Assembly: GCF_057098645.1 (NCBI RefSeq)
Contig: NZ_CM169472.1
Length of the DNA stretch: 64,000 bases
Direction: 5' to 3' (one strand)
Below are positions 1 through 64,000 of the stretch, one piece after another. Positions within the stretch are counted from its first letter, which is position 1, and each line of letters opens with the position of its first letter. The notes below the pieces were generated by a model, which was not told the origin of the DNA, did not search any database, and was given only the letters and a program-made list of their open reading frames with translations. The position numbers were made by a program, and so were the translations under genes.

Positions 1-141
1 AAAAGCCGGAATGTACTCTTTATTGCAAACATTTCAGGGATGAAGTGAAGATGAATTGAGACGTAGTATCCACACCAAGCCGGCGTTATCCGGTGAGGCG
101 CAATGTTGCGGGGGCTTTATCCCTGGTGGCATTGGTTGCTG

Positions 142-212
142 GAAAGAGAAAACCCCCGCACGTTGAGAGGTAAAACCTGACAACAAAACGGGGGCTAATC
201 TTGAAACCAGAC
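142..212 (-). ncRNA. rdl: Rdl-type cis-antisense RNA (antitoxin of the ldr unit); coordinates approximate
   Basis: Position about 48 bp upstream of ldr on the opposite strand as in described LDR units; minus-strand 6-bp inverted repeat (+ coords 190-195 / 153-158, ~30-nt loop) followed by a T-rich tract (complement of 141-152). Confidence 0.4.
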
Positions 213-259
213 ACTTCAAGAATAGCCGCAAAATGTTGTCATTACAACAAGGCGGCTAT

Positions 260-367
260 ATGACGCTCGCGCAGTTTGCCATGACTTTCTGGCACGACCT
301 GGCAGCACCGATCCTGGCGGGAATTATTACCGCAGCGATTGTCGACTGGTGGCGTAACCGGAAGTAA
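260..367 (+). CDS. ldr: Ldr 35-aa type I toxin peptide (MTLAQFAMTFWHDLAAPILAGIITAAIVDWWRNRK)
   Basis: ATG 260, TAA 365-367; below the ORF-track size cutoff; sequence of the Ldr family. Confidence 0.85.
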   Translation: MTLAQFAMTFWHDLAAPILAGIITAAIVDWWRNRK

Positions 368-414
368 GGTGAAAACGGGCGTCAGGCTGCCGTGATGGCA
401 ATATGCGCCCGAAA

Positions 415-450
415 CCGGCCGCAGGGGTAACAGCCTGCGGCCATTTTTGT
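415..450 (+). terminator. Rho-independent terminator of ldr mRNA
   Basis: GC stem ccggccgcagg / cctgcggcc followed by atttttgt. Confidence 0.7.
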
Positions 451-677
451 CTTTATCACTTCCACAAGTAAATATTGGCAACCCGAGCTGGAAGCATCAT
501 CCAGAGCACTCATGAAACGACTGTAACAGCTGTTGAAAAACCGGAATGCACTCTTCATTGCAAACATTTCAGGGATGAAGTGAAGATGAATTGAGTCGTA
601 GTATCCACACCAAGCCGGCGTTATCCGGTGAGGCGCAATGTTGCGGGGGCTTTATCCCTGGTGGCATTGGTTGCTGG

Positions 678-748
678 AAAGAGAAAACCCCCGCACGTTG
701 AGAGGTAAAACCTGACAACAGAACGGGGGCTAATCTTGAACCATCAAC
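678..748 (-). ncRNA. rdl: Rdl-type cis-antisense RNA, copy 2; coordinates approximate
   Basis: Same relative position in LDR copy 2 (536-bp offset). Confidence 0.4.
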
Positions 749-795
749 AATTCAAGAATAGCCGCAAAATGTTGTCATTACAACAAGGCGGCTAT

Positions 796-903
796 ATGAC
801 GCTCGCGCAGTTTGCCATGATTTTCTGGCACGACCTGGCAGCACCGATCCTGGCGGGAATTATTACCGCAGCGATTGTCGGCTGGTGGCGTAACCGGAAG
901 TAA
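796..903 (+). CDS. ldr: Ldr 35-aa toxin peptide, copy 2 (MTLAQFAMIFWHDLAAPILAGIITAAIVGWWRNRK)
   Basis: ATG 796, TAA 901-903; differs from copy 1 at two residues (T9I, D29G). Confidence 0.85.
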   Translation: MTLAQFAMIFWHDLAAPILAGIITAAIVGWWRNRK

Positions 904-950
904 GGCGAAAACGGGCGTCAGGCTGCCGTGATGGCAATATGCGCCCGAAA

Positions 951-986
951 CCGGCCGCAGGGTAACAGCCTGCGGCCTTTTTTGTA
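951..986 (+). terminator. Rho-independent terminator of ldr copy 2
   Basis: Same GC hairpin followed by a T-run (ccggccgcagg...cctgcggcc tttttt). Confidence 0.7.
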
Positions 987-999
987 TCCGGCACCCATG

Positions 1000-1037
1000 A
1001 AAAAAGTCTTAACGCAGAACGCTAAGACTTTATTTTT
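1000..1037 (-). terminator. Terminator downstream of kdsA (A-run / hairpin / T-run, possibly bidirectional)
   Basis: aaaaaagtcttaacgcagaacgctaagactttattttt. Confidence 0.55.
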
Positions 1038-1050
1038 CCAGCAAAAAAGA

Positions 1051-1914
<864 letters not shown>

Positions 1915-1940
1915 TTAATCTTGAGTAAAATGTCGATTAA

Positions 1941-2750
1941 TTAATGCAGCACAATATGTTTATGCGCGATGTTATTTATTTGCGCACGGATCATTTCGCT
2001 GATCGGGTCTTCCGGACATTGTTCAACGAAATAACTTAAATCGTTCAACGCAACGTGTTCGCAATCCAGTTGCGCATAAATCAACCCGCGATCGCGAATT
2101 TCATAGGGATCTTCAGGGTTGAATTGTAATAAAGCTTCGCTGGTGCGTAACGCCAGCTCCATCTGATTTTCTTCCATCAACGAGGCTTTGAGTGTGTCCA
2201 GTAATTTGCGGATTACCTCAATGTTATCAGCTTCATCAAGGTCTTCATAAAACAGTTCCGCCGACGGGCTGATATTTCCCTTTAACCATACGTCCAGCAT
2301 ATGTTCGCTTAACGATTCACCGTTAAAAGGATTAATCAGCCAAATTTCGCCATCCGGACATTCAATGCGCAATATCAGCTGCGTAGGGAAAATCACCGGC
2401 AGCAGCGGCAAATCGAGACGATTCGCGACCCATAATAAAACCGCACCTAATGATACCGCACTGCCCTGTCGATTCTTTAACACCTGGTCCAGCCATAATG
2501 CATCGGAAAGACGATAAACGCCGCGTGAGGCTTTAAATCCCCAGTCGCCGTAAAACAGCGCGATCAGTTTTTCCAGCTGCTCTTCTAAAGGCAGAAGCTG
2601 GCTGATTTCTTCCTTCGCCAGACTAACGAGACGCTCCAGTTCGTCGTAAACATCTTGCGAGGGAAAATCGCGGCGGATTGCTTCGCAAGCCAGGATCATG
2701 CCTTCGCACAATGGCGCTTTATTAAATTCGAAATCAGCTAACGATCTCAT
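1941..2750 (-). CDS. sirB1: SirB1/YchA family protein
   Basis: 269-aa ORF, synteny kdsA-ychA-ychQ-prmC. Confidence 0.85.
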   Translation of the reverse strand: MRSLADFEFNKAPLCEGMILACEAIRRDFPSQDVYDELERLVSLAKEEISQLLPLEEQLEKLIALFYGDWGFKASRGVYRLSDALWLDQVLKNRQGSAVSLGAVLLWVANRLDLPLLPVIFPTQLILRIECPDGEIWLINPFNGESLSEHMLDVWLKGNISPSAELFYEDLDEADNIEVIRKLLDTLKASLMEENQMELALRTSEALLQFNPEDPYEIRDRGLIYAQLDCEHVALNDLSYFVEQCPEDPISEMIRAQINNIAHKHIVLH

Positions 2751-2753
2751 GAC

Positions 2754-3146
2754 TTACCCCAGTAACGGTACTTTTGTGGTGGCGAGTTTAATGATGATGT
2801 ACAGCACCACCAACGCCAGCGGGAAGGCAATAATGCGCGCCTGCTGACTGTGCATACGACGATAATCGAGTGCAATAAAACCCAAAACGATATAAATGAT
2901 AACTCCAAACAGCTTTTCAGTCAGCCACTGTGCCTGCCCGGAAAATGGCAGGATGTGCGCTTTAGCCATCAACGCAATGCCGCTTAACAATAACACCGTA
3001 TCGACAACCGGCGGCACAATGCGCGTCCAGCGCGCAAATGCCTGAGGATGCTTCTGATAACGTAGCCAGAAACGTAAGGTTAATAGCCCAACAGAAAGCG
3101 CGATACTAATAAGATGAACACTAAGCAGTGTAGAAAAACTTGTCAT
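2754..3146 (-). CDS. sirB2: SirB2/YchQ small inner-membrane protein
   Basis: 130-aa hydrophobic ORF, synteny. Confidence 0.85.
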   Translation of the reverse strand: MTSFSTLLSVHLISIALSVGLLTLRFWLRYQKHPQAFARWTRIVPPVVDTVLLLSGIALMAKAHILPFSGQAQWLTEKLFGVIIYIVLGFIALDYRRMHSQQARIIAFPLALVVLYIIIKLATTKVPLLG

Positions 3147-3976
3147 TGATAATAGCGGCCGAGCGTTACACGCTCGTTATCACCATAGTCACGGCAGGTT
3201 TCGACGTCATGATACCCCGCGAGGATAAATGCCTGTCGCACCGCTTCGCCCTGCTGCCAGCCATGTTCCAGAAGCAGAAAGCCGCCGGATACCAGCGCGT
3301 TACGCGACTGTTCGATGATATGCACGATGTCTGCCATTCCACTGTCTGCCGCAACCAGCGCAGTGAGCGGCTCAAAGCGGACATCGCCTTGTTGAAGATG
3401 TGGGTCCTGCTCGTCAATATACGGCGGATTGCTGACAATCATCGCAAACTGCTGCCCGGCTAGCGCGCTAAACCAGTCGCTTTGCAGAATGTGGATATTT
3501 TTGATCGCCAGATGCTGGGCATTACGTTGTGCCAGGGAGACAGCATCAGGCATACGATCTACAGCGATAATTTCGCAGTCCGGGCGCTCGCTAGCCAGCG
3601 CAAGCGCAATCGCCCCGGTACCCGTCCCGAGATCGAGAATACGGCAAGGTTGTTCAGGCAACCGCGCCAGTGCCTGCTCCACCAGACACTCCGTATCCGG
3701 GCGCGGAATTAAGGTCGCTGGCGAAACAAATAACGGCAACGACCAGAATTCTCGCACCCCGGTTAAATGAGCAATGGGTTCACCATCGCGACGACGTGTC
3801 AGTAGCGCATCAAGTTGCTGACATTGTTCGTCAGTCAGCTGCGTCTCACCAAAGGCGAGAATAAAAGTACGCCCTCTGCCGGTAACATGCTCCAGCAGGA
3901 TTTCAGCATCACGCCGCGGGCTTTCGCTCGCCTGAAGTTGGTTTATTGCTTCACGTAACCAGTATTGATATTCCAT
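3143..3976 (-). CDS. prmC: Release-factor glutamine N5-methyltransferase (HemK)
   Basis: 277 aa; motif NPPY (VSNPPYIDE); overlaps prfA stop. Confidence 0.95.
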   Translation of the reverse strand: MEYQYWLREAINQLQASESPRRDAEILLEHVTGRGRTFILAFGETQLTDEQCQQLDALLTRRRDGEPIAHLTGVREFWSLPLFVSPATLIPRPDTECLVEQALARLPEQPCRILDLGTGTGAIALALASERPDCEIIAVDRMPDAVSLAQRNAQHLAIKNIHILQSDWFSALAGQQFAMIVSNPPYIDEQDPHLQQGDVRFEPLTALVAADSGMADIVHIIEQSRNALVSGGFLLLEHGWQQGEAVRQAFILAGYHDVETCRDYGDNERVTLGRYYQ

Positions 3977-5058
3977 TATTCCTGCTCGGACAACGCCGCC
4001 AGTTGGTCGGCCTGATGTTCCTGGATAATCGGTTCAATCAGCATATCCAGCTTACCTTCCATCACTTCATCCAGGCGGTAGAGCGTCAGGTTGATGCGGT
4101 GATCGGTAACGCGCCCCTGCGGGAAATTGTAAGTACGGTTACGGTCGCTGCGATCGCCACTCCCCAACAGGTTACGACGGGTAGACGCTTCGGCCTGTTG
4201 GCGTTTTGCCATTTCAGCAGCGTGGATGCGAGCACCGAGCACTGAAAGTGCTTTAGCTTTGTTTTTATGTTGTGAACGTTCGTCCTGACATTCAACAACA
4301 ATCCCGGTCGGCAAGTGAGTAATACGAATTGCCGAATCGGTGGTGTTAACGTGCTGACCACCCGCCCCTGACGAGCGGAAAGTATCAATGCGTAAATCTG
4401 CTGGGTTGATGTCCGGCAGTTCTGCGTCAGGCAGTTCTGGCATTACCGCAACGGTACAAGCAGAAGTATGAATACGACCCTGCGATTCCGTAGCAGGAAC
4501 ACGCTGCACGCGATGACCGCCGGATTCAAATTTCAGACGACCATACACACCATCACCGCTAATTTTGGCGATGATCTCTTTATAACCACCATGTTCACCC
4601 TCGCTGGCGCTCATGATTTCTACCCGCCAGCGGCGGGCTTCGGCATAACGGCTGTACATACGGAACAGATCGCCCGCGAACAGCGCCGCTTCGTCGCCGC
4701 CGGTTCCGGCTCGGACTTCGAGGAAGGCGTTACGTTCGTCATCAGGATCTTTTGGCAGTAACAGAACCTGTAATTGCTGTTCCAGTTGCTCGCTTTTTTC
4801 TTTAGCTTCGCGCAGTTCATCCTGCGCCATCTCACGCATTTCAGGATCATCGAGCATCATCTGTGCGGTTTCGATATCTTCCTGAACCTGTTGCCAGTCG
4901 GTAAAACAGCGCGAAACATCACTTAACTGCGCATATTCGCGTGATAATGCGCGAAAACGTTCCTGGTCGGCGATAGTTTGCGCGTCACCCAGCAACGCCT
5001 GAACTTCTTCATGGCGTTCATGCAGGGCTTCCAGTTTGGCAACGATAGAAGGCTTCAT
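3976..5058 (-). CDS. prfA: Peptide chain release factor 1
   Basis: 360 aa; GGQ motif (SGAGGQHVN). Confidence 0.95.
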
Positions 5059-5099
5059 AGGCGTAAATGCACCCTGTAAAAAAAGAAAATGATGTACTG

Positions 5100-6356
5100 C
5101 TACTCCAGCCCGAGGCTGTCGCGCAGAATATTCAGGCGTTCGTTATCCCCGTCACGGGCGGCCTGTTGAAGTGATTTCGTTGGTGCATGGATCAAGCGGT
5201 TAGTCAGTTTCCATGCCAGATCCTGCATAATGGCTTGTGCGTCGCCGCCCTGCTCAAGGGCCGCTAACGCTTTGGCGGTTAACTCATCGCGAACTTGCTC
5301 TGCCTGGCTGCGATACTCGCGAATGGTTTCGCTGGCGCTTTGTGCACGCAGCCACGCCATAAATTCGCTGGTTTCCTGAGCGACAATAGTTTCCGCCTCA
5401 ACCGCTGCGGCTTTACGCTGCGCCAGGTTGTGCGAAATGATGCTTTGCAGATCGTCAACGCTATAAAGATAAGCATTCGCCAGTTTGCCAACTTCCGGCT
5501 CAACATCGCGCGGAACGGCAATATCCACCAACAGCATTGGTTGGTTGCGACGGCTTTTTAATGCGCGCTCCACCATGCCTTTCCCGATAATCGGTAACGG
5601 GCTGGCGGTGGAACTGATGATGATATCGGCTTCGCGCAGACGTTCGTCGATATCACTCAGGGCAATCACTTCCGCGCCGACTTCATCTGCCAGAATTTGG
5701 GCACGTTCGCGAGTGCGGTTGGCGATAATCATCTTCTGTACTTTATGTTCGCGCAGATGACGCGCTACCAGCTCGATGGTTTCGCCCGCGCCTACCAGCA
5801 ACACTGTGACCGTAGAGAGCGATTCAAAGATCTGCCGCGCCAGCGTACAAGCCGCAAAAGCGACAGACACAGCGCTGGCACCGATATCTGTTTCAGTGCG
5901 AACGCGTTTCGCTACAGAGAAAGATTTCTGGAACATGCGTTCCAGTTCGCTGGCCTTCATATGGCCTTTTTGCGAATCGGCAAACGCTTTTTTAACCTGA
6001 CCGAGGATCTGCGGCTCCCCAAGAACCAGTGAATCCAGGCCGCTGGCAACACGCATTAAATGGCTAACCGCGTCGTTATCCTGATGCCAGTAGAGGCTTT
6101 TACGCAGATCTTCTTCATTAAGATTGTGATAATCGCAAAGCCAGCGGATTAACGCCTCTTGCAGGTTATCCTGCTCTTCAACGCTAAGATAAAGTTCCGT
6201 GCGGTTGCACGTCGACAGCACCACGCCGCCCTGCACCATCGGCTGCGCAAGCAGGCTGTCAAGCGCCTGATCGAGCTTATCCGGCGAAAACGATACACGT
6301 TCTCGCAGCGATACAGGTGCCGTTTTATGGTTGATACCGAGTGCTAAAAGGGTCAT
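5100..6356 (-). CDS. hemA: Glutamyl-tRNA reductase
   Basis: 418 aa from ATG at 6356 ([14 protein letters not shown]...); the longer ORF in the track carries an unlikely N-terminal extension. Confidence 0.9.
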
Positions 6357-6500
6357 GTCTGCGGGAAATAATACCAACGTTGATAGGGTTAGTCTGCTTG
6401 CATCATACAGGATGCGTAAGATCAATAAAAGAGAGCGCCCCCTTTTGGAGTAATTGCCGAAAGCCGTTAGATTCTGGCAATTAAGACAACTTGAACATAG

Positions 6501-7192
<692 letters not shown>

Positions 7193-7193
<1 letters not shown>

Positions 7194-8044
7194 TGCGGAC
7201 ACAGTGGCCCTCTCCGGCAAAACTTAATCTGTTTTTATACATTACCGGTCAGCGTGCGGATGGTTACCACACGCTGCAAACGCTGTTTCAGTTTCTTGAT
7301 TACGGCGACACCATCAGCATTGAGCTTCGTGACGATGGGGATATTCGTCTGTTAACGCCCGTTGAAGGCGTGGAACATGAAGATAACCTGATCGTTCGCG
7401 CAGCGCGGTTATTGATGAAAACTGCGGCAGACAGCGGGCGTCTTCCGACGGGAAGCGGTGCGAATATCAGCATTGACAAGCGTTTGCCGATGGGCGGCGG
7501 TCTCGGCGGTGGTTCATCCAATGCCGCGACGGTCCTGGTGGCATTAAATCATCTCTGGCAATGCGGACTAAGCATGGATGAGCTGGCGGAAATGGGGCTG
7601 ACGCTGGGCGCAGATGTTCCTGTCTTTGTTCGGGGGCATGCCGCGTTTGCCGAAGGCGTTGGTGAAATACTAACGCCGGTGGCTCCGCCAGAGAAGTGGT
7701 ATCTGGTGGCGCACCCTGGTGTAAGTATTCCGACTCCGGTGATTTTTAAAGATCCTGAACTCCCGCGCAATACGCCAAAAAGGTCAATAGAAACGTTGCT
7801 AAAATGTGAATTCAGCAATGATTGCGAGGTTATCGCAAGAAAACGTTTTCGCGAGGTTGATGCGGTGCTTTCCTGGCTGTTAGAATACGCCCCGTCGCGC
7901 CTGACTGGGACAGGGGCCTGTGTCTTTGCTGAATTTGATACAGAGTCTGAAGCCCGCCAGGTGCTAGAGCAAGCCCCGGAATGGCTCAATGGCTTTGTGG
8001 CGAAAGGCGCTAATCTTTCCCCATTGCACAGAGCCATGCTTTAA
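7193..8044 (+). CDS. ispE: 4-diphosphocytidyl-2-C-methyl-D-erythritol kinase
   Basis: 283 aa; GHMP-kinase motif ([14 protein letters not shown]). Confidence 0.95.
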
Positions 8045-8068
8045 GCCGGGCAAGCTGAGTTTCGGTGA

Positions 8069-9142
<1,074 letters not shown>

Positions 9143-9160
9143 TCGAACCCGGCTCAAAGA

Positions 9161-9182
9161 CCCGCTGCGGCGGGTTTTTTTG
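9161..9182 (+). terminator. Rho-independent terminator after prs
   Basis: cccgctgcggcggg hairpin followed by tttttttg. Confidence 0.75.
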
Positions 9183-9266
9183 TCTGTAATATCCATTTGT
9201 ATGACCTATGCCTCCTTCACCTGCCATTTAGTTGACAGATGATGCGCTCACGGATGAAACATTATT

Positions 9267-10946
9267 GTGAACAAAATATTTTCCTCACATGTGATGCCTT
9301 TCCGCGCTCTGATCGACGCTTGCTGGAAAGAAAAATATACTGCCGCACGGTTTACCCGTGACCTGATTGCCGGGATAACCGTCGGGATTATTGCTATCCC
9401 GCTGGCGATGGCGTTGGCTATTGGTAGTGGTGTGGCACCCCAGTACGGTTTATATACCGCAGCTGTTGCGGGGATTGTCATTGCTCTGACGGGTGGGTCA
9501 CGCTTTAGCGTTTCCGGTCCGACTGCGGCATTTGTGGTAATTCTCTATCCCGTGTCGCAACAGTTTGGACTGGCAGGACTGCTGGTTGCGACCTTGCTGT
9601 CGGGGATCTTTTTGATTCTGATGGGTCTGGCACGCTTTGGTCGCCTGATTGAGTATATTCCGGTTTCCGTCACCTTAGGTTTCACCTCGGGTATCGGGAT
9701 CACCATCGGTACCATGCAGATTAAAGATTTTCTCGGTCTGCAAATGGCCCATGTCCCGGAACATTATCTACAAAAAGTCGGCGCATTATTTATGGCGCTG
9801 CCGACCATTAATGTGGGTGATGCTGCCATTGGCATTGTGACGCTAGGTATTCTTGTTTTCTGGCCGCGTCTGGGCATTCGTTTACCCGGTCACCTTCCGG
9901 CCTTGCTGGCTGGTTGCGCGGTGATGGGGATTGTTAACCTGCTCGGCGGACATGTTGCTACCATCGGTTCGCAATTCCACTACGTCCTGGCCGATGGTTC
10001 TCAGGGTAACGGTATTCCGCAACTGCTGCCGCAACTGGTGCTGCCGTGGGATCTGCCTAATTCAGAATTCACGCTAACCTGGGATTCTATTCGCACACTG
10101 CTGCCTGCGGCATTCTCAATGGCAATGCTCGGCGCAATCGAATCTCTGCTCTGCGCCGTGGTGCTGGATGGTATGACCGGGACGAAGCACAAGGCGAATA
10201 GCGAACTGGTTGGACAGGGACTGGGGAATATCATCGCTCCGTTCTTTGGTGGTATTACCGCTACCGCTGCCATCGCGCGTTCTGCCGCTAACGTCCGTGC
10301 CGGGGCAACTTCCCCTATCTCGGCGGTGATCCACTCTATTCTGGTTATTCTTGCCCTGCTGGTACTGGCACCGCTGCTCTCCTGGCTGCCGCTTTCCGCT
10401 ATGGCAGCCCTGCTGTTGATGGTGGCGTGGAACATGAGTGAAGCGCATAAAGTGGTCGACTTGCTGCGTCATGCACCGAAAGATGACATCATTGTCATGC
10501 TGCTGTGCATGTCGCTGACCGTGCTGTTTGATATGGTTATTGCCATCAGCGTGGGGATCGTGCTGGCATCGCTGCTGTTTATGCGTCGTATCGCACGTAT
10601 GACTCGCCTGGCACCGGTAGTCGTAGATGTTCCAGACGATGTCCTGGTTCTGCGCGTTGTTGGCCCGCTGTTTTTTGCTGCTGCTGAAGGCTTATTCACG
10701 GACCTGGAGTCACGTCTTGAAGGCAAACGGATTGTGATTCTGAAGTGGGATGCCGTTCCGGTACTTGATGCTGGTGGTCTTGATGCGTTCCAGCGTTTTG
10801 TGAAGCGTCTGCCCGAAGGATGTGAACTGCGCGTGTGCAACGTGGAATTCCAGCCACTGCGCACTATGGCTCGCGCAGGCATTCAACCGATCCCGGGACG
10901 CCTCGCGTTCTTCCCGAATCGTCGCGCGGCGATGGCGGATTTATAA
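9267..10946 (+). CDS. dauA: SulP-family C4-dicarboxylate transporter with C-terminal STAS domain
   Basis: 559 aa, polytopic membrane protein, synteny prs-ychM. Confidence 0.9.
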
Positions 10947-11000
10947 GTACGAGATTGACCAGTCAGCGCAAACTGACTGGTCAGCAAACTGCATTATTTG

Positions 11001-11279
11001 TTAGCTATGACGGCGATTATCGCTACGGCGGCAACGTTTGTCATAGTGGCGAACCCACCAGTAACGGTCGCACACCTGTTCATGCCCGCCAACACGGGCA
11101 CCCGCCAGCCAGAGAATGGCACCGACGAAAATACTTAGCACTGCACCATGTGCGAAATACTGGGGCATATTAAACTGTGGTAACTGGTTGAGGATTGAAT
11201 ACCCCACGCCAACCACCATTACCACCAGACCCAACCCCATGAGCACGTTACCGAGTAACGAAGCGTTTTTGCGTTTCAT
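11001..11279 (-). CDS. ychH: Small inner-membrane protein YchH
   Basis: 92 aa, two hydrophobic helices, conserved position between dauA and pth. Confidence 0.8.
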   Translation of the reverse strand: MKRKNASLLGNVLMGLGLVVMVVGVGYSILNQLPQFNMPQYFAHGAVLSIFVGAILWLAGARVGGHEQVCDRYWWVRHYDKRCRRSDNRRHS

Positions 11280-11556
11280 ATGTCACCTCCGGAACTTTCT
11301 GGGTTGTAACAGGGAATACCCCTCTTCCTTATGTGTAAAGTATAGACAACACCCTGTGGGTTATGTGCGGGCGTGATCACAATTACAACCCTTATTTCAA
11401 CAAAACTTTACAAATAAACGCCTGAACACCTTGACTTTCTAATAGTCTACTCAGGCAATTATTACGTTATCTGCATTTGATACGCAGTTTTTTGTCAAGC
11501 GGGGCCGCAACCAGTAAACTACGCGCCAGTTATGTACACACTCAGGACAAAAAAAC

Positions 11557-12141
11557 GTGACGATTAAATTGATTGTCGGCCTGGCGAACCCCGGTGCTGA
11601 ATACGCCGCAACGCGACATAATGCTGGTGCCTGGTTCGTTGACTTACTGGCAGAGCGTTTGCGCGCTCCGCTGCGCGAAGAGGCTAAATTCTTTGGTTAT
11701 ACTTCGCGAGTCACCCTTGGAGGCGAAGATGTCCGCCTGTTAGTCCCGACTACATTTATGAATCTCAGCGGCAAAGCCGTTGCGGCGATGGCCAGTTTTT
11801 TCCGCATTAATCCGGACGAAATTCTGGTGGCCCACGACGAACTGGATCTGCCTCCTGGCGTCGCCAAATTTAAGTTGGGCGGTGGCCATGGTGGTCACAA
11901 TGGACTGAAAGACATCATCAGTAAATTGGGTAATAACCCTAACTTTCACCGTTTACGCATCGGAATCGGTCATCCGGGCGATAAAAATAAAGTTGTTGGT
12001 TTTGTGTTAGGCAAACCGCCTATTAGTGAACAGAAGTTAATTGATGAAGCCATCGACGAAGCGGCGCGTTGTACTGAAATGTGGTTTACAGATGGCTTGA
12101 CCAAAGCAACGAACCGATTGCACGCCTTTAAAGCGCAATAA
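11557..12141 (+). CDS. pth: Peptidyl-tRNA hydrolase
   Basis: 194 aa, GTG start, family motifs (GLANPG, HNG). Confidence 0.95.
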
Positions 12142-12257
12142 GTCGTTGTCTGCGGCATTTTTGCCGAGTGCCGTGTATAATAGGCAAAGTTATTTCCATT
12201 TCTGCAATCTGTTAGCAATAACAGGTTGATTATTAAGATATTAAGGTGATTTAAATC

Positions 12258-13349
12258 ATGGGATTCAAATGCGGTATCGTCGGTTTGCCCAACGTCGGGA
12301 AATCTACCCTGTTCAACGCGCTGACCAAAGCCGGTATTGAAGCGGCCAACTTTCCATTCTGCACCATTGAGCCGAACACAGGCGTCGTACCAATGCCTGA
12401 CCCTCGCCTGGATCAACTGGCTGAAATCGTAAAACCGCAGCGTACGCTTCCCACGACCATGGAATTTGTCGATATCGCCGGTCTGGTAAAAGGCGCATCG
12501 AAAGGCGAAGGTCTGGGTAACCAGTTCCTGACCAACATCCGTGAAACCGAAGCGATCGGTCACGTTGTTCGCTGCTTTGAAAATGACAACATCATTCACG
12601 TTTCCGGCAAAGTTAACCCGGCTGACGATATTGAAGTTATCAATACCGAACTGGCGCTGGCAGACCTCGACACCTGCGAACGTGCGATTCATCGCGTACA
12701 GAAGAAAGCCAAAGGTGGCGATAAAGACGCGAAAGCTGAGCTGGCGGTCCTGGAAAAATGCCTGCCCCAGCTGGAAAACGCAGGTATGCTGCGCGCGCTG
12801 GATTTAAGCGCTGAAGAGAAAGCGGCTATTCGTTACCTGAGCTTCCTGACGCTAAAACCAACAATGTACATCGCCAACGTCAACGAAGACGGTTTTGAAA
12901 ACAACCCATATCTTGACCAGGTGCGTGAAATCGCGGCGAAAGAAGGTTCTGTTGTGGTTCCGGTTTGTGCTGCTGTTGAAGCAGACATTGCCGAACTGGA
13001 CGACGAAGAACGTGACGAGTTTATGCAGGAGCTTGGGCTTGAAGAGCCGGGCCTGAACCGTGTGATCCGTGCCGGTTATAAGCTGCTGAACCTGCAAACT
13101 TACTTCACCGCTGGGGTGAAAGAAGTGCGTGCATGGACCATTCCGGTTGGAGCAACCGCGCCGCAGGCAGCGGGCAAAATCCATACTGATTTTGAAAAAG
13201 GCTTTATCCGTGCACAAACCATCTCGTTTGAAGATTTCATCACTTACAAAGGTGAACAAGGCGCGAAAGAAGCAGGCAAAATGCGTGCAGAAGGTAAAGA
13301 TTACATCGTTAAAGATGGCGATGTGATGAACTTCCTTTTCAACGTCTAA
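12258..13349 (+). CDS. ychF: Ribosome-binding ATPase YchF (Obg-family GTPase fold)
   Basis: 363 aa; P-loop GLPNVGKST. Confidence 0.95.
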
Positions 13350-13404
13350 TTAATTTGTTGTCTCATGAGGTTTCGCTAAATCTCATGAAGAGCGCAAAAG
13401 TATA

Positions 13405-13435
13405 TAAAATCCACGCAATTGCGTGGATTTTTCAT
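13405..13435 (+). terminator. Rho-independent terminator after ychF
   Basis: atccacgcaattgcgtggat perfect hairpin followed by ttttt. Confidence 0.8.
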
Positions 13436-14191
13436 TTCACCGAGTCCTAATCATTCTTGTAACATCCTACACTTTTGTGCTTATTGCCTACAGTGAACCA
13501 CCAGAATAATTAAAGACATCAGTGTTCAGATGACGGATATCTCATTAGTAGTGATATAACGTAAGTTTTTGTTCCACTACACATCACCCCCTTCACAGCT
13601 GATCAATATTGATCACGCTCCAATATGCTGGCGAGAAAAGGACTTACCTGAAGGGTAATATCCCGCAGATAAAGTCCCCGAATAATGAGATTACGTGCGA
13701 TCCTGGCAAGATGAAAATGATAACCAATAGCACGATAATAACGATAGGCCAGAAAACCCATTGACCAAAAATGAATATCGATGTTTTTTGCTTTTTCTTA
13801 TTAGTAATGCAAAAATGGCGCATATTGTTTTTGTTATGCAGATACATCAAGCGAAAATCCCATAACTAATTAGGATTATTACAAAAAATCTTCACCAAAT
13901 TTTTTAACCGCTGTTTGTTGTAATATTTTTGCCATATTCATAGTAACGAATTGGAATAAGTAACGACAACTTAGGGAATAACTCGATCTAAACTCACCTT
14001 TGTAAGGGGGATGTTAAATATATATTAATTCCTGTGTTTCTGATTTTGCCCGGTAATAGAGAATTATTCTCATAGCAGCTCATCATGATTGCACCATACA
14101 AATATCATGATGATAAGAGGATATTATTCATTGACTTAAACAAAATGACAAAATCCATAGACCCATAGCCTGGGTACTATATAGGAGTGGT

Positions 14192-17077
14192 ATGGGCATC
14201 AAACAACACAATGGGAATACCAAAGCCGATCGTCTCGCTGAATTAAAAATCCGTTCGCCCTCAATTCAACTGATAAAATTTGGCGCTATTGGTTTGAATG
14301 CAATTATCTTTTCCCCCCTGCTGATAGCTGCTGATACAGGAAGTCAATATGGCACCAATATTACTATTAATGATGGTGACAGAATTACAGGAGATACCGC
14401 CGATCCATCAGGAAACCTCTATGGTGTAATGACCCCAGCAGGAAACACGCCTGGCAATATCAACTTGGGTAATGATGTCACCGTCAATGTCAACGACGCC
14501 TCTGGATATGCAAAAGGAATCATTATTCAGGGCAAAAACAGCTCCCTGACAGCTAACCGACTCACAGTAGATGTTGTTGGCCAAACCTCTGCCATCGGCA
14601 TTAATTTAATTGGTGACTATACCCATGCTGACTTAGGCACAGGCAGCACCATTAAGAGTAACGATGACGGCATCATTATTGGGCATAGCTCAACACTAAC
14701 AGCCACTCAATTCACCATTGAAAACTCGAACGGTATAGGCCTAACCATCAATGACTATGGCACCAGTGTCGATCTTGGAAGCGGAAGTAAAATCAAGACC
14801 GATGGAAGTACAGGTGTTTATATCGGTGGTCTCAACGGCAATAACGCCAATGGTGCTGCGCGTTTTACGGCGACAGACCTGACAATCGATGTTCAGGGAT
14901 ACAGCGCCATGGGGATAAACGTACAGAAAAACTCTGTTGTCGATCTCGGAACAAACAGTACCATTAAAACCAATGGCGATAATGCTCACGGCCTCTGGAG
15001 CTTTGGCCAGGTTAGCGCGAATGCACTCACTGTTGATGTAACTGGAGCCGCGGCCAATGGCGTCGAAGTTCGTGGTGGTACAACCACTATCGGTGCAGAT
15101 AGCCATATTTCTTCCGCGCAGGGCGGTAGTCTCGTAGCCAGTGGTTCAGACGCGACAATCAATTTTTCTGGCACGGCAGCGCAACGAAACAGCATCTTTT
15201 CCGGCGGTTCTTATGGTGCCTCGGCCCAGACGGCAACGGCTGTTATCAACATGCAAAATACCGATATTACGGTTGATCGTAATGGCAGTCTGGCGCTGGG
15301 TTTGTGGGCGCTCAGCGGCGGTAGAATAACCGGAGACAGTTTGGCTATCACCGGCGCGGCAGGAGCCAGGGGGATTTATGCCATGACCAACAGCCAGATC
15401 GACCTCACGAGCGATCTGGTCATTGATATGAGTACACCCGACCAGATGGCCATCGCAACGCAACATGACGATGGTTATGCCGCCAGCCGCATCAACGCCT
15501 CGGGTCGTATGCTTATCAACGGTAGCGTTCTTTCCAAAGGTGGGCTAATCAATCTGGATATGCACTCTGGGTCGGTTTGGACAGGTTCCTCCCTCAGCGA
15601 TAATGTCAATGGCGGGAAACTGGACGTTGCAATGAATAACAGCGTCTGGAACGTAACAAGTAATTCTAATCTCGACACGCTGGCGCTGAGCCATTCAACT
15701 GTCGATTTTGCCAGCCACGCATCAACTGCCGGCACATTTACCACATTAAACGTAGAGAACCTGAGCGGTAACAGTACCTTTATTATGCGTGCTGATGTTG
15801 TTGGCGAGGGTAATGGCGTTAATAATAAAGGGGATTTATTGAATATCAGCGGGAGTAGTGCTGGTAATCACGTATTGGCTATCCGCAACCAGGGCAGCGA
15901 GGCCACAACGGGAAATGAAGTTCTGACAGTGGTAAAAACCACTGACGGTGCGGCCTCGTTCAGCGCGTCTTCTCAGGTTGAGTTGGGGGGATATCTGTAC
16001 GATGTGCGTAAAAATGGCACTAACTGGGAGCTTTACGCTTCCGGGACAGTTCCGGAACCGACTCCTAATCCTGAACCAACACCGGCTCCCGCTCAGCCTC
16101 CCATAGTCAACCCCGATCCTACGCCTGAACCCGATCCTACGCCTAACCCCACTCCCACACCTAAACCCACCACGACCGCAGATGCTGGCGGCAATTATCT
16201 CAATGTCGGTTACTTATTAAACTATGTTGAAAACCGTACGCTGATGCAACGAATGGGTGACCTGCGAAATCAGAGTAAAGACGGTAATATCTGGCTGCGC
16301 AGTTATGGGGGAAGCCTGGACTCCTTCTCCAGTGGCAAACTGAGCGGCTTTGACATGGGTTACAGCGGTATCCAGTTTGGTGGGGATAAACGTCTCTCTG
16401 ATGAAATGCCGTTGTATGTCGGTCTGTATATTGGCTCAACACATGCATCGCCGGACTATAGCGGAGGCGACGGTACCGCACGTTCAGACTATATGGGAAT
16501 GTACGCCAGTTACATGGCACACAGCGGTTTTTACAGCGATCTCGTTGTAAAAGCATCGCGCCAGAAAAATAGTTTCCACGTACGGGACAGTCAGAACAAC
16601 GGCGTTAACGCCAACGGCACTGCGAATGGATTGAGCATCTCCCTGGAAGCCGGGCAGAGGTTCAACCTGACCCCTACTGGTTATGGGTTCTATATAGAGC
16701 CGCAAACCCAGCTCACATACAGCCACCAGAATGAGATGGCTATGAAGGCGAGTAATGGTCTCAATATACATCTGAATCACTACGAATCGCTGCTGGGGCG
16801 TGCCAGCATGATACTAGGATATGACATCACCGCAGGTAAAAGCCAGCTGAATATCTATGTGAAGACTGGCGCTATCCACGAGTTTTCAGGGGATACAGAA
16901 TATCTGTTGAACAACTCCCGGGAGAAGTACAGTTTCAAAGGTAATGGCTGGAATAATGGCGTGGGAGTCAGTGCACAGTATAACAAACAGCACACATTCT
17001 ACCTCGAAGCGGATTACACGCAGGGTAACCTCTTTGATCAGAAGCAAGTCAACGGAGGATATCGCTTCAGCTTTTAA
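14192..17077 (+). CDS. ycgV: Autotransporter adhesin (pertactin-like passenger, Pro/Thr-rich linker, C-terminal beta-barrel)
   Basis: 961 aa; linker PEPTPNPEPTPAPAQPPIVNPDPTPEPDPTPNPTPTPKPTT; C-terminal ...GGYRFSF; preceded by an ~840-bp AT-rich region. Confidence 0.85.
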   Translation: MGIKQHNGNTKADRLAELKIRSPSIQLIKFGAIGLNAIIFSPLLIAADTGSQYGTNITINDGDRITGDTADPSGNLYGVMTPAGNTPGNINLGNDVTVNVNDASGYAKGIIIQGKNSSLTANRLTVDVVGQTSAIGINLIGDYTHADLGTGSTIKSNDDGIIIGHSSTLTATQFTIENSNGIGLTINDYGTSVDLGSGSKIKTDGSTGVYIGGLNGNNANGAARFTATDLTIDVQGYSAMGINVQKNSVVDLGTNSTIKTNGDNAHGLWSFGQVSANALTVDVTGAAANGVEVRGGTTTIGADSHISSAQGGSLVASGSDATINFSGTAAQRNSIFSGGSYGASAQTATAVINMQNTDITVDRNGSLALGLWALSGGRITGDSLAITGAAGARGIYAMTNSQIDLTSDLVIDMSTPDQMAIATQHDDGYAASRINASGRMLINGSVLSKGGLINLDMHSGSVWTGSSLSDNVNGGKLDVAMNNSVWNVTSNSNLDTLALSHSTVDFASHASTAGTFTTLNVENLSGNSTFIMRADVVGEGNGVNNKGDLLNISGSSAGNHVLAIRNQGSEATTGNEVLTVVKTTDGAASFSASSQVELGGYLYDVRKNGTNWELYASGTVPEPTPNPEPTPAPAQPPIVNPDPTPEPDPTPNPTPTPKPTTTADAGGNYLNVGYLLNYVENRTLMQRMGDLRNQSKDGNIWLRSYGGSLDSFSSGKLSGFDMGYSGIQFGGDKRLSDEMPLYVGLYIGSTHASPDYSGGDGTARSDYMGMYASYMAHSGFYSDLVVKASRQKNSFHVRDSQNNGVNANGTANGLSISLEAGQRFNLTPTGYGFYIEPQTQLTYSHQNEMAMKASNGLNIHLNHYESLLGRASMILGYDITAGKSQLNIYVKTGAIHEFSGDTEYLLNNSREKYSFKGNGWNNGVGVSAQYNKQHTFYLEADYTQGNLFDQKQVNGGYRFSF

Positions 17078-17176
17078 GTGCGGGATAGACAAGCCCTTAA
17101 ACGATACTGAAAAATGTTAGCGTGCGCCGGAATGAAATATAGATCACTCTGATGTATCAGAAATCGTCTCTGTCTT

Positions 17177-19096
17177 TCATACCCGGCGCTTAAACTGCCC
17201 TGCATCAATGCCATGTTGCTTCATTTTCCGCCACAGCGTAGTGCGGCCGATTCCAAGTAAAGCCGACATTTCCTGAATGCGACCGCCTGTGACCTGGGCT
17301 GCGTTAATAATTGCCTCTTTTTCAACTTCCGCAAATGACAGACTGGTGGAAAGGCGTGTGGCGCTGACATCATCTGTTGCCTGCTCGGTAAACAGATGTT
17401 CCGGCAAATCACTGACGCGAATGCGCCCATTATCACTACTCAGAGCAAGATTCTCGATGACGCTGTAAAGTTCAAAATCGTTGCCAGGCCATGCACAGGA
17501 AACCAGGCGAGCGAGGGCATCGTCATCAATTTTCAGCCGCGTAGAGAAGCGTTTTTCAAGACTGCGTAATTTGTTATTCACCAGAGCCGGAATGCTGCCA
17601 CGCCGCATACGCAGAGGCGGGATGGTAATTTCAAATGCATGCAGCGCGTAATACAGCTGGCGACTAAAACGATTTTGTTCCACCAGCATTGCGAGGTCCG
17701 CGGTCGTTGTGGCAATCACTTTGACATCAATTGGTATTAAACGCCGCGCATCCAGTCGCGTGATAACACCCTGCTTGATAACCTGAAGCAAAGCAGACTG
17801 TAACTCCACCGCCAGATATTCAATCTTTTCAAGAAACAGCGTGCCGCCGTGCGCCAGTTCCAGCCGACTCAGACGGCCATTTTCATTGTCCGTGCGATCG
17901 CCGCCAATAAATTCTTCCGCCAGCACCGCATCACCATATAACTCACAATTGACGGCGATATAAGGACCTGCAGCACGCTCGCTTTCATTATGAATTGCCT
18001 GACTTAACAGTGCCTTGCCCACGCCCTCTTCTCCACAAAGCAGGACAGGAAAGCTACTGCGCGCTGCCTGGCGACCAAAATGAATCAAGCGGCGGGTTTG
18101 CGGATCGTCCTGTGGCATATGAGCGAAGGTATGGCTGACTTTTCCTAATTGACTGGTCATTAACTGCCGCATCTGTTCCACAGGATGGAGCAACAAAATA
18201 AAGCTGGTTCCCTGCGTTTCTATTATCGGTTTAAGGGTTATCACCGCATCAATAAACTGGTGCTGGCTTTCAAAGGTTGCTTCTACGTGTTTGAGCGGAT
18301 GTGCCTGTTTTATTGCTTGTTGCAATACGGCGGGTAACGTTAAGAGTTCAGTGATTGCCCGTCCCTGACTTGCCGTCGCGTCAAGGCGCAAGACCCGCGC
18401 CGCCTGGGCATTAATAAATTGCAAATTACCCTGCTCGTCCCAGCTAATCACGCCATCATCCATACTTTCTAACAGGGCATTAAGTTGATTTAAATGACGG
18501 TTAGTTTCAGCGAGCAAACTGTCCGTCAGCAGTAAATTACCGACCTCGCGGGCGATTGCCAACGTCAACGGCAAATCAGCTGCGGTAGTTTGCTCAACCG
18601 GACACGCCAGCGCTATTGTTCCCGTCAATCGGCCCTTGCTGTCAAACAACGGCGTTGCACAAAAGGCCCAGTTCCAGAGTGCCTGTTTGAAATGTTGATC
18701 GGCCATCGTTTTCACGGCCTGACCAGAGATAGCCGCTAACGATAGCGCACAAGTACCAATAATTCCCTCGGCGCAATACGTGCCGTCATTGAATCCCAGT
18801 GCACTTAGCTGCTGCAAGGTTTGCGGATCGCCATTACGGCTGAGAATGCAGGCGGTTTCATCGAGGATAAACAGCGCACACTCTCGCGGTGCCATATATT
18901 CCCAGGCATCTTCCAGAGCAGCCTGCCCGAGCGTCAGCATCGCTTTCTTACGCCGATAAATAGAAGCAAATGTCACGCCCTGGGCCTGATGTGGTACGTT
19001 CCATGTCTCCCGTTTCATCAGCTTATTGCATCGCTCCCAGGAGGTTGCAATTAAGGGAGATATGCCCCGACCATCGTTGTTAAAAGCGCCACTCAT
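17177..19096 (-). CDS. dhaR: Sigma-54-type enhancer-binding transcriptional activator of the dha operon
   Basis: AAA+ sigma-54 activator domain, C-terminal HTH; divergent from dhaK; start chosen as MSGAFNN (ORF extends to 19105). Confidence 0.85.
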   Translation of the reverse strand: MSGAFNNDGRGISPLIATSWERCNKLMKRETWNVPHQAQGVTFASIYRRKKAMLTLGQAALEDAWEYMAPRECALFILDETACILSRNGDPQTLQQLSALGFNDGTYCAEGIIGTCALSLAAISGQAVKTMADQHFKQALWNWAFCATPLFDSKGRLTGTIALACPVEQTTAADLPLTLAIAREVGNLLLTDSLLAETNRHLNQLNALLESMDDGVISWDEQGNLQFINAQAARVLRLDATASQGRAITELLTLPAVLQQAIKQAHPLKHVEATFESQHQFIDAVITLKPIIETQGTSFILLLHPVEQMRQLMTSQLGKVSHTFAHMPQDDPQTRRLIHFGRQAARSSFPVLLCGEEGVGKALLSQAIHNESERAAGPYIAVNCELYGDAVLAEEFIGGDRTDNENGRLSRLELAHGGTLFLEKIEYLAVELQSALLQVIKQGVITRLDARRLIPIDVKVIATTTADLAMLVEQNRFSRQLYYALHAFEITIPPLRMRRGSIPALVNNKLRSLEKRFSTRLKIDDDALARLVSCAWPGNDFELYSVIENLALSSDNGRIRVSDLPEHLFTEQATDDVSATRLSTSLSFAEVEKEAIINAAQVTGGRIQEMSALLGIGRTTLWRKMKQHGIDAGQFKRRV

Positions 19097-19323
19097 ATCC
19101 CGCATCCCTTATGACAAAAGGTGTTCCGGCTCGCAATTTTAAGTATTAATACACGTAAAAGTTTCAATATGGAACATTCATTAAAGCATATGTTTCACTA
19201 TGAAACATAATTTGGGCTAATTTTCTTTTCCCTTGCCTGATGCACAATGGATTCATCGGCAGTCAGTGGTCGCCGTGTCGTTGAACATCATCCATGCCCT
19301 ACCGTAATTGCTGGAGCAAAATA

Positions 19324-20394
19324 ATGAAAAAATTGATCAATGATGTGCAAGACGTACTGGACGAACAACTGGCAGGACTGGCGAAAGCGCATCCATCGCT
19401 GACACTGCATCAGGATCCGGTGTATGTCACCCGAGCTGATGCCCCCGTTACAGGAAAAGTCGCCCTGCTGTCGGGTGGCGGTAGCGGACACGAGCCGATG
19501 CACTGTGGTTATATCGGTCAGGGGATGCTTTCGGGGGCCTGTCCGGGCGAAATTTTCACCTCACCGACGCCCGATAAAATCTTTGAATGCGCCATGCAAG
19601 TTGATGGCGGCGAAGGTGTACTGTTGATTATCAAAAATTACACCGGCGATATTCTTAACTTTGAAACAGCGACCGAGTTACTGCACGATAGCGGCGTAAA
19701 AGTGACCACTGTGGTCATTGATGACGACGTTGCAGTAAAAGACAGTCTTTATACCGCCGGGCGGCGCGGCGTTGCCAACACCGTATTAATTGAAAAACTC
19801 GTAGGCGCTGCGGCGGAGCGTGGCGACTCACTGGACGCCTGTGCGGAACTGGGGCGTAAGTTGAATAATCAAGGCCACTCAATAGGTATCGCTCTCGGTG
19901 CCTGTACCGTTCCTGCCGCGGGCAAACCTTCTTTTACCCTGGCGGATAATGAGATGGAGTTTGGCGTCGGCATTCATGGTGAGCCGGGTATTGACCGCCG
20001 CCCCTTCTCTTCCCTTGATCAAACCGTCGATGAAATGTTCGACACCCTGCTGGAAAATGGCTCATACCATCGCACTTTGCGTTTCTGGGATTATCAACAA
20101 GGCAACTGGCAGGAAGAACCACAAACCAAACAACCGCTCCAGTCTGGCGATAGGGTGATTGCGCTGGTTAACAATCTTGGCGCAACTCCACTTTCTGAGC
20201 TGTACGGCGTCTATAACCGCCTGACCACACGTTGCCAGCAAGCGGGATTGACTATCGAGCGTAATTTAATTGGCGCGTACTGCACCTCACTGGATATGAC
20301 CGGTTTCTCAATCACCTTACTGAAAGTTGATGACGAAACGCTGGCACTCTGGGACGCCCCTGTCCACACCCCGGCCCTTAACTGGGGTAAATAA
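19324..20394 (+). CDS. dhaK: Dihydroxyacetone kinase, dihydroxyacetone-binding subunit
   Basis: 356 aa from ATG 19324 (MKKLINDVQ...). Confidence 0.9.
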   Translation: MKKLINDVQDVLDEQLAGLAKAHPSLTLHQDPVYVTRADAPVTGKVALLSGGGSGHEPMHCGYIGQGMLSGACPGEIFTSPTPDKIFECAMQVDGGEGVLLIIKNYTGDILNFETATELLHDSGVKVTTVVIDDDVAVKDSLYTAGRRGVANTVLIEKLVGAAAERGDSLDACAELGRKLNNQGHSIGIALGACTVPAAGKPSFTLADNEMEFGVGIHGEPGIDRRPFSSLDQTVDEMFDTLLENGSYHRTLRFWDYQQGNWQEEPQTKQPLQSGDRVIALVNNLGATPLSELYGVYNRLTTRCQQAGLTIERNLIGAYCTSLDMTGFSITLLKVDDETLALWDAPVHTPALNWGK

Positions 20395-20404
20395 GGAGAA
20401 AGCA

Positions 20405-21037
20405 ATGTCACTGAGCAGAACTCAAATTGTTAACTGGCTCACTCGTTGTGGCGATATTTTCAACACCGAGAGCGAGTATCTTACCGGACTGGATCGCGAG
20501 ATTGGCGACGCTGACCACGGGCTAAATATGAACCGAGGCTTTAGCAAAGTGGTGGAAAAACTCCCTGCTATCGCAGATAAAGATATCGGTTTCATTCTCA
20601 AGAATACCGGTATGACGCTGCTTTCCAGCGTCGGTGGTGCCAGTGGTCCGCTGTTCGGTACCTTCTTTATCCGCGCCGCACAGGCGACCCAGGCACGGCA
20701 AAGCCTGACGCTGGAAGAGCTTTATCAGATGTTCCGCGATGGTGCGGACGGCGTAATCAGTCGCGGGAAAGCCGAACCTGGCGATAAAACCATGTGTGAT
20801 GTGTGGGTGCCGGTGGTGGAATCGTTACGTCAGTCCAGCGAGCAAAATCTCTCTGTTCCGGCGGCGCTCGAAGCTGCCAGTAGCATCGCCGAATCCGCTG
20901 CACAAAGTACGATTACGATGCAAGCCCGCAAAGGCCGCGCCAGTTATCTCGGTGAACGCAGTATTGGTCACCAGGATCCCGGCGCGACCTCGGTGATGTT
21001 TATGATGCAAATGTTGGCGTTAGCCGCAAAAGAGTAA
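20405..21037 (+). CDS. dhaL: Dihydroxyacetone kinase, ADP-binding subunit
   Basis: 210 aa from ATG 20405 (MSLSRTQIVNWL...). Confidence 0.9.
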   Translation: MSLSRTQIVNWLTRCGDIFNTESEYLTGLDREIGDADHGLNMNRGFSKVVEKLPAIADKDIGFILKNTGMTLLSSVGGASGPLFGTFFIRAAQATQARQSLTLEELYQMFRDGADGVISRGKAEPGDKTMCDVWVPVVESLRQSSEQNLSVPAALEAASSIAESAAQSTITMQARKGRASYLGERSIGHQDPGATSVMFMMQMLALAAKE

Positions 21038-21041
21038 GGAA

Positions 21042-22466
21042 TTGGTGATGGTAAACCTGGTCATAGTTTCACATAGCAGCCGACTGGGAGAAGGTGTCGG
21101 TGAATTAGCCCGTCAGATGTTAATGAGTGATAATTGTAAAATCGCCATTGCTGCGGGAATTGACGATCCACAAAATCCCATTGGTACCGATGCCGTCAAA
21201 GTGATGGAGGCCATAGAATCTGTTGCCGATGCCGACCATGTGCTGGTCATGATGGATATGGGTAGCGCATTATTGAGTGCTGAAACTGCGCTGGAATTGC
21301 TGGCTCCCGAGATCGCCGCAAAAGTACGTTTGTGTGCTGCGCCGTTGGTCGAAGGTACACTGGCAGCAACGGTCAGCGCGGCCTCGGGGGCGGATATCGA
21401 CAAAGTTATCTTTGACGCCATGCATGCGCTGGAAGCCAAACGTGAACAACTGGGTTTACCGTCCTCCGACACTGAAATCTCTGACACATGTCCTCCGTAC
21501 GATGAAGAAGCCCGTTCTCTGGCGGTGGTCATAAAGAACCGTAACGGCCTGCATGTACGTCCAGCCTCCCGGCTGGTTTATACCTTATCGACATTTAATG
21601 CCGATATGTTGCTGGAGAAAAACGGCAAATGCGTCACACCGGAGAGTATTAACCAGATTGCGTTACTACAAGTTCGCTATAACGATACGCTGCGCCTGAT
21701 TGCGAAAGGGCCAGAAGCTGAAGAGGCACTGATCGCTTTCCGTCAGCTGGCTGAAGATAACTTTGGTGAAACTGAGGAAGTTGCTCCACCTACTCTGCGT
21801 CCCGTTCCGCCTGTTTCGGGTAAAGCCTTTTATTATCAACCGGTTTTATGTACGGTACAGGCCAAATCAACCCTGACCGTGGAAGAGGAACAAGATCGAT
21901 TACGCCAGGCCATTGACTTCACGTTATTAGATCTGATGACGTTAACAGCGAAAGCAGAAGCCAGCGGGCTTGACGATATTGCCGCAATCTTTTCTGGTCA
22001 CCATACACTGTTAGATGATCCGGAACTGCTGGCGGCGGCAAGCGAACTCCTTCAGCACGAACATTGCACGGCAGAATATGCCTGGCAGCAAGTTCTTAAA
22101 GAACTTAGCCAGCAATACCAGCAACTGGATGATGAATATCTACAAGCTCGCTATATTGATGTGGACGATCTTCTGCATCGCGCCCTGGTCCACCTGACCC
22201 AAACGAAAGAAGAACTCCCGCAGTTTAACTCGCCAACTATTCTACTGGCGGAGAACATTTATCCTTCCACAGTACTGCAACTGGATCCGGCGGTTGTAAA
22301 AGGTATCTGCCTTAGCGCCGGAAGTCCGGTATCCCACAGCGCCCTGATCGCCCGTGAACTGGGGATTGGCTGGATTTGCCAGCAGGGTGAGAAACTGTAT
22401 GCGATACAACCAGAAGAAAAGCTAACGCTGGACGTTAAAACGCAACGTTTCAACCGTCAGGGTTAA
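21042..22466 (+). CDS. dhaM: PTS-dependent dihydroxyacetone kinase phosphotransferase subunit (multidomain)
   Basis: 474-aa ORF (start may be 6 nt downstream); HPr-like and EI-like segments. Confidence 0.85.
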   Translation: MVMVNLVIVSHSSRLGEGVGELARQMLMSDNCKIAIAAGIDDPQNPIGTDAVKVMEAIESVADADHVLVMMDMGSALLSAETALELLAPEIAAKVRLCAAPLVEGTLAATVSAASGADIDKVIFDAMHALEAKREQLGLPSSDTEISDTCPPYDEEARSLAVVIKNRNGLHVRPASRLVYTLSTFNADMLLEKNGKCVTPESINQIALLQVRYNDTLRLIAKGPEAEEALIAFRQLAEDNFGETEEVAPPTLRPVPPVSGKAFYYQPVLCTVQAKSTLTVEEEQDRLRQAIDFTLLDLMTLTAKAEASGLDDIAAIFSGHHTLLDDPELLAAASELLQHEHCTAEYAWQQVLKELSQQYQQLDDEYLQARYIDVDDLLHRALVHLTQTKEELPQFNSPTILLAENIYPSTVLQLDPAVVKGICLSAGSPVSHSALIARELGIGWICQQGEKLYAIQPEEKLTLDVKTQRFNRQG

Positions 22467-22786
22467 GCCACCGTTCGGATGGCATCGTTCTGATGTCATC
22501 CGGCAATTTACTCAGCACTAATGTTTTTTAACTACCTGTTATATTTTTCACCAATTTATGATGACTTTTTCTTCGCTAATCGCGAACCAAACGCCGCTGG
22601 CTGGCTAATAAACAGACGTTATTTGATCACTCTATTTCGCCGTTATTTATCCCTTTAATTCCCTTTTCTAAAATGCCTGACAGTTCGCAGAATGAGATTT
22701 CGATCATGCAGCTAGTGCGATCCTGAACTAAGGTTTTCTGATACTTGAATACCGTTTTATTCGGTTTCGCCTAAGGAGAATGATTG

Positions 22787-24484
22787 ATGAAATCCCCCGC
22801 ACCTTCTCGCCCGCAAAAAATGGCGTTAATTCCAGCCTGCATCTTTTTGTGTTTCGCTGCGCTATCGGTGCAGGCAGAAGAAACACCGGTAACGCCACAG
22901 CCGCCTGATATTTTATTAGGGCCGCTGTTTAATGATGTGCAAAACGCCAAACTTTTTCCGGACCAAAAAACCTTTGCCGATGCCGTGCCGAACAGCGATC
23001 CGCTGATGATCCTTGCTGATTATCGGATGCAGCAAAACCAGAGCGGATTTGATCTGCGCCATTTCGTTAACGTCAATTTCACCCTGCCGACAGAGGGCGA
23101 GAAATATGTTCCGCCAGAGGGACAGTCACTGCGCGAACATATTGACGGACTTTGGCCGGTATTAACGCGTTCTACCGAAAACACCGAAAAATGGGATTCT
23201 CTGTTACCGCTGCCGGAACCTTATGTCGTGCCGGGCGGACGTTTTCGCGAGGTATATTACTGGGACAGTTACTTCACCATGTTAGGACTTGCCGAAAGCG
23301 GTCACTGGGATAAAGTCGCGGATATGGTGGCCAATTTTGCTCATGAAATAGACACTTACGGTCATATTCCCAACGGCAACCGCAGTTACTATTTAAGCCG
23401 CTCGCAGCCGCCCTTCTTTGCCCTGATGGTAGAGTTACTGGCGCAGCATGAAGGCGATGCCGCGTTGAAGCAATACCTGCCGCAAATGCAAAAAGAATAT
23501 GCTTACTGGATGGACGGTGTTGAAAACCTGCAAGCCGGACAACAGGAAAAACGCGTTGTAAAACTTCAGGATGGTACCCTTCTCAACCGCTACTGGGACG
23601 ATCGCGATACGCCACGACCAGAGTCATGGGTGGAAGATATTGCCACCGCTAAAAGCAATCCGAATCGACCTGCCACTGAAATTTACCGCGACCTGCGCTC
23701 TGCCGCTGCGTCTGGCTGGGATTTCAGCTCGCGCTGGATGGACAACCCGCAGCAACTAAATACCTTACGCACCACCAGCATCGTACCGGTCGATCTGAAC
23801 AGCCTGATGTTCAAAATGGAAAAAATCCTTGCCCGCGCCAGCAAAGCTGCCGGAGATAACGCGATGGCAAACCAGTACGAAACACTGGCAAATGCCCGTC
23901 AAAAAGGGATCGAAAAATACCTGTGGAACGATCAACAAGGCTGGTATGCCGATTACGACCTGAAAAGTCATAAAGTGCGCAATCAGTTAACCGCTGCCGC
24001 CCTGTTCCCGCTGTACGTCAATGCGGCAGCGAAAGATCGCGCCAACAAAATGGCGACGGCGACGAAAACACATCTGCTGCAACCAGGCGGCCTGAACACC
24101 ACGTCGGTGAAAAGTGGGCAACAATGGGATGCGCCAAATGGCTGGGCACCGTTGCAGTGGGTCGCGACAGAAGGATTACAAAACTACGGGCAAAAAGAGG
24201 TGGCGATGGACATTAGCTGGCACTTCCTGACCAATGTTCAGCACACCTATGACCGGGAGAAAAAGCTGGTGGAAAAATATGATGTCAGCACCACCGGAAC
24301 GGGGGGCGGCGGTGGCGAATATCCATTACAGGATGGCTTTGGCTGGACCAATGGCGTGACGCTGAAAATGCTGGATTTGATCTGCCCGAAAGAGCAACCG
24401 TGTGACAATGTTCCGGCGACGCGTCCACTCAGTGAATCAACAACACAGCCGGTAAAACAAAAAGAGGCGGAACCTACGCCTTAA
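22787..24484 (+). CDS. treA: Periplasmic trehalase
   Basis: 565 aa with signal peptide; glycoside hydrolase family 37 trehalase sequence. Confidence 0.95.
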
Positions 24485-24813
24485 CTTTGCTGTATATCGA
24501 GCAATGCCATTATGTGCATAAAATTGGCATTGCTCTTTTTTCGCCACGAAATGCCCCCATTCTACGGTCTATGCCTTTATTTTCTTTTATCAGAGAAGAT
24601 TTTAATTTTATTTTATCAATTTGTTAATCATTACACCTCTATTTATATTTTTCGCCACTCCGCCATTCTCCCTGACAATTTTCTTGTGGAACAAAGTGTT
24701 ATTTAAGCAACAAGCAAATCACTCTGTCTCTTTAGACAAATTTTGACATCAAACATGATTTTTTTCGATATATATGTAAATATATAGCGATTTTAATTAT
24801 CAGGATATAACTT

Positions 24814-25836
24814 ATGTCACTAACCAGACGGAGGTTTACACAGATTCTTGCGTCGACGTTGTTGATGCATCATCTGCCTTCTTTTGCACAATCAGTCAAA
24901 TTCTGGGCCTCACTGACGCTTCCCGAAGCCCAAAACATTACACGCATCGTCAGCGCAGGTGCGCCCGCCGATTTGCTATTGCTGGCTGTCGCGCCAGAAA
25001 AAATGGTCGGTTTTTCCTCTTTTGATTTTGCCCGTCAGGCATTAATTCCATTGCCAGAGCACATTCGCCAGTTACCCAGGCTGGGACGACTCGCCGGGCG
25101 CGCCAGCACACTCTCGCTGGAAGGGCTTATGGCGTTACATCCCGATTTGGTCGTTGATTGCGGCAATACGGATGAAACCTGGATCTCCCAGGCACGGCAG
25201 GTTAGCGAACAGACACAAATACCCTGGTTATTGCTTAACGGGAAACTGGAGCAATCAGCAGAACAGTTAACAACGCTTAGCAAAACGTTAGGCGAAGAGC
25301 ATCGCGCCGCAGAACAAGCCAATCTCGCCAGCCGCTTCGTTGGTGAAGCTCAGGCATTCGCCACCTCACCCGCCGCTAACCTCCGCTTTTATGCTGCGCG
25401 CGGTCCTCGAGGGCTGGAAACGGGCTTAAAGGGTTCGTTGCATACCGAGGCGGCGGAATTATTAGGTTTGCACAACGTCGCGCAAATAGCCGATCGCCAC
25501 GGCCTGACACAGGTTTCCATGGAAAATCTCCTGCGCTGGCAGCCGGATATTATTCTGGTTCAGGAGGCCGTTACTGCAGACTTTATTCGTCGTGATCCTC
25601 TCTGGCAGGGCGTGAAAGCCGTTGCGGAACAACGCATCTTATTTTTAAGTGGCTTGCCCTTTGGCTGGCTGGATGCCCCACCGGGAATCAACCGTCTTCT
25701 GGGATTACGCAGACTTCACGCCTGGCTGGATCCCGCCATCAATCGCCAGTTTAAAAGTGACATGCAGCATTACGCCCAACTGTTCTGGCATTGTTCACTC
25801 AGTGACGCCGACTATCAAAAATTGGTGGCGAGCTAA
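24814..25836 (+). CDS. Periplasmic substrate-binding protein, class III (FecB/BtuF/FhuD-like), possible Tat-type signal (TRRRFTQ)
   Basis: 340 aa; N-terminal signal; first gene of a translationally coupled operon (TAATG overlap with next gene). Confidence 0.75.
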   Translation: MSLTRRRFTQILASTLLMHHLPSFAQSVKFWASLTLPEAQNITRIVSAGAPADLLLLAVAPEKMVGFSSFDFARQALIPLPEHIRQLPRLGRLAGRASTLSLEGLMALHPDLVVDCGNTDETWISQARQVSEQTQIPWLLLNGKLEQSAEQLTTLSKTLGEEHRAAEQANLASRFVGEAQAFATSPAANLRFYAARGPRGLETGLKGSLHTEAAELLGLHNVAQIADRHGLTQVSMENLLRWQPDIILVQEAVTADFIRRDPLWQGVKAVAEQRILFLSGLPFGWLDAPPGINRLLGLRRLHAWLDPAINRQFKSDMQHYAQLFWHCSLSDADYQKLVAS

Positions 25837-51786: not shown

Positions 51787-51982
51787 GTTCACAGATAAAA
51801 CACTCTCCAGGAAATCCGGGGCGGTTCATTTTGTTGAGTCCATGCCCCCTTTATAAGTAATCCCCCCGGCAAAAATGCCGCGACGGGATTTTACCGAACG
51901 CAGGAAAGCCACTGGAATTCTCCCGTAAGGGATTGTTATATTATAACAGTTCATCGTACTCATTCTGAACAGGAGACTACCA

Positions 51983-52384
51983 ATGAAAATCAAGAGCATC
52001 AGTAAGGCTGTATTGCTGCTTGCACTGCTAACCTCCACGAGCTTTGCTGCGGGTAAGAATGTCAATGTTGAGTTCAGAAAAGGCCATAGCAGCGCTCAGT
52101 ACTCCGGCGAAATAAAGGGATACGATTACGATACATATACCTTCTATGCCAAAAAAGGTCAGAAAGTGCATGTGAGTATCTCTAATGAAGGCGCTGATAC
52201 TTACCTCTTCGGGCCAGGAATCGATGATTCTGTTGATTTATCCAGATATTCCCCTGAACTCGATAGTCACGGACAATACTCACTCCCTGCTTCTGGCAAA
52301 TATGAGCTGCGAGTGCTGCAAACCCGAAACGACGCCCGTAAAAACAAAACTAAAAAATATAACGTCGATATTCAAATTAAGTAA
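51983..52384 (+). CDS. pliG: Periplasmic inhibitor of g-type lysozyme
   Basis: 133 aa with signal peptide; conserved position between ycgL and ycgJ. Confidence 0.7.
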
Positions 52385-52856
52385 ATGTCAACCGACGGGG
52401 AGTCTCCCCGTCATAAACGTTGACGCCCCACTCCTCTCTGTCGCTCAAGAGGTTAATGACGAATAGAACATAATGTAAACAAGACATCACTCACGACACA
52501 TAAATAACATCTTTGTGGTGGTTTGATTGATTTTTCCACTCCGCTTACCATCTACACCAAAATAACGATCATCACGGCATAATTTTTCTTTAACATCGCA
52601 AAATACACCGTTAGCGAATGTAAATTCGCTGGGATCGTAGCCTTGTAATGATTGTAAGTTTTCAGCGGCTTTTTCGCCGAGATATTTCCTTGTTAACTCT
52701 GGGGAAATGCCATCTGAGTTCACACAAATATACGGGTCGCAAACAACGCCGCACGCCGGAGATTGAAGTCCGCCAGCGTCATGTCCAGACGCCATTGATG
52801 AGAACATCATTAGACTGGCCCCCTGAATCTCCAGACAACCAGTATCACTTAAATAA

Positions 52857-53267
52857 GTGATAGTCTTAATACTAGTTTTTAGACTAGTCATTGGAGAACA
52901 GATGATTGATGTCTTAGGGCCGGAGAAACGCAGACGGCGTACCACACAGGAAAAGATCGCAATTGTTCAGCAGAGCTTTGAACCGGGGATGACGGTCTCC
53001 CTCGTTGCCCGGCAACATGGTGTAGCAGCCAGCCAGTTATTTCTCTGGCGTAAGCAATACCAGGAAGGAAGTCTTACTGCTGTGGCCGCCGGAGAACAGG
53101 TTGTTCCTGCCTCTGAACTTGCTGCCGCCATGAAGCAGATTAAAGAACTCCAGCGCCTGCTCGGCAAGAAAACGATGGAAAATGAACTCCTCAAAGAAGC
53201 CGTTGAATATGGACGGGCAAAAAAGTGGATAGCGCACGCGCCCTTATTGCCCGGGGATGGGGAGTAA
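52857..53267 (+). CDS. insC: IS2 transposase InsC
   Basis: 136 aa [26 protein letters not shown]... Confidence 0.95.
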
Positions 53268-54130
53268 GCTTAGTCAGCCGTTGTCTCCGGGTGTCGCGTG
53301 CGCAGTTGCACGTCATTCTCAGACGAACCGATGACTGGATGGATGGCCGCCGCAGTCGTCACACTGATGATACGGATGTGCTTCTCCGTATACACCATGT
53401 TATCGGAGAGCTGCCCACGTATGGTTATCGTCGGGTATGGGCGCTGCTTCGCAGACAGGCAGAACTTGATGGTATGCCTGCGATCAATGCCAAACGTGTT
53501 TACCGGATCATGCGCCAGAATGCGCTGTTGCTTGAGCGAAAACCTGCTGTACCGCCATCGAAACGGGCACATACAGGCAGAGTGGCCGTGAAAGAAAGCA
53601 ATCAGCGATGGTGCTCTGACGGGTTCGAGTTCTGCTGTGATAACGGAGAGAGACTGCGTGTCACGTTCGCGCTGGACTGCTGTGATCGTGAGGCACTGCA
53701 CTGGGCGGTGACTACCGGCGGCTTCAACAGTGAAACAGTACAGGACGTCATGCTGGGAGCGGTGGAACGCCGCTTCGGCAACGATCTTCCGTCGTCTCCA
53801 GTGGAGTGGCTGACGGATAATGGTTCATGCTACCGGGCTAATGAAACACGCCAGTTCGCCCGGATGTTGGGACTTGAACCGAAGAACACGGCGGTGCGGA
53901 GTCCGGAGAGTAACGGAATAGCAGAGAGCTTCGTGAAAACGATAAAGCGTGACTACATCAGTATCATGCCCAAACCAGACGGGTTAACGGCAGCAAAGAA
54001 CCTTGCAGAGGCGTTCGAGCATTATAACGAATGGCATCCGCATAGTGCGCTGGGTTATCGCTCGCCACGGGAATATCTGCGGCAGCGGGCTTGTAATGGG
54101 TTAAGTGATAACAGATGTCTGGAAATATAG
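53225..54130 (+). CDS. insD: IS2 transposase InsD (-1 frame)
   Basis: 301 aa, DDE integrase-like. Confidence 0.95.
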
Positions 54131-54710
54131 GGGCAAATCCAATCATCCCCACACCTGACAATCCGATATAAAAAATACGCATCATATTCATAGCACATCC
54201 TGATAATCCAACCGTACAACACTTATGCTCATTTCATCATCAATCCGTAATCAAAACCGCTGACCTGGACGAGTTACGATGACCTGACAGAAGTATCAGA
54301 CGTCTTCTGCGGTTTCTATGATAGAGCAATTCTGTGGCGGATATTAAGATAACGGGTATCTGTTCTTTAATGATGCTGCAAAAAATGGAAAGTTAAGAAA
54401 GCCTGGCGTGGTGAAAAAATACACTTGCCTCAATACTGGATATTTAAACAGGTCTGAAGATGCTGTCACGATTAGGGTGCGGAAAAAGGAAGCGTAAATA
54501 AGAACAATCAAAAGTACGACGGCAATGGGTTGATTGACAAGGGTATTTTTTAAGCTATGAATCAGCGCCATTTATCACAGAATAGACTTTTACTCTGAAT
54601 AAATGGGAGGGTGACTTGCCTCAATATAATCCAGACTATAACATGCCTTATAGTCTTCGGAACATCATCGCGCGCTGGCGATGATTAATAGCTAATTGAG
54701 TAAGGCCAGG

Positions 54711-55406
54711 ATGTCAAACACGCCAATCGAGCTTAAAGGCAGTAGCTTCACTTTATCTGTGGTTCATCTGCATGAGGCAGAACCTAAGGTTATCCATCAG
54801 GCGCTGGAAGACAAAATCGCTCAGGCCCCCGCATTTTTAAAACATGCCCCCGTTGTACTCAACGTCAGTGCACTGGAAGACCCGGTAAACTGGTCAGCGA
54901 TGCATAAGGCGGTTTCGGCAACCGGTTTGCGGGTTATTGGCGTAAGTGGCTGCAAAGATGCGCAACTTAAAGCCGAAATTGAAAAGATGGGGCTGCCTAT
55001 CCTGACGGAAGGAAAGGAAAAAGCGCCGCGTCCAGCTCCCGCACCGCAGGCTCCAGCGCAAAATACAACGCCGGTCACAAAAACGCGTTTAATAGATACC
55101 CCGGTGCGTTCCGGTCAGCGTATTTATGCTCCACAATGTGATCTGATTGTTACAAGCCACGTTAGCGCTGGGGCCGAATTGATTGCCGATGGTAACATTC
55201 ATGTCTATGGCATGATGCGCGGTCGTGCGCTGGCAGGGGCAAGTGGTGACCGGGAAACGCAAATATTTTGTACGAACCTGATGGCGGAACTGGTGTCCAT
55301 CGCAGGTGAATACTGGCTGAGTGATCAAATCCCAGCAGAATTTTATGGCAAAGCGGCGCGACTGCAGTTAGTCGAAAACGCTTTGACCGTTCAACCGTTA
55401 AATTGA
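54711..55406 (+). CDS. minC: Septum site-determining protein MinC
   Basis: 231 aa from ATG 54711 ([15 protein letters not shown]...). Confidence 0.95.
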
Positions 55407-55429
55407 TCCCTTTTTAACAAGGAATTTCT

Positions 55430-56242
55430 ATGGCACGCATTATTGTTGTTACTTCGGGCAAAGGGGGGGTTGGTAAGACAACCTCCAGCGCGGCCATCGC
55501 CACTGGTTTGGCCCAGAAGGGAAAGAAAACTGTCGTGATAGATTTTGATATCGGCCTGCGTAATCTCGACCTGATTATGGGTTGCGAACGCCGGGTCGTT
55601 TACGATTTCGTCAACGTCATTCAGGGCGATGCAACGCTAAATCAGGCGTTAATTAAAGATAAGCGTACTGAAAATCTCTATATTCTGCCGGCATCGCAAA
55701 CACGCGATAAAGATGCCCTCACCCGTGAAGGGGTCGCTAAAGTTCTTGATGATCTGAAAGCGATGGATTTTGAATTTATCGTTTGTGACTCCCCGGCAGG
55801 GATTGAAACCGGTGCGTTAATGGCACTCTATTTTGCAGACGAAGCCATTATTACCACCAACCCGGAAGTCTCTTCAGTACGCGACTCTGACCGTATTTTA
55901 GGCATTCTGGCGTCAAAATCACGCCGCGCAGAAAATGGCGAAGAGCCTATTAAAGAGCACCTGCTGTTAACGCGCTATAACCCAGGCCGCGTAAGCAGAG
56001 GTGACATGCTGAGCATGGAAGATGTGCTGGAGATCCTGCGCATCAAACTCGTCGGCGTGATCCCAGAGGATCAATCAGTATTGCGCGCCTCTAACCAGGG
56101 TGAACCGGTCATTCTCGACATTAACGCCGATGCGGGTAAAGCCTACGCAGATACCGTAGAACGTCTGTTGGGAGAAGAACGTCCTTTCCGCTTCATTGAA
56201 GAAGAGAAGAAAGGCTTCCTCAAACGCTTGTTCGGAGGATAA
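55430..56242 (+). CDS. minD: Septum site-determining ATPase MinD
   Basis: 270 aa; deviant Walker A GKGGVGKTT. Confidence 0.95.
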   Translation: MARIIVVTSGKGGVGKTTSSAAIATGLAQKGKKTVVIDFDIGLRNLDLIMGCERRVVYDFVNVIQGDATLNQALIKDKRTENLYILPASQTRDKDALTREGVAKVLDDLKAMDFEFIVCDSPAGIETGALMALYFADEAIITTNPEVSSVRDSDRILGILASKSRRAENGEEPIKEHLLLTRYNPGRVSRGDMLSMEDVLEILRIKLVGVIPEDQSVLRASNQGEPVILDINADAGKAYADTVERLLGEERPFRFIEEEKKGFLKRLFGG

Positions 56243-56245
56243 GTT

Positions 56246-56512
56246 ATGGCATTACTCGATTTCTTTCTCTCGCGGAAGAAAAACACAGCCAACATTGCAA
56301 AAGAACGGCTGCAGATTATTGTTGCTGAACGCCGTCGCAGCGATGCAGAACCGCATTATCTGCCGCAGTTGCGTAAAGATATTCTTGAGGTCATTTGTAA
56401 ATACGTACAAATTGATCCTGAGATGGTAACCGTACAGCTTGAGCAAAAAGATGGCGATATTTCTATTCTTGAGCTGAACGTGACCTTACCGGAAGCAGAA
56501 GAGCTGAAATAA
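56246..56512 (+). CDS. minE: Cell division topological specificity factor MinE
   Basis: 88 aa. Confidence 0.95.
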
Positions 56513-56539
56513 GCCCGCTGTAAAAGCGCATTTATCTTC

Positions 56540-56569
56540 AAGGCAGAGTTATCTCTGCCTTGAGTTTTT
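56540..56569 (+). terminator. Rho-independent terminator after minE
   Basis: aaggcagag ttat ctctgcctt followed by gagttttt. Confidence 0.8.
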
Positions 56570-56883
56570 CATCCCTCTCATCCACGTTGTGGTAAAGCGG
56601 CGAGTATTCTTGCTGATACTCCTCATTGCTATTTCCACCTCCCCCTTTACACCTTAAGGCTGTTCCCACGCACAAAACAAAATGTTTATGCCTGGTTGAG
56701 TAAATAACCTTATTGTTAGCATGGATATACTGGGAGATGATAACCCCGCAATTTCATTATTCATTGTTCTCCCATAGGATGAGGTTTCCCGCCGTAACTG
56801 GCGGGCTTTTTTTGCCCCAGAATTTTCCCTTTTAGCCCCCTGTAAACGAAAACTGCGCCGAAGCGCAGTTTAATCGTTGATGG

Positions 56884-57327
56884 TCAGAACGACCAGTTCA
56901 CACCAGCCACCGCATTCCACGGGGATTCCACACCAGCACCACGGCTATACCCCACCCCGAGATGCCCGCTTAACGTACTGCTGAATGAGGCTTTAATACC
57001 TGCCTGGTATATTCCACGTCTGCCCGACAAATCATTGACGAAATTACCATCATTATTCACTTTCACCCGGTTATCATCGACAAATTCTTTGCGCACAGCC
57101 GCCTTCAGCCACGGCTCAACTTCCATACCGTTCCCCAGACGCATGTTGTAACTCAGCGTTGCACCCAGTTCACGATATATACTGCGGGTATCGACTGATT
57201 TCGATTCCATGCCATTGGATAAATGATAGTAGCGTCTAAGTGACCTTAGCTCGGCTGCAACATCAGCCCGCAGGCACCAGACCAGGGGATTCATCCTGAA
57301 GAGACAGCGCAGGTGTATTGTGTTCAC
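56884..57327 (-). pseudogene. Autotransporter beta-domain remnant (C-terminal fragment only)
   Basis: 147-aa ORF ending ...VAGVNWSF with no passenger domain or signal peptide upstream. Confidence 0.5.
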
Positions 57328-57803
57328 CGCTCACCAAAGACATCATGATGAAATGATGATATCCCGCATAAGAAAGAGGCATTTTTTAAACGCAGTGCGC
57401 CGAAATGTAGTTGAATAAAAAATCACTCTTTTCAGATAATACTGTCGTACGCTTATCTTTCGACAATGAGGCCGTCGGCAAAATAAAATGACTAATGTAA
57501 TCGTTGCTGATGAATATCTTCTGCTCACATAAAAATCACACAATAATATTGATAAATCAGATTATCTTACCTTTACAACATTGCGTTAACAGTCAATGAC
57601 GCTTCTTGAATAAAAATATTGTCAATCAATGAGTTATTCCTCATTTAAGATTATTCTCATTCACGTAAAAAACATAATTCCTATCATCACAGCCACGCTC
57701 ATTTTGAATTATCTGAATAATAGCGAGCGTTCTTTAGTTAAGCAGATCTTAATTGAAGACGAAATTATTGTGTGTGCAACTTACTTAATACCGGACATCT
57801 AAG

Positions 57804-58148
57804 TTGAAGAAAAAAATACTTGCCTTCGGGCTTATCTCAGCATTGTTCTGCTCCACGCCAGCGATGGCGGATATGAACCGCACCACGAAAGGTGCATTGC
57901 TAGGCGCAGGCGTTGGTTTACTTACTGGCAATGGTGTTAATGGCGTACTGAAAGGTGCAGCTGTTGGCGCTGGTGTTGGTGCAGTAACAGAAAAAGGCCG
58001 CGACGGTAAAAATGCGCGTAAAGGTGCAAAAGTGGGTGCCGCCGTTGGTGCTGTCACTGGCGTTCTGACCGGCAATGGCCTCGAAGGGGCGATTAAAGGT
58101 GCCGTGATTGGCGGTACGGGTGGTGCAATTCTGGGTAAAATGAAATAA
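57804..58148 (+). CDS. ymgG: Gly-rich small secreted/lipoprotein-like protein
   Basis: 114 aa, signal peptide, GxxxG-rich; synteny. Confidence 0.7.
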
Positions 58149-58151
58149 GGA

Positions 58152-58487
58152 ATGATGATGAAAAAATTTGCTTTACTGGCGGGCCTGTTTGTTTTCGCAC
58201 CAATGACCTGGGCGCAGGACTACAATATTAAAAACGGTTTGCCGTCAGAAACCTATATTACTTGCGCAGAAGCCAACGAAATGGCAAAAACTGACAGCGC
58301 ACAGGTTGCAGAAATTGTTGCGGTAATGGGTAATGCCAGCGTTGCCAGCCGTGATTTAAAAATTGAGCAATCTCCGGAACTGAGCGCCAAAGTGGTAGAA
58401 AAACTGAATCAGGTTTGCGCTAAAGACCCGCAAATGCTGTTGATCACGGCAATTGATGACACCATGCGTGCTATCGGCAAAAAATAA
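58152..58487 (+). CDS. ymgD: Small periplasmic protein YmgD
   Basis: 111-aa ORF with signal peptide; synteny. Confidence 0.7.
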   Translation: MMMKKFALLAGLFVFAPMTWAQDYNIKNGLPSETYITCAEANEMAKTDSAQVAEIVAVMGNASVASRDLKIEQSPELSAKVVEKLNQVCAKDPQMLLITAIDDTMRAIGKK

Positions 58488-58542
58488 TATTTCATATGTT
58501 ACCGCGTCGATGAATTCGACGCGGTATTTTAGCTAACGGGGA

Positions 58543-61093
58543 TCAGAACTTATATTTCAGGCCCACCATCACTGCGGTGTCATTGTAGCCATTATCACCC
58601 AGCTGCACGCCCACATTACCCCAGACGCTGGCCGCCGGATTCAGATTGCCATTTACGCCAAGTTTAATTTCCCCCAGATTACGCGCCCCCTCTTGTTCGA
58701 CTTTCACACCGTTCATTGAGACAGCAAAATCTTTACTGTTATGGATCCAGTTCATTTCAACAAAAGGTTCAAAGTCGTCACCGTGCGGACCGCTGTTTTT
58801 CTCCTGAGTACGAATAAAAGTGCGGAAACCAAGTCGGGTCTGGATGTTGTTATTTGCGTCATTCTCAATACGTGAGCCATTGGCTTCGGTGTGCGCATTA
58901 TGATCGACGCCCATCCAGATAGCCTGTGCCTGTGGCTGGAAGATCCACGTATATTTCGCCGCTTCCAGACCAAAGGATTTATTCAGGGCAAAGCCGTAAC
59001 CCGCTTCCAGCGAGACGGTTGCGCCTTTCGCGCTATAGGATTCATAGGCTAATTCATCCCCTTTCACCGAGTTTTTAAACCAGCTATATTGCGCCCAGGC
59101 GTCAATGTATGCGCCTTTTTTACTGATGTCATCGGCAAACCAGGTGGCATACAGCCCTGCGCTATAGCCTCTGACACTCCCTTTCGAACGATAATCCGAC
59201 ACGCTGGAATGAGTTGAGTTGTAGTCGCGGGCATAACCAGCCATCACTCCCAAACGCCAACTGTCACTGTCGGTAAAACCACCGGTTAACAGATCGGCCC
59301 CTAACTGCGAGACGTAGCGATGCGAGGTCGTTCTCAACTGTCCGTTGCTGTCACGCCAGGCATTATGCCCGCCAATTTGACGTAGCCAAAGTCGGCTTGA
59401 ACGCTCCTGTTCAGTTACAGGATCGATGTAACGCGTTTCACCTGCACGATCGTTCAGACGCATAACAAAAAGAGTGTTAGCGGCTGCCAGGTTGGCGACG
59501 TAACTTCCAGCTTCGGGGCGCAGGACGGGGGTAGGCGCAACAGTAGGCGCTGAACTTCCTCCGGAGTTTGTTTCACCGCCGCTCGTTGCCTGGAAGTTAG
59601 TCAGATACCAGTTTTTATTGGTCGCTTCGGTATTACCTCGGGTTAATGAATATTCGTAGGCACCGGCGAAAATCCTCGAATCCTTAATAAATTCTCCATT
59701 TGATTCCCCCTCAACGCTGATAATCTCTATCCCATTTAACGTATAAGCCCCGCTGCCGCCAGCATTGGTAACTTTAACTCGGGTTGTTCCAGAGGTATTT
59801 CCATTAATAACGACTTTATCCGTAGCTGAATTATCATCACCCAATTCAGTTCTGAGATGCAATACGCCATTATTACCAACGTAATTTTCAGTTATTGTTA
59901 ATCTTGTTGGTTCGAAATCCTTTCCATCTGCCCGGGAAATATAGACCGTACTATTGTCAACCGTGAGCTTGCTCACCGTTGAGTCAGCTTTAATATCCCA
60001 GGTACTATTATCTGAAAGCGACAGATAGGTATGAGTGTTATCATCTGTTGAAAGATTGGCTGAACCCGTTATTTTTGAATCAGTTGCATAGACGGTCAAA
60101 TGACCTTTAATATTATTGATAAAAACATCTGCAGCCGATGATACCTCACTATCAGTAATGGTCACGTTACTCGTCTCATTTTTATTGTAGAGGATTTCAT
60201 TTGCTGACCGTAGTGAGCTACCAGATAAAATATCTACCGTTGCTTCCTGACCATTTATGGAAGACTCCAGCACAACTCCAGCCCCCTGATGCGCGACTGC
60301 AAATGTATTTTTCAGCGTCACCGTGCCGCCATTATAAATTTTAGCAATCGCGGCGTCAGGACCCGTTGTATAAATTTCTCCCTGGTTAAATGAAACTGTC
60401 CCCTGGCGAGCAGCGATGGCATGAGCATTGTCCCCAACTTTCTGTTCCGTGGGTTGTTATCTCCCCTTTTGCCATATCCAGTATTGCTTTGGCGCTATTT
60501 TCATTATTTCCTGTATCGGCAGTGCTTTCTTCATCAAGAGAAGATACACACGCACGAGCGCTTCCGGGAGATGCACACGCAAGAACGCCGACTGCGTGAT
60601 TACCCGCAGTAACAATAAAAGTATTATCTCCGTCAGAAAAAGAGGGGGTAACCGAACCGTCAGAGTTGACTCTTATTATGGTATCAGTATTCAGGTTTCC
60701 ACTCGTTTGACTTAGCAAACCAATTGAGTAATCCCCCGTTGTGACAATCGTATTATTACCCCGCAAAGTGACAGCACCGCCATATTCACTTACGACTGCG
60801 CTAGCTGTATATGCTTTGCTTAGAGGACTATTGTCAGAAGGATATAAACCGCCCGTTGTTACAATGACGCCATTGTTAATGGCTAAATTGCTACCCTCTC
60901 CTGCAACGGATACACCGTAACTTCCATTACCCGTTGTTATAACTAGCGCATTATCAATATCTTTTACTTCTCCATCTTTTATTTCCACAGCATGTTTATA
61001 CTCATCGTGATGAATAAACTAATCAGCATATGCATTACCCACCGCCAGAGCAATAAGTCCTAAACTAAACCCGGGGAGTTTTTTCAGTTTCAT
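58543..61093 (-). pseudogene. ycgH: Autotransporter (ycgH-like) with in-frame TAG after the signal peptide and a frameshift
   Basis: ATG 61093 then signal peptide MKLKKLPGFSLGLIALAVGNAYAD then TAG at 61019-61021; ORF 60386-60988 is in the same frame; ORF 58543-60321 is in a different frame; C-terminal beta-barrel ...VGLKYKF. Confidence 0.75.
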
Positions 61094-61492
61094 AGATTAA
61101 CCATCCATTCATTGGATTAACAAACATTCCTGGTCAAATAACCTATGAGTTCAGATTACCAAAACGGAGGGTAAAGACAAAAACAAAAGCACAAAAAATT
61201 TAAATAGATAAACAGCGACAATATATAAATGATAAATAAGTCGGCATTATCATTTTTCACCTTATTTTCATGACATTGATCACTTTGAGGTGACGATTTT
61301 GTTTAACAAATAACTCTTCGACATCAAAATTATTAATAGTTGCCATGGTAATTATTTTGATGATATATAAAAACAACTGTGATAACACCAGGGTTGACAA
61401 CTATTTGCGCAATAATTCCTTTCCTTCAATGATCCAGGCGTTCACTGTCAGCACCCCATTCAGCCGCATACTGACAGTGAGAAACTGAAAGA

Positions 61493-61711
61493 TTATTGCT
61501 GATCCCTGTGGCTGACGAGTCTTTCCCTTAATCGATTAACCAGATTGATCGCCAGCCAAACAAGGGCATTAAGCAAATTTATCGTCACAAGCACTTCTCC
61601 CAGCCCGGTACTGGGTTTTGCAATAAGGATGACCAGGAGAGTGATCAGCATAAATGCAATGGAAAAGATGATATAGAGAGTGAAATAATCCAGATTATTA
61701 CTATTGTTCAT
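61493..61711 (-). CDS. ymgF: Small inner-membrane protein YmgF
   Basis: 72 aa from ATG 61711 (MNNSNNLDYFTLYIIF...). Confidence 0.8.
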   Translation of the reverse strand: MNNSNNLDYFTLYIIFSIAFMLITLLVILIAKPSTGLGEVLVTINLLNALVWLAINLVNRLRERLVSHRDQQ

Positions 61712-61842
61712 GCTACTAATGGCAATCCTGTCAAAACTTTCAAACAATTATAGCAAACAAAATAATGAACAATAGTAACAAGAGGCAACGAGCTAATTAG
61801 CTGTCTATAATTACACCGCACTATGGCCTTACTGATCGATTT

Positions 61843-63408
61843 TCACTCAACCACAACCTTCACCTTCGGTTTAGAAAGGATAATTTTGACCAGGTCGATG
61901 TATGTAACAGGTTTATAGAAATAATAACCCTGCTGAAATGTGATATTATTTTGGTTCAGATAATCAAGTTGTTCTTTCGTTTCGACACCTTCAGCGACGA
62001 TACTGATCGAAAGTTTACGCGCCAGATCCAATACACAATCCAGAATTCGGGTTGATTCTGGGTCTGCATTGACGCGGCCAACGAAACTGTGATCAATTTT
62101 GATATAATCAATATGCAGGTCATGCAGATAAGAAAGCCCTGAGTAGCCAGTACCGAAATCATCCAGCGCGATGACAAAACCATTTTCATGCAGAATGTTC
62201 AACCGCTGAACCAGACTTTCATCAACATTTAATGGCTCACGCTCGGTAACTTCCAGAACGAGGTTTAAATCGCGGCGGGTAAAACTGTCACGGTAATTTA
62301 AGCACTCGTCGACAAACGTCGGCGAAATAATATGCGAGGCGCTAAAATTAATTCCAACATGAAAACCTTCCGGCAATTTACTCGCGATAGCGTTCATCTG
62401 TCTGGCAACCTGATTCATCAGGCTTTGCGTAAGCGGAACGATTAATCCGGATTTTTCAGCAAGTGGAATAAATGCCGCGGGTGAAATATATCCACCGTGA
62501 GGTTGTTTCCAGCGGGCTAACACCTCAACTCCCCGCAATGTCCCTTCCCGACCATTCACCACTGGTTGGTAAAAAGGGACGATCTCCCCATTATTTATAG
62601 CCCGCCGCAGGATCTCTTCAGGCGTTGCGCTTTTATTGAAATACCTATCTAGCAGGAAGGCAGCGGCGCAGGCGATTAACAGAATAAAGATCAAAATCCC
62701 AAAGCCTTTATCGATAAGTCTGTAGAAGCTAAAGAGTGGCGGCGAGTTAAAGATAATAGTGAAATGATATTTTGTGGAGTGAACCTTCTCGGTATAGGGA
62801 TAATGTCCATTAAGCGTCATCACATCACCCGTAGGTCCAATAATGTCATCCGCCACGCGTAATACATACCTTACCCCTTTCAAGGGTACATTAAGCGCCC
62901 CGCGAATATGCTGATCACTTATCGTAACCAAAATGCGCGTATCTGCAAATTGGCTCTGATAGAGCAGGATAGGTAATCTATTAACGGTGTCGATTGCCGG
63001 AGCCAACAGTAAATTACTGTCCGGGAAAACAGGAATACGAGACAGCAGGACCCGATTCCCCGGTAAGGATGTACACCAGACCGTTCCCTGTTTGAGAATG
63101 ATGATTGTGCGCAGGTGAGGTTTCAGAGCTGCTTCAGTGCCAAGCTGATATTGCTCCTCGAGGTCGCATTCCTTCCCGGCAATGTTAACCGCTGTTTGAG
63201 TCGCCTGTGACGCTTCTTCAAGTATATGATTGATATTGTTGGCGGCATATCTTGCTCCCGCCAGGTACTCTGCTTTTGCGGAATACCAGAGCTGGATGTT
63301 CAAAATAGCGACACCGGTAATAAACAAGCATATCGCAACGAGGATGGGTATGAGTGTATTGCGCATTTGCTTGTCCCGGCCAAAGGGTTTAATACATGAA
63401 AATGCCAT
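61843..63408 (-). CDS. pdeG: c-di-GMP phosphodiesterase, membrane-anchored with periplasmic sensor domain and EAL domain
   Basis: 521-aa ORF (start may be internal); EAL-type motifs (EVLARW..., DDFGTGYS). Confidence 0.8.
   Translation of the reverse strand: MAFSCIKPFGRDKQMRNTLIPILVAICLFITGVAILNIQLWYSAKAEYLAGARYAANNINHILEEASQATQTAVNIAGKECDLEEQYQLGTEAALKPHLRTIIILKQGTVWCTSLPGNRVLLSRIPVFPDSNLLLAPAIDTVNRLPILLYQSQFADTRILVTISDQHIRGALNVPLKGVRYVLRVADDIIGPTGDVMTLNGHYPYTEKVHSTKYHFTIIFNSPPLFSFYRLIDKGFGILIFILLIACAAAFLLDRYFNKSATPEEILRRAINNGEIVPFYQPVVNGREGTLRGVEVLARWKQPHGGYISPAAFIPLAEKSGLIVPLTQSLMNQVARQMNAIASKLPEGFHVGINFSASHIISPTFVDECLNYRDSFTRRDLNLVLEVTEREPLNVDESLVQRLNILHENGFVIALDDFGTGYSGLSYLHDLHIDYIKIDHSFVGRVNADPESTRILDCVLDLARKLSISIVAEGVETKEQLDYLNQNNITFQQGYYFYKPVTYIDLVKIILSKPKVKVVVE

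Positions 63409-64000: not shown

Follow-up and report, generated by a model that had tools for sequence, protein, structure and literature searches.

A chaA-kdsA LDR array with two ldr/rdl type I toxin-antitoxin modules, very probably of the Escherichia coli O145:H28 lineage

The first 985 positions of the window, a stretch of 64,000 nucleotides (assembly GCF_057098645.1, contig NZ_CM169472.1), very likely represent the "long direct repeat" (LDR) array between chaA and kdsA, from an E. coli strain that belongs to the O145:H28 lineage. The array has two units, each of which appears to be a self-contained ldr/rdl type I toxin-antitoxin module. We found no evidence that contradicts the identification as an ldr/rdl array. 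Modules of this kind have been known since 1999-2002, and Pfam and Rfam families exist for them. The array itself is also already known, as its repeats are ordinary E. coli ldr/rdl repeats that are annotated in RefSeq at the same position. As a known module, annotated at the exact position, it carries little weight as a discovery.

A repeat search within the window identifies the direct repeats 1-205 versus 536-740 (98%), 211-426 versus 747-962 (98%) and 425-450 versus 960-985 (96%), and the global alignment of 1-450 with 536-985 contains 15 differences in 452 columns, three of which are indel events. The units repeat with a period of 535 up to the indels at 204-210, of 536 beyond them, and again of 535 past a 1-nt deletion at 424; the toxin ORFs are offset by 536, from 260 to 796. 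The sequence-only reading had described two 536-bp repeats. The two direct repeats are indeed present, but 536 is the period, and only about 450 bp per copy are shared inside the window. Unit 1 (1-450, plus strand) is proximal to chaA, and its left end is cut by the window edge. Unit 2 (536-985, plus strand) is proximal to kdsA, and matches K-12 LDR-A in the right flank and in the T-rich tail of the terminator. The inter-unit spacer (451-535) does not recur after unit 2, and its last 25 nt (511-535) are part of the repeat proper, since they match the DNA to the left of unit 1 in O145 and K-12. The window was also thought to begin almost exactly at a repeat boundary. This is refuted by the near-identical O145 genome RM9872, where the homology runs 25 nt further to the left (22/25 identical to window 511-535). 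The kdsA gene occupies 1051-1905 of the window, and chaA is located immediately upstream in near-identical genomes. With its period of 535/536, the locus thus has the tandem unit of approximately 530 bp at chaA-kdsA that characterizes an LDR array, and the flanking genes are the same as for the K-12 ldrC-rdlC-ldrB-rdlB-ldrA-rdlA array.

Each unit encodes a 35-aa Ldr toxin, a single-helix membrane peptide, on the plus strand, as had been proposed from the letters alone. The translation of ldr-1 (260-367) is MTLAQFAMTFWHDLAAPILAGIITAAIVDWWRNRK, that of ldr-2 (796-903) is MTLAQFAMIFWHDLAAPILAGIITAAIVGWWRNRK. Both peptides span positions 1-35 of 35 of the Ldr_toxin profile (PF13940), with 90.0 bits (E 9.4e-26) for ldr-1 and 87.7 bits (E 5e-25) for ldr-2, compared to a cut-off of 27. 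In a phmmer search of the PDB, residues 1-35 align with residues 1-35 of 5LBJ_A, "Small toxic polypeptide LdrD" (E 1e-10, the value for ldr-1). The corresponding RefSeq entries are WP_001400834.1 at the same place in O145 for ldr-1, and WP_000170954.1 in relatives for ldr-2; the product name of these ORFs is "type I toxin-antitoxin system toxin Ldr family protein". NCBIfam has no family for either peptide, which is uninformative since Pfam covers both. The peptides read as a hydrophobic helix followed by a cationic C-terminal tail (...LAAPILAGIITAAIV(D/G)WW-RNRK), a topology that has been described for LdrA (PMC8309996). The ORF list gives the toxins as ORFs of 44 aa (233-367) and 55 aa (736-903), because it begins at the first in-frame start codon.

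The two peptides differ exactly at T9I and D29G, in agreement with the sequence-only reading, so that ldr-1 is the T9/D29 and ldr-2 the I9/G29 allele. The description of the alleles as diverged goes too far: the divergence is modest, and amounts to ordinary paralog polymorphism. Among the E. coli LdrA/B/C-type paralogs that were compared (K-12 A/B/C, E69 and the two copies in the window), the varying sites are position 9 (I/T) and position 29 (S/G/D), and LdrD has N29. An exact 30-mer search finds D29 in 26 of 5426 complete genomes, all of them O145:H28-like. Judged by this distribution, D29 is a lineage marker of O145:H28. The idea that D29 is a common allele (1000 or more contigs carry the peptide) was dropped in view of the 26 complete genomes with the exact 30-mer, and the large number of contigs is probably due to heavy sequencing of the O145:H28 lineage.

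LDR units are present in 5425 of the 5426 complete E. coli genomes, with a total of 20,080 units and 1-11 per genome. At chaA-kdsA, arrays of one, two, and three or more units are all common, and with such variation the window edge cannot tell the number of copies. The closest genomes contradict the suggestion that additional copies may lie upstream. The upstream flank was examined in two close relatives, O145 RM9872 and strain 88-3493; in both, the end of chaA is located 145 bp upstream of position 1, and the annotation contains just two Ldr genes. RM9872 is 100% identical to the window over 25 kb and 99.8% over the array, and O145:H28 genomes match the window at approximately 100%. By comparison with these near-identical relatives, the genome of the window probably has two copies, with the window stopping inside the left edge of the array.

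Short-read assembly can collapse tandem repeats that are approximately 535 bp long and 97% identical, and arrays of three or more units are found at the locus in many E. coli genomes. It is nevertheless very improbable that the two-copy array is a collapsed version of a longer one, because the O145 genomes are all closed assemblies, the annotation of RM9872 places exactly two Ldr genes between chaA and kdsA, strain 88-3493 likewise shows two, and window 1-1100 is matched at the same 99.8% over its full length by ten other genomes of the O145 lineage. Moreover, the 15 differences tell the two units apart, and one- and two-unit states are common among complete genomes. A different question is whether both copies encode an active toxin. 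Growth arrest or killing on over-expression has been described for K-12 LdrD and LdrA only (PMC4147584, PMC8309996, PMC12643268). One copy, most plausibly the D29 allele, could be an attenuated or decaying paralog, as G29D places an acidic residue beside the cationic C-terminal tail. Several type I toxins have conserved cationic residues at the C-terminus, and in AapA1 they are essential for toxicity (PMC8309996). Decay of Ldr genes is also seen elsewhere, for example as W31stop in Pseudocitrobacter vendiensis. However, unit 1 has an intact ORF, a complete Rdl gene and two intact terminators, and its candidate promoters are the same in sequence as those of unit 2. The Pfam score is slightly higher for the D29 than for the G29 peptide (90.0 versus 87.7 bits), LdrD has a polar N at position 29, and none of the 26 complete genomes of the lineage in which the D29 allele occurs has lost it. 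We therefore consider attenuation unlikely.

The transcripts were analysed in a comparative set of 14 units. A pattern scan of genome contigs yielded only eight stretches and no Salmonella, so that all comparisons are of limited depth. In the 14-unit alignment, the similarity of LDR-A/B/C-type, LDR-D-type and Pseudocitrobacter units sets in sharply at CGTAG(T/A)ATC. This conservation points to a candidate -10 box TAGTAT at 64-69 for ldr-1, with transcription starting near 76-77, and, by the same argument, to another one at 599-604 for ldr-2, with a start near 611-612 (both on the plus strand). A consensus promoter scan of 1-1100 yields no sites at threshold, and therefore the promoters are assigned from conservation only. 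The ldr-1 mRNA (76-450, plus strand) would be approximately 375 nt long and consist of a long 5' UTR, the toxin ORF, a conserved 3' UTR and a terminator. Its predicted minimum free energy is -163.5 kcal/mol (z = -6.35 versus shuffles). Averaged over the 14 units, the entropy is lower in the 5' UTR (0.19) than in the coding sequence (0.40). Each unit has its own terminator, as previously claimed. For ldr-1 (417-450), it consists of a 9-bp GC-rich stem at 417-442 with a T-run, for ldr-2 (953-985) of a stem at 953-977 with a T-run, both on the plus strand. Altogether there are six terminator-like sites, versus 1.6 expected from shuffles, with terminators for the transcripts of both strands in each unit. 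According to MFE and RNAalifold predictions, a conserved segment of the 3' UTR (375-408) pairs with the translation-initiation region (236-271), and, within the segment, 402-407 pairs with GGCGCA at 97-102 in the 5' UTR. The long-range helices are retained by RNAalifold, with 97.7% of cells able to pair. Covariation of these helices is not significant in the 14 units, as there is one double change, equalled by 34 of 500 shuffles.

The antisense Rdl RNAs, previously assigned by position, can be placed more firmly. Full-length matches to the Rfam rdlD model (RF01813, positions 1-66 of 66) are found on the minus strand at 212-147 (91.8 bits) and 747-682 (83.6 bits), in both cases above the gathering score of 50. 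Rdl-1 (66 nt) is predicted to have a single-stranded 5' tail of 16 nt and a stem-loop that doubles as terminator (fold z = -5.1; -4.5 for Rdl-2). The terminator-like stem-loops of the two RNAs are at 171-152 and 706-687. A pattern for the 36-nt Rdl core occurs twice in the window, versus 0.00 expected occurrences. Rdl-2 differs from Rdl-1 at five of the first seven nucleotides and at nt 27, and its true 5' end may be 747 or 748. A candidate Rdl-1 promoter (219-247, minus strand) was read by eye. It consists of a -35 box TTGTAA (247-242), a 17-nt spacer and a -10 box TATTCT (224-219), with G212 as the likely start. The candidate promoter in unit 2 (755-783, minus strand) is identical, with the -10 box at 760-755 and the -35 box at 783-778. 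It agrees with the consensus at 8 of 12 positions, versus the scan cut-off of 9/12, and is kept in all 14 units. Both Rdl RNAs are antisense to the ldr 5' UTR, and clear of the Shine-Dalgarno sequence (249-255) and the start codon (ATG 260, 796 in unit 2).

The 5' end of Rdl faces a hairpin in the mRNA. In unit 1 (199-221, plus strand), folding predicts a stem of TCTTGA (199-204) and TCAAGA (216-221) around a hypervariable loop (205-215), of which positions 206-212 are complementary to the first 7 nt of Rdl-1. By comparison with other units, the corresponding hairpin of unit 2 (734-757, plus strand) has the stem 734-739/752-757 and the 12-nt loop ACCATCAACAAT (740-751), a loop type also found in E. 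coli E69 and in unit c of Escherichia sp. E1V33. When the transcript is compared in stretches of 12 columns, the loop at 205-215 ranks first of 373 in variability, with an entropy of 0.84 versus 0.00 for columns 197-204, which include the 5' arm of the stem. Ten distinct loops occur among the 14 units, and the flanking stem is invariant.

The segment complementary to Rdl also contains the start of a candidate leader ORF similar to "ldrX" (201-263, plus strand), which begins with TTG and ends with a TGA that overlaps the ldr ATG (ATGA). TTG 201 is the sole start codon within the Rdl-complementary segment from which the ORF reaches the ldr start in 14/14 units. In unit 2, the TTG-initiated ORF from the ORF list (736-903, 55 aa, plus strand) is in frame with ldr-2 because of one extra loop nucleotide, and this 55-aa form is annotated in some genomes. 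The relation between leader and ldr differs among units (ATGA overlap, in-frame fusion, or an overlap of +20 nt), and the peptide is not conserved. Two open frames across 60 nt are statistically unremarkable. On the basis of the sequence comparison, we would suggest as a hypothesis that the TTG 201 frame acts as a leader. Other candidates for a leader peptide were rejected. The ATG103 frame (25 aa) has only non-synonymous changes in Pseudocitrobacter (Y to D, W to R twice, H to R) and a frameshift in K-12 LDR-C, and the GTG93 frame (26 aa) gains a stop in Pseudocitrobacter; both start codons are outside the Rdl target. An in-frame ATG at 233 was rejected as a conserved feature, because it is present only in A/B/C-type units.

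Among known systems, the array is most directly comparable to K-12 ldrA/rdlA, ldrB/rdlB and ldrC/rdlC, with which it shares locus, orientation, flanking genes and a period of approximately 535 bp. It is also near-identical to K-12 LDR-A/B/C in the 5' UTR, Rdl, 3' UTR and terminator. In unit 1, the loop is of the K-12 B/C type and T9 is LdrB-like; unit 2 has an LDR-A-type right flank. In contrast to the K-12 array, there are two units instead of three. Unit 1 encodes D29, where K-12 has G or S, and the combination I9/G29 of unit 2 is absent from K-12. The unit-2 loop is also one nucleotide longer than in K-12, and the TTG frame is in frame with ldr. The characterised K-12 unit ldrD/rdlD (NMR structure 5LBJ) has the same architecture, Rdl fold and Shine-Dalgarno/start context, and the 3' UTR segment is conserved. 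The core of the 5' UTR, from the -10 box to the hairpin, is near-identical, and the toxin aligns over the full length. However, ldrD/rdlD is located at bcsG-yhjV and has another hairpin loop, and its toxin is only about 57% identical (PMC8309996). D-type units also have an additional in-frame ATG within the Rdl target.

For K-12 LdrD and LdrA, the toxin mRNA is stable, Rdl is unstable, and toxin translation is repressed by Rdl (PMC4147584, PMC8167048). When over-produced, Ldr inserts into the inner membrane, ATP collapses within minutes and growth is arrested; LdrA is pore-forming (PMC8309996, PMC12643268). Reviews describe the way in which Rdl acts at the molecular level as not yet understood (PMC8309996), and an ldrX leader has been hypothesised (PMC4147584, PMC8167048). 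Since Rdl does not overlap the ldr Shine-Dalgarno sequence and start, an indirect link to translation is needed. We propose that Rdl would nucleate, via its single-stranded 5' tail, on the loop of the conserved mRNA hairpin at 199-221. It would then cover the TTG-initiated leader frame (201), whose translation would otherwise bring ribosomes to the toxin start. The toxin start itself would be sequestered by the 3' UTR, as the folding predicts. Overall, this would amount to indirect control of the hok/sok kind. A regulatory constraint on the 5' UTR is supported by its near-identity between LDR-A/B/C and LDR-D, the toxins of which are only 57% identical (PMC8309996).

Alternatively, Rdl may mainly form a long duplex, upon which the ldr mRNA would be cleaved by RNase III and decay, or it may remodel the structure of the 5' UTR, with no leader ORF involved. 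The ldrD-rdlD duplex is cut by RNase III in vivo, and few dsRNAs captured by p19 in E. coli are as abundant as its overlap product of approximately 21 nt (PMC7373196). The cognate full-length duplexes are predicted at -133 kcal/mol, and the leader ORF is conserved neither in frame nor in sequence. Still, the level and half-life of full-length ldrD mRNA are only slightly increased in the rnc mutant (PMC7373196), reviews state that Rdl acts to "inhibit protein synthesis" (PMC4147584), and Rdl (147-212) is clear of the ldr Shine-Dalgarno and start region (249-262). We consider control without a leader less likely than not. A related issue is whether the two units are insulated from each other, with loop and Rdl 5' tail as a specificity code, so that each Rdl would preferentially silence its own ldr mRNA and tandem copies could be regulated or lost independently. 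It would fit that the most variable part of the transcript (rank 1/373, 10 variants in 14 units) is a loop held by an invariant stem, that Rdl-1 and Rdl-2 differ at five of their first seven nucleotides, and that non-cognate tail pairing is predicted to be weaker by 10-13 kcal/mol. There is also a precedent in the tandem Ibs/Sib family, where variable regions set cognate-specific repression (PMC2943612). However, the upstream flank, which is unconstrained, has the same entropy as the loop (0.84 in both cases), so that a simple lack of constraint explains the loop equally well. Moreover, non-cognate pairs still give duplexes of approximately 59 bp (-117 to -120 kcal/mol), and K-12 LDR-B and LDR-C have an identical loop. 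A literature search for experimental tests of cross-talk between Rdl paralogs found none. On balance, insulation appears rather doubtful.

The leader-mediated model invites a comparison with other type I systems. Like ldr/rdl, hok/sok combines a stable toxin mRNA that has a long 5' UTR with an unstable cis-antisense RNA directed against the UTR and not against the toxin ribosome binding site (PMC4147584). A leader ORF has been proposed in both cases (mok there, ldrX here), and a long-range 5'-3' fold is predicted. The Rfam sok model (RF01794) has weak sense-strand matches on both ldr UTRs, with scores (30.5 and 27.0 bits) well below the gathering score of 59. In contrast to hok/sok, the toxin belongs to an unrelated family, the ldr leader frame is not conserved, and leader coupling and 3' processing are hypothetical for ldr. 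The ibs/sib type I modules resemble ldr/rdl in that they have cis-antisense RNAs and are present on the chromosome in multiple copies, some of them in tandem, but toxin and RNA are unrelated, and Sib spans the whole ibs ORF. Fst and Ldr have been placed in one toxin superfamily by bioinformatics, and both are single-helix peptides with a charged C-terminus that cause nucleoid condensation on over-expression (PMC4147584). The Fst/RNAI-RNAII system (par, Enterococcus pAD1) differs in being Gram-positive and plasmid-borne, with convergent transcripts and another antisense geometry.

The array illustrates that small-ORF cut-offs hide real toxin genes, which in this case are recoverable from the raw sequence. 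Its comparative anatomy offers three handles on how Rdl blocks Ldr synthesis, namely the invariant hairpin stem with a hypervariable loop that faces the Rdl tail, the TTG leader frame that is always open and yet shifts its frame among units, and the conserved 3' UTR that is complementary to the toxin start region. More speculatively, and we would rather expect this not to hold, the loops (205-215 and 740-751) and the first 7 nt of the Rdl RNAs might form a recognition code. The two modules would then be independently controlled and not redundant, and it would be diversification of the loop, not of the toxin, that keeps multiple LDR copies in E. coli.

The sequence-only reading had described positions 1-990 as tandem direct repeats with toxin ORFs, and these are indeed present. 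The repeat search aligned 1-205 with 536-740, 211-426 with 747-962 and 425-450 with 960-985 as co-linear direct repeats of 96-98% identity, and global alignment of the two units (1-450 and 536-985) gave 15 differences in 452 columns. Three small indels shift the repeat period between 535 and 536; the toxin ORFs are offset by 536. The spacer (451-535) occurs only between units 1 and 2. Its 3' end (511-535) is homologous to the 25 nt left of window position 1 in O145 (22/25 identical), and the window start is thus not the repeat boundary it had been taken for. A scan of the window with Rfam and the core pattern found no LDR unit beyond the two.

Both toxin ORFs lie on the plus strand and have 35 codons. 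Translation of ldr-1 (260-367) gives MTLAQFAMTFWHDLAAPILAGIITAAIVDWWRNRK, that of ldr-2 (796-903) MTLAQFAMIFWHDLAAPILAGIITAAIVGWWRNRK, and the peptides differ exactly by T9I and D29G, as previously stated. Pfam PF13940 (Ldr_toxin) is matched by both across its 35 positions (E about 1e-25), and both align over their full length with the solved LdrD peptide (PDB 5LBJ). In K-12, LdrA and LdrC have I9/S29, LdrB has T9/G29, and LdrD has N29. Together with the window residues, this makes positions 9 and 29 the two variable sites among the E. coli LdrA/B/C-type paralogs compared. Public databases already list the D29 peptide as Ldr, and it scores slightly higher than the G29 peptide against the Pfam model. 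Its codon context is found in 26 of 5426 complete genomes, once per genome and always in O145:H28-type strains. Judged by these genomes, D29 is a marker of the O145:H28 lineage and not a widespread allele. The Pseudocitrobacter vendiensis Ldr homologue is truncated by a stop (W31*) beside an intact Rdl core, possibly a toxin gene in decay whose antitoxin has been kept.

The array lies next to kdsA (1051-1905, minus strand), and the K-12 kdsA-chaA interval holds ldrA/rdlA, ldrB/rdlB and ldrC/rdlC. E. coli O145:H28 genomes match window positions 1-25000 at about 100%, and within 1-1100 O145 RM9872 differs only at 301 and 304, both synonymous. At these two sites, where the window departs from the O145 complete genomes, copy 1 has the bases of copy 2 (837 and 840), a pattern that a short tract of gene conversion between the tandem units could explain. 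It had been suggested that additional copies lie upstream. For the closest relatives, RM9872 and strain 88-3493, this is contradicted, because in both the end of chaA lies 145 bp upstream of the counterpart of window base 1, and the annotated Ldr genes number exactly two. Near-identical genomes label both ORFs in RefSeq as 'type I toxin-antitoxin system toxin Ldr family protein'. In the O145:H28 complete genomes, the sequence matching 1-25000 comes in two pieces and spans 26,314 bp; this leaves about 1.3 kb that is absent from the window, probably an IS insertion in those genomes.

The LDR core is present in 5425 of 5426 complete E. coli genomes, at 20,080 places (1-11 per genome, median 4). 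Of 59 chromosomes in a rank-spread sample, 14 have a single unit between chaA and kdsA, 17 have two, and 28 have at least three. The LDR family is universal in E. coli and variable in copy number. One sampled genome, Z0117EC0056, has an IS200C transposase gene inside the chaA-LDR-kdsA interval. LDR-D-type Escherichia sequence is also carried by a 'Bacillus sp.' contig (NZ_JABWSY010000055.1, 503 bp, coverage 0.66x), where it is almost certainly contamination.

The antisense Rdl RNAs, so far placed by position, match Rfam rdlD (RF01813) above its gathering score of 50, Rdl-1 (212-147, minus strand) with 91.8 bits and Rdl-2 (747-682, minus strand) with 83.6 bits. Both are predicted to fold (z = -5.1 for Rdl-1 and -4.5 for Rdl-2) with a 16-nt single-stranded 5' tail, then a stem-loop rich in GC, then UUUUCU, and the terminator scan also scored the stem-loop as a terminator. 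The claim that each toxin gene has its own terminator holds as well, in that terminator-like hairpins with T-runs lie 3' of the ORFs (417-442 and 953-977, plus strand). Since a consensus promoter scan found neither the ldr nor the Rdl promoter, we infer both. Among 14 aligned units (the two of the window, K-12 LDR-A to LDR-D, one each from E. coli E69, E. whittamii and P. vendiensis, three from Escherichia sp. E1V33 and two from Pseudocitrobacter faecalis), similarity begins abruptly on the left at CGTAG(T/A)ATC. This onset suggests candidate ldr -10 boxes at 64-69 and 599-604 (plus strand), of which the former would put the start of the mRNA near 76-77 and its length at about 375 nt. The candidate Rdl promoter (247-219, minus strand), a conserved TTGTAA-17-TATTCT, is correctly placed for a start at 212. 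Elsewhere in the window, Rfam matches the C0299 small RNA (47435-47513, minus strand; RF00119, 112 bits) and the ALIL pseudoknot (50854-50970, plus strand; RF01497, 120 bits), typed as a cis-regulatory element. ALIL serves IS3-family transposases as their frameshift element, and the match would suggest an insertion sequence in that region of the window.

The locus belongs to the ldr/rdl family by every test that sequence permits. The Pfam and Rfam matches, the K-12 locus and the RefSeq labels support the reading as tandem LDR type I toxin-antitoxin units, and identify 1-990 as the known LDR array, with nothing new in kind. LdrA and LdrD are inner-membrane helices, the over-production of which leads to ATP collapse, nucleoid condensation and growth arrest, and is countered by YajC over-expression (PMC8309996, PMC12643268). 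According to reviews, Rdl inhibits Ldr translation in a hok/sok-like manner via a proposed leader ORF, ldrX, by a mechanism that is not established (PMC4147584, PMC8167048, PMC8309996). Duplexes of ldrD and rdlD cut by RNase III are abundant in vivo (PMC7373196). For the window, the likeness to hok/sok is by analogy only. Rfam sok (RF01794) matches the sense strand at 110-262 (30.5 bits, E 9e-5) and 645-798 (27.0 bits, E 8e-4), below the gathering score of 59. Both matches lie on ldr 5' UTRs and end at the ldr AUG; they are a curiosity rather than evidence of membership, and would fit the hok/sok-like organisation in the literature.

Of the start codons in the Rdl target, only the TTG at 201 opens an ORF that extends to the ldr start in every one of the 14 units. 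Its frame stops on the ldr start codon, at ATGA, in unit 1, is in frame with ldr in unit 2 owing to an extra loop nucleotide (55-aa product), and in Pseudocitrobacter has a 20-nt overlap with the ldr start. The three relations argue that the open frame is kept and the peptide is not, which would fit a role in ribosome transit, although the conservation is not statistically compelling. The full ldr mRNA has an unusually stable predicted fold (z = -6.35), in which 375-400 of the conserved 3' UTR pairs with the initiation region of the toxin (236-271), and 97-102 with 402-407. RNAalifold retains both helices, but covariation is too sparse for proof, with one compensatory pair, equalled by 34 of 500 shuffles. 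In K-12 LDR-C, the 5' UTR has a 1-nt deletion in the G-run equivalent to 110-114 (GCGGGGGC to GC-GGGGC); elsewhere among the 14 units the block hardly varies, with one unit showing a single C-to-T change beside the run.

The ldr mRNA contains a predicted hairpin with an invariant 6-bp stem (199-204/216-221 in unit 1) and a loop of 11-12 nt that differs in type between unit 1 (205-215) and unit 2 (740-751). Of 373 windows along the transcript, the loop ranks first in variability, and it takes 10 forms in the 14 units. Rdl nucleotides 1-7 are complementary to it, and the next seven to the 5' stem arm. Pairing would nucleate between the Rdl tail and the loop, and the observed geometry is the one expected for this step. 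Rdl-1 and Rdl-2 differ in 5 of their first 7 nt, and non-cognate tail pairing is predicted to be weaker by 10-13 kcal/mol, with duplexes of about 59 bp still possible. It is conceivable, if rather unlikely, that the hypervariable loop and tail act as a specificity code by which copies in tandem are insulated from each other, by analogy with the tandem Ibs/Sib family, in which repression is cognate-specific (PMC2943612). Neutral drift explains the variability equally well, as unconstrained flanking DNA varies as much as the loop. Over the 14 units as a whole, mean column entropy is 0.19 in the 5' UTR versus 0.40 in the coding region, so that the 5' UTR is the more conserved part. The comparison indicates that the constraint which regulation places on the LDR sequence is no weaker than that from the peptide.

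What the first reader, a model, noticed from the sequence alone, without database searches (positions are those of the whole stretch)
13436..14191. Long AT-rich region upstream of the autotransporter adhesin ycgV
About 750 bp of roughly 30% GC DNA precedes an intact 961-aa autotransporter adhesin. Such regions are typical of nucleoid-protein (H-NS) silenced surface-adhesin loci. The region contains only low-complexity ORFs (e.g. 13644-13850) that are unlikely to be coding, and it may hold regulatory sites or a small RNA.
Basis: inference. Interest (0 to 1): 0.25.

Follow-up and report, generated by a model that had tools for sequence, protein, structure and literature searches.

The report
Known H-NS-bound region upstream of ycgV
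The AT-rich stretch in front of the E. coli adhesin gene ycgV is real, but it is an already catalogued H-NS-bound "promoter island" that travels with the gene, and it hides no convincing extra gene or small RNA.

Summary
Window 13436-14191 has 35.4% GC, the lowest-GC 756-bp stretch in the 64-kb window. Only its right-hand core reaches about 30%.

The region has two parts:
- 13438-13753 (40.8% GC) is E. coli-specific junction DNA. It carries a ~65-115 bp relic of an IS6-family transposase gene. It also carries a 75-bp deletion polymorphism (13628-13702) whose K-12-type junction is found in about 1,990 of 5,426 complete genomes.
- 13754-14191 (31.7% GC) belongs to the ycgV cassette. A Citrobacter genome carries the same upstream module plus gene in a different chromosomal context.

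The K-12 orthologue of 13734-14034 (98.7% identical) is one of 78 published E. coli "promoter islands". That paper scores it as H-NS-bound in all the ChIP-chip studies it compiled. The proximal 126 bp (14066-14191) match a published YbdO EMSA probe.

The 68-aa minus-strand ORF (13644-13850) shows no coding signature. Alleles carry frameshifts and a lost stop codon, pN/pS is no better than in control frames, and it is absent from Citrobacter. No Rfam family, internal terminator or significant RNA structure supports a small RNA.

Verdict: a real feature, correctly interpreted, already known, of low interest.

The parts
13350..13437 (+). ychF 3' UTR with a bidirectional intrinsic terminator (perfect 13+13 nt hairpin at 13406-13431). 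This is core-genome DNA and forms the left boundary of the feature.
   Evidence: Terminator scan and inverted repeat I2. Divergence among 6 alleles is 0-1.2%. Homology to B2 genomes covers only 13352-13438.
13438..13753 (.). E. coli-specific junction DNA (GC 40.8%) between the ychF terminator and the ycgV cassette. It contains the most variable stretch of the region, 13451-13607.
   Evidence: GC. Divergence reaches 7.8% in 13436-13627. There is no counterpart in the Citrobacter locus.
13600..13615 (.). Perfect 16-bp palindrome TGATCAATATTGATCA with two GATC sites. Function unknown; K-12 has one mismatch.
   Evidence: Read from the sequence and the allele alignment. My rough estimate is about 0.03 such palindromes expected by chance in this region and about 1 in 64 kb, so it is not compelling.
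13628..13702 (.). 75-bp insertion/deletion polymorphism. It is present here and deleted in K-12. It is bounded by the 9-bp direct repeats CTGGCGAGA (13628-13636) and CTGGCAAGA (13703-13711).
   Evidence: Alignment. The K-12-type deletion junction is found in about 1,990 of 5,426 complete genomes.
13633..13746 (+). Relic of an IS6-family transposase gene covering the region around the catalytic E. The DNA-significant core is 13662-13726. It lies in the frame of the + strand ORF 13609-13764. No IS ends remain.
   Evidence: blastn gives 83% over 65 bp to the IS6-family tnp of a Serratia plasmid (E 2e-8 against 7.3 Gb) and 79% to two Salmonella plasmids. tblastn gives 54% over 24 aa, E 1e-3 against the whole window. 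Flanks are not significant at the DNA level. Pfam does not detect it. There is no GGCACTGTTGCAAA terminal repeat in the region.
13644..13850 (-). 68-aa ORF (67 aa from its ATG) with one hydrophobic stretch, antisense to the IS6 relic. Judged to be spurious.
   Evidence: It is restricted to E. coli and Shigella. Variants include a stop-loss (84 aa), frameshifts (77, 80 and 81 aa) and the 75-bp deletion (59 aa). There are non-conservative changes (P35 to H/L, G29 to D/E). pN/pS equals that of control frames. I see no good Shine-Dalgarno sequence. There is no Pfam hit.
13754..14191 (+). AT-rich (31.7% GC) upstream module that belongs to the ycgV cassette. It presumably holds the ycgV promoter(s) and 5' UTR.
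   Evidence: 60% identity over 461 columns to the region upstream of the Citrobacter ycgV homologue, E 8e-24. In Citrobacter the cassette sits between a porin gene and an unrelated downstream gene, and homology ends at the ycgV stop codon.
13734..14034 (.). Orthologue of the published K-12 'promoter island' 1255333_301 (ycgV/ychF). This is the H-NS-bound core, at 30.6% GC.
   Evidence: Coordinate mapping at 98.7% identity. PMC3661553 Table 1 gives H column 'A', bound in all studies.
13915..13944 (+). Candidate distal ycgV promoter: TTGTTG, 18-nt spacer, CATAGT. K-12 has TATAGT at the -10. This is an inference only.
   Evidence: It aligns with a near-consensus TTGACA-17-TATAGT in Citrobacter at L010 3218-3246. 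It is too weak to be picked up by the consensus scan. No TSS data could be retrieved.
14066..14191 (+). Proximal 126 bp, equivalent to the published YbdO EMSA probe. It contains a perfect 10-nt inverted repeat, TCATCATGAT (14080-14089) and ATCATGATGA (14104-14113), that is, two copies of the palindrome ATCATGAT.
   Evidence: The primer sequences in PMC11681634 map to 14066-14085 and 14172-14191, and the product size of 126 bp matches. Inverted repeat I6. The segment folds with z = -2.2, not significant across 12 tests.
14192..17077 (+). ycgV, an intact 961-aa classical autotransporter adhesin. Its Shine-Dalgarno AGGAG is at 14183-14187.
   Evidence: pN/pS is about 0.2 among alleles. The gene is 80.5% identical at DNA level to the Citrobacter homologue.

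Best explanation
The region is the AT-rich control region of the accessory adhesin gene ycgV. It is kept largely silent by the nucleoid protein H-NS (xenogeneic silencing).

It has two parts. The right 438 bp (13754-14191, 32% GC) is part of a mobile ycgV cassette. It holds the gene's weak promoter(s), a probably long 5' UTR and the site(s) bound by the repressor YbdO. Its AT-richness makes it a platform on which H-NS, and non-productive RNA polymerase, accumulate. This is the published 'promoter island'. The left ~315 bp (13438-13753, 41% GC) is non-functional junction DNA left from the cassette's arrival downstream of the ychF terminator. It includes a fossil of an IS6-family transposase gene and is being eroded by deletions.

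The short ORFs are by-products of AT-rich sequence, not genes.

What is shown: the composition, the boundaries, the cassette homology, the IS6 relic, the lack of a coding signal, and (from the literature) H-NS occupancy and YbdO binding in K-12 and APEC orthologues. What is inferred: that H-NS actually represses ycgV transcription in this strain, the position of the promoter, and a role for an IS6-family element in delivering the cassette.
For: - Composition: lowest-GC stretch of the window. A/T tracts of 4 or more occur at 22.5 per kb against 10.7 per kb window-wide, in the top 2.3% of windows.
- Published data for the orthologue, which is 98.7% identical. It is one of 78 promoter islands, is H-NS-bound in all compiled ChIP-chip studies, and is flagged as foreign by one of the compiled predictors (Nakamura et al.) (PMC3661553).
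- YbdO represses ycgV 3-4 fold and shifts the proximal 126-bp probe (PMC11681634).
- An RNAP-sigma32 genomic SELEX peak lies in the same spacer (PMC5493296).
- Accessory behaviour: the region is present at >=80% coverage in 4,094 of 5,426 genomes. In ST131/B2 an integrase island follows the ychF terminator and ycgV is not seen in the 5 kb fetched. In strain HH45 it has decayed to fragments.
- The upstream module and gene are shared with a Citrobacter genome in a different context.
- IS6 relic.
- Divergence among alleles in the region (1-8%) is similar to synonymous divergence in the flanking genes (2-7%), so most of it evolves near neutrally.
- No annotated gene in RefSeq or the curated K-12 record.
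- ORF tests were negative, as were RNA tests.
Against: - I found no hns-mutant expression data for ycgV in the searchable literature, so silencing as opposed to occupancy is inferred.
- A simple sigma70 consensus scan does not show more promoter-like sites than composition-matched shuffles (3 against 4.6 +/- 2.1), and none falls inside 13733-14033. The 'island' property therefore depends on the PlatProm algorithm and on AT-richness itself.
- There is no match within 2 mismatches to the H-NS high-affinity 10-mer TCGATAAATT in 13436-14191.
- Predicted static curvature and AA/TT phasing are not elevated (the wedge parameters were recalled from memory).
- ycgV itself has average GC (49.5%), so a foreign-DNA signature is confined to the upstream module.
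- ChIP and EMSA data come from K-12 and APEC alleles, not this O145-like allele, which differs by 1-4% and by the 75-bp indel.
Confidence: 0.8

Rival explanations
1. The region hides an unannotated, lineage-specific small membrane protein gene: the 67/68-aa minus-strand ORF 13644-13850, transcribed divergently from ycgV.
For: - The ORF is open in 5 of 6 aligned alleles and has a plausible single transmembrane stretch.
- Gene callers have predicted it in many E. coli and Shigella assemblies, and some sources name it 'membrane protein'.
- The N-terminal 48 codons survive even the K-12 deletion, which is in frame.
Against: - There are 93 clusters at 90% identity within one species, with lengths of 49-103 aa.
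- Common alleles have lost the stop codon (84 aa) or carry C-terminal frameshifts. There are non-conservative substitutions in and next to the hydrophobic stretch.
- pN/pS of 0.42 cannot be told apart from control frames at 0.30 and 0.38, whereas ychF is 0-0.03 and ycgV about 0.2.
- I see no convincing Shine-Dalgarno sequence upstream of the ATG at 13847.
- It is absent from the Citrobacter orthologous region.
- It has no Pfam family and is not in the curated K-12 annotation.
- It runs antisense through a transposase relic, which suggests a chance origin.
Confidence: 0.06
2. The region encodes a small regulatory RNA or a structured cis-regulatory leader.
For: - The 5' UTR of ycgV may be long if the distal promoter candidate is used.
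- The proximal 131 nt fold somewhat better than shuffles (z = -2.2), driven by a perfect 10-nt inverted repeat.
Against: - No Rfam hit comes near a gathering score. The only hits with E<0.01 are terminator-like matches at the ychF terminator.
- There is no intrinsic terminator inside the region on either strand.
- Eleven of 12 tiles have |z| below 2, and the one exception is not significant after correcting for 12 tests.
- The inverted repeat is not conserved in Citrobacter.
- Sequence evolves at about the synonymous rate.
Confidence: 0.04
3. The region is a phase-variation switch for ycgV. It would be Dam/GATC-dependent like agn43 or pap, or an invertible promoter like fimS.
For: - YcgV is an Ag43-like adhesin. 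One preprint reports altered 6mA at ycgV after laboratory evolution.
- There are four GATC sites, two of them in a perfect palindrome at 13600-13615.
- Imperfect inverted repeats flank 108 bp at 13799-13942.
Against: - By my estimate the GATC count (4) is close to the ~2.7 expected from composition.
- The palindrome lies about 580 bp upstream of the ATG, in the non-conserved junction DNA, and is imperfect in K-12.
- The GATC at about 13985 is lost in K-12.
- The flanking inverted repeats are only 78% complementary, and there is no recombinase gene nearby.
- The listed full-length BLAST matches are single collinear pieces, or two pieces explained by the 75-bp deletion. No inverted orientation was seen.
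Confidence: 0.03
4. The AT-richness has no silencing role. The region is neutral spacer plus an ordinary weak promoter, and H-NS occupancy is incidental to base composition.
For: - Near-neutral divergence.
- No excess of consensus promoters over shuffles, no high-affinity H-NS motif, and no predicted curvature.
- The left third is demonstrably junk: an IS relic and a common deletion.
Against: - The AT-rich module has stayed linked to ycgV across genera with recognisable homology.
- H-NS occupancy is reproducible in all the ChIP-chip data sets compiled by the promoter-island paper.
- From my own knowledge of Roux et al. 2005, cited in PMC3796261, ycgV is cryptic under laboratory conditions.
- A specific repressor binds the proximal part.
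Confidence: 0.12

Closest known systems
E. coli 'promoter islands' (Shavkunov et al. 2009; Panyukov & Ozoline 2013, PMC3661553), specifically island 1255333_301 ycgV/ychF of K-12 MG1655
   Same: It is the same locus. Window 13734-14034 is 98.7% identical to the K-12 island. It is AT-rich (30.6% GC), lies upstream of a gene flagged as foreign, and is H-NS-bound in all ChIP-chip studies compiled in that paper.
   Different: This allele retains the 75 bp that K-12 has lost further upstream, outside the island. It also has CATAGT instead of TATAGT at the candidate -10. I could not reproduce the high promoter density with a simple consensus scan, and PlatProm was not available.
H-NS xenogeneic silencing of cryptic E. 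coli adhesin loci, such as cryptic chaperone-usher fimbriae and other H-NS-repressed surface-structure operons (general knowledge)
   Same: An AT-rich upstream region, a gene that varies in presence between strains, an adhesin that is cryptic under laboratory conditions, and H-NS occupancy.
   Different: Direct evidence that hns deletion de-represses ycgV was not found in the searchable literature. The ycgV coding sequence itself is not AT-rich (49.5% GC).
agn43 (flu) regulatory region: Dam/OxyR phase variation of an Ag43-type autotransporter
   Same: It lies upstream of a related classical autotransporter adhesin, and GATC sites are present.
   Different: There is no cluster of three GATC sites over an OxyR-type operator near the promoter. 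The GATC pair lies about 580 bp upstream in non-conserved DNA.
IS6/IS26-family insertion sequences
   Same: Window 13662-13726 is 83% identical in DNA to the part of an IS6-family transposase gene that encodes the catalytic-E motif region.
   Different: Only about 65-115 bp survive. There is no intact ORF, the E residue is replaced, there are no terminal inverted repeats, and Pfam does not detect it. It is a fossil, not an element.

Membership tests
Promoter island / H-NS-bound xenogeneic-silencing region | Markedly AT-rich relative to the genome over at least 300 bp | tested here: met
   GC is 30.6% over 13734-14034 and 35.4% over 13436-14191, against 49.6% for the window. This is the lowest 0.16% of sliding windows.
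Promoter island / H-NS-bound xenogeneic-silencing region | H-NS occupancy in vivo (ChIP) | not testable with these tools
   Published for the K-12 orthologue, which is 98.7% identical: marked 'A', bound in all compiled ChIP-chip data sets (PMC3661553 Table 1). Primary tables could not be retrieved.
Promoter island / H-NS-bound xenogeneic-silencing region | Abnormally high density of predicted transcription start points (PlatProm: at least 8 per 100 bp over at least 300 bp) | tested here: inconclusive
   PlatProm is not available. A simple sigma70 consensus scan gives 3 sites in 1.1 kb against 4.6 +/- 2.1 in shuffles. That is 4.0 per kb against 1.0 per kb window-wide, but none falls within 13733-14033. 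TANNNT hexamers occur at 50 per kb against 24 per kb.
Promoter island / H-NS-bound xenogeneic-silencing region | Association with a horizontally acquired or accessory gene | tested here: met
   Presence/absence polymorphism among 5,426 genomes. In B2 an integrase island follows ychF and ycgV is not in the 5 kb fetched. A decayed remnant in HH45. The same cassette in a different context in Citrobacter. An IS6 relic at the cassette edge.
Promoter island / H-NS-bound xenogeneic-silencing region | De-repression of the downstream gene when hns is deleted | not testable with these tools
   No hns-mutant data for ycgV were found.
Small membrane protein gene | ORF maintained intact, with purifying selection (pN/pS well below that of out-of-frame controls) | tested here: not met
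   Stop-loss, frameshift and deletion alleles are common. pN/pS is 0.42 against 0.30-0.38 in two control frames.
Small membrane protein gene | Homologues beyond the species, or conservation in the orthologous locus of other genera | tested here: not met
   All 93 hits with a source name are E. coli or Shigella. It is not conserved in the Citrobacter region. There is no Pfam family.
Small RNA gene | Match to a known RNA family, or a promoter plus intrinsic terminator bracketing a structured, conserved transcript | tested here: not met
   No Rfam hit near a gathering score. No internal terminator. Fold z-scores are unremarkable.
IS6-family insertion sequence | Intact DDE transposase ORF (Pfam DDE_Tnp_IS240) | tested here: not met
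   Only about 24-38 codons are alignable and Pfam finds nothing.
IS6-family insertion sequence | 14-bp terminal inverted repeats GGCACTGTTGCAAA | tested here: not met
   They are present in the Serratia reference element. None lies within the region even at up to 3 mismatches.

The most novel reading that the evidence does not exclude
The minus-strand 67/68-aa ORF (13644-13850) is a young, E. coli/Shigella-restricted 'proto-gene' for a small membrane protein. On this reading it arose antisense to a decayed IS6 transposase fragment and is transcribed out of the H-NS-bound promoter island when silencing is relieved.
Probability: 0.05. Interest if true: 0.4.

Novelty: already known. Interest (0 to 1): 0.12.

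Why it matters
It matters little beyond housekeeping. The locus is a textbook-style example of an AT-rich, H-NS-occupied control region in front of a cryptic, strain-variable adhesin, and it is already catalogued for K-12.

The small additions made here are useful mainly for annotation and for anyone designing ycgV promoter constructs:
- The truly AT-rich part is a 438-bp module that moves with ycgV between genera.
- The remainder is junction debris with an IS6-family transposase fossil.
- A 75-bp deletion is carried by roughly half of the ycgV-bearing genomes.

They also give a modest illustration that a silencer or promoter region can travel with its gene as one cassette.

Tried and rejected
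- **H-NS high-affinity motif (TCGATAAATT).** No match within 2 mismatches in 13436-14191. At up to 3 mismatches the density is 13 per kb against 8.9 per kb, which is uninformative.
- **Intrinsic curvature and AA/TT phasing.** I used a Bolshoy-type wedge model with parameters recalled from memory. The region mean is 5.7 degrees per turn against 6.0 window-wide. The only peak at or above the 99th percentile between 12000 and 16000 is at the ychF terminator. Periodicity is below the shuffle mean. This is rejected as an explanation for H-NS binding, with the caveat about the parameters.
- **Promoter density by consensus scan.** Not enriched over shuffles.
- **Rfam.** Only sub-threshold, terminator-like hits at the ychF terminator.
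- **RNA folding of 12 tiles.** Nothing is significant after multiple-test correction.
- **Pfam on the conceptual translations of the IS6 relic.** No hit. DNA-level extension of the relic beyond 65 bp is not significant.
- **Published TSS and ChIP primary tables.** The Cappable-seq supplement was truncated before this locus. The Kahramanoglou supplements are not held. The Thomason 2015 paper is not held. The 'b1202' text search returned noise.
- **Pho box.** Considered because ycgV is up 4-fold in an APEC pst mutant. By eye I saw no convincing tandem CTGTCAT repeat. This was not tested formally.
- **GTDB representative-genome scan with the YcgV N-terminus.** It gave only one true orthologue, a Citrobacter MAG, plus two E. 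coli contaminant contigs. Phylogenetic footprinting therefore rests on a single outgroup.
- **Phage collection.** No similarity.

Full report
**Setting**

The window is E. coli. The stretch 13350-14191 is 100% identical to O145:H28 str. RM12761 and is found at >=80% coverage in 4,094 of 5,426 complete E. coli genomes.

The local gene order is:
- pth (11557-12141, +)
- ychF (12258-13349, +)
- an 842-bp intergenic region
- ycgV (14192-17077, +)
- dhaR (17177-19105, -)

ycgV is an intact 961-aa ORF with Pertactin and Autotransporter beta-domains. RefSeq/PGAP records and the curated K-12 record NC_000913.3 annotate nothing between ychF and ycgV.

**Check of the observation**

The flagged interval 13436-14191 has 35.4% GC, against 49.6% for the window, 51.0% for ychF and 49.5% for ycgV. 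Only 0.16% of 756-bp sliding windows are as low, and the window-wide minimum starts at 13401.

"Roughly 30%" is correct only for the core. 13734-14034 is 30.6% and 13754-14191 is 31.7%, whereas 13438-13753 is 40.8%.

The left coordinate is a real boundary. A perfect 13+13-nt terminator hairpin sits at 13406-13431. Homology to phylogroup-B2 genomes, where an integrase island follows ychF and ycgV is not seen in the 5 kb fetched, stops at about 13438.

**Anatomy**

Aligning six E. coli alleles and the one orthologous locus found outside E. coli, a Citrobacter MAG whose YcgV N-terminal 400 aa are 78% identical, splits the region in two.

*Left part, 13438-13753: E. coli-specific junction DNA.*
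- It contains the most variable stretch, with up to 7.8% divergence in 13436-13627.
- It contains a perfect 16-bp palindrome with two GATC sites at 13600-13615 (imperfect in K-12).
- It contains a 75-bp indel at 13628-13702, bounded by the 9-bp direct repeats CTGGCGAGA and CTGGCAAGA.
- K-12 carries the deletion. Its junction sequence is present in about 1,990 of 5,426 genomes, roughly half of those that have the region.

A distant blastn search against plasmids gave an unexpected hit. Window 13662-13726 is 83% identical (E 2e-8 in 7.3 Gb) to an internal part of an IS6-family transposase gene on a Serratia plasmid. It is 79% identical to the same part of related transposase genes on two Salmonella plasmids.
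- In the + strand frame, QIKSPNNEITCDPGKMKMITNSTI aligns with QIKYRNNVIECDHGKLKRIISATL, the region around the catalytic E. Identity is 54%, and this is the only tblastn hit of that transposase in the whole 64-kb window (E 1e-3).
- By eye, ungapped similarity continues for about 38 codons (13633-13746).
- Beyond the 65-bp core, DNA similarity is not better than in shuffles.
- Pfam does not detect the fragment.
- No IS6 terminal repeats remain.

This is a fossil of an IS6-family element, not an element. The K-12 deletion removes about two-thirds of its 65-bp core.

*Right part, 13754-14191: part of the ycgV cassette.*
- It aligns to the 457 bp upstream of the Citrobacter homologue at 60% identity over 461 columns (E 8e-24).
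- Homology then continues through the gene at 80.5% and ends exactly at the stop codon.
- In Citrobacter the cassette lies between a porin gene and an unrelated downstream gene, not between ychF and dhaR.
- The AT-rich module therefore moves with the gene. The IS6 fossil sits immediately to the left of the module's edge. This is consistent with IS-associated delivery but does not prove it.

**What is already published about it**

Panyukov & Ozoline 2013 (PMC3661553) list 78 "promoter islands" in K-12 MG1655 (U00096.2). These are regions where PlatProm predicts at least 8 start points per 100 bp over at least 300 bp. One of them is 1255333_301, ycgV/ychF.
- I mapped it to window 13734-14034 at 98.7% identity.
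- In their Table 1 it carries "A" in the H-NS column, meaning H-NS-bound according to all compiled ChIP-chip studies (Grainger; Kahramanoglou; Oshima).
- It is also flagged as associated with a foreign gene by one of the compiled predictors (Nakamura et al.).
- The paper reports that such islands bind RNA polymerase and form open complexes but yield little full-length RNA.

Other published data on this spacer and on ycgV:
- Yu et al. 2024 (PMC11681634) report that the regulator YbdO represses ycgV 3-4 fold in an APEC strain and shifts a 126-bp promoter probe. The primers map to window 14066-14191.
- A sigma32-RNAP genomic-SELEX peak is reported in the same spacer (PMC5493296).
- ycgV rises 4-fold in an APEC pst mutant (PMC2648988).
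- Overexpression studies link YcgV to adhesion and biofilm (Roux et al. 2005, cited in PMC3796261). That ycgV is cryptic under laboratory conditions is from my own knowledge of that paper.

I found no hns-mutant expression measurement for ycgV. Primary ChIP and TSS tables were not retrievable.

**Tests of hidden genes**

*The minus-strand ORF 13644-13850* (68 aa, or 67 aa from its ATG) has one hydrophobic stretch and has been called by gene finders in many assemblies. The evidence is against it being a gene:
- All named hits are E. coli or Shigella.
- They form 93 clusters at 90% identity, with lengths of 49-103 aa.
- Retrieved variants include a common stop-loss form (84 aa), C-terminal frameshifts (77, 80 and 81 aa), the 75-bp-deletion form (59 aa), homopolymer frameshifts, and non-conservative changes such as P35 to H/L and G29 to D/E.
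- Nei-Gojobori pN/pS summed over four allele pairs is 0.42 in the ORF frame. Two control frames of the same interval give 0.38 and 0.30. For comparison, ychF gives 0-0.03 and ycgV about 0.2.
- The ORF is not preserved in Citrobacter.
- It has no Pfam match, and I see no convincing Shine-Dalgarno sequence.

*For RNAs:*
- No Rfam match approaches a gathering score. The best hits are terminator-like hits on the ychF terminator.
- There is no internal intrinsic terminator.
- Of 12 folded tiles, only 14061-14191(+) reaches z = -2.2. This is driven by the perfect inverted repeat TCATCATGAT/ATCATGATGA at 14080-14113, which is not conserved in Citrobacter. It is not significant after correcting for 12 tests.

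**Physical and sequence predictors of H-NS binding**

- A/T tracts of 4 or more are twice as frequent as in the window (22.5 against 10.7 per kb; top 2.3% of windows).
- There is no near-match to the high-affinity motif TCGATAAATT.
- Neither predicted static curvature nor 10-11-bp AA/TT phasing is elevated (wedge parameters recalled from memory).
- A plain sigma70 consensus scan finds no more sites than composition-matched shuffles.

H-NS occupancy here is therefore best attributed to AT-richness as such, not to a special bend or nucleation site. The "promoter island" label depends on the original algorithm.

**Promoter inference**

The Citrobacter module contains a near-consensus TTGACA-17-TATAGT at L010 3218-3246. 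It aligns with window 13915-13944, which reads TTGTTG-18-CATAGT (K-12 has TATAGT). If this promoter is used, the ycgV leader would be about 240 nt. This is inference only.

**Evolutionary rate**

Divergence among E. coli alleles in the region (1-8% by sub-region) is comparable to synonymous divergence in ychF and ycgV (2-7%). The exception is the terminator segment at 0-1.2%. Within the species there is little sign of constraint beyond the neutral rate. The sample is only six alleles.

**Verdict**

It is also already in the literature for K-12. The additions here are the two-part anatomy, the cassette homology with Citrobacter, the IS6-family fossil, the frequency and mechanism of the 75-bp deletion, and negative evidence for a hidden protein or RNA gene. 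Novelty: already known. Interest: low (0.12).

Noticed in passing
window 47000-48400: The second-lowest-GC stretch of the window (about 47301-48127, GC <=38%) covers hlyE and the hlyE-umuD junction. From my own knowledge hlyE is a classic H-NS-silenced gene, so this is probably the same kind of feature.
   Followed up: partly
window 60300-62300: A third low-GC stretch (about 60581-62047) overlaps another autotransporter adhesin gene ('ECIAI39_1904 family') next to pdeG and ymgF. Only 1,779 of 5,426 genomes cover >=80% of it, so it is another variable, AT-rich adhesin locus.
   Followed up: partly
L002 4843-8785 (RM12761), L006 2341-3840 (F070), L004 5074-5540 (HH45): ycgV is often inactivated in other strains even though the upstream region is kept. 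RM12761 has it truncated, with an IS3-family transposase fragment and a group II intron (ltrA) following. F070 has an internal stop. HH45 retains only scraps of the proximal promoter and an internal ycgV fragment. In this window ycgV is intact.
   Followed up: partly
L003 5088-6386 (ST131-type strain Ecol_AZ159): In B2/ST131 genomes a P4-type tyrosine integrase (Arm-DNA-bind_3, Phage_int_M and Phage_integrase domains) and an island with IS elements start immediately after the ychF terminator. This is the same junction where the ycgV region begins here, so the site downstream of ychF looks like an insertion hotspot.
   Followed up: partly
L010 1761-7746 (Citrobacter sp. MAG HRGM_Genome_0066): The ycgV cassette (upstream module plus gene) sits between a general porin gene (Pfam Porin_1) and a 265-aa ORF that I recognise by eye as MtfA-like (not tested). 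A very AT-rich stretch (20-24% GC) lies upstream of the porin gene at L010 about 1500-1800.
   Followed up: no
window 14080-14113: Two copies of the 8-bp palindrome ATCATGAT, 22 bp apart, together form a perfect 10-nt inverted repeat. They lie inside the 126-bp fragment equivalent to the published YbdO EMSA probe. They are invariant in six E. coli alleles but not conserved in Citrobacter. This is a possible operator, untested.
   Followed up: partly
window 13600-13615: Perfect 16-bp palindrome TGATCAATATTGATCA carrying two Dam sites. Its translation (INIDHAP) weakly resembles the INTDKAP motif of IS6 transposases in another frame (E 0.33), so it may be more of the IS fossil rather than a binding site.
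   Followed up: partly
within ycgV; K-12 U00096.3 1253715-1253731, not mapped to window coordinates: A published sigma54 ChIP-seq study lists an intragenic sigma54 binding site (TTGGCTCAACACATGCA) inside ycgV (PMC4591121). A GalR in-silico site is also listed inside ycgV (PMC5110547).
   Followed up: no

What the first reader, a model, noticed from the sequence alone, without database searches (positions are those of the whole stretch)
24485..24813. AT-rich promoter region of the uptake operon with a weak Fur-box-like element
The 330-bp region upstream of the binding-protein gene is strongly AT-rich and contains ...tcaatttgttaatcattacac... (about 24621-24639), which matches roughly 12 of 19 positions of the Fur consensus GATAATGATAATCATTATC, mostly in the 3' half. 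A metal-responsive operator would be expected for a TonB-dependent system, but this match is marginal.
Basis: inference. Interest (0 to 1): 0.25.

Follow-up and report, generated by a model that had tools for sequence, protein, structure and literature searches.

The report
Molybdate (ModE) operator, not Fur box
The flagged Fur-like match is a chance resemblance, but 130 bases downstream sits a near-perfect, cross-genus-conserved binding site for the molybdate sensor ModE, so this E. coli uptake operon annotated as an iron transporter is most likely switched off by molybdenum, not iron.

Summary
The AT-rich treA-to-transporter intergenic region (24485-24813, 31% GC) and the 12/19 Fur match (24617-24635) are real. 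The match is chance: 72% of shuffles reach it, a Fur matrix gives 7.1 bits (real sites 9-18), and it is not conserved.

The real operator is TTCGATATATA-TGTAAA-TATATAGCGAT at 24764-24791, ending 22 nt before the ATG.
- It matches the published E. coli ModE consensus at 19 of 20 specified positions.
- It scores 21.3 bits on a matrix built from the K-12 modA, moaA and dmsA operators. The next best site in the window scores 12.3.
- It keeps the same position in 29 of 33 orthologous loci, from Citrobacter to Shewanella.

The operon encodes a binding protein, a MolB-like permease, an ATPase, a methyltransferase, ModD and a TonB-dependent receptor. K-12 lacks it. Its closest studied relative is Haemophilus MolBC-A, which molybdate represses 10-fold through an "unknown factor"; I find ModE-like boxes there too.

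Best reading: molybdate-bound ModE represses the operon by covering the core promoter. A conserved FNR-like site 21 nt upstream suggests anaerobic activation, which is tentative. No binding or expression was measured.

The parts
24499..24541 (+). treA intrinsic terminator: 11-bp perfect stem (GAGCAATGCCA / TGGCATTGCTC), 15-nt loop, T6 run
   Evidence: Inverted repeat I2; sequence checked; invariant arms in five E. coli lineages.
24617..24635 (+).
   Evidence: 7.1 bits, 72-76% of nulls reach it. Not conserved.
24743..24756 (+). TTGACATCAAACAT: a -35-like TTGACA that also forms an FNR-like site (TTGAT-N4-ATCAA, 7/10 in E. coli), centre 24749.5. Candidate class II activator site (inferred).
   Evidence: TTGA and CA columns are at least 90% conserved at a fixed distance from the ModE box in 21 Enterobacterales loci. 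An FNR matrix places its best hit of the upstream 200 nt at this same offset in 18 of 21 loci, at 7.5-14 bits. Yokenella TTGATACTGAACAA differs by one spacer base from the TTGATACCGAACAA motif upstream of K-12 dmsA. The E. coli sequence alone is not significant.
24764..24791 (.). ModE (molybdate-responsive) operator TTCGATATATA-TGTAAA-TATATAGCGAT; core 24-mer 24766-24789; arms TATATA at 24769-24774 and 24781-24786
   Evidence: 19/20 to ATCGNTATATA-N6-TATATANCGAT (consensus quoted in PMC545781). Unique in the window at up to 3 mismatches, 0 of 100 shuffles. 21.3 bits on a matrix from K-12 modA, moaA and dmsA operators, next best 12.25, 0 of 2000 region nulls. Conserved in orthologous loci.
24775..24783 (+). 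Candidate extended -10 element TGTAAATAT inside the operator (inferred). It would put the transcript start near 24790-24791.
   Evidence: The spacer TGTAAA is at least 70-90% conserved in Enterobacterales but not in Shewanella, where TTGACA sits 7 nt further upstream. No canonical sigma-70 promoter with 16-18 nt spacing is found here.
24783..24801 (-). Second Fur-like 19-mer (reverse complement GATAATTAAAATCGCTATA, 14/19, 13.9 bits). It overlaps the ModE right arm and the 5' leader and is probably a by-product.
   Evidence: Region-level P about 0.04-0.06. 12-14 bits only in three of the four Escherichia sequences scored; 6.5 in E. albertii; no counterpart at this position in other genera. Equal or higher scores occur at non-Fur loci in the window.
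24802..24816 (+). Shine-Dalgarno AGGA (24802-24805) and ATG (24814) of the binding-protein gene
   Evidence: Sequence; annotated start in RefSeq strain RM10425.
24814..25836 (+). Periplasmic binding protein (PF01497), with an N-terminal twin-arginine motif TRRRF
   Evidence: Best solved relatives are 4PAG and then MolA. Model pLDDT 87.8.
25836..26816 (+). FecCD-type permease, closest solved homologue MolB (HI1471)
   Evidence: 2nq2_A at 223 bits, E 5e-65, ahead of FhuB, HmuU and BtuC. 40% identity to H. influenzae MolB.
26813..27571 (+). ABC ATPase
   Evidence: HI1470 (MolC) is among the top solved homologues.
27581..28393 (+). Class I SAM-dependent methyltransferase of unknown substrate
   Evidence: Retained in every complete orthologous operon, including those that lack modD.
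28390..29244 (+). ModD (TIGR01334; quinolinate phosphoribosyltransferase fold)
   Evidence: 504 bits against a cut-off of 178.85. 47% identity to H. influenzae ModD.
29270..31240 (+). TonB-dependent receptor, interrupted in this window by an in-frame TAG at 30536-30538
   Evidence: CAG in strain RM10425. No complete E. coli genome carries the TAG.

Best explanation
The 329-bp treA-to-binding-protein spacer has three parts: the treA terminator, an AT-rich stretch with no demonstrable site, and in its last ~70 bp the promoter and operator of a six-gene operon. The operon encodes a binding protein, a MolB-like permease, an ATPase, a methyltransferase, ModD and a TonB-dependent receptor.

The functional metal-responsive element is a ModE operator at 24764-24791. 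When cytoplasmic molybdate is sufficient, molybdate-bound ModE dimer binds this 24-bp inverted repeat. The repeat overlaps the -10 and start region, so RNA polymerase is excluded and the operon is repressed. Under molybdenum starvation ModE leaves and the operon is expressed.

What is shown and what is inferred:
- Shown here: the sequence match, its statistical uniqueness, and its positional conservation across genera.
- Inferred: actual binding by ModE, and repression as the direction. The direction rests on the box position, on the K-12 modA precedent, and on the measured 10-fold molybdate repression of the homologous H. influenzae mol operon.
- More tentative (about 45%): in Enterobacterales the promoter is FNR-activated. 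This would involve the site at 24743-24756, centred near -41, and an extended -10 inside the operator. It would couple expression to anaerobiosis, when demand for molybdoenzymes is highest.

For: 1. The site matches the E. coli ModE consensus ATCGNTATATA-N6-TATATANCGAT (PMC545781) at 19 of 20 specified positions. It is the only site in 64 kb within 3 mismatches, and none occurred in 100 shuffles.
2. It has the same 24-bp architecture as the boxes I read upstream of K-12 modA (CGTTATATTGTCGCCTACATAACG), moaA (CGCTATATACATGATTACATAGCG) and dmsA (CGATGTATACAAGCCTATATAGCG). A matrix from those three scores it 21.3 bits against 12.25 for the next best site. The largest null maximum in 100 resampled 64-kb sequences was 18.25, and 0 of 2000 region nulls reached the observed score.
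3. It is conserved. 29 of 33 orthologous loci carry a 15-20/20 box 45-60 nt before the ATG. They include Citrobacter, Yokenella, Raoultella (20/20), Klebsiella, Enterobacter, Symbiopectobacterium, Serratia and Shewanella, with binding-protein identity down to 49%. The surrounding sequence and even the neighbouring genes differ.
4. It is specific. Two further hits, both in the fragmentary Pluralibacter locus L040, were not checked against its gene layout.
5. The cargo is molybdenum-linked: ModD is TIGR01334 at 504 bits and the permease's closest solved homologue is the molybdate importer MolB.
6. H. influenzae molB is repressed 10-fold by added molybdate through an 'unknown factor' (PMC4031551). 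ModE-like boxes (17/20) lie 56 nt before molA and before the upstream modA-like gene.
7. modE is present in 5391 of 5426 complete E. coli genomes.
8. Fur, Zur, NikR and MntR consensus scans are at chance, and there is no riboswitch.
9. For FNR: TTGA and CA are conserved at the same offset in 18 of 21 loci, with matrix scores of 7.5-14 bits.
Against: - There is no binding or expression measurement for this operon in any organism. I found no paper on it.
- The transcription start is unmapped. No canonical sigma-70 promoter (16-18 nt spacing) is detectable at the operon start, so 'overlaps the core promoter' rests on models.
- ModE activates some promoters (moaA, dmsA, napF; my own knowledge of the literature), so repression is not guaranteed.
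- The E. coli FNR-like site is weak (7/10, 7.8 bits) and not significant on its own. Its left half could simply be a -35 hexamer.
- The binding protein is only 26% identical to MolA, so the substrate need not be free molybdate.
- In this particular window the receptor gene carries a stop codon.
Confidence: 0.82

Rival explanations
1. One reading: the 19-mer at 24617-24635 is a weak Fur box, and the operon is iron-repressed like classical TonB-dependent siderophore systems.
For: 12/19 match to the Fur consensus. RefSeq annotates the first gene as an 'iron ABC transporter substrate-binding protein'. The element overlaps two chance-level promoter-like hexamer pairs.
Against: 72% of shuffles reach 12/19. 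It scores 7.1 bits, below every real site left out of training (9.2-17.9), and 76% of nulls reach it. O157:H7 carries a substitution inside it. No Fur-like site sits at a conserved position in other genera. It lies about 170 bp upstream of the likely start. The 'iron' name rests on family-level homology only: FecB at 28.7 bits against a cut-off of 320.
Confidence: 0.03
2. Dual control in Escherichia only: a different Fur-like site at 24783-24801, overlapping the ModE right arm and the 5' leader, adds iron repression on top of ModE control.
For: 14/19 and 13.9 bits, within the range of real sites and rank 5 in the window, with region-level P about 0.04-0.06. It is kept at 12-14 bits in three of the four Escherichia sequences scored.
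Against: About a third of its matches come from the ModE arm itself. The score drops to 6.5 bits in E. albertii, and no other genus has a counterpart at this position. The four higher-scoring hits in the window lie in a pseudogene, inside or beside ycgZ, and at a coding-gene junction. None is a known Fur target to my knowledge, so this score level is not discriminating.
Confidence: 0.12
3. ModE binds the box but activates rather than represses, as it does at moaA, dmsA and napF.
For: ModE is a dual regulator (K-12 annotation). The dmsA region has an FNR-type motif and a ModE box in the same promoter region.
Against: The box ends 22 nt before the ATG and overlaps every plausible -10 or start position, which is the modA-type geometry. 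The homologous H. influenzae mol operon is repressed by molybdate. An uptake system induced by a surplus of its own metal would be unusual.
Confidence: 0.08
4. The TATATA-rich palindrome is not a ModE site but merely promoter -10-like AT-rich DNA, or the site of another regulator.
For: The arms are TATATA, which resembles a -10 hexamer, and the region is 31% GC.
Against: The G/C-containing flanks (TCG...CGA) are conserved in an AT-rich context across genera. 0 of 2000 nulls drawn with the region's own composition reach the score. No stray hits occur in 786 kb. The box co-occurs with modD and MolB-like genes.
Confidence: 0.05

Closest known systems
E. coli K-12 modABC promoter/operator (ModE-molybdate repression)
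   Same: The same 24-bp CGnTATAT...ATAnCG inverted repeat placed just upstream of the first gene of a molybdenum-related ABC uptake operon. The expected logic is the same: repression when molybdate is sufficient.
   Different: The site here is closer to the consensus (19/20 against 16/20 for modA). The operon is a type II (FecCD/BtuC-like) importer with a TonB-dependent receptor, a methyltransferase and ModD, not the type I ModABC. It is absent from K-12. It has a possible FNR input.
Haemophilus influenzae MolBC-A (HI1470-HI1472) with adjacent modD: a low-affinity molybdate/tungstate type II ABC importer
   Same: The permease is 40% identical and is the best solved homologue. ModD is 47% identical. 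modD is linked to the transporter genes. ModE-like boxes lie upstream. molB is experimentally repressed by molybdate.
   Different: The binding protein is only 26% identical to MolA over 232 residues; fold TM-score is 0.66-0.69, behind the uncharacterised 4PAG. The H. influenzae cluster as fetched has no TonB-dependent receptor and no methyltransferase, and has ModA-type genes instead. The substrate of the E. coli system is untested.
FNR plus ModE co-regulated promoters of molybdoenzyme operons (dmsABC, napF, moaA)
   Same: An FNR-type motif and a ModE box lie in one promoter region. The Yokenella FNR-like site differs by one spacer base from the TTGATACCGAACAA motif upstream of dmsA, and the dmsA box shares the CGATGTATA arm variant seen in E. 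albertii and Yokenella.
   Different: There ModE acts positively from other positions. Here the box overlaps the core promoter. The FNR role here is only inferred.
Fur-repressed TonB-dependent siderophore operons (fepA, fhuA, cirA, fiu, fecI)
   Same: Gene content of receptor plus FecB/FecCD-type ABC importer, and the RefSeq 'iron' naming.
   Different: There is no significant or conserved Fur box. Real Fur sites in those promoters score 9-18 bits on the same matrix.

Membership tests
ModE operator (Mo-box) | Inverted repeat matching ATCGNTATATA-N6-TATATANCGAT with the 24-bp CG...CG architecture | tested here: met
   19/20 at 24764-24791. Same architecture as the K-12 modA, moaA and dmsA boxes.
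ModE operator (Mo-box) | Scores above background on a matrix built from the K-12 modA, moaA and dmsA operator sequences | tested here: met
   21.3 bits against 12.25 for the next best. The largest null maximum per 64 kb was 18.25, and 0 of 2000 region nulls reached the score.
ModE operator (Mo-box) | Conserved in position in front of orthologous operons | tested here: met
   29 of 33 loci at -45 to -60, across genera and different genomic contexts. Nearly all hits in 786 kb lie in front of molybdenum-related genes.
ModE operator (Mo-box) | The regulator gene modE is present in the host | tested here: met
   modE is found in 5391 of 5426 complete E. coli genomes. It lies outside this window. 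Not checked for the Shewanella species.
ModE operator (Mo-box) | Molybdate-dependent binding of ModE, and a modE-dependent change of expression | not testable with these tools
   Needs EMSA or footprinting and reporter assays. The only indirect support is molybdate repression of H. influenzae molB.
Fur box | Consensus or matrix score in the range of real sites and above chance | tested here: not met
The second site at 24783-24801 is borderline at 13.9 bits, P about 0.04.
Fur box | Conservation in orthologous promoters | tested here: not met
   Outside Escherichia the best scores are below 9 bits, with one exception, and positions are unrelated. The exception is a 12.2-bit hit at -264 in Klebsiella BIGb0407.
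MolBC-A type II molybdate/tungstate importer | Permease and ATPase homologous to MolB and MolC | tested here: met
   MolB is the best solved hit at 223 bits with 40% identity. MolC is among the top ATPase hits.
MolBC-A type II molybdate/tungstate importer | Binding protein of the MolA type | tested here: inconclusive
   26% identity over 232 residues. MolA is the closest characterised fold (E 1.9e-16, TM 0.66-0.69) but is barely ahead of iron-binding proteins and behind 4PAG. Oxyanion-ligand residues were not compared.
MolBC-A type II molybdate/tungstate importer | Binds and transports molybdate or tungstate | not testable with these tools
   Needs ITC on the binding protein and ICP-MS uptake assays.
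FNR class II promoter | TTGAT-N4-ATCAA site | tested here: inconclusive
   E. coli has 7/10 and 7.8 bits, not significant alone. Orthologues have 8-9/10 and up to 14 bits at the same offset in 18 of 21 loci.
FNR class II promoter | Site centred near -41.5 from a mapped start, and fnr-dependent anaerobic induction | not testable with these tools
   No transcript start or expression data are available.

The most novel reading that the evidence does not exclude
About 40% of E. coli genomes, and many other Enterobacterales and some Shewanella, carry a TonB-dependent, ModE-repressed and possibly FNR-activated pathway for acquiring molybdenum or tungsten in a form too scarce or too large for porins. 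Candidates are a metallophore- or host-bound complex, or a pterin-bound form. A cytoplasmic methyltransferase and ModD would process the cargo. The system has been overlooked because it is annotated as an iron transporter and is missing from K-12.
Probability: 0.3. Interest if true: 0.75.

Novelty: new member of a known kind. Interest (0 to 1): 0.5.

Why it matters
- It would re-assign a widespread accessory operon from iron to molybdenum homeostasis. The operon is in 2,148 of 5,426 complete E. coli genomes, including O157:H7, O145 and uropathogenic strain 536.
- It names ModE as the likely 'unknown factor' behind molybdate repression of the structurally well-studied MolBC-A importer.
- It points to outer-membrane, TonB-energised molybdenum or tungsten acquisition in enteric bacteria, which can be tested with simple reporter and uptake assays.
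- It is a cautionary example. The weak motif that fitted the annotation (Fur) was noise, while a near-perfect operator for a different metal sat 130 bp away.

Tried and rejected
- **Riboswitch or RNA element:** an Rfam scan of 24300-25000 gave only one meaningless hit at E 0.82.
- **Zur, NikR and MntR:** consensus scans were at chance.
- **Canonical sigma-70 promoter at the operon start:** none with 16-18 nt spacing. The two hits near 24600-24650 are at chance frequency. TTGACA (24743-24748) to the left-arm TATATA needs a 20-nt spacer.
- **The 64-codon ORF at 24512-24706:** rejected as coding. E. coli lineages differ there by indels of 7, 1, 5 and 1 nt, and it starts inside the terminator hairpin.
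- **Literature:**
  - Searches for the operon, ModD, EDL933 Z-numbers (guessed from memory) and a Mo-regulated TonB receptor found nothing on this system.
  - Z1966 appears once, as an uncharacterised down-regulated gene.
  - 'modD' in an extraintestinal pathogenic E. coli (ExPEC) Tat paper is probably a typo for mdoD.
  - The Shewanella regulon study lists only modE and modABC under ModE.
  - The key papers were not available: Studholme and Pau 2003 on ModE sites, and Tirado-Lee 2011 on MolA. I cannot exclude that the former already listed this site.
- **FNR matrix:** two of the eight training sites (frdA, nrfA) were probably mis-picked by consensus seeding, with left-out scores of 2-5 bits. 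That matrix is crude.

Full report
**Where we are.** The window is an E. coli O145-type chromosome segment. The finding covers the spacer between treA (periplasmic trehalase, 22784-24484) and a gene that RefSeq calls an 'iron ABC transporter substrate-binding protein' (24814-25836). Five further genes follow on the same strand, with overlapping or nearly abutting ends:
- a FecCD-type permease;
- an ABC ATPase;
- a class I SAM-dependent methyltransferase;
- ModD;
- a TonB-dependent receptor.

K-12 lacks all of this. Its homology to the window stops exactly at the treA stop codon (24485) and resumes at 31217, with about 620 bp containing ycgY in between. The segment is present in 2,148 of 5,426 complete E. 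coli genomes, including O157:H7 and uropathogenic strain 536.

**Checking the observation.** The region is AT-rich: 31.3% GC against 49.6% for the window. The quoted string is at 24616-24636, and the register 24617-24635 matches the Fur consensus at 12 of 19 positions. That is not above chance.
- 164 19-mers in the window (both strands) do as well or better.
- 72% of 2000 dinucleotide-preserving shuffles of the region reach at least 12/19.

I built a Fur matrix from nine K-12 Fur-controlled promoters: fepA-fes, fepD-entS, fepB-entC, fhuA, fecI, cirA, fiu, tonB and exbB. Real sites score 9.2-17.9 bits when left out of training. O157:H7 has a substitution inside it. Orthologous promoters in other genera have nothing comparable at a conserved position.

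**What is actually there.** The first 57 bases are the treA terminator: a perfect 11-bp stem at 24499-24535 followed by a T6 run.

The only other structured element is an inverted repeat, TCGATATATAT / ATATATAGCGA, at 24765-24790. Read as TTCGATATATA-TGTAAA-TATATAGCGAT (24764-24791), it matches the E. coli ModE consensus ATCGNTATATA-N6-TATATANCGAT, quoted in PMC545781, at 19 of 20 specified positions. It is the only site in the window within three mismatches, and none occurred in 100 shuffles.

The boxes I read from the K-12 genome upstream of modA, moaA and dmsA share the same 24-bp architecture. A matrix built from just those three gives the site 21.3 bits. The next best site in 64 kb scores 12.25. 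The largest maximum in 100 resampled 64-kb sequences was 18.25. None of 2000 nulls drawn with the region's own AT-rich composition reached the observed score. Zur, NikR, MntR and FNR consensus scans of the E. coli region alone are all at chance, and Rfam finds no riboswitch.

**Conservation.** Five E. coli lineages that differ by 3-8% in this spacer keep the box. The only changes inside the 28-mer are:
- at the consensus 'N' of the left arm;
- at the last base of the left-arm TATATA, which modA also varies;
- in the spacer;
- at the penultimate base of the 28-mer (A in O145, G elsewhere).

I then fetched 34 loci encoding relatives of the binding protein from one genome per species. In 29 of the 33 loci with a full-length binding-protein match, a 15-20/20 box lies 45-60 nt before the start codon. 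These loci include:
- Citrobacter and Yokenella;
- Raoultella ornithinolytica, a perfect 20/20;
- Klebsiella and Enterobacter;
- Symbiopectobacterium and Serratia;
- four Shewanella species, with only 51% protein identity.

In three more loci the box sits at a different apparent distance. Only one locus, with a disrupted 5' end, lacks it.

The box travels with the operon. Gene order is conserved, while the upstream neighbour is treA in some genera and unrelated genes in others.

Specificity is high.
- in front of this operon;
- in front of its receptor gene in two species;
- at K-12 modA and moaA, the positive controls at 16/20 each;
- in the Pasteurellaceae mol loci.

The only other hits are two in the fragmentary Pluralibacter locus L040, which I did not check against its gene layout.

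**What the operon is.**
- ModD matches TIGR01334 at 504 bits, against a cut-off of 178.85.
- The permease's closest solved homologue is HI1471, MolB of the H. influenzae molybdate/tungstate importer MolBC-A. It scores 223 bits with 40% identity, ahead of FhuB, HmuU and BtuC.
- The ATPase has MolC among its best hits.
- ModD is 47% identical to the H. influenzae ModD encoded next to molABC.
- The binding protein is only distantly related to MolA: 26% identity over 232 residues.

An AlphaFold model of the binding protein (pLDDT 87.8) is closest to the uncharacterised 4PAG. MolA follows (TM 0.66-0.69) and is barely ahead of iron-binding relatives. The system is therefore a relative of MolBC-A, not a demonstrated orthologue, and it adds a methyltransferase and a TonB-dependent receptor that the H. 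influenzae cluster lacks. The Shewanella, Erwinia and one Klebsiella version keep the methyltransferase but lack modD.

**Link to experiment.** Rice et al. 2014 (PMC4031551) showed that adding molybdate represses molB 10-fold. They concluded that an 'unknown factor' couples cytoplasmic molybdate to molABC transcription, and noted that H. influenzae has a ModE homologue. In the H. influenzae locus I fetched there are two 17/20 ModE-type boxes. One is 56 nt before molA and one lies before the upstream modA-like gene. Another Pasteurellaceae locus has a 16/20 box before its molA homologue. This supports two points: boxes of this type mediate molybdate repression in this transporter family, and ModE is the missing factor. 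modE itself is present in 5391 of 5426 complete E. coli genomes.

**Mechanism.** The operator ends 22 nt before the ATG, and the Shine-Dalgarno AGGA is at 24802-24805. Any promoter serving this gene must overlap the operator. That is the modA-type geometry, so repression by molybdate-bound ModE is the most likely outcome.

The promoter itself is unmapped. TTGACA at 24743-24748 is a perfect -35 hexamer, but it is 20 nt from the left-arm TATATA. The sigma-70 scan finds nothing canonical.

Alignment of 21 Enterobacterales promoters anchored on the box shows that TTGA(T/C) is at least 90% conserved at a fixed distance, and so is a CA exactly where the right half of an FNR site (TTGAT-N4-ATCAA) would put it. 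The bases between vary. An FNR matrix built from K-12 promoters finds its best hit of the upstream 200 nt at this same offset in 18 of 21 loci. Scores are 7.5-14 bits, against roughly 10-17 bits for good real sites. The Yokenella site TTGATACTGAACAA differs by one spacer base from the TTGATACCGAACAA motif upstream of dmsA.

If this is a class II FNR site centred at 24749.5, the start would fall near 24790-24791. The conserved spacer and right arm, TGTAAATAT (24775-24783), would then act as an extended -10, and ModE would cover roughly -27 to +1. In Shewanella, TTGACA lies 7 nt further upstream and the spacer is not conserved. That fits an ordinary promoter just ahead of the box.

I rate the FNR part at about 45%. 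The E. coli site itself is weak (7/10), and its left half could simply be a -35 hexamer.

**A second Fur-like site.** The Fur matrix does flag a different 19-mer at 24783-24801 (13.9 bits, 14/19, region-level P about 0.04-0.06). It overlaps the ModE right arm and the 5' leader. It is kept at 12-14 bits in three of the four Escherichia sequences scored, falls to 6.5 bits in E. albertii, and has no counterpart at that position in other genera. The four higher-scoring hits in the window are these:
- one in an autotransporter pseudogene;
- one inside ycgZ;
- one in the ycgZ-bluF spacer;
- one at the binding-protein/permease junction.

None is a known Fur target to my knowledge. I therefore give Escherichia-specific Fur co-regulation about 12%.

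**Verdict.** The region's real content is a high-confidence ModE operator in front of a MolBC-like, TonB-linked operon that is annotated as iron-related. The operator is a new member of a known kind. I found no description of it in the searchable literature, but Studholme and Pau 2003, the paper most likely to have listed it, was not available. Everything about binding, direction of regulation, FNR and substrate remains inference until tested.

Noticed in passing
window 30536-30538: The TonB-dependent receptor gene carries an in-frame TAG where strain RM10425 has CAG. A 201-bp query around it matches no complete E. coli genome at 100%: the listed best matches are 99.5%, a single mismatch, and 2,139 genomes hold the segment. 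The change may be a private mutation, a sequencing error or an edit, and it would truncate the receptor in this strain.
   Followed up: partly
window 24814-24900 (binding-protein N-terminus): The binding protein starts MSLTRRRFTQILAS..., a twin-arginine (Tat-type) signal motif. R5 and R6 are invariant across 16 orthologues down to 50% identity. Export in a folded state might mean a cargo or cofactor is loaded in the cytoplasm.
   Followed up: no
L048 2877-2904 and 5903-5930 (H. influenzae mol locus); L049/L050 5920-5947: ModE-type boxes (17/20, 17/20 and 16/20) lie in front of the modA-like gene and of molA in Pasteurellaceae. They are a candidate for the 'unknown factor' site behind the published 10-fold molybdate repression of molB.
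   Followed up: partly
L035 12738-12765; L034 9059-9086; L040 6586-6613: Some species carry a second ModE box inside the operon, directly before the TonB-dependent receptor gene. It is a perfect 20/20 in Shewanella fodinae and 16/20 in Serratia H1w, suggesting separately controlled receptor expression. A further 18/20 box in Pluralibacter was not placed relative to genes. The E. coli window has no such internal box.
   Followed up: no
L030, L031, L035, L036, L037 (Shewanella, Erwinia, Klebsiella BIGb0407): These versions of the operon lack modD but keep the methyltransferase between the ATPase and the receptor. The methyltransferase, not ModD, is therefore the invariant non-transport component. 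Its substrate is unknown.
   Followed up: no
window 24485-31216 compared with K-12 (L054): K-12 replaces the whole 6.7-kb operon, its control region and the treA terminator with about 620 bp carrying ycgY on the other strand. The breakpoints are exactly at the treA stop codon and 24 bp before the receptor gene's stop. Because Citrobacter, Raoultella, Enterobacter and E. albertii also have the operon next to treA, K-12 looks like the derived (loss) state.
   Followed up: partly
window 13713-13731: The best Fur-matrix hit in the window (GAAAATGATAACCAATAGC, 19.1 bits, 15/19) lies inside a frameshifted autotransporter pseudogene that is also split by an IS3 element at about 15152-16365. It could be a real relic site or a false positive.
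   Followed up: no
L051 1346-1386 (K-12 dmsA upstream): The K-12 dmsA ModE box (CGATGTATACAAGCCTATATAGCG) uses the same CGATGTATA left-arm variant found in the E. albertii and Yokenella copies of the operator studied here. A TTGATTTTCAAATT motif lies just upstream of it.
   Followed up: no

Follow-up and report, generated by a model that had tools for sequence, protein, structure and literature searches.

An intact IS2 in the leader-coding part of ycgJ on an Escherichia coli O145:H28-type chromosome: a shared lineage allele and a matching scar in relatives

The gene ycgJ is interrupted by an intact copy of the insertion sequence IS2 in the 64,000-nucleotide stretch of DNA analysed here (the window, whose numbering is used throughout). 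The reading that is held with high confidence has three parts: (i) IS2 lies in the part of ycgJ that codes for the N-terminal leader and has turned the gene into a null allele; (ii) this allele is shared by a lineage and is older than a neighbouring IS629; and (iii) the interruption is reversible by excision, as the scar found at this site in the strains RM12761 and RM13516 would attest. In terms of mechanism, IS2 inserted at codon 16/17 of ycgJ, duplicating the pentanucleotide ATCAT; IS629 landed later, 980 bp away; and, in the RM12761/RM13516 lineage, an excision would have removed 1331 bp by way of the 3-nt microhomology ATC, leaving a +5 frameshift scar. The feature is a familiar element, behaving in a familiar way, in an unremarkable gene.

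IS2, among the best-known insertion sequences, belongs to the IS3 family, moves by a copy-out/paste-in pathway and produces its transposase, OrfAB, through a -1 frameshift. The copy under study (Table 1) can be read directly as a full-length element of 1331 bp with the 5-bp duplication ATCAT present on both sides, just as the earlier note had described it. Its left terminus, from 52811, is TAGACTGGCCCCC (also given as TAGACTGG and, in a longer form, as TAGACTGGCCCCCTGAATCTCC); its right terminus, at 54141, is GGGGCAAATCCA, also given as CAAATCCA, and the final five nucleotides of this end are ATCCA. The terminal inverted repeats, whose extent comes from an alignment by eye with one gap, run as TAGACTGGCCCC...TATCACTTAA on the left and as TGGATTTGCCCC...TATCACTTAA in the reverse complement of the right end. 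Translation across the -1 frameshift gives a stop-free conceptual OrfAB of 409 aa, with 100% identity to the protein of a copy in K-12 MC1000 which carries the annotation 'IS2 family transposase, programmed frameshift'. At the DNA level, the element shows 99.7% identity to this same K-12 copy (four differences, all of them silent or non-coding), 100% identity to an annotated IS2 in FDAARGOS_943 and 99.9% identity to many other copies. Judged by its length, its imperfect ends closing in ...CA, the 5-bp duplication, the A6G frameshift site, the HTH and rve domains of its products and its near identity to the reference, the element is a standard, intact and already known IS2; with intact ends and ORFs, it is presumably able to transpose.

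Table 1. Positions of the features of the window and of IS2 insertions mapped in other genomes; the latter are given in window-equivalent coordinates.
Feature	Position	Strand or orientation	Basis or remark
IS2 (IS3 family), full length, 1331 bp	52811..54141	+	Direct reading; transposase genes point to minC
IS2 left terminal inverted repeat, ~41 bp, imperfect	52811..52851	+	Termini compared
IS2 right terminal inverted repeat, closing in GGGGCAAATCCA	54102..54141	+	Termini compared
Target-site duplication ATCAT, left copy	52806..52810	.	Direct reading
Target-site duplication ATCAT, right copy	54142..54146	.	Direct reading
IS2 orfA, 121 aa, helix-turn-helix	52902..53267	+	Pfam HTH_Tnp_1, 70.2 bits
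A6G slippery site AAAAAAG, -1 frameshift to OrfAB	53219..53225	+	Sequence motif located
IS2 orfB, 301 aa from GTG, DDE integrase core	53225..54130	+	Pfam rve 67.8, rve_3 66.5, HTH_21 43.2 bits
ycgJ 5' stub: start, codons 1-16 and 2 nt of codon 17	54142..54191	-	Direct reading
Chimeric ORF, 75 aa: ycgJ 5' stub running into IS2 right end	53964..54191	-	Direct reading
ycgJ 3' part: 107 codons from in-frame ATG-ATG, and stop	52487..52810	-	Direct reading
IS629, 1310 bp, flanked by TTT	50519-51828		99.9% identity to RM12761 and C325 copies
ALIL frameshift pseudoknot within IS629	50854-50970		
Promoter-like site, the sole one in the interval	54318..54347	-	Consensus scan, 9/12 matches; consensus match only
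minC (context)	54711..55406	+	Start agrees with 696-nt minC annotated in relatives; sequence unaffected
IS2 in B379	52162	forward	
IS2 in 2017.17.03CC	52208	forward	
IS2 in 1217KP	52430	forward	
IS2 in a7	52808	forward	IS2 variant of 95.5% identity, 2 bp from the insertion of the window
IS2 in FAHZZU6014	54191	forward	At ycgJ ATG
IS2 in PSS-15, SHP24, FDN-24 and FDN-9	54316	forward	First three mapped; FDN-9 by same hit geometry as FDN-24
IS2 in K-12 MC1000	54455	forward	
IS2 in TK3896	52400	reverse	
IS2 in ER1821R and ER2683	52470	reverse	ER1821R mapped; ER2683 by same hit geometry
IS2 in YJ6, ETEC6 and C21	54312	reverse	
IS2 in APEC O78	54428	reverse	

The interrupted gene lies on the minus strand, with its ATG (54191) and its stop codon (52487) on opposite sides of IS2. 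When the element and one copy of the repeat are removed (52487-52810 joined to 54147-54191 by script), an open frame of 369 nt, coding for 122 aa, is obtained. The earlier note had already reported the interruption and the restorable 122-aa frame and had assigned the latter to YcgJ, and all of this holds: the restored protein scores 98.5 bits against the Pfam profile PF05666 YcgJ (cut-off 25), covers profile positions 1-87 of 87, exactly matches a protein present on at least 1000 public contigs and does not differ from the YcgJ of the E. coli O145:H28 wild-type allele. Furthermore, the gene order is pliG-ycgJ-minC, with ycgJ divergent from minC, and the same order is annotated in a7, RM12761, C325, K-12 MC1000 and others. 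Judged by these matches and by this order, the reconstructed frame is the true YcgJ at its orthologous position.

The PF05666 domain spans residues 30-118 of the restored protein and, in consequence, the break caused by IS2 falls within the N-terminal leader. On the minus strand, the ATG at 54191 opens MNMMRIFYIGLSGVGM and the frame then enters IS2. The break had previously been placed after codon 15, which is right to within the duplication (ATCAT corresponds to nt 46-50 of the ycgJ CDS), but the native frame runs unbroken up to nt 50, that is, through codon 16 and two nucleotides of codon 17. To judge by inspection, this leader, with its basic residue, its hydrophobic stretch and its small residues (ASG), resembles an export signal, and YcgJ is probably exported. 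The 3' part of the gene is detached from the promoter and from the first 16 residues, and its 107-aa product is named 'YcgJ family protein' in draft assemblies. Since IS2 parts the promoter, the ribosome-binding site and the first 16 codons from the remainder, this ycgJ is a null allele. To our knowledge, ycgJ encodes a small protein with no known function. The literature search found no paper linking ycgJ with IS2, and nothing useful on the E. coli YcgJ protein in the papers that mention the gene.

Regarding the host chromosome, the right flank of the insertion (9.85 kb) is 100.0% identical to E. coli O145:H28 RM12761, RM13516, RM13514, RM9872 and others, as well as to C325, and the ~50 kb to the left show ~13-18 substitutions relative to O145:H28-type genomes, IS elements aside. 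By this degree of identity, the host is an E. coli O145:H28-type chromosome. The neighbouring IS629, located between ycgL and pliG, shares 795 bp at 100% identity with a fragment that bears the IS629 annotation; at this ycgL-pliG site, it is absent from all the complete genomes searched.

The exact junction of IS2 and ycgJ was found in none of the 5426 complete RefSeq E. coli genomes. By exact-protein look-up, the 75-aa junction ORF (ycgJ codons 1-16 plus the IS2 right end) was retrieved from 3 public contigs and the 107-aa remainder of ycgJ from 16 to 23. The evidence for sharing consists of draft contigs that end inside IS2, and two groups can be differentiated: (i) L021, L024 and L028, which contain the left junction of IS2 at 99.95-100% identity; and (ii) L018, L019 and L020, which contain the right junction, each with different private SNPs and all without the G that the window has at 55468. 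Within the first group, L024 and L028 carry both IS2 and IS629, as in the window, and L021 (from a 100-kb contig) carries IS2 without IS629; hence, IS2 arrived first and IS629 came later in a sub-branch. According to these junctions, the insertion is a lineage allele shared by ~20 public assemblies and not a private recent event.

The earlier note had regarded the insertion as probably recent. A recent event private to this strain would agree with the perfect duplication, with a fully intact IS2 that encodes the same OrfAB as the K-12 copy, with the lack of the junction among the complete genomes and with the predominance of the wild-type state in those complete O145:H28 genomes that are closest to the window. 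Nevertheless, this alternative is unlikely and the claim is not upheld: the same junctions recur in several independent draft assemblies, with different private SNPs and both with and without the IS629 that IS2 predates; the matching scar of RM12761/RM13516, described below, requires an earlier occupied state; and perfect duplications and intact IS copies give no clock of insertion age.

A SNP comparison over ~50 kb, with O157:H7 as outgroup, yields roughly the following order: the window, then RM12761, then (C325, Z0422) and (RM9872, RM13514). The local tree is weak and nearly a star, in which the window is basal on two sites, both in ycgV, that could reflect one recombination event, and RM12761 is placed by one site. 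Two other candidate signals were discarded: (i) the grouping of the window with RM12761 by a shared T at 52403, because the O157:H7 outgroup also has T, which makes this state ancestral and uninformative; and (ii) seven metagenome contigs from diverged E. coli that start at the insertion nucleotide and might have been taken for further insertions. Upstream of the start of these contigs, a single base can be seen, and it is the G of the wild type instead of the A of IS2, so they are ordinary contig ends selected by the exact-protein look-up.

A second alternative is that IS2 alters the transcription of minCDE, either by means of a fusion promoter that uses the -35 element of its right end or by read-through from the transposase promoter. 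Such an influence had been suggested together with a position 520 bp upstream of minC. Actually, the IS2 end lies 569 nt from the minC ATG (54711), and the value of 520 is the distance between the ATG of ycgJ and that of minC (519 nt between them). IS2 and minC are read in the same direction, and IS2 right-end -35 elements form fusion promoters elsewhere, for instance, at ampC and acrEF (review PMC9330008). Furthermore, the scan predicts nothing resembling a terminator from orfB to minC, so that read-through toward minC from a weak IS2 promoter may occur. Against this, the consensus scan returned no plus-strand promoter-like site at or near the right end of IS2, and a fusion promoter, which was looked for there, was rejected, with no suitable -10 in place. 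The ycgJ-minC intergenic region is intact, and the minus-strand site that it contains is probably the intact ycgJ promoter. In addition, viable strains, K-12 laboratory strains included, carry IS2 in either orientation far nearer to minC (54312/54316, 54428 and 54455). An effect on minCDE is, in consequence, quite unlikely, and nothing points to altered cell division.

The alleles of this site in O145:H28 relatives bear on the reversibility of the insertion. On the plus strand, the wild type reads GAGAAC ATCAT CCCC; the window reads GAGAAC ATCAT [IS2 ...AAATCCA] ATCAT CCCC; and RM12761, whose ycgJ is annotated as frameshifted (374 nt), reads GAGAAC ATCCA ATCAT CCCC. Both RM12761 and RM13516, complete O145:H28 genomes of strains from the Belgian ice-cream outbreak, have the wild type plus ATCCA, the five bases in which IS2 ends, directly next to the right repeat. 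Taking exactly 1331 bp out of the window yields the scar allele, with the join at ATC, common to the left duplication and to the IS2-terminal ATCCA. Relative to the occupied site, the left repeat and all of IS2 except its last 5 nt are gone, which leaves the +5 frameshift; the deletion takes out IS2, and its join uses a short microhomology located at the ends of the element or close to them. This exact +5 scar is present in 2 of the 5426 complete genomes, and its 46-aa product is found on 34 contigs. The scar cannot give rise to a clean occupied site and, hence, the occupied state preceded the scar in an ancestor of RM12761/RM13516, unless the same nucleotide was hit twice. The scar would descend either from the very insertion seen in the window or from a further hit on that nucleotide.

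It might be argued that the five additional bases of RM12761/RM13516 are unrelated to IS2, as a product of slippage or sequencing error that would be silent on the age of the insertion. The region does contain short ATC/ATG repeats, and C325 and two Korean isolates possess a +3 in-frame allele (GAGAAC ATC ATCAT CCCC; 123-aa product on 172 contigs) which could be plain triplet slippage or, else, a join at AT. However, the bases added in the scar do not duplicate local sequence; ATCCA followed by ATCAT reproduces the IS2 right junction of the window in both nucleotide position and orientation, with a random 5-mer match expected at ~1 in 1024; the scar appears in two finished genomes, apart from the contigs that hold its product; and an insertion of the a7 type, 2 bp away, does not fit the scar and cannot yield it. 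An origin unrelated to IS2 is thus very unlikely. Finally, the misplacement of an IS2 copy into ycgJ by the assembler, conceivable for an element that is multi-copy in most E. coli, has a negligible probability, given two clean junctions, the 5-bp duplication typical of IS2 and the same left and right junctions in independent assemblies.

The O145:H28 ycgJ alleles might all be alternative removals of one ancestral IS2, whose insertion the window would preserve: (i) the wild type via ATCAT; (ii) the +5 allele via ATC; and (iii) the +3 allele via AT (5, 3 and 2 nt of microhomology, respectively). This extension is tentative, and we lean towards doubt.

[quoted passage not shown] The gene iee has been scored as present in both RM13514 and RM13516 (PMC5567499), and the serotypes described as iee carriers include O145:H28 (PMC9397093); the 64 kb of the window do not contain this locus. 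The literature search found no paper showing an action of IEE on IS2 specifically; in general terms, the literature speaks of 'IS3 family members'. The ATC join would fit an IEE-type excision, with IEE as its putative agent.

In other genomes, IS2 occurs at 12 or more distinct sites of the pliG-ycgJ-minC stretch, and the 15 other mapped IS2 insertions of the region all have 5-bp duplications. The copies at 54316 show 99.2%, 99.85% and 95.7% identity and include variants ~57 substitutions apart; the re-use of sites by IS2 is real here, and a second hit on the same nucleotide in the ancestry of RM12761 is conceivable. An orientation bias of IS2 in the region was rejected as an artefact of query design, since artificial reverse junctions gave 8 more records at 4 sites. 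Regarding the control flanks, those of umuC, dadA and ymgE/ycgR gave 0 IS2 insertion records, and the umuD-hlyE flank gave 11, a result that led to the rejection of the region as a unique IS2 hotspot. The G+C content amounts to 40-44% in the IS2-prone stretches versus 47-55% in the three IS2-free control flanks. By these records, IS2 favours this AT-rich, dispensable stretch, but not uniquely.

The relevance of these observations is modest and threefold: (i) the ycgJ::IS2 allele is a sublineage marker within a group of Shiga-toxin-producing E. coli that is of clinical importance; (ii) the occupied site of the window and the +5 scar of its sister lineage (the Belgian outbreak strains) would form a before/after pair for natural IS excision; and (iii) the case warns against taking an intact IS with a perfect duplication as proof of a recent insertion. 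If one ancestral IS2 had indeed undergone several removals, the locus would document the IEE-type excision of IS2 in nature, and ycgJ would be a simple lineage marker.

Three known systems can be compared with the case described here. First, the IS2 of E. coli K-12 has in common with the present copy the length of 1331 bp, the ~41-bp imperfect repeats, the 5-bp duplication, the A6G site and an identical OrfAB, and the window copy differs from it only in its location (ycgJ) and in four base changes. Second, the other IS2 insertions of the pliG-ycgJ-minC stretch (a7, FAHZZU6014, K-12 MC1000 and the NEB K-12 strains) belong to the same family, have 5-bp duplications and fall in the same 1-kb AT-rich stretch, but their sites, orientations and variants (95.5-99.9% identity) differ, and they mostly leave ycgJ intact. 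Third, the likeness to IEE-type IS excision lies in a lineage for which iee has been reported, an intact IS3-family element, and an IS-sized deletion in a sister lineage, with short microhomology and of the near-precise/partial class; by contrast, the element here is IS2 and the event would be one read from natural alleles. Moreover, unlike the lacZ case of IEE excision, the ycgJ scar leaves a frameshift and the gene is not reactivated.

In two complete O145:H28 genomes, RM12761 and RM13516, ycgJ carries an extra ATCCA over the wild type, located exactly at the site occupied by IS2 in the window (window-equivalent 52806-54146). Judging by its sequence, this allele is a frameshift scar matching the right junction of IS2. 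At the same position, the ycgJ of C325, Z1323HEC0422 and Z1323HEC0399 presents three additional in-frame nucleotides (ATC). Furthermore, seven contigs from gut metagenomes, belonging to diverged E. coli (L022, L023, L025-L027, L029 and L030), start at most one base from the insertion point; in all of them, the upstream base is that of the wild type, and these starts are probably chance contig ends picked by the exact-protein look-up.

The window also harbors an IS629 copy (see table), separated from IS2 by 980 bp. Among complete E. coli genomes, none has IS629 at this ycgL-pliG site; both elements are present, as in the window, in two draft contigs (L024 and L028).

Features of the window
Feature	Position	Remarks
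478-aa ORF	36587-38023	Function unknown; adjoins dadX
ycgV	14192-17077	Autotransporter gene
IS629	50519-51828	1310 bp; TTT on both sides; between ycgL and pliG
ALIL frameshift pseudoknot	50854-50970	Inside IS629

The window's basal placement among the O145:H28 genomes comes from two SNPs, both within ycgV, a location that may point to a recombination tract. Regarding its integrity, ycgV is unbroken in the window, C325 and Z1323HEC0422. RM9872 and RM13514 carry an IS629 that disrupts the gene, and in RM12761 both an IS629 and a group II intron interrupt it.

The dadX-adjacent ORF is likewise variable: it is whole in the window and Z1323HEC0422, and split by IS3-family elements, at differing positions and orientations, in RM12761 (which also shows a 9-nt deletion in this ORF) and C325. 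In RM9872 and RM13514, a shorter ORF is annotated at the locus, with an IS3-family element directly beside it. A 12-nt repeat within the ORF, GACTGAAAGAAA (near 37016), varies among genomes.

In other E. coli genomes, the pliG-ycgJ-minC stretch contains at least 12 separate IS2 sites, in both orientations (window-equivalent 52162-52470 and 54191-54455). Within this stretch, the spot TGCGGTTTC (54312/54316), which adjoins the predicted ycgJ promoter, is occupied by differing IS2 variants in seven genomes. As for the umuD-hlyE intergenic region (window 47300-48100), used as control query and likewise AT-rich (39.5% G+C), 11 complete genomes have an IS2 at most 650 bp away. The K-12 laboratory strains MC1000, ER1821R and ER2683 have their own IS2 insertions in pliG-ycgJ-minC.

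Follow-up and report, generated by a model that had tools for sequence, protein, structure and literature searches.

In Escherichia coli K-12, ycgH is tabulated as 'pseudogene- autotransporter' (PMC4447067), and this table entry is all that a search of the full-text literature on the ycgH autotransporter and on natural amber suppressors returned. For E. coli O145:H28, a comparative study described loss-of-function mutations as common in adhesin and autotransporter genes, and reported IS insertions in ehaA/ehaB of several strains (PMC9144400). Here we analyzed a stretch of 64,000 nucleotides (the window) from contig NZ_CM169472.1 of RefSeq assembly GCF_057098645.1, and conclude with high confidence that its segment 58543-61093 is what remains, in non-functional form, of the gene for a type Va, AIDA-I-like autotransporter adhesin; the chromosome is of the E. 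coli O145:H28 type, and the site is its ycgH locus.

Identity and domain content of the remnant

The autotransporter pseudogene lies between ymgF and ymgD, a position that in K-12 is the ycgH locus, and the genes on either side are alike in the window, RM13514, XJ34, GPT24-02, 06-00048, and K-12. Synteny together with 98.6-99% identity to intact members identifies it as an ortholog at this locus. In RM13514, which carries the identical sequence, PGAP annotates a pseudogene ('frameshifted; internal stop') with boundaries equal to 58543-61093, and 24 complete records of E. coli, almost all labelled O145 or O145:H28 (RM13514, RM13516, and RM12581, for example), match a 3.1-kb region at 100% identity. 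The family name 'ECIAI39_1904' rests on the PGAP annotation, because the NCBIfam library searched holds no HMM of that name. The ycgH-locus pseudogene is an ordinary one, previously annotated in public records and already known. A preliminary description, made from the letters and open reading frames of the window, had recognized a decayed ycgH-like autotransporter here, and the PGAP annotation, the alignment to XJ34, the K-12 locus, and the Pfam domains all uphold that reading (Table 1).

Table 1 Coordinates of the ycgH-locus pseudogene, its parts and lesions, and the second amber codon in the window.
Feature	Position	Strand	Basis
Whole pseudogene, 'ECIAI39_1904 family' adhesin, 2551 bp (intact: 2649 bp)	58543..61093	-	RM13514 PGAP boundaries, XJ34 alignment
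Putative Sec-type signal peptide, codons 1-23, MKLKKLPGFSLGLIALAVGNAYA, A-Y-A cleavage motif	61025..61093	-	Read from sequence
Amber TAG, codon 25; CAG (Gln25) in intact alleles	61019..61021	-	CAG in XJ34, GPT24-02, and 06-00048
Deletion junction; gene nt 658-755 (codons 220-252) lost, frame shift +1	60436..60437	-	XJ34 alignment
Out-of-frame read-on WGQCSCHRCSPGDSFI, then TAA 60386-60388	60386..60435	-	Translation compared with the intact protein
C-terminal part, 630 codons in the homologous frame: rest of passenger, autochaperone, linker, beta-barrel	58543..60435	-	Translation
Autochaperone domain type 1 (AC_1, PF18883), overlapping Pertactin PF03212	59644..59982	-	Residues 114-226 of the 592-aa ORF, E=3.4e-30
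Autotransporter beta-barrel translocator (PF03797; TIGR01414)	58612..59391	-	PF03797, E=2.2e-41
Amber TAG (from CAG) in the TonB-dependent receptor gene 29270-31240	30536..30538	+	CAG in RM13514

The domains expected of a type Va autotransporter are retained in the C-terminal part. The beta-barrel is recognized by PF03797, whose match spans profile positions 1-254 of 255, and by TIGR01414 (374.8 bits, cut-off 16), and upstream of the barrel the passenger contains an autochaperone/pertactin-like beta-helix, recognized by AC_1 and by Pertactin PF03212 (E=5.3e-10 in the 592-aa ORF). The N-terminal 200-aa ORF alone gave no Pfam or NCBIfam match, and an Rfam scan gave none inside the pseudogene or adjoining it. 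The single uninterrupted frame of the family is broken twice, by the TAG at codon 25 and by a frameshifting deletion of 98 bp, and the locus is a pseudogene of the type Va family, not a functional member.

Lesions, distribution, and consequence for the adhesin

The gene of strain XJ34 (2649 bp, 882 aa), which occupies the same chromosomal place, served as the intact reference for mapping the lesions. Alignment to it revealed 34 substitutions, including a C>T at 61021, and one gap of 98 bp; exactly two of these differences are disabling, the change of CAG to TAG at codon 25 and the 98-bp deletion. Such an alignment to intact orthologs had been proposed along with the preliminary description, and it confirms decay by two lesions. 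Measured against the intact orthologs, the ORF pattern at 58543-61093 is one of real lesions and not of chance ORFs. Conceptual repair, with CAG and the 98 bp restored, yields a protein of 882 aa in which 19/882 residues are unlike XJ34.

Translation from the ATG at 61093 (minus strand) reads MKLKKLPGFSLGLIALAVGNAYAD and then meets the TAG at 61019-61021. By eye, the putative signal peptide MKLKKLPGFSLGLIALAVGNAYA has an n-h-c layout and an AxA site, with D after the cleavage site, and the intact XJ34 and GPT24-02 proteins begin with exactly this peptide. The preliminary description had likewise read a signal peptide from this start codon, and translation agrees with its placement of the TAG in the frame of the 200-aa ORF (60386-60988). 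The change at codon 25 is a transition, with T in place of C at 61021 on the coding strand.

The second lesion had been described as a frameshift between 60321 and 60386. A frameshift is present, but it is not in that interval; it is the 98-bp deletion, whose junction at 60437/60436 lies 50 nt upstream of the stop of the N-terminal ORF. The upstream ORF seems to end at 60386 because of out-of-frame read-on past the deletion: the first base of the W codon of this read-on is 60436, and the '200-aa ORF' owes its final 16 residues (WGQCSCHRCSPGDSFI) to it. The 592-aa C-terminal part (58543-60321) was correctly said to lie in another frame than the 200-aa ORF and to have a beta-barrel ending ...GLKYKF, but that ORF counts from its first GTG, while the homologous frame runs for 630 codons from 60435. 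The endpoints of the deletion share 1 bp of microhomology, and a search for direct repeats at both ends found none; both findings favor an illegitimate deletion over a reversible switch.

The distribution of the allele was determined by searching a collection of 20,395 records (5,426 complete E. coli genomes) with the gene's first 800 bp. The two-lesion allele was recovered as a single 100% piece in 26/20,395 records, comprising the O145:H28 group and a few unlabelled strains, and the 98 bp are missing at the ycgH locus in every one of them. The 34 other full-coverage matches listed consist of two or three alignment pieces and include the 98 bp. CAG at codon 25 and the 98 bp are both present in GPT24-02, XJ34, and 06-00048, whose alleles are among the closest to that of the window. 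Judged by these comparisons, both autotransporter lesions are derived and are fixed in the O145:H28-type lineage, for which the two could act as a marker. Strain 06-00048 carries a 1-bp deletion at nt 505 and is labelled 'frameshifted' by PGAP; as read from the alleles, the gene at the ycgH locus is lost independently in K-12 and in 06-00048, by other lesions. The exact route of adhesin loss in the O145:H28 lineage is now described, as Gln25 to amber plus a 98-bp deletion in 26 complete records, and losses at the ycgH locus fit the frequent loss-of-function in adhesins and autotransporters published for Shiga-toxin-producing E. coli (PMC9144400).

The intact 882-aa product would consist of a signal peptide for Sec export, a passenger that folds as a beta-helix and includes an autochaperone, a linker, and a beta-barrel of the 12-strand type. 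In the O145:H28-type lineage, an ordinary spontaneous C-to-T change converted Gln25 (CAG), close behind the signal peptide, to TAG, and an illegitimate deletion of 98 bp in the passenger shifted the frame. Translation from the native start then stops after 24 residues, products of restarts would lack the signal peptide, and products of read-through would run into the frameshift. Type Va secretion needs a signal peptide, and we infer from the reading frames that an exported adhesin cannot be made from the ycgH-locus remnant. No data contradict the reading of the gene as dead. Transcription of the remnant may nevertheless persist, since sigma-S RNA polymerase is reported to bind the promoter region of K-12 ycgH (PMC4447067).

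This binding of sigma-S polymerase in K-12, and a C-terminal frame open for 630 codons, would also suit a split locus that is phase-variable or partly functional, either with the C-terminal 630 codons acting as a lone translocator or with a deletion that can be reversed. We consider this very improbable. A long open frame is expected in a recently inactivated gene, and the C-terminal part has no signal peptide and, by what is established for type Va secretion, could not reach the outer membrane. As for phase variation, a microhomology of 1 bp provides no repeat tract for reversible slippage, and a reversible deletion is at odds with the absence of the 98 bp from the locus in all 26 records.

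Two amber codons and stop-codon decoding

A second gene interrupted by an amber codon had also been claimed for the window, correctly: the TonB-dependent receptor gene, part of a modD / iron ABC-transporter cluster, has TAG at codon 430 of the ORF from 29249, against CAG in RM13514. The receptor segment with the TAG has no 100% match in the 5,426 complete genomes, including the 26 allele-bearers, the best match being 99.9%. On this comparison the receptor amber is private to the window's strain, whereas the autotransporter amber is lineage-wide, and since the one TAG is found in no genome and the other in 26 records, the two are independent events of different age. The receptor TAG may have arisen very recently, or it may reflect a sequencing error.

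The presence of two ambers had been offered as a hint that the strain carries an amber suppressor tRNA, by which genes with TAG would be partly read through and their interruption tolerated. Both TAG codons derive from CAG (Gln), and a supE-type tRNA-Gln (CUA) would reinsert Gln at each; moreover, the 64-kb window contains no tRNA genes, and a suppressor could be encoded elsewhere. We nevertheless consider a suppressor highly unlikely, for reasons that concern the lesions, the decoding machinery, and the mutational routes to a stop codon.

With regard to the lesions, the autotransporter also has an out-of-frame deletion, so read-through of its TAG could not restore it; the 98-bp frameshift is beyond the rescue of any suppressor. 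The different ages of the two TAGs (26 records against none) also speak against suppression. Among the other PGAP-flagged pseudogenes in ~139 kb of RM13514 none is a nonsense pseudogene, all being frameshifts, truncations, or IS insertions.

With regard to decoding, prfA lies within the window (3976-5058, minus strand), next to prmC (3143-3976, minus strand), and encodes release factor 1 (RF1), which recognizes UAG; its protein is identical to that of K-12 MG1655 and thus wild type. RM13514 has the same autotransporter TAG, and its glnX, glnV, glnW, and glnU anticodons are CTG, CTG, TTG, and TTG, so that both glnV and glnX retain the ordinary CTG. The screen for suppressor alleles covered supE, supF, supD, and supP. 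Across the 5,426-genome collection, supF was found in 0 records; supP had no 100% match over its full length, and the 7 records that reach at least 99% are inferred to be partial matches; and supD occurred in 1 record, DSM 498, an unrelated strain of 4.64 Mb. The supE allele was present in 155 records, and the 60 matches listed are strains of 4.5-4.8 Mb, nearly all of them recognizable K-12 laboratory derivatives; the allele was not found in RM13514, the one genome directly checked among the 26 allele-bearing records.

With regard to mutational routes, all single-base routes to a stop codon were enumerated in 51 intact regional genes and in the two interrupted genes. Under uniform, ts:tv = 2, and GC>AT-biased models the expected amber share of nonsense changes is 36-45%, and two of two would be amber by chance 13-20% of the time; a model of transitions only raises the amber share to 55% and the chance of two of two to about 30%. 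Among the transitions that create a stop codon in the genes enumerated, CAG to TAG is the commonest.

The suppressor hint is thus unsupported, given the deletion, the differing age of the two codons, the expected amber share, RF1, and the tRNA alleles of the O145:H28 genomes checked. We are nearly certain that mutation bias and codon usage account for the stop being amber and that it is not a sign of suppression, and the co-occurrence of ambers in the autotransporter and the receptor is, with the same assurance, to be put down to coincidence. It is conceivable, though barely so, that a natural amber suppressor elsewhere in the strain's genome keeps the TonB-dependent receptor partly functional; even if that were true, the autotransporter TAG would be irrelevant, as the gene is dead anyway. 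We find no evidence of altered stop-codon decoding. Least probable of all is that the autotransporter lesions are sequencing or assembly errors in a gene that is truly intact: a single-base difference seen only in the window is the receptor TAG, which bears on the receptor site alone, while both autotransporter lesions are identical in 26 independently assembled complete records, and a 98-bp deletion is untypical of base-calling errors.

The wider window and comparison with known autotransporters

The window was mapped to RM13514 by BLAST, which gave about 45 point differences and differing IS positions. Strict collinearity of the two was rejected, as IS elements stand at different positions. 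Most of the point differences fall around 513-906, as expected for a repeated locus; near chaA, Rfam places two rdlD antitoxin RNAs of ldr/rdl type I toxin-antitoxin repeats (147-212 and 682-747, minus strand), and it places the sRNA C0299 at 47435-47513 (minus strand). Two IS3-family insertions, at 50521-51828 and 52812-54141, have no counterpart at the corresponding positions of RM13514: one, resembling IS1203/IS629, sits in the ycgL-pliG spacer and has an ALIL frameshift pseudoknot at 50854-50970, and the other, an IS2-like copy inside ycgJ, disrupts that gene. The IS arrangement of 49500-53500 was found in no record of the collection.

Other genes of the window also vary. In the regions 34201-35871 and ~36587-37900, the cvrA gene is noted by PGAP as missing its C-terminus and is adjoined by an inserted segment with hypothetical proteins. 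Compared with RM13514, a 442-aa hypothetical gene there has lost 12 bp in frame at 36994, and the IS copy that RM13514 has there is absent. An autotransporter ORF at the ycgV position (14192-17077, plus strand, 961 aa) is uninterrupted, whereas the RM13514 copy is split by an IS3-family insertion. At 56884-57228 (minus strand) lies a ycgI-like remnant, in which only the final ~115 codons of the beta-barrel of an autotransporter are left. Because a full-length autotransporter resembling ypjA/EhaD occupies that position in XJ34, the ycgI-like remnant marks another adhesin loss, older than that at the ycgH locus and about 1.3 kb away from it.

Set against described families, the ycgH-locus gene shares the C-terminal architecture of autochaperone, linker, and beta-barrel with AIDA-I, MisL, the ECSE_1600 family, and YfaL/EhaC. 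Alignments to NCBIfam models of the AIDA-I type cover the C-terminal ~450-540 residues (E=1e-54 to 1e-138), and the likeness is mainly C-terminal. Even the intact XJ34 protein scores below the curated cut-offs of AIDA-I (322 vs 1200 bits), MisL (404 vs 1297 bits), and ECSE_1600 (456 vs 2335 bits); among the NCBIfam models, the cut-offs of the named families (AIDA-I, MisL, ECSE_1600, and YfaL/EhaC) were not reached, and only the generic TIGR01414 was passed. By its predicted architecture, the protein is a classical AIDA-I-type autotransporter.

The nearest intact counterparts, WP_252359680.1 (XJ34) and WP_252151481.1 (GPT24-02), are annotated as 882-aa proteins and stand among like neighbors at 98.6-99% nucleotide identity; their genes have CAG at codon 25 and the 98 bp. 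With K-12 ycgH (b4491, annotated pseudogene) the remnant has in common the locus order pdeG-ymgF-[gene]-ymgD-ymgG, the same putative signal peptide, and a near-identical linker and beta-barrel, and both genes are inactivated by one in-frame stop and one frameshift. The lesions themselves differ, however: in K-12 the passenger contains a TAA, and 1 bp is deleted close to the 3' end of the gene. The passenger of K-12 also belongs to a divergent allele, which departs from XJ34 by 682 substitutions and many indels. Since both the lesions and the passenger allele differ, the two inactivations are independent.
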